IMG/VR virus record: IMGVR_UViG_640753025_000003
Length of the DNA: 16,140 bases
From: a virus
Lineage: Duplodnaviria; Heunggongvirae; Uroviricota; Caudoviricetes
Strand: one strand, 5' to 3'
Shown here: one piece after another, positions 1 through 16,140 of the stretch
Layout: each line of letters begins with the position of its first letter
Position numbering within the stretch: position 1 is the first letter of the stretch
The notes under the pieces: model-generated
Databases searched by the model: none
The model's input: the letters and a program-made list of their open reading frames with translations, nothing else
Told to the model about the DNA's origin: nothing
Program-made: the position numbers and the translations under genes

Positions 1-1284
1 TTACAGACTTCTGGAAGGTTGCGCAGCTCTTACAACACGCGGTTGATCTTCCGCGGCGTCTTCCAGCGCACTTAAATCACGGTCTTTCACTTCTGGCATT
101 TTCAGCGCAGAGATTAAACCAATCACTGAATATGCCATGATCATAATGGCGATCGGATACCAGGATTCCGTCATGGTGCAGAAAATACCCGCCAGGATAG
201 GACCAAAACCGGAAGCGATAAGACCACCAATTTCTTTAGAAATAGCCATCCGGGTAAAGCGGTTTTTACAGCCGAACATTTCTGCCATGGTAATATTTTC
301 CAGAGCAAATAATCCCAGCACCGCACAGTTATGAATCACAATCAGTGCAACCATAATGGTGCTCGGGGCATAGCTTTTATCTACGATGATAGAAAGCATT
401 GGCCATGCCAGCACAATCGCGGAGGTATTCATAATAATATACGGGATCCGGCGACCAATTTTATCGGATAACCAACCAAGGAACGGAATGGTCATAAAGC
501 CGAGAATCGAACTGATCATCAATGCATCTGTTGGAATTGCTTTGTTAAACAATAACGTCTGCACTAAATAGCCCGCAAGGAAAGTCTGAATTAAACCTGA
601 GTTACCCGCCTGACCAAAACGCAGCCCTGTTGCCAGCCAGAAGGATTTGCTCTGGAACATGCTACCAGCAGGTGCAGGTTTTGCTGTCGGTTGGTTGCTG
701 TCGTTAACCTTCTCAAAAACCGGGCTTTCTTTCAGATTCATACGCAACCAGATAGCAAAGACCATCACGACAACGCTCGCCAGGAACGGTATACGCCATC
801 CCCACGCCAGCAGTTCCTCTTTACTGAGAATGAAGAACATAAAGGCCCAGATTGCCGTTGCGCTTAAAGTTCCGCAGTTAGTTCCCATAGCCACAAATGA
901 GGAGATAATTCCGCGCTTACCTTTTGGCGCATATTCCGCCAGCATCGTACCGGCACCGGAAATTTCCGCACCTGCACCCAATCCCTGAATAATACGCAGC
1001 GTCACCAGCAAGATGGGGGCAAAAACACCAATCTGTGCATAGGTCGGTAACACACCAATTAAGGTGGTACAGATCCCCATCATGGTGATGGTAATAAAGA
1101 GCACTTTTTTACGCCCTATTCTGTCGCCCATTTTGCCGAAAATAAATGCTCCGACAATACGCGCCACATAACCTGCACCGTAGGTTCCCATTGCCAGAAT
1201 TAACGCCATTGCCGTTGATGATTCAGGAAAAAATATTTCATGAAACACTAACGCTGCGCCGAGCGAATATAACTGGAAATCCAT
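1..1284 (-). CDS. ydfJ: MFS transporter of the metabolite:H+ symporter (MHS) family; appears 5'-truncated, starting inside the first transmembrane helix
   Basis: 427-aa ORF with stop at 1-3. Two MFS motif-A-like loops (GKMGDRIGRKKV, LSDKIGRRIP) and many hydrophobic segments. N-terminus MDFQLY aligns to the conserved (E)W(F/Y)DF motif that lies about 25 residues into ProP-type transporters, so the native 5' end seems missing. Confidence 0.8.
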   Translation of the reverse strand: MDFQLYSLGAALVFHEIFFPESSTAMALILAMGTYGAGYVARIVGAFIFGKMGDRIGRKKVLFITITMMGICTTLIGVLPTYAQIGVFAPILLVTLRIIQGLGAGAEISGAGTMLAEYAPKGKRGIISSFVAMGTNCGTLSATAIWAFMFFILSKEELLAWGWRIPFLASVVVMVFAIWLRMNLKESPVFEKVNDSNQPTAKPAPAGSMFQSKSFWLATGLRFGQAGNSGLIQTFLAGYLVQTLLFNKAIPTDALMISSILGFMTIPFLGWLSDKIGRRIPYIIMNTSAIVLAWPMLSIIVDKSYAPSTIMVALIVIHNCAVLGLFALENITMAEMFGCKNRFTRMAISKEIGGLIASGFGPILAGIFCTMTESWYPIAIMIMAYSVIGLISALKMPEVKDRDLSALEDAAEDQPRVVRAAQPSRSL

Positions 1285-2067
1285 AATTCACAGGTGTTTT
1301 TTCCCATCCTGTGGTTTCCTTGGCGTTTTCTAGGTTTTTTCAGATAGTTGCATTTTTTTAAAAGCATCCTAAGTTCGATCTCAGTGTCTATCTGGGGCCT
1401 ATTTCTGTTCCATATATGCCCCAAAAAACTCCCCAACAGATAAGTAGTTTTTTCATGGATTTACGCGTAAAATCAATAACGGCTGGAAATCATTCAATAC
1501 TCGCACTATCGAAAAATTTACCAGCCAACCGCAGCACGTTCTTGCATAAGGTGTGTCTGCGGTTTTTCAACTATTCAGATACATCACTCCCATCACATTC
1601 ATTCCTCCACATCAAAGGCATATAGGCTATATCACCTTGATATTTTTCTTCTTCAGATAAAAACTGTTATCTATGTATACTTTTAAACCCAATCCGTGTA
1701 GAGTCTCTGCATAAGATAGTTTGCAGTTGCCACTTCAGATTGCGCCATAAACCGCCTGATTTTTGCCGCCACCTGTTAGCATTCCTGTATACCTGAAACG
1801 ACAATGTTTATCTACGAACTTTAAGAACACCCAAGATAAAATTGTCAACTATATCATATATAACACATTACTAATTCGAGGCTATATGAACAGCATACTG
1901 ATAATCACTTCTCTCCTTATCATATTCAGCATTTTTAGTCATGCCCTAATAAAATTAGGGATTGGCATATCCAATAACCCAGACAAAACCGATGTATAAG
2001 TCAACATATCCTGAATCAGACATACAATATCGCAATGAAAATCAATAATATTTTAAGGAATATCTTC

Positions 2068-2301
2068 ATGAAATCAAAAGACACCCTAAAGTGGTTCCCT
2101 GCGCAGCTTCCTGAAGTAAGAATTATCCTAGGGGATGCTGTAGTGGAAGTAGCAAAACAGGGAAGACCTATCAATACCAGAACATTGCTTGATTACATTG
2201 AAGGAAACATAAAGAAAAAATCATGGCTGGATAACAAAGAATTATTACAAACAGCGATATCAGTTCTTAAAGACAACCAAAATTTAAATGGTAAAATGTA
2301 A
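2068..2301 (+). CDS. ydfK: Small prophage protein of the YdfK/YnaE family (reported as cold-shock induced)
   Basis: 77-codon ORF from the ATG at 2068, with AAGGAA 7 nt upstream. The translation MKSKDTLKWFPAQLPEV... matches my recollection of YdfK/YnaE. A long AT-rich leader lies upstream. Confidence 0.75.
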   Translation: MKSKDTLKWFPAQLPEVRIILGDAVVEVAKQGRPINTRTLLDYIEGNIKKKSWLDNKELLQTAISVLKDNQNLNGKM

Positions 2302-2617
2302 TATAATAAACTTACTTTTTTATCATTTTTCCACTTTAACAACATTTTGCTCCACTTTTCCACGACCAAACAACTTGAAATCTGGTTAAAATAACACGCA
2401 ACACTATTCTTCTTCCTTGAGTCCGCCCGGAACTCGAAAAACAAACCGAGTTAAAGCCATTTTTCACAAAATCGATTTTGGGTCTCACCAAAGTTACGGG
2501 GTTGCATACGCATTCGTTTATTTTCGAACGTGTACATACAAATATGCACAAAAATAATCAAAATTATTTTCTGAGATGCATTATGATATGAACACCAATT
2601 TCGTATAGAGTCTCACT

Positions 2618-3208
2618 ATGTCTCGAATTTTTGCTTACTGTCGGATATCAACGCTGGATCAGACCACCGAAAATCAACGCCGGGAAATCGAAAGTGCAGG
2701 TTTTAAAATCAAACCTCAGCAAATAATCGAAGAACACATTAGCGGCTCAGCAGCAACCAGTGAGCGTCCTGGTTTTAACCGGTTGCTTGCTCGCCTGAAA
2801 TGTGGTGATCAATTGATTGTGACAAAACTGGATCGCCTTGGTTGTAATGCAATGGATATCAGGAAAACAGTGGAACAACTGACCGAAACAGGTATCAGAG
2901 TGCATTGCTTAGCATTGGGGGGCATTGACCTGACCAGTCCAACAGGAAAAATGATGATGCACGTAATTTCAGCAGTCGCTGAATTTGAACGAGACCTTTT
3001 ACTTGAACGCACTCATTCCGGGATAGTAAGAGCCCGCGGCGCAGGGAAACGTTTTGGTCGACCACCTGTGTTAAATGAAGAACAGAAACAGGTGGTATTC
3101 GAACGAATTAAGTCAGGTGTAAGTATAAGTGCCATTGCCCGGGAATTCAAAACCTCGCGGCAAACCATTTTAAGAGCCAAAGCAAAACTTCAGACACCTG
3201 ACATATAA
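2618..3208 (+). CDS. pinQ: Serine recombinase / DNA invertase (PinQ/PinR-like)
   Basis: 196 aa. N-terminal YCRISTLDQ motif with the catalytic Ser, resolvase/invertase catalytic domain, C-terminal HTH ([19 protein letters not shown]). Convergent with the tail fibre gene. Confidence 0.9.
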
Positions 3209-3305
3209 AAAATAATCTCGGTGTGAGATGCTTTACGTCTTCCAAGCCCCCTTCCTTGCCGTAAATGGAAAGATACATCTAATTATAGAATTTATATGTT
3301 TTACC

Positions 3306-3479
3306 CTACGGCAGTGCTGGCCATTCAATATCCTGTGCAGTTGACGTATCAACACGGTTCAGCAACACCCGATACTTTTTCCAGGCTTCCAGCAACAAGG
3401 TTTCTTCCTCCGTTGCGATTTCCAGCTCAACAACAGTCTGAACGTACCGGGAACAGCCTCCTTCAGAGCTTGAAGGATA
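3306..3479 (-). pseudogene. Orphaned 3' end of a tail fibre assembly (tfa) gene, in frame with and directly after the stf stop codon
   Basis: Minus-strand translation of 3306-3479 is [57 protein letters not shown]. The final 35 or so residues carry the conserved Tfa C-terminal signature (W..YR..L.RVD.S.A.DIEWP..P). There is no start codon or RBS; it is separated from stf only by the TGA at 3480-3482. Confidence 0.6.
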
Positions 3480-6400
3480 TCAATGTTCGCTTCCTGTTAA
3501 CTGCCGGACAAGTGCAACCAGTTCGCTTACCTGATTTTCCAGAGTGCTGATCCGGGTGTCTGCTGTTGCCAGATTTTGACGTAGCGTTGTGTTTTCCTCT
3601 TCCAGCGCGGTAACGCGATCATCTGTTTCACGGGCGAACTGAACAAGTAAGCCCGTCACGGCGGCGTAGTCAACATTAAGATAGCGCGTTTCTTCGCGTA
3701 GCTCGTTGCCGTCAACGGTCGGACCTTGCAACTCTTCACCATAATGAGTAAACGATCCCACAGCTTCTGGTATCGCCTCCATTACTTCCTGTGCAATAAC
3801 GCCAGCATAAGGCATCCCGTTTTCCCTGAGCGTGTAGGTGTATCCGTTCATTTTACGGATTGCTTTCGTCGCGTCGCTGATAACGAGAATATCGTCTTTA
3901 AGGTCGCGGTCTGATGACTGATTCAGCGTTGTGCAATTAATAGCGCCATTTACATCAAACAACTGGCCTGCTGACGTTTTTTGCGCATAAAACAGATACG
4001 CAGCAGACGTGCCAACCTCAAAAACGTTTTGTCGAGTACTGGAACCCCACACCCTGACAGAAAACGGTAGTTCTGCATTACCTGAGTTCTGTAAAACAAA
4101 ACGATTGCCAGTCCCTGATTGTTTTGTAAGGGTTAAATCAACAGTTGAGTTAACCTCATTCCTGTTGATAGTGAGCGCCTGCGCTGTAGCCCCGTTAACA
4201 GCACCTGTTTTGAGTTGAACCGTGCCGTCATTACCATTTAACAGTATCTCAGCTCCGCTAAAGAAATTTTTTAGCGACAGCATCTTACTTACGCCGGCTG
4301 ATGAACCCAACGCCCACGCGAGAGAATTACCGGTGCTATCAAACCCACGTACAAAGCAATCCATTTTGCTATAGTCTGACGTGCTTCCAAGGACATCAAT
4401 TCGCCCTCCGCCAGATTTTACCGGACTAGATGTGGTTAACGACCTGACAGTTATATCCTGATTCCATCCGGAAACAACAACCTGACTCCACGCTGTCCAG
4501 TTTCCATTAACAACAAAGCGAACGTATATACGTTTTGTGTCGCTGTTAATCAGCGTTTGCATGTTCGCATAATCTGAATCCCTAACCTTACGAGTCGACT
4601 CTACACGGAGCAAAAAGTTACCGGCTATGCCGTCAGGCTTATTGGTAATATTTGCACCACCTGCAGAGGATGGACAAATATAGTATTTAACTGCCCCGGC
4701 ATCTGACTTGATGATGGTCAGGTTGTTAAGATTAACCGTCTGGCCGTCAATGTTTTCCGGCTCGATGGCTCCTGCTATCCCGGCAATGAACGTAGCAACG
4801 GCTGAAAACGCTGTCGTACCTTTGAAAGCCAGTTGACCACCAATCGTTAATCCCTTGTCGAGTTTCGCTTGCGTGATCAATTTGCTGTTTTGTTTCTGAT
4901 CAGGACTCTCACCAAAAGCCAGATCCCCATTAGTATCAATTCCAAGATACTTTGGGTTCATGTTGTCTAACTTAAACCCAATGGACACATTTTCAGAAGA
5001 ACCAGAACGCGTTAAAACCAACGGCGTGTGCTGTACTCCATAGATGCTGAGCGTAGTTGCCGATGAGTCAGTATCGGTATTTGCAATCTCAATCGTTCTG
5101 CTTTTAATTTTATACGCTACTGTGAGATCACGGACTTCAACCCTCCCGTCGTGACGAACAACAAGATCCCCTCCTGATGTCCCCCCTGCTGTCTTTGCCC
5201 TGATGCGAACTTCGCCAAGCGAATCAGTGTTAGGACCAGCATAGATTATGCCGCGCTCTGTGTTATCGCCAGTATAAAACCGCAAAGCGGTGACTCCACT
5301 GTCTGCCCGCAGGAAGACTGACGGTGTACCTTTTTTGATTGTCAAGTCACCGGTCATTGTATCGCCGGTTTTTTTTACCTGCGCATCGTTCGTTACGTTG
5401 CCAAGTCCAACATCCGATTTCGACGGCTTGTTTGCCGAGCCGTATAGCTCATTGATGCTAAAAGTCCCGTTGTTAAGCCGGGCATCGTTGCCGGCATAGA
5501 TCTTAATCTTCGCGGTTGAGTAGTCGATATTGATCGCTGACCACGTATCGCCGCACCGCGAGAATATACCAGAACCGTGGCTATAAATGGTCGCCGTGCT
5601 TCCGGTCGGCTTATCACCGCGCCAGAAATGACCACCTTTGTCACGCAGAGCTTTTAAGATCTCTACATCGCTCATCTTGCCGTTTGTTGATATCCCGCTA
5701 CCGCCAAGACCGAAAGCGCCTGTAAGCATAGCATTAGAAAGACCCAAATCTGCTTTAGTCGGCTTGTTTAACTGGTCGTAAATCCTTACAACGGGGCTTT
5801 CAACATATCCAGAAGGCGCGGCGGTTTGCTTAACAAATCCGTCTGGAATGTATAATTCCGTGCGTGCCGTCTGCGCCAGTACCGCAACCTTTGCGCCGTT
5901 GATAAATGCACGCTGGAAGGCCCAAACCTCAATAAAGCCATCATCTTTAACCAGGCCGTAACGCATTTGCATGCTATTGATTAGCCCGGTTGGCCCTAAA
6001 CGGCGTATACTCAGGTAACGAGATACATTATCAGCAGTAAGCGAAGAAGGCAGACCGCGCGCCGAGATCTCGATAAAGTCAATGTTTCCGTAAGGGGAGC
6101 CGTAGTCACCGCCGTTAGTAACCATTAGCGTTACATGGCAATTGTTGCTTCCGGGATCGGAAAGTTTCGCGATCTTTATGTAAAAAGACTCATTACCAGT
6201 AACAACGGGCCAATCGTATTGCGTCATCGGGCTGACGAGTCCCCCGACCTTGTCGAGATATTCTTTCGCCTTGTTCTCTGACGCTTTAGCGTTGGTTTCG
6301 CTGACCTTTGCTGCTGACTCACTATTTTTCGCGTTGGTTTCTGATTTTTTGGCTGCTGTCGCGGAATTTGCCGATGCAGTTTGTGAGTCTGCTGCCGCCT

Positions 6401-7256
6401 GTGCGCTGTTATCCGCATTCATCTCAGACGTTTTTGCGGCCTTCGCGGAATTTCCTGCCGCCGTTGCCGAGGAAGCTGCACTGCCGGCGCTCGAGGCTGC
6501 GCTCGTTTCTGATGATTTTGCCGCCACTTTTGAAGCCGACGCATCCCGGGCTGAGGTGGCAGCTTCTGACGCTTTCGTGGTCGCGGTGGATGCAGAAGTG
6601 GCCGCAGATTTTTGTGATGCTGCGGCATTCGTTTCTGACGTTTTCGCTGCACCGGCACTGGTGGCTGCCGCGCTTTTTGAAGACTCTGCAGCGGCAGCAC
6701 TTTTTGATGCTTCAGTAGCCTTTGTTGATGCCGTTCCTGCGCTGGAAGACGCTGACTGAGCCGACGACGCGGCCTGTCCGGCTGACGTGCTGGCTGCGCG
6801 TGCGGAGTCCGCAGCATCAGTCGCATGGGTTGCCGCCTCACGGGCTGATGTGCGGGCATCACTGGCTGACTTCTTCGCGGCTGCCGTGTTCTGTGCCACT
6901 GCGGACGCGTTACGCGCCACCTCTTCCACCATCAGTTCAAAGCGGCGCAGTGCCTCCGGACGGACATCATCCTCCGTCATGGCACCGAGAAAATCATTCA
7001 GCGTACCCGGTTGTGAGTCTTCATACACGGTGATGGTTCCGGCATGCGATGGCGGGAAGCCTTCCACCAACAGAATAACGCTGTACTGACCGTACTCAAC
7101 GTCCATGCTGTAACGCCCGGCTTCATCCGGGTTTTCTGAGGCCACTGTGTTCACCACCACCGTGGTGCTGTTGCGCCTGGCCTTTAGCTGAATGGTGCAG
7201 TTTTGTATCGGCTTACCTGCGCCATCTTTCAGTACACCTGAAATCCGTACTGCCAT
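3480..7256 (-). CDS. stf: Side tail fibre protein (mosaic): lambda-Stf-like N-terminus, Ala/Ser/Thr-rich repeat region, distal fibre region, C-terminal intramolecular-chaperone-type domain
   Basis: 1258-aa ORF with GGGGGG-type RBS before the ATG at 7256. N-terminus MAVRISGVLKDGAGKPIQNCTIQLKARRNSTTVVVNTV closely matches the lambda Stf N-terminus as recalled. Low-complexity A/S/T repeats (SETNA-type) at about aa 125-320. C-terminal 144 aa begin with SDRDLKDDI and contain GVIAQEV, resembling the Peptidase_S74-type auto-processing chaperone domain, then a coiled-coil tail. Confidence 0.9.
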   Translation of the reverse strand: MAVRISGVLKDGAGKPIQNCTIQLKARRNSTTVVVNTVASENPDEAGRYSMDVEYGQYSVILLVEGFPPSHAGTITVYEDSQPGTLNDFLGAMTEDDVRPEALRRFELMVEEVARNASAVAQNTAAAKKSASDARTSAREAATHATDAADSARAASTSAGQAASSAQSASSSAGTASTKATEASKSAAAAESSKSAAATSAGAAKTSETNAAASQKSAATSASTATTKASEAATSARDASASKVAAKSSETSAASSAGSAASSATAAGNSAKAAKTSEMNADNSAQAAADSQTASANSATAAKKSETNAKNSESAAKVSETNAKASENKAKEYLDKVGGLVSPMTQYDWPVVTGNESFYIKIAKLSDPGSNNCHVTLMVTNGGDYGSPYGNIDFIEISARGLPSSLTADNVSRYLSIRRLGPTGLINSMQMRYGLVKDDGFIEVWAFQRAFINGAKVAVLAQTARTELYIPDGFVKQTAAPSGYVESPVVRIYDQLNKPTKADLGLSNAMLTGAFGLGGSGISTNGKMSDVEILKALRDKGGHFWRGDKPTGSTATIYSHGSGIFSRCGDTWSAINIDYSTAKIKIYAGNDARLNNGTFSINELYGSANKPSKSDVGLGNVTNDAQVKKTGDTMTGDLTIKKGTPSVFLRADSGVTALRFYTGDNTERGIIYAGPNTDSLGEVRIRAKTAGGTSGGDLVVRHDGRVEVRDLTVAYKIKSRTIEIANTDTDSSATTLSIYGVQHTPLVLTRSGSSENVSIGFKLDNMNPKYLGIDTNGDLAFGESPDQKQNSKLITQAKLDKGLTIGGQLAFKGTTAFSAVATFIAGIAGAIEPENIDGQTVNLNNLTIIKSDAGAVKYYICPSSAGGANITNKPDGIAGNFLLRVESTRKVRDSDYANMQTLINSDTKRIYVRFVVNGNWTAWSQVVVSGWNQDITVRSLTTSSPVKSGGGRIDVLGSTSDYSKMDCFVRGFDSTGNSLAWALGSSAGVSKMLSLKNFFSGAEILLNGNDGTVQLKTGAVNGATAQALTINRNEVNSTVDLTLTKQSGTGNRFVLQNSGNAELPFSVRVWGSSTRQNVFEVGTSAAYLFYAQKTSAGQLFDVNGAINCTTLNQSSDRDLKDDILVISDATKAIRKMNGYTYTLRENGMPYAGVIAQEVMEAIPEAVGSFTHYGEELQGPTVDGNELREETRYLNVDYAAVTGLLVQFARETDDRVTALEEENTTLRQNLATADTRISTLENQVSELVALVRQLTGSEH

Positions 7257-7267
7257 ATTCCCCCCAC

Positions 7268-7292
7268 AAAAAAACCCGCCTGAACCGGCGGG
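7268..7292 (-). terminator. Rho-independent terminator downstream of lom (hairpin CCCGCC/GGCGGG plus U7 on the minus strand)
   Basis: Plus strand shows AAAAAAA(7268-7274)-CCCGCC-TGAACC-GGCGGG(7287-7292); on the minus strand this is a GC stem-loop followed by seven T. It sits between the lom stop (7321) and the stf start (7256), and the stf RBS overlaps the T-run. Confidence 0.55.
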
Positions 7293-7320
7293 CTGTCATA
7301 ACACTGTGTTACCTGGCTAA

Positions 7321-7920
7321 TCAGAATTTATAACCGACACCCACGATGAAACCGTCAGTGCGCCAGTCACCACTGCCGGAACCTTCATAAGCAATATCAA
7401 TGGCCACGGATTCGGTCGGGTTAAACTGCACGCCAGCCCCCCACGCCAGAGACGTGTTGCTGTGGCGACCGTCATCACTTCCGGTCAGCACATCGTGCGT
7501 TTTCCCCTTGTTGTCAGTTACGCGGAGATAATCCCCGGAGAAAGTCGACACACGGCTGTAAGCCACACCCGCCATCGCATACGCGCTGAACCATTCATTC
7601 ACGCGCACAGACGGCCCCGCCATCACGCTGAACCAGCGGTTACGCACGGAATCCTCATGCCAGCGGGTATCGCTGTAATGCGTTTTTTGCTCATCTTCAG
7701 CGTTGGCATAACTGAATGACGTAATCAGCCCCAGCGTGTCCGTAAACTCATAACGGTATTTCACGTTAATCCCGTTCAGATCATCACTACCGGGAACGTT
7801 CGTCGAGGCATGAAGATACCCTGCGCTCAGTGTGGCCTGCTGCTCAGACGCCCATGCAGGCGCACCGGATACGGCCAGACAGATGGCTGCGGACAAAATG
7901 GCTGCACAAACTTTACGCAT
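7321..7920 (-). CDS. lom: Lom-like outer membrane protein (Ail/Lom family beta-barrel)
   Basis: 199 aa. Signal peptide MRKVCAAILSAAICLAVSGAPAWA, conserved blocks GINVKYRYE, SVMAGP, YAMAGVA and C-terminal IAYEGSGSGDWRTDGFIVGVGYKF ending in Phe, matching lambda Lom as recalled. GAGAGG RBS upstream. Confidence 0.9.
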   Translation of the reverse strand: MRKVCAAILSAAICLAVSGAPAWASEQQATLSAGYLHASTNVPGSDDLNGINVKYRYEFTDTLGLITSFSYANAEDEQKTHYSDTRWHEDSVRNRWFSVMAGPSVRVNEWFSAYAMAGVAYSRVSTFSGDYLRVTDNKGKTHDVLTGSDDGRHSNTSLAWGAGVQFNPTESVAIDIAYEGSGSGDWRTDGFIVGVGYKF

Positions 7921-7944
7921 AATTACCTCTCGCTTTTCTGCAAT

Positions 7945-7968
7945 AAAAAAGGCGCCAGAAATGGCGCC
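7945..7968 (-). terminator. Rho-independent terminator downstream of J (tJ-like; hairpin GGCGCC/GGCGCC plus U6 on the minus strand)
   Basis: Plus strand AAAAAA(7945-7950)-GGCGCC-AGAAAT-GGCGCC(7963-7968); on the minus strand a GC stem-loop followed by six T, between the J stop (7988) and the lom start (7920). Confidence 0.55.
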
Positions 7969-7987
7969 CGCATATGGGTTATAAAAT

Positions 7988-16140: not shown

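Follow-up and report, generated by a model that had tools for sequence, protein, structure and literature searches.

ynfT, a known prophage small-protein gene of unknown function, stands first in a portable ynfT-ydfK cassette at the end of a lambdoid prophage

The 37-codon open reading frame at positions 1886–1999 of the window (the whole stretch of viral DNA that was analysed, 16,140 nt, IMG/VR record IMGVR_UViG_640753025_000003) is ynfT, a gene which is already known and already annotated, and its identity and coding status are essentially certain. We consider it moderately probable that YnfT is a small membrane protein with a single predicted membrane pass, expressed in the lysogen from the leading gene of a phage cargo cassette that is portable and responds to cold, and that it acts by binding a larger membrane protein. 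A role as an accessory protein, or “moron”, is more likely than that of a classical type I toxin or of a pure leader peptide. The gene and its surroundings are laid out as follows, with SD standing for Shine–Dalgarno sequence.

1–1284, minus strand: ydfJ′, a truncated MFS transporter gene, a RefSeq pseudogene with its N-terminus missing
1835–1877, plus strand: conserved upstream block and putative cassette promoter, GATAAAA-TTGTCAA ... TATAAC (the last at 1859–1864), from two-clade alignments, in which homology with the Salmonella-type cassette starts at this block
1878–1881, plus strand: SD GAGG, 4 nt (CTAT) before the ATG, read directly and kept in the Salmonella-type clade
1886–1999, plus strand: ynfT coding sequence, based on RefSeq WP_120795384.1, NF041477, PF23676, identity to K-12 YnaM/YnfT and a dN/dS of 0.09
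2000–2067, plus strand: ynfT-ydfK spacer of 68 nt, with the ydfK SD AAGGA at 2055–2059
2068–2301, plus strand: ydfK, 77 aa, cold-shock-induced and the probable second cistron
2618–3208, plus strand: pinQ-type serine invertase gene, with a promoter-like site of its own at 2531–2558 (TGTACA-16-AATAAT)
3306–7256, minus strand: tail-fibre gene (1,258 aa) and a truncated tail-fibre-assembly pseudogene

Read directly from the plus strand, ynfT starts with the ATG at 1886, runs through 37 sense codons and stops at the TAA at 1997–1999, exactly as a preliminary description made from the letters alone had given it, including the GAGG 4 nt upstream. The same description had placed the frame between a transporter gene and ydfK, in a region of about 780 bp that is AT-rich and holds no other convincing gene. 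Both points hold, with the truncated ydfJ′ on the left and ydfK on the right; the interval 1285–2067 (783 bp) has a GC content of 0.365 vs 0.475 for the whole window, and ynfT apart, no further convincing ORF was found in it. The one predicted transmembrane helix with a short polar tail that had been proposed for the product also agrees with the hydropathy profile, in which a 19-residue Kyte–Doolittle window reaches its maximum of 2.52 at residues ~4–22 (GRAVY 0.99). A 12-residue stretch of the polar tail is invariant. An in-frame TTG at 1763 was considered as an alternative start and ruled out, as Salmonella-type copies carry a stop three codons before the ATG, which fixes the start at the ATG.

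Two minor features of this region were also noted. A perfect 7-bp hairpin (CCCUAAU-AAA-AUUAGGG) lies inside ynfT at 1944–1960 on the plus strand, spanning codons 20–25; it is absent from the Salmonella-type clade, hence probably incidental, and was rejected as a functional element. Further left, in the non-coding DNA that separates ynfT from the prophage junction, the Rfam model for CssrB, a Shigella chromosomal small RNA, gave a sub-threshold match over its full length at 1530–1667 on the minus strand (22.8 bits vs a gathering cutoff of 76, E 0.046), which is at noise level.

The RefSeq coding sequence ynfT, “YnaM/YnfT family protein” (WP_120795384.1), maps exactly onto 1886–1999. Positions 1286–2620 of the window are 100% identical to E. 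coli strain HS, in which the locus is present in a single copy. The protein matches NCBIfam NF041477 over residues 2–34 (63.9 bits, cutoff 35) and Pfam PF23676 (YnaM) over residues 1–37 of 37 (96.2 bits, cutoff 27), and it also falls in PHROG 35882, a family of unknown function. The exact 37-residue sequence is listed twice in K-12 MG1655 (VanOrsdel 2018, PMC6001520), as ynaM in the Rac prophage, between ynaE and ttcC, and as ynfT in the Qin prophage, between ydfJ and ydfK at 1632890–1633003; the latter was named ynfQ in that study and is now ynfT. Both K-12 copies were detected by immunoblot of chromosomal SPA-tag fusions and were positive in a tetracycline Ribo-seq screen (PMC6001520). The genuine small-protein gene that the preliminary description suspected is thus real, annotated as ynfT and with its product detected experimentally in K-12. 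Taken with the RefSeq annotation and the family models, this shows that the ORF was correctly picked out and is a gene already on record, though functionally uncharacterised.

Besides sharing the 37-residue sequence and the SD with the window copy, K-12 YnaM and YnfT are found in the same place, directly upstream of ydfK/ynaE at the prophage end near the pin invertase. The HS-type copy in the window differs from the K-12 copies by a few synonymous or non-coding changes and by nothing of substance. YnaM-SPA accumulates to a level above that of most newly detected small proteins, and no start-codon peak was seen for YnaM by profiling with retapamulin or Onc112 (Weaver et al., bioRxiv 511675). 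Multi-mapping plausibly explains the lack of a Ribo-RET peak, because K-12-type copies at the Rac position (L014) and the Qin position (L007) share every nucleotide between −52 and +22 relative to the ATG (2267–2341), so that footprints there would not map uniquely. Strain HS, with its single copy, is free of this problem, which complicates the K-12 data. The gene was still uncharacterised in the 2024 y-ome survey, and whole-word literature searches found no functional study of ynfT and none later than that survey.

Constraint on the protein sequence is new evidence from this analysis. A degenerate DNA pattern built on the invariant YnfT tail was run against viral contigs and recovered 80 loci independently of ydfK; protein homologues were sought with the 37-residue sequence padded with three in-frame residues, and YdfK served as a second handle for loci. 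The 80 loci split into an E. coli-type clade, with a tail ending in TDV, and a Salmonella-type clade (11 loci, four alleles), whose proteins start MDNTL and end in TDE or TDD, a type that also occurs in Salmonella phage 118970_sal3. A comparison of ynfT between the clades counts 14 synonymous and 8 non-synonymous differences (dS ~1.08, dN ~0.10, dN/dS 0.09; Fisher p = 1.5e-6). Of the 22 differences from the Salmonella-type copy, 14 fall on third codon positions, and ydfK gives a dN/dS of 0.08 between the same two clades. In a six-frame check the ynfT frame alone was open in both clades. Variation within E. coli runs the same way: 29 haplotypes carry eight synonymous segregating sites vs two non-synonymous ones (S18G and H19Y), position 19 (H/Y/C) is the single freely variable residue, and the Rac-type and Qin-type copies of one K-12-like genome differ at three sites, all synonymous. 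The comparison of Ka/Ks and frame conservation across related prophages, suggested earlier as a check on the gene, thus came out in favour of coding, and the sequence comparisons indicate strong purifying selection over the whole length of the peptide.

These results bear on the simplest objection, that ynfT is a chance ORF. Frames rich in Ile, Leu and Phe arise readily in AT-rich non-coding DNA, and the missing Ribo-RET start peak would fit such an origin. Against this stand the frame kept in both clades, the dN/dS of 0.09 with its p value of 1.5e-6, the detection of the product by immunoblot and Ribo-seq and the curated families NF041477 and PF23676; selection and experimental detection together refute the chance reading, to which we give a negligible probability.

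A few database results were set aside in this comparison. The sole “divergent” full-length homologue (P0030, 74–76% identity) comes from an E. coli assembly altered by bisulfite conversion (C to T), the Logan SRR21953772 contig (L098), which has no C on this strand; the entry is therefore an artefact, not a real variant. Most other single-substitution variants were singletons or truncated entries and were left out. A tblastn search of phages with the 37-residue YnfT gave no match, most likely through the low-complexity filter, a reading adopted because the DNA search then matched 13 phage records.

The second result new to this analysis is that ynfT and ydfK form a portable cassette, which occurs both in intact lambdoid phages and in a Salmonella phage unrelated to them. 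The host/prophage junction lies directly right of ydfJ′, at ~1285. Intact phage Tritos carries, in this order, exo, xis, int, (attP), ynfT, ydfK, pin and tail fibres; with this position beside attP, the cassette comes to lie at the extreme end of the prophage in a lysogen, here abutting the disrupted ydfJ. The suggestion that a prophage carries the small-protein gene is thus upheld, at a lambdoid prophage end and in intact phages too. Phage 118970_sal3 carries the same pair between int and the tail-fibre assembly genes on a different backbone, with baseplate-J type tail genes and no pin. Homology with this phage extends from ~50 nt upstream of the ynfT ATG to just past the ydfK stop, limits which define the mobile unit as upstream block, SD, ynfT, spacer, SD and ydfK. 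In the window, a truncated tail-fibre-assembly pseudogene and the tail-fibre gene adjoin the Pin invertase, an arrangement usual for invertible host-range segments.

Linkage of the two genes is close. Of the YdfK-anchored loci with sequence upstream, all 85 have ynfT, and ydfK follows ynfT by 68–74 nt in 79 of the 80 YnfT-anchored loci. The sole lone ynfT among the 80 is in L168 (IMGVR_UViG_2861008536_000002, reverse strand, ~5300–5420), where an intact Salmonella-type gene with its upstream block and SD is present with no ydfK and homology breaks at the ynfT stop codon. An Erwinia plasmid encodes a more distant YdfK homologue with no YnfT-like ORF upstream. The linkage is not obligatory.

The cassette has a GC content of 0.34–0.36 vs 0.475 for the window, and a DNA search matched 13 of 50,697 phage records, among them two unrelated phage backbones. 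The ynfT segment is present in 2,806 of 5,426 complete E. coli genomes (52%), with 1–3 copies each and mostly at ≥99% identity, a frequency that is likewise new to this analysis. Three features expected of morons were all seen for the cassette, namely its site between int/attP and pin/tail fibres, an atypical GC content and a patchy distribution. As to the promoter and terminator that morons carry of their own, we found the conserved upstream block, together with a published RpoD gSELEX peak, and no terminator-like site after ydfK. From general knowledge of the lambdoid morons lom, cor and HK97 gp15, the cassette resembles them in being compact, low in GC, expressed in the lysogen, sited in the same neighbourhood of tail fibres and attP, patchy among related phages and moved between unrelated backbones. 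It differs from them in having two genes, in its cold-shock expression, in the terminator not found and in having no known exclusion or virulence phenotype.

In published expression data both genes rise along with the cold-shock regulon. YdfK and YnaE are reported to be cold-induced at the RNA and protein level, and in one RNA-seq data set ynfT rose 5.7-fold and ydfK 5.3-fold, along with cspB, cspG, cspI and deaD. SPA-tagged protein accumulates from the native locus in both exponential and stationary cells. Expression in the prophage state is documented by the detection of protein and RNA in K-12 with its cryptic Rac and Qin prophages. A gSELEX screen of K-12 with RpoD holoenzyme gave the peak in the spacer upstream of ydfK (listed as ydfI<>ydfK), and the conserved block at 1835–1877 is the putative promoter of the cassette; pinQ has a promoter separate from that of ydfK, to judge from published gSELEX data and its promoter-like site. 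A Fur-box cluster has been predicted at ydfK +8. We infer a joint ynfT-ydfK transcript that has a short leader and ynfT as its leading cistron; the boundaries of this operon are putative.

Over the same stretch, the literature describes a 5′ leader RNA of ydfK/ynaE which is abundant, ends prematurely, co-immunoprecipitates with Hfq and was proposed to be riboswitch-like. In our reading this “leader RNA” would at least in part be ynfT mRNA. The alternative raised in the preliminary description, which takes the region for ydfK's 5′ leader instead, accordingly stands as far as a leader RNA is on record and fails in its exclusiveness, as the small-protein gene would itself be the first cistron of that RNA.

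A stronger form of this idea makes ynfT a regulatory uORF, or leader peptide, which controls ydfK by attenuation or cold-shock coupling and whose product is functionless in itself. The constant spacing of 68–74 nt in nearly all loci and the prematurely terminated, proposedly riboswitch-like transcripts would fit, as would a hairpin kept in both clades around the ydfK start. This AU/GU-rich hairpin on the plus strand pairs 2049–2058 (UAUUUUAAGG, the ydfK SD region) with 2085–2093 (CCUAAAGUG, ydfK codons 6–9) and so encloses the ydfK SD and start codon; changes in it are one-sided (G-U) only. It could affect temperature-dependent translation of ydfK and does not involve ynfT. The spacer between the genes, however, holds no terminator-like site and no conserved attenuator or alternative hairpins. 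A consensus fold computed for five sequences, drawn from both clades, reaches a weak −14 kcal/mol over 278 columns; its covariation term is unfavourable and a single compensatory pair was found. Mid-spacer sequence shows poor conservation, with indels. A functionless peptide also sits badly with purifying selection over its whole length, with the stable accumulation of the tagged form and with the occurrence of ynfT without ydfK in L168 and of a ydfK homologue without ynfT in Erwinia. We regard a pure leader peptide as rather improbable.

The Hfq data suggest another possibility, a dual-function RNA, in which the short ynfT transcript would serve as an mRNA and would also act in trans as an Hfq-dependent small RNA, with the RNA activity primary. 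The ydfK and ynaE leader fragments that co-immunoprecipitate with Hfq have indeed been proposed to act as independent small RNAs. The constraint on ynfT is nevertheless of the protein type, with differences at third positions, dS near saturation at ~1.1 and the peptide conserved; the transcript lacks the conserved structure and intrinsic terminator typical of Hfq-dependent small RNAs, and no targets are known. This places a primarily RNA-based role among the distinctly improbable readings, slightly below the leader peptide.

The preliminary description had likened the architecture to that of type I toxins and other small membrane proteins often carried by prophages. As far as a small, hydrophobic, predicted membrane peptide of prophage origin goes, the likeness stands; the inference to a toxin is not supported, given that no antisense signal, structured mRNA or family match was found and that a tagged protein is present in normal growth. 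On the toxin reading, YnfT would damage membranes and its synthesis would be held back by an antisense or overlapping small RNA. With 37 residues, an N-terminal hydrophobic helix, a polar, charged tail and carriage on a mobile element, it is indeed like Fst, PepA1/PepG1, Ldr, Hok and TisB, a non-specific likeness, and it is prophage-borne with 1–3 copies per genome. The resemblance to PepG1 (E 0.055) is sub-threshold, at 13.1 bits vs a cutoff of 70; no other toxin family was matched, Pfam yielded YnaM alone and PADLOC gave no match.

Nor did the sequence searches bring out the regulatory side of a type I system. Although a promoter-like site on the minus strand (2077–2050) could in principle drive an antisense RNA, such sites occur at chance frequency (seven found vs 5.8 expected), there is no minus-strand terminator, the single terminator-like site being far upstream, and no Rfam family reached threshold on either strand. 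The mRNAs of hok, tisB and ldr are typically strongly folded, with the SD occluded. Folding of the ynfT region against shuffled controls gave z scores of −0.34 (plus strand) and −0.55 (minus strand), so that neither strand is extra-structured, and the ynfT SD region is largely unpaired and accessible, with no conserved structure. Hfq does bind the mRNA, which counts in favour of the toxin reading. Unlike type I toxins, YnfT has no detected antisense partner, belongs to no toxin family and is expressed in normal growth from a putative operon with a downstream gene, a layout foreign to these systems. In a tagged form, the protein is easy to detect in exponential as well as stationary cells when expressed from the native locus; the SPA tag could stabilise or inactivate YnfT, hence accumulation of that form does not prove the native one harmless. 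The toxin reading is not supported by the sequence evidence and is disfavoured; we rate it as unlikely.

In the proposed mechanism of the accessory membrane protein, ynfT-ydfK would be transcribed from the prophage and rise with the cold-shock regulon. YnfT, judging by its predicted helix, would insert into the inner membrane, where it may bind and modulate a larger membrane protein, by analogy with characterised small membrane proteins. Well-known examples are MgrB, SafA, AcrZ and MgtS, which YnfT resembles in length (<50 aa), in its one predicted transmembrane helix, in co-regulation with a stress regulon and in being stable when tagged. Unlike these, it is phage-borne and not part of the core genome. 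YdfK might be the working partner of YnfT; the fold predicted for YdfK is similar to that of the small connector regulators AriR/YmgB/YcgZ, a structural prediction that is also new here; a PDB sequence search with YdfK gave no significant match.

Two bolder versions can be imagined, which taken together we hold to be unlikely. YnfT may be the membrane half of a two-protein cold module and may recruit the AriR/YcgZ-like YdfK to a host inner-membrane sensor or transporter, or couple it to one; at low temperature, lysogens would then have altered envelope signalling or would exclude superinfecting phage. The other version makes YnfT the founder of a so far unrecognised toxin class controlled through its Hfq-bound mRNA instead of an antisense RNA.

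As a discovery, ynfT matters little: it is annotated, has Pfam and NCBIfam models and its translation was shown in 2018. Its use is that of a positive control, since the raw sequence, read with no tools, was enough to find a true small-protein gene. Carried by about half of complete genomes, ynfT is among the most widespread uncharacterised prophage small proteins of E. coli, and its pairing with ydfK offers a testable lead for studies of the E. coli y-ome, prophage cargo and cold adaptation.

Some records of the cassette call for care. Copies of ydfK/ynfT that are 99–100% identical or partial are filed under Caldithrix, Alistipes, Draconibacterium and Chryseobacterium MAGs or assemblies, and similar copies occur in protein records of Xanthomonas citri and Acinetobacter baumannii. 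These odd-host records (L004, L006, L009 and L012; P0011 and P0039) are almost certainly E. coli or phage contamination and not a real host range. In E. coli ECGI0523 (L013) and S. flexneri SFBU0723 (L015), many scattered indels of 1–2 nt disrupt both ynfT and ydfK (~2290–2735), and these cassettes are either decaying pseudogene copies or the product of error-rich assemblies. The second copy in ECGI0523 (L011) encodes a YdfK that is 99% identical to the query.

Follow-up and report, generated by a model that had tools for sequence, protein, structure and literature searches.

The DNA invertases Hin, Gin (phage Mu), Cin (P1) and Pin (PinE of e14) are small serine recombinases that combine a resolvase domain with a C-terminal HTH, encoded by phage-borne genes that lie beside tail-fibre genes. 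They show high mutual similarity, including in the DNA-binding domain, and members of the group have been reported to complement one another. In these systems, two inverted 26-bp crossover sites, one of them just 5′ of the invertase gene, bound a segment that holds alternative sets of fibre tip and tfa genes, and a recombinational enhancer bound by Fis, whose sites are highly degenerate in sequence, usually lies within the 5′ end of the invertase gene. The TnpR resolvases of Tn3-family transposons have a different setting. Intact elements consist of divergent tnpA, a res site with three subsites, and tnpR, enclosed by terminal inverted repeats. The full catalytic set of such enzymes comprises, in gamma-delta numbering, Y6, R8, S10, D36, R68 and R71.

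The pinQ gene and its kin

The window analysed here, a stretch of 16,140 nucleotides (IMG/VR record IMGVR_UViG_640753025_000003), matches E. coli HS at 100% identity and represents a defective Qin-type prophage at ydfJ. An uninterrupted reading frame at 2618–3208 (plus strand) is the known E. coli prophage gene pinQ, whose 196-aa product is a TnpR-type small serine recombinase with Resolvase (PF00239, 3.6e-36) and HTH_7 (PF02796, 3.8e-11) domains, belonging to a lineage with cysteine at position 76. PinQ (Qin) and PinR (Rac) of K-12 are the same gene product, at 98–99% identity, and share with the window the flanking ynfT/ynaM–ydfK/ynaE block, Cys76 and a decayed res. The gene itself is thus an ordinary textbook K-12 prophage gene, but we found no description in the literature searched of its origin as a transposon relic or of the absence of a catalytic arginine from its product. 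PHROGs and some annotators give the family the label 'DNA invertase'. An NCBIfam search with PinQ returned sub-threshold matches only (Mpi, XisF), and PADLOC found no defence-family match for PinQ, YdfK or YnfT.

Intact Tn3-family transposons encode the nearest kin of PinQ: TnpR resolvases with 77–84% identity to it and the same domain architecture. PinQ is 83–84% identical to one of these, P0014, from an element on E. coli plasmid p2RM9088 (L004), and 77% identical to a Shewanella TnpR (L016) encoded next to a DDE_Tnp_Tn3 transposase gene. The recognition helix of the HTH (RQTILR) is almost the same in these proteins. Identity to PinE and Gin is only 36–39% overall and 18–23% in the DNA-binding domain. 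This domain of PinQ is 82% identical to that of P0014 and 23% identical to that of PinE, the catalytic domains of PinQ and PinE being 45% identical; for the pair PinE and Gin, the values are 83% in the catalytic domain and 66% in the DNA-binding domain. The term 'Pin-like', used in the first-pass annotation, is therefore misleading, as identity to the true invertases is low throughout and lowest in the part that binds DNA. Judged by sequence, PinQ is not a Gin/Hin/Pin-type invertase.

The relatives supply the intact arrangement against which the window can be read. The element on p2RM9088 is 3.8 kb long (L004 1822–5638) and has 53-nt terminal inverted repeats, 96% complementary, that enclose tnpA-res-tnpR. 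Its transposase is a full-length DDE_Tnp_Tn3 protein, labelled 'Tn3 family transposase' in RefSeq, and resembles the divergently encoded transposase of the Shewanella locus (1033 aa). The pentamers flanking this element, inspected for a target-site duplication, are not alike. Truncated 5′ ends of tnpA lie upstream of three further loci (L018, L034 and L035). Across eight elements of the Arg type, from several genera, res architecture is conserved.

Relics of res and of a terminal repeat

In Tn3-family tnpR loci, the three-subsite res upstream, the promoter region and the repeat of 38-bp type past the stop codon are homologous to sequences around pinQ, and the window can be aligned through all three subsites (2506–2606). 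Subsite I, where crossing-over presumably once took place, reads ATACGCAT-N8-TTTCGAAC (2506–2529) and aligns with GWCCGAAA-N8-TTTCGKAC of the eight Arg-type elements. Subsite II reads GCACAAAA-N14-TTTCTGAG (2546–2575), with the CG cores gone from both half-sites. Each of these two dyads has 4 mismatches in the window, as compared to 0–1 (subsite I) in intact elements and 0 (subsite II, 8/8) in Arg-type elements, although the consensus was built from Arg-type relatives and their low counts are partly circular. Subsite III, ATATGAAC-N5-TTTCGTAT (2586–2606), adjoins the start codon and is largely kept, with 1 mismatch; it lies within an 82%-identical block (2538–3247) common to the window and the plasmid transposon. 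Columns invariant among the relatives are changed at 12/53 positions in res versus 14/248 in the coding region (Fisher p = 4e-4). A search of the entire window for family-type res dyads with up to 3 mismatches gave no match.

Directly past the pinQ stop codon lies a decayed terminal inverted repeat (IRR, 3216–3250, minus strand). It reads GGGG, then a 3-bp deletion, then GCTTGGAAGACGTAAAGCATCTCACACCGAG, and can be aligned with either 38-bp end of the plasmid element, GGGGTCCGCTTGGAAAACGGAAAATATCCCACGCTAAG. Homology to that element ends at 3247. This degraded right repeat is the only feature of transposon residence that the window retains: the left end is missing, and a tblastn search of the window for tnpA found nothing. 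In an empty-site search, the homology of phages that lack pinQ begins at the tfa stop codon. The pinQ locus thus differs from Tn3-family elements in having lost tnpA and the left end, in the degradation of subsites I and II and of the inverted repeat, in the cysteine that PinQ carries in place of a catalytic arginine, and in its setting, which is an accessory block of a lambdoid prophage and no longer a transposon.

We think it probable that pinQ is the leftover tnpR of a decayed Tn3-type transposon, which no longer recombines adjacent DNA and whose product, if it catalyses at all, does so very weakly. The ancestral transposon would have landed just downstream of tfa in a lambdoid phage ancestor of the Rac/Qin/mEp460 type. 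By analogy with the intact relatives, its TnpR would have bound the three-subsite res between divergent tnpA and tnpR, resolved cointegrates at subsite I through serine-mediated strand exchange, and is likely to have repressed both promoters. Within the lineage of the E. coli prophages, the loss of tnpA and of the left end would have followed, along with that of the half-site CG cores of subsites I and II and of the R71-equivalent arginine, replaced by cysteine, while the right terminal repeat degraded. PinQ would persist because the mosaic block that carries it as a passenger has been so successful; it may still bind DNA such as the retained subsite III at its own promoter, and would not be linked in mechanism to the fibre genes beside it. 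Three findings count against this model: dN/dS is below 1; the frame is intact, at ≥99% identity, in thousands of genomes and in plaque-forming phages; and K-12 PinQ is reported to raise inversion of the e14 P segment (PMC12529663).

The fibre genes and the question of an invertible segment

The product of the side tail fibre gene (3480–7256, minus strand; 1258 aa) has a prophage-fibre domain at its N terminus and an S74 intramolecular chaperone at its C terminus, and because the fibre brings its own chaperone it needs no Tfa. As first noted by eye, about 270 bp (271 bp, 3209–3479) separate pinQ from this gene and contain a tfa remnant. This stub (3306–3431, minus strand) comprises the last 45 aa of the tail-fibre assembly protein, has no start codon, and is 84% identical to the final 45 aa of K-12 TfaQ. 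K-12 has a full tfaQ or tfaR, whereas in the window an S74-type fibre gene accompanies the stub; phage Tritos and a CFT073 prophage have this stub too. Truncation of tfa goes with a swapped fibre tip that bears its own S74 chaperone, and the stub stems from this fibre-module swap, not from a collapsed G-type segment.

The stub is part of a conserved mosaic accessory block at the att-proximal prophage end (1285–3429), which also includes ynfT (1886–1999), ydfK (2068–2301) and pinQ. Phage Tritos carries the block at 98.6% identity, with attP/int on one side of it and the fibre genes on the other, and it recurs in K-12 Qin and Rac.

The first-pass annotation reported no recognisable invertible segment and, by eye, no convincing 26-bp crossover dyads, and both statements hold for the window. 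The e14 crossover 16-mer has no match there with up to 3 mismatches. The 26-bp gix/hix/pix pattern, which in a positive control picked up the two pix sites of e14 with no more than 1 mismatch, gave only unpaired 3-mismatch matches, at chance level. Inverted repeats around pinQ are short (70–92% matches) and likewise at chance level, and none brackets a plausible segment.

These absences had been explained by supposing that PinQ is a fibre invertase of the Gin/Cin/Pin type, orphaned when the adjacent invertible segment collapsed while the recombinase was kept. Such a history might seem to be suggested by the proximity of pinQ to a fibre gene and a tfa stub, by the 'DNA invertase' labels, and by scores slightly higher to Gin (109 bits) than to gamma-delta resolvase (82 bits). 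It is, however, already contradicted, and we regard it as highly improbable. Besides the lack of crossover sites in the window and the low identity to true invertases, the orientation is wrong: it is the 3′ end of pinQ that points at the fibre genes, opposite to the PinE/Gin/Cin/Hin genes, whereas the pinE crossover site lies ∼55 bp upstream of the start codon, facing the P segment. In the relatives whose tfa is complete (Turner, K-12 Qin and Rac, strain D72), just one stf-tfa pair accompanies the same pin gene, with no alternative fibre tips; in the window, fibre gene and tfa stub are likewise single. Tn3-family res and terminal-repeat relics bracket pinQ, and the truncation of tfa goes with the swapped S74 tip. 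Collapse of a segment is unsupported for these reasons.

Cys76 and the proposed functions of PinQ

The first-pass annotation described an intact, full-length recombinase with catalytic serine and HTH. Length, nucleophile (Ser11, codon 2648–2650) and HTH_7 are all borne out, and PinQ also keeps Y7, R9, R50, D72, R73, E124, R125, E130 and R131, as well as E39, a family-wide residue. However, 'intact' applies to the reading frame rather than to the active site, since the equivalent of gamma-delta/Tn3 R71 is Cys76. PinQ residues map unambiguously onto the solved Gin and gamma-delta structures. Codon 76 is TGT (2843–2845, plus strand); its counterpart in relatives is CGT or CGA. Among the best 120 homologues, 112 have DRLGR[ND] and 5 have DRLGCN, and arginine occupies the position in all non-Escherichia loci compared. 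Cys76 is also found in the D72 variant, which is 91% identical to PinQ, and the change is therefore old.

In Tn3 resolvase, R71A and R71K abolish recombination and slow cleavage ∼1000-fold, although such mutants were called 'not inert' (PMC2794168). PinQ has thus probably lost catalysis, or nearly so. A catalytically dead protein had been named beforehand as evidence against the orphan-invertase proposal, and the Arg-to-Cys change makes this state plausible by inference. Constraint on the Cys lineage appears relaxed, not lost, given a dN/dS of 0.38 between the two Cys lineages (bootstrap 0.21–0.68; a single sequence pair) versus 0.16–0.19 against the Arg type. Alleles of PinQ that are 99% identical differ by too few changes for an informative estimate.

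The alternative first-pass suggestion, of action at a distant site or of some other role, is in line with a peer-reviewed claim for the K-12 protein by Kirigo et al., NAR 2025 (PMC12529663). There, PinQ is an active invertase in trans that flips the 1.8-kb e14 P segment at pix sites and so gives rise to StfE2, by which T2 adsorption is blocked. Overproduced PinQ raised inversion from ∼30% to 88%; deletion of pinQ lessened inversion and lowered bacterial survival of T2 infection 400-fold; the effect required stfP, stfE and e14; and T2 induced pinQ/pinR transcripts 14-fold. A pinE deletion mutant was locked. We nevertheless judge catalysis by PinQ at pix to be unlikely. The protein lacks the R71-equivalent arginine, its DNA-binding domain is 23% identical to that of PinE, and PinQ-family dyads are absent from the 7-kb e14 region examined. 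The Introduction, Results and Discussion of that paper mention no PinQ catalytic-site mutant, and T2 selection could enrich the inverted state without catalysis by PinQ. Moreover, E. coli HS lacks the proposed target, e14: in this strain icd is followed directly by iraM, and adding pinE and pix to the query gave no extra match in three HS assemblies but did so in another strain.

It is conceivable, if on balance not what we expect, that PinQ has been exapted as a non-catalytic, DNA-binding pseudo-recombinase selected to regulate its own block, host genes or another recombinase. The Cys-lineage dN/dS of 0.38, whose upper bound is 0.68, would fit such a role, as would retention of subsite III and the HTH, and the relic is present in 2868/5426 complete E. 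coli genomes, with 3584 matching places among them. PinR has been reported to repress antioxidant genes (preprint 10.1101/2022.03.29.486199), and the pinQ deletion phenotypes of PMC12529663 could be indirect. On the other hand, hitch-hiking in a mobile block can explain the prevalence, the dN/dS comes from one sequence pair, and family-type dyads are absent from the window and the e14 region examined. Any residual DNA-binding role of PinQ is predicted from sequence features. A more specific version, which we hold to be rather doubtful, is that PinQ/PinR is a domesticated pseudo-recombinase, a DNA-binding factor that modulates other recombinases (e.g. by biasing the PinE-driven orientation of the P segment) or host transcription. 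If true, no strand exchange by PinQ would be needed to account for the phenotypes published for T2 defence and for PinR.

The reading of pinQ as a decayed tnpR removes an apparent puzzle, in that an invertible fibre segment would never have existed at this locus. Loss of the R71 equivalent and the different DNA-binding domain also bear directly on the 2025 claim that PinQ is a dominant invertase acting in trans and a novel type of anti-phage system; if PinQ is catalytically impaired, the reported T2 phenotypes need another mechanism. A small serine recombinase encoded near the fibre genes of a phage should not automatically be called a 'DNA invertase'.

The pinQ locus and its fibre module

RefSeq places ydfJ′ (1–1284, minus strand), ynfT (1886–1999), ydfK (2068–2301), pinQ (2618–3208, plus strand), a tail-fibre-assembly pseudogene (tfa stub; 3306–3431, minus strand) and a gene for a 1258-aa fibre (3480–7256, minus strand) in the window, followed by lom and a truncated J gene. 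The 3-kb stretch that we compared (1300–4300) is 100% identical to the ydfJ locus of E. coli HS. Each HS assembly also contains a second place matching this stretch, a possible second pin or fibre copy. The prophage is defective. In RefSeq, an N-terminal terminase-large-subunit fragment (10627–11010) directly joins a J gene without its N-terminus (7988–10633; the C-terminal 881 aa remain), showing that every head and tail-shaft gene once lying between the two has been deleted.

As the first-pass annotation had noted, only about 270 bp with a tfa remnant separate the recombinase from the fibre gene; the spacer measures 271 bp, and the stub corresponds to the last 45 aa of TfaQ (84% identity). 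That annotation took the spacer for a collapsed invertible segment, a view that the relatives contradict. The same pin gene lies beside a single complete stf-tfa pair, with no alternative fibre tips, in phage Turner, K-12 Qin, K-12 Rac and strain D72, and block 1285–3429 recurs at 98.6% identity in phage Tritos, there between attP/int and the fibre genes. The pin–fibre arrangement is therefore normal for this phage group. Where K-12 StfQ and StfR have a Tfa-dependent tip, the fibre of the window has a C-terminal Peptidase_S74 intramolecular chaperone and a terminal coiled coil. A truncated tfa next to such a fibre, with similar stubs in Tritos and a CFT073 prophage, suggests that the fibre module was swapped inside the conserved 3′ end of tfa; the stub marks the recombination junction.

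PinQ compared with Gin/Pin-type invertases

Assignment of PinQ to the Gin/Pin-type invertases was considered and rejected, given its low identity to them, especially in the DNA-binding domain, its reversed orientation to the fibres and the lack of alternative tips. The description 'Pin-like' does not hold well by domain: PinQ and the e14 invertase PinE share 45% identity in the catalytic domain and 23% in the DNA-binding domain; the values for PinE and Gin are 83% and 66%. In e14, a pix crossover site lies ∼55 bp upstream of pinE, towards the invertible P segment, whereas here it is the 3′ end of pinQ that faces the fibres. A 26-bp invertase-site pattern recovered both pix sites in e14, our positive control, with at most one mismatch; in the window it gave only unpaired three-mismatch matches, inside ydfJ and J, and the e14 crossover 16-mer (up to three mismatches) had no match there. 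The window contains no crossover sites, in agreement with the earlier search by eye.

Action on a distant site had also been proposed. One study (Kirigo et al., PMC12529663) claims just this for K-12 PinQ, which is said to act in trans on the e14 P segment, inverting it and so blocking T2 adsorption. The same text describes a pinE mutant locked in the non-inverted state, which is hard to reconcile with PinQ or PinR as the catalyst; on our reading of that text, it fits PinE chemistry, with the ratio shifted by selection or by an indirect effect of PinQ. In the HS genome, icd is followed directly by iraM and e14 is absent, and when pinE and pix were appended to the query, three HS assemblies gained no match, while strain 2017-03-3CC gained one. 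The question of trans-inversion is therefore moot for this window. A repressor-like role has been ascribed to PinR (preprint 10.1101/2022.03.29.486199).

Tn3-family relatives and a decayed res site

The closest relatives outside this lineage keep an arginine at the position of γδ resolvase R71 (Arg-type genes), and several sit in transposons. In Shewanella (77% identity), the gene and that for a 1033-aa DDE_Tnp_Tn3 transposase are arranged divergently. The same full-length transposase (RefSeq, 'Tn3 family transposase') lies upstream of the gene on E. coli plasmid p2RM9088 (84% identity), where positions 1822–5638 form a compact 3.8-kb Tn3-family transposon of the order IR-tnpA-res-tnpR-IR, with 53-nt inverted repeats (96% complementary, starting GGGGTCCGCTTGGAAAACGGAAAATATCCCACGCTAAG) at its ends. 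The pentamers on its two sides are not the same and so give no sign of a target duplication. The element occurs at 99.9–100% identity on at least 12 E. coli plasmids among the matches listed, and at least 80% of its length is covered in 65 records; its transposase is absent from the PLSDB gene table. Truncated tnpA 5′ ends lie upstream of the gene at three further loci (L018, L034, L035).

All Arg-type genes are preceded by a conserved three-part site: subsite I (GWCCGAAA-N8-TTTCGKAC) at about −114, subsite II (GTMCGAAA-N14-TTTCGKAY) at about −74, and a third pair adjoining the start codon. A Tn3-type res has this layout, and the half-site resembles that of Tn3 site I. In Erwinia oleae (L020, 1268–2652), a pair of resolvase genes diverges from a common intergenic region. 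Additional half-sites of the family lie there at −190, −159 and −137, an arrangement resembling two res sites placed back to back.

The window can be aligned over the entire res of eight relatives. It departs at 12 of 53 columns invariant among them, versus 14 of 248 invariant columns in the coding region (Fisher P = 4e-4). Subsites I (2506–2529) and II (2546–2575) each carry four mismatches in the window, compared to 0–1 in the relatives, whose low scores are partly circular because the consensus was derived from them; the real signal is the conservation of res across several genera. Subsite III (2586–2606) is kept. The CFT073 copy, with three mismatches in each of subsites I and II, is intermediate in decay. 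Directly after the pinQ stop codon lies a degraded copy of the plasmid element's terminal repeat (3250–3216, minus strand; ∼27 of 38 positions match, with a 3-bp deletion), and homology to that element stops within it, at 3247. No tnpA remnant was detected in the window. Judged from these sequence comparisons, pinQ is very probably a relic descended from a Tn3-family transposon.

Of 5426 complete E. coli genomes, 2868 carry the relic (2480–3260), in most cases at ≥99% identity; several plaque-forming phages have it too. In CFT073, the ynfT-ydfK-pin block belongs to a prophage at another attachment site, next to ssrA, with a less decayed res. Contigs assigned to Alistipes, Draconibacterium and Caldithrix MAGs also carry pinQ at 98–99% identity to the E. 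coli gene, most likely because E. coli sequence has contaminated these bins. Shigella flexneri SFBU0723 and E. coli ECGI0523 each have a second pin copy with many frameshifts and stops, which is either a true pseudogene or an assembly artefact. P0003, 93% identical to PinQ, looks mosaic (N-terminal half plasmid Arg-type, C-terminal half PinQ-type) and may reflect real TnpR × PinQ recombination or, its contigs being ∼1 kb, chimeric assembly.

Loss of a catalytic arginine

The first-pass annotation called the recombinase intact and full length, with catalytic serine and HTH. The ORF is indeed uninterrupted, with Resolvase and HTH_7 domains and S11 in place; it is the arginine equivalent to R71 that is missing. 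We aligned PinQ to the solved Gin and γδ resolvase structures (PDB), as well as to PinE and K-12 PinQ; the PDB alignments independently give the mapping. Residues Y6, R8, S10, D36, R45, D67, R68, E118 and R125 of γδ correspond to Y7, R9, S11, E39, R50, D72, R73, E124 and R131 of PinQ, and R71 corresponds to Cys76 (TGT, 2843–2845), one C-to-T change from CGT. The motif DRLGR[ND] occurs in 112 of the 120 closest database homologues; within the set of 120, DRLGCN is confined to near-identical E. coli sequences, and every PinQ relative from another genus keeps the arginine.

Strain D72 carries, at ydfJ, a variant 91% identical to PinQ with many extra substitutions. It too has the cysteine, which must therefore be old. 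Between the PinQ and D72 lineages, dN/dS is 0.38 (bootstrap 0.21–0.68), compared to 0.16–0.19 between Cys lineages and the Arg-type plasmid gene; constraint has therefore been relaxed but not abolished. In Tn3 resolvase, R71A and R71K make recombination undetectable and slow cleavage ∼1000-fold, and such mutants are still 'not inert' (PMC2794168). Loss of catalysis in PinQ is thus the reading that we favour, with some reserve.

In the literature searched, we found no description of PinQ or PinR as a Tn3 resolvase relic, or of the missing arginine. pinQ itself is already known, and what looked like the puzzle of an orphan invertase is explained: we infer that PinQ is catalytically crippled and lacks a local substrate, possibly with DNA binding retained.

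Follow-up and report, generated by a model that had tools for sequence, protein, structure and literature searches.

A side tail fibre gene with a built-in folding domain, followed by a dead tfa remnant, marks a common recombination scar in the Qin prophage of Escherichia coli HS

In E. coli HS, the side tail fibre gene stf of the defective Qin prophage ends in a TGA codon, behind which 57 further codons stay open in the stf frame down to a TAG (3306-3308), and the question is what these codons are and whether their in-frame position has a meaning. The window analysed is a stretch of 16,140 nucleotides of this prophage. Our analysis shows that the locus consists of a lambda-type side tail fibre gene with a built-in folding domain and, behind it, the last quarter, now dead, of tfa, a helper gene for tail fibre assembly that such a fibre would no longer need. 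This arrangement is a common recombination scar that is already present in public annotation, RefSeq marking 3306..3431 as the tfa pseudogene ECHS_RS08095 with the flag 'missing N-terminus', and it reveals no new mechanism. A literature search for a description of the tfa stub yielded no specific paper.

According to the ORF list and its translation, stf encodes a mosaic protein of 1258 aa on the minus strand (ORF 3480..7256, coding 7256..3483, TGA 3480-3482), with the RefSeq entry WP_000290867.1, 'prophage tail fiber N-terminal domain-containing protein'. The gene order J' (7988..10633), lom (7321..7920), stf places it where a lambda-type Stf is found. Its N-terminal module (aa 1-365; 6162..7256, minus strand) comprises a phage_tail_N domain (PF08400, aa 1-134, E 2e-72 in Pfam) and an Ala/Ser-rich stretch (A 34% and S 22% at aa 135-340), and it shares 85% identity with lambda orf-401 over aa 1-284 and 82-84% with mEp460 and PhiR70_1 over aa 1-365, which bears out the lambda-Stf-like N-terminus noticed in the first-pass annotation of this DNA. 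The central shaft (aa 366-933; 4458..6161, minus strand) varies among phages that share both fibre ends, being matched in Ayreon and the contigs L059 and L063 and unmatched in mEp460 and PhiR70_1. The distal part of the mature fibre (aa 934-1114; 3915..4457, minus strand), presumably receptor-binding, ends in ...TTLNQS before a predicted cleavage site and matches phrog_6578 and phrog_4563, both tail fibre families, while aa 934-1258 as a whole are 93% identical to mEp460. Furthermore, aa 306-1258 are ~70% identical to the fibres of two IMG/VR contigs of 54 and 49 kb, in which the fibre gene ends at an intrinsic terminator, without tfa. These matches support a mosaic Stf fibre that probably combines a lambda-type N-terminus with a different fibre lineage. 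HS shares with lambda and K-12 Qin the order J-lom-stf-(tfa)-pinQ and 82-85% identity from Stf aa 1 to aa 284-365; unlike those two, HS carries a replacement of the distal ~900 aa of Stf, and its tfa is represented by the last 45 codons without a start. An NCBIfam scan of Stf and of the stub gave zero matches. Two plus-strand ORFs antisense to the region, 3296..3550 and 3726..3914, were judged spurious, the former because its start sits in a flank absent from the other junction loci.

The last 144 residues of Stf (aa 1115-1258; 3483..3914, minus strand) form a predicted intramolecular chaperone with auto-cleavage activity. Peptidase_S74 (PF13884) matches aa 1115-1166 with an E-value of 9.2e-12 and 45.5 bits against a cut-off of 22, covering profile positions 1-57 of 58. 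Two of the hallmarks pointed out in the first-pass annotation lie within this match, SDRDLKDDI at aa 1115-1123 (3888-3914) and GVIAQEV at aa 1152-1158 (3783-3803), and S1115-D-R-D-L-K1120 at the domain start supplies the predicted catalytic pair, a scissile Ser and a Lys in Ser-x4-Lys spacing. The Ser, the Lys and the domain core are invariant in four relatives, and pN/pS in the domain is 0.20. Moreover, the domain aligns to the long tail fibre protein gp37 of phage S16 (PDB 6F45, 'SSDRRIKKDI', E 5e-5), and the last ~45 aa (aa ~1215-1256) match coiled-coil families and coiled-coil chains in the PDB. An AF2 single-sequence model of the last 246 aa has a mean pLDDT of 45, and its sole confident part, with pLDDT > 90, is a coiled-coil helix at aa 1197-1254 (3495-3668, minus strand). 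The profile match, together with the same Ser-x4-Lys spacing in T5 pb1, thus supports the claim of a self-chaperoning C-terminus, which appears to be a bona fide S74 intramolecular-chaperone domain.

In T5 pb1 the C-terminal chaperone cleaves itself with Ser1264 and Lys1269 (PMC4690869), a Lys five residues behind the scissile Ser as in S1115/K1120 of HS Stf. Like T5 pb1 and the K1F endosialidase (PDB 4UW8, 3GW6), Stf has a C-terminal domain of ~130-145 aa that ends a trimeric fibre and contains a trimeric coiled-coil helix. It differs from both in its low sequence similarity to the solved examples, of which sequence search reaches S16 gp37 only, in its attachment to a lambda Stf N-terminus and in that its cleavage is predicted from the family. 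If Stf works as T5 pb1 and the K1F endosialidase do, three C-terminal coiled-coil helices would start trimerisation and the chaperone would template the distal fibre, after which S1115, activated by K1120, would cut the chain into a released 144-aa fragment and a mature fibre of 1114 aa. Such a self-chaperoning fibre would not require a separate Tfa, as the first-pass annotation had proposed, and this fits what is seen in the phages mEp460, Ayreon and PhiR70_1, in which the single Tfa-like place per genome is the stub; the absence of any other Tfa-like sequence from these junction-bearing phages fits a dispensable Tfa. The viability of such phages is no proof of side fibre assembly, because lambda PaPa grows without side tail fibres.

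What follows the TGA is tfa-derived in its larger part. Residues 13-57 of the downstream peptide correspond to positions 86-130 of the 131 positions of the Pfam Caudo_TAP profile (E 3.7e-19), so that the Tfa C-terminal signature expected from the first reading is indeed there, in frame; only the last 45 of the 57 codons, though, derive from tfa. These 45 codons and their TAG (3306..3442, minus strand) are the 3' end of a TfaQ-type gene, as identified by Pfam, by collinearity with K-12 and by the RefSeq pseudogene. Tfa proteins are built of a variable fibre-binding N-domain and a conserved C-terminal helical domain for which a role in trimerisation has been proposed (PMC9608196), and the stub holds only the latter, not a two-domain Tfa protein. 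It has no start and ribosome binding site of its own: an in-frame ATG, GTG or TTG is missing before codon 28, so that the earlier statement that no start codon is present holds near the beginning of the 57 codons, codons 28 and 29, both TTG, and codon 38, a GTG, being the first canonical starts.

Between the TGA and the stub lies a linker of 36-37 nt, equal to 12 codons if read in frame (3443..3479, minus strand). HS and K-12 Qin are collinear and 98.7% identical from ydfJ through pinQ to window position 3442, inside tfaQ at about codon 146 of 191, where homology with K-12 tfaQ ends; intact tfa genes likewise match HS only up to 3442. The breakpoint is therefore placed at 3442/3443. In the linker, CCTTCA-AGCTC-TGAAGG makes up a small hairpin, and GAAGGAGG resembles a Shine-Dalgarno sequence but is not followed by a start codon. 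The three segregating sites of the linker are first codon positions, and the changes at each of them are non-synonymous. Its exact pattern occurs in 50 IMG/VR contigs, at junction loci only: in 49 of them directly behind the stop of an HS-type fibre (...GAACATTGA), and in the remaining one, a deletion derivative, lom is joined to the linker. It was also found in four phage records. A scan of one genome per species gave no match, and blastn against phages with E up to 10 gave only chance-level matches beyond the junction. A linker seen only at the junction fits a single ancestral illegitimate join.

The junction was present in 804 of the 5,426 complete E. coli genomes (~15%), and HS, mEp460, Ayreon and PhiR70_1 agree exactly in stop, linker and breakpoint. 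The chaperone domains of these three phages are 89-93% identical to that of HS, whereas they differ from HS in the central shaft or distal domain, in the last stub codons and in the region downstream, which is dinI/int and others and not pinQ. On sequence grounds the junction is a single old event shared with several phages; thus the scar of a horizontal swap suggested by the first-pass annotation stands, as collinearity with K-12 and the E. coli genome scan indicate, while a local event does not. The donor side may be reflected in close relatives of the chaperone domain ('...LTGSEE TAA'), many of them in ~54-kb contigs, in which an intrinsic terminator follows and tfa is lacking; two of these contigs are the ones matched over aa 306-1258 at ~70% identity. 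On first entry of the cassette into a lambdoid genome, 36 nt of the 3' untranslated tail of the cassette would have been joined illegitimately to an internal position of a resident tfa, with loss of the start codon and of the variable fibre-binding N-domain, so that the last 45 codons remained. The in-frame position behind the TGA would then be an inherited accident of that one founding event.

A search for relatives of the chaperone module across species in genome contigs found one locus only, in E. ruysiae, of the type that is also present in phage Tritos. There too an S74-chaperone fibre replaced a Tfa-dependent one and left a tfa 3' stub beside a pin gene, adjoining the same pin flank as the HS stub. 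It represents an event independent of the HS junction: its fibre gene is separate and encodes 346 aa, and it also has a terminator and a gene for a membrane protein of 98 aa. The stub there, shorter than in HS (from ATEEET), lies in another frame than the upstream gene and is no less open.

Downstream of the junction we found 38 distinct haplotypes, among which the Tfa C-termini are of at least seven kinds and the 25-nt flanks of 14, and both linker haplotypes combine with five of the same C-terminal types. The pairing of the stub with so many Tfa ends and flanks argues that homologous recombination inside the stub spread the cassette. Crossovers between lambda and the Rac prophage within tfa, as well as recombination with Qin at the stf/tfa homology, have been shown experimentally (PMC3945230). 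The stub would be a non-coding pseudogene which, being near-identical among tfa genes, serves as a passive right-hand homology arm for RecA/Red recombination, and such recombination would have moved the cassette into many lambdoid backgrounds, HS Qin included. In mEp460_ev081 the whole region from stf to recE is replaced, which says nothing on the stub as a crossover arm. The constraint on the stub is relaxed relative to intact tfa, with pN/pS of 0.26-0.30 in stubs versus 0.07-0.13 in intact genes. The frame is open to a natural Tfa end in 37 of the 38 stub haplotypes, one stub (L029) being frameshifted, and an 11-residue core is almost invariant. We attribute the open frames to allele import, although selection on a translated product would look the same: alleles from intact tfa genes would keep overwriting the stub, and it would be open and conserved because of this. 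Several stub alleles are without an intact counterpart in the narrow sample used for the comparison of private variants, 80 intact-tfa loci at ≥ 96% identity. The variants EVW, NTSVVP and KAFLAAWKTY...VNPVWPPPSKR are absent from the intact tfa genes of the phage collection, and therefore their import is an assumption.

Taking these observations together, we consider it highly probable that a self-chaperoning mosaic Stf, one founding illegitimate join and a non-coding stub spread by homologous recombination explain the locus. The junction would then be a clean and well-populated example of tail-fibre cassette movement, in which a single illegitimate join put a self-chaperoning fibre tip in the place of a Tfa-dependent one and the remaining 137 nt of tfa sufficed as homology for ordinary recombination to distribute the new tip among many lambdoid backgrounds. 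Of practical interest for fibre engineering is that natural chimeras of a lambda-type Stf and an S74 chaperone are present in plaque-forming phages without intact tfa.

Several other explanations have to be weighed against this one. The stub could be kept for a cis-acting role of its RNA or DNA, e.g. in forming the 3' end of the late transcript, terminating it or making it more stable, and its retention in every lambdoid context that carries the cassette would agree with that. We regard this as very unlikely: no terminator-like site was found on either strand in 2300..4000, the RNA behind the stop has no significant fold, the sequence past the stub differs among contexts, and the non-lambdoid relatives have a standard terminator directly behind the stop. 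We hold it to be highly improbable that UGA readthrough or re-initiation yields a low level of the Tfa helical domain, which would then serve chaperone-type fibres as an auxiliary trimerisation element; if true, such low-level translation would account for the 37 open haplotypes out of 38 and for the kept 11-residue core.

Extremely improbable in our view is a programmed or leaky readthrough of the TGA that gives some of the Stf molecules a 58-residue Tfa C-terminal extension to aid folding. The stub is in frame with stf and its frame is open in all haplotypes except one, the stop is TGA in 66/66 stf ends matched in IMG/VR plus three phages while relatives outside the junction use TAA, and the trimerisation role proposed for the Tfa C-domain (PMC9608196) would offer a function. 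All in-frame cases, however, descend from one event, and because the junction has a single origin the shared TGA and the shared frame count as one observation; by our estimate, a stub would be in frame and open across the 12-codon linker by chance with a probability of ~1/3 x 0.56 = ~0.19, which is no improbable coincidence. The RNA fold after the stop is no better than in shuffles (z = -0.81). In E. coli, a U such as the one behind this TGA promotes efficient termination. The exclusively non-synonymous linker polymorphisms also speak against readthrough, as does the independent Tritos-type stub, which is out of frame and just as intact. Moreover, the tail that readthrough was first thought to append to the fibre would instead join the 144-aa cleaved fragment, going by the mechanism of the family (PMC4690869), that is, a cleaved-off chaperone that already has its own coiled coil. 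Thus the in-frame relation of the stub to stf has no detectable meaning, and nothing supports functional readthrough.

The chances are just as slight that the stub is translated alone from the TTG at codon 28 or 29, 8-11 nt past the GGAGG in ACGGAGGAAGAA, into a mini-Tfa of ~30 aa. A Shine-Dalgarno-like GGAGG does stand ahead of an in-frame TTG, and the PHROG families phrog_2341 and phrog_3792 contain short phage proteins, 78-88 aa long, that consist of little more than a Tfa C-domain. The same GGAGG/TTG, however, lies inside the coding sequence of every intact tfa and for this reason does not distinguish the stub, most haplotypes have TCG as codon 28, constraint on the stub is relaxed compared with intact tfa and one stub is frameshifted, and a 30-aa product would miss part of the helical domain.

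Finally, the serine invertase gene pinQ (2618..3208, plus strand; Pfam Resolvase and HTH_7, annotated pinQ) is convergent with the stub at a distance of 98 nt, and the exchange of fibre genes is thought to be driven by invertases (cited in PMC3945230), but it is scarcely credible that the junction was made by or is part of a Pin-type invertible segment (as Mu G, P1 C or e14 P) with pinQ switching the fibre ends, given that the window contains no gix/hix/cix-like site with three mismatches allowed, no long inverted repeats around stf or tfa and no inverted second stf-C/tfa set, and that the same junction lies beside dinI/int or other invertase-free flanks in mEp460, Ayreon and PhiR70_1; pinQ is flanking context, outside the mechanism of the junction.

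The window matches the chromosome of E. coli HS (NC_009800.1) at 100% identity and covers the defective Qin prophage located in ydfJ. According to annotation and Pfam searches, its minus strand carries, in this order, lysis genes, cold-shock genes, the gene of a DUF1441 protein, a terminase fragment, a truncated J, lom, stf and the tfa remnant, followed by the flanking pinQ on the plus strand. The J tail-tip gene has lost its N-terminus (881 aa left) and adjoins a 127-aa N-terminal fragment of the terminase large subunit gpA (both within 7988..11010, minus strand); therefore one deletion took the head genes and most of the tail genes, which makes the HS copy of Qin defective, so that its stf can act only as a recombination reservoir for incoming phages. 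HS Qin retains far more than K-12 Qin, in which 3443..12472 has no counterpart.

The stf gene (3480..7256, minus strand) is an open reading frame of 1258 codons, for which the first-pass annotation had proposed a self-cleaving chaperone C-terminus and, behind it, the scar of a horizontal swap. Pfam searches identified phage_tail_N at residues 1-134 (E 2e-72), Peptidase_S74 at residues 1115-1166 (E 9.2e-12, over the curated cut-off) and coiled-coil matches at residues 1215-1256, confirming the S74-type chaperone end. The motif SDRDLKDDI starts at S1115 (3888-3914) and GVIAQEV occupies residues 1152-1158. The Ser-x4-Lys pair, unchanged across the four relatives compared, has the same spacing as the scissile Ser1264 and Lys1269 of T5 pb1 (PMC4690869), and the closest solved structure by sequence is the S16 long tail fibre (6F45), aligned over SSDRRIKKDI. 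Such a fibre would fold from its own C-terminal chaperone, then self-cleave, and would need no Tfa; in phages mEp460, Ayreon and PhiR70_1 no Tfa-like sequence was found besides the stub, which is consistent with Tfa-free folding.

Behind the stf TGA (3480-3482), 57 in-frame open codons run to a TAG at 3306-3308. Residues 13-57 of this peptide match Caudo_TAP positions 86-130 of 131 (E 3.7e-19), as well as several Tfa PHROGs, and RefSeq labels 3306..3431 an incomplete tail fiber assembly protein missing its N-terminus; the proposed Tfa C-terminal remnant is thus real. Window positions 1 to 3442 are collinear with K-12 Qin (98.7%), the K-12 equivalent of 3442 falling within tfaQ, 137 nt ahead of its end, and the match to intact tfa genes of phages and E. 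coli genomes stops at the same position; the stub is therefore 3306..3442, and the 36-nt linker at 3443..3479 is not tfa. Identity to tfaQ-type alleles is only ~73% at 3426-3442 and near-perfect from CTGGAAATC on, suggesting that the first six stub codons (VQTVVE) are a leftover of the original recipient's tfa allele. At the other end, Stf shares 85% of residues 1-284 with lambda orf-401 and 82-84% of residues 1-365 with mEp460 and PhiR70_1, while residues 306-1258 are ~70% identical to fibres of two IMG/VR contigs (54 and 49 kb), which puts the left joint at about residues 306-365. The region was correctly read as a scar; its components and arrangement are of known kinds and already annotated.

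The junction is old, common and of single origin. In mEp460, one of a set of phages reported to complete lytic and lysogenic cycles (PMC9836094), and in Ayreon and PhiR70_1, the fibre end (GSEH TGA), linker and tfa entry point are all as in HS, and the likeness gives out only at the last few stub codons. A pattern scan located the linker in 50 IMG/VR contigs, in 49 of them behind this fibre's stop, and a 201-nt spanning probe (at least 80% covered) detected the junction in 804 of 5,426 complete E. coli genomes, whose annotations call the fibre an S74 family peptidase or a tail fibre protein and the stub a tail fiber assembly protein. The linker was not found in a one-genome-per-species set or in other phages.

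The stub occurs in 38 distinct versions over the 52 loci whose downstream sequence is long enough to compare. One version is frameshifted, and the other 37 stay open as far as a Tfa-type end; the Tfa C-termini are of at least seven kinds and the 25-nt flanks of 14. Five of the stub ends are shared by the two linker haplotypes (SSP..W and SSS..R), which requires recombination within the ~140-nt stub. Red/RecA-mediated recombination of lambda with Qin and Rac prophages at stf/tfa homology has been shown experimentally, with Rac crossovers mapped within tfa (PMC3945230). The pN/pS ratio is 0.26-0.30 for the stub, 0.07-0.13 for the same codons of intact tfa and 0.20 for the chaperone domain; the three segregating sites of the linker are all first-position and non-synonymous. 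This fits a pseudogene that intact alleles overwrite time and again and that has also drifted somewhat. Weak selection may also act on the stub, since for several stub alleles no intact counterpart was found in the phage collection and the sample of intact tfa is narrow.

Readthrough of the TGA, the earlier proposal for adding a Tfa-like tail, finds no support. The common frame and TGA descend from one event and so count once, and we estimate the chance of an in-frame stub open over the 12 linker codons at about 0.19. Neither RNA structure beyond chance (z = -0.81) nor a terminator was found after the stf stop. As in T5 and K1F, the chain is predicted to be cut at S1115, so any extension would ride on the chaperone piece that is let go, and this piece contains a coiled coil already; moreover, the stub lacks the Tfa N-domain, the part that binds fibres (PMC9608196). 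A natural control comes from phage Tritos and E. ruysiae, whose junction is an independent event. There, as in several IMG/VR contigs, a separate 346-aa S74 fibre is followed by a terminator and the gene of a 98-aa membrane protein; Tritos and E. ruysiae then have a shorter tfa stub (from ATEEET) and, after it, pin. Although out of frame with the gene upstream, this stub stays open as far as the same DIEWPALP end, hence an intact-looking stub can exist without a frame link. Readthrough is thus unlikely to matter. Genes with closely related chaperone domains (LTGSEE TAA), many of them in ~54-kb contigs, have a strong intrinsic terminator immediately behind them and no tfa. As for pinQ, it is flanking context only; the window was found to have neither a gix-like site nor a long inverted repeat nor a second fibre set in inverted orientation, and in mEp460, Ayreon and PhiR70_1 the neighbours of the same junction are unrelated genes.

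Several further observations concern the compared loci. The short phage proteins (78-88 aa) of the families phrog_2341 and phrog_3792, which are among the PHROG matches of 3306..3479, are essentially the Tfa C-terminal domain, and a ~93-aa ORF type (MLPQHSDIEIAWY...LEIATEEE...) occurs in loci L021, L042 and L129; therefore mini-Tfa genes or annotated stubs may be common. The remaining linker contig (L198, IMGVR_UViG_2908572912_000001, ~3700..3800) has lom codon 55 (NGINVKY) fused to the post-stop linker through ATAT microhomology, the rest of lom and all of stf being gone and the tfa stub kept. In the mEp460 variant mEp460_ev081 (LR597641.1) an intact tfa, a different stf, a pin recombinase, an integrase and an exonuclease replace the S74 fibre and stub, which looks like wholesale replacement from a Rac-like prophage. 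The predicted 98-aa membrane protein is conserved and belongs to phrog_1443, where no function is assigned; its gene lies straight after the fibre terminator and ahead of the independent stub in Tritos (L005, 4728..5021) and E. ruysiae (L220), and has an internal stop in L069-L075. These seven sibling loci carry a 458-aa reverse-transcriptase-like ORF and a 183-aa membrane protein between the S74-type stf and dinI (L069, 4002..5901), which may be anti-phage defence cargo.

Within the window, 15058..15714, between the lysozyme and holin genes, is unmatched in K-12 Qin by blastn, whereas both flanks match at 88-91%; RefSeq places a YdfR-family pseudogene and a small hypothetical gene there. The Ala/Ser-rich part of Stf (residues 135-340; A 34%, S 22%) contains degenerate direct repeats spaced by multiples of 42 nt, or 14 aa (6285..6692, minus strand), where Tandem Repeats Finder reported none. 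An Arg/Pro-rich 461-aa ORF antisense to J (8990..10375, plus strand) probably arises from the composition of J's coding strand.
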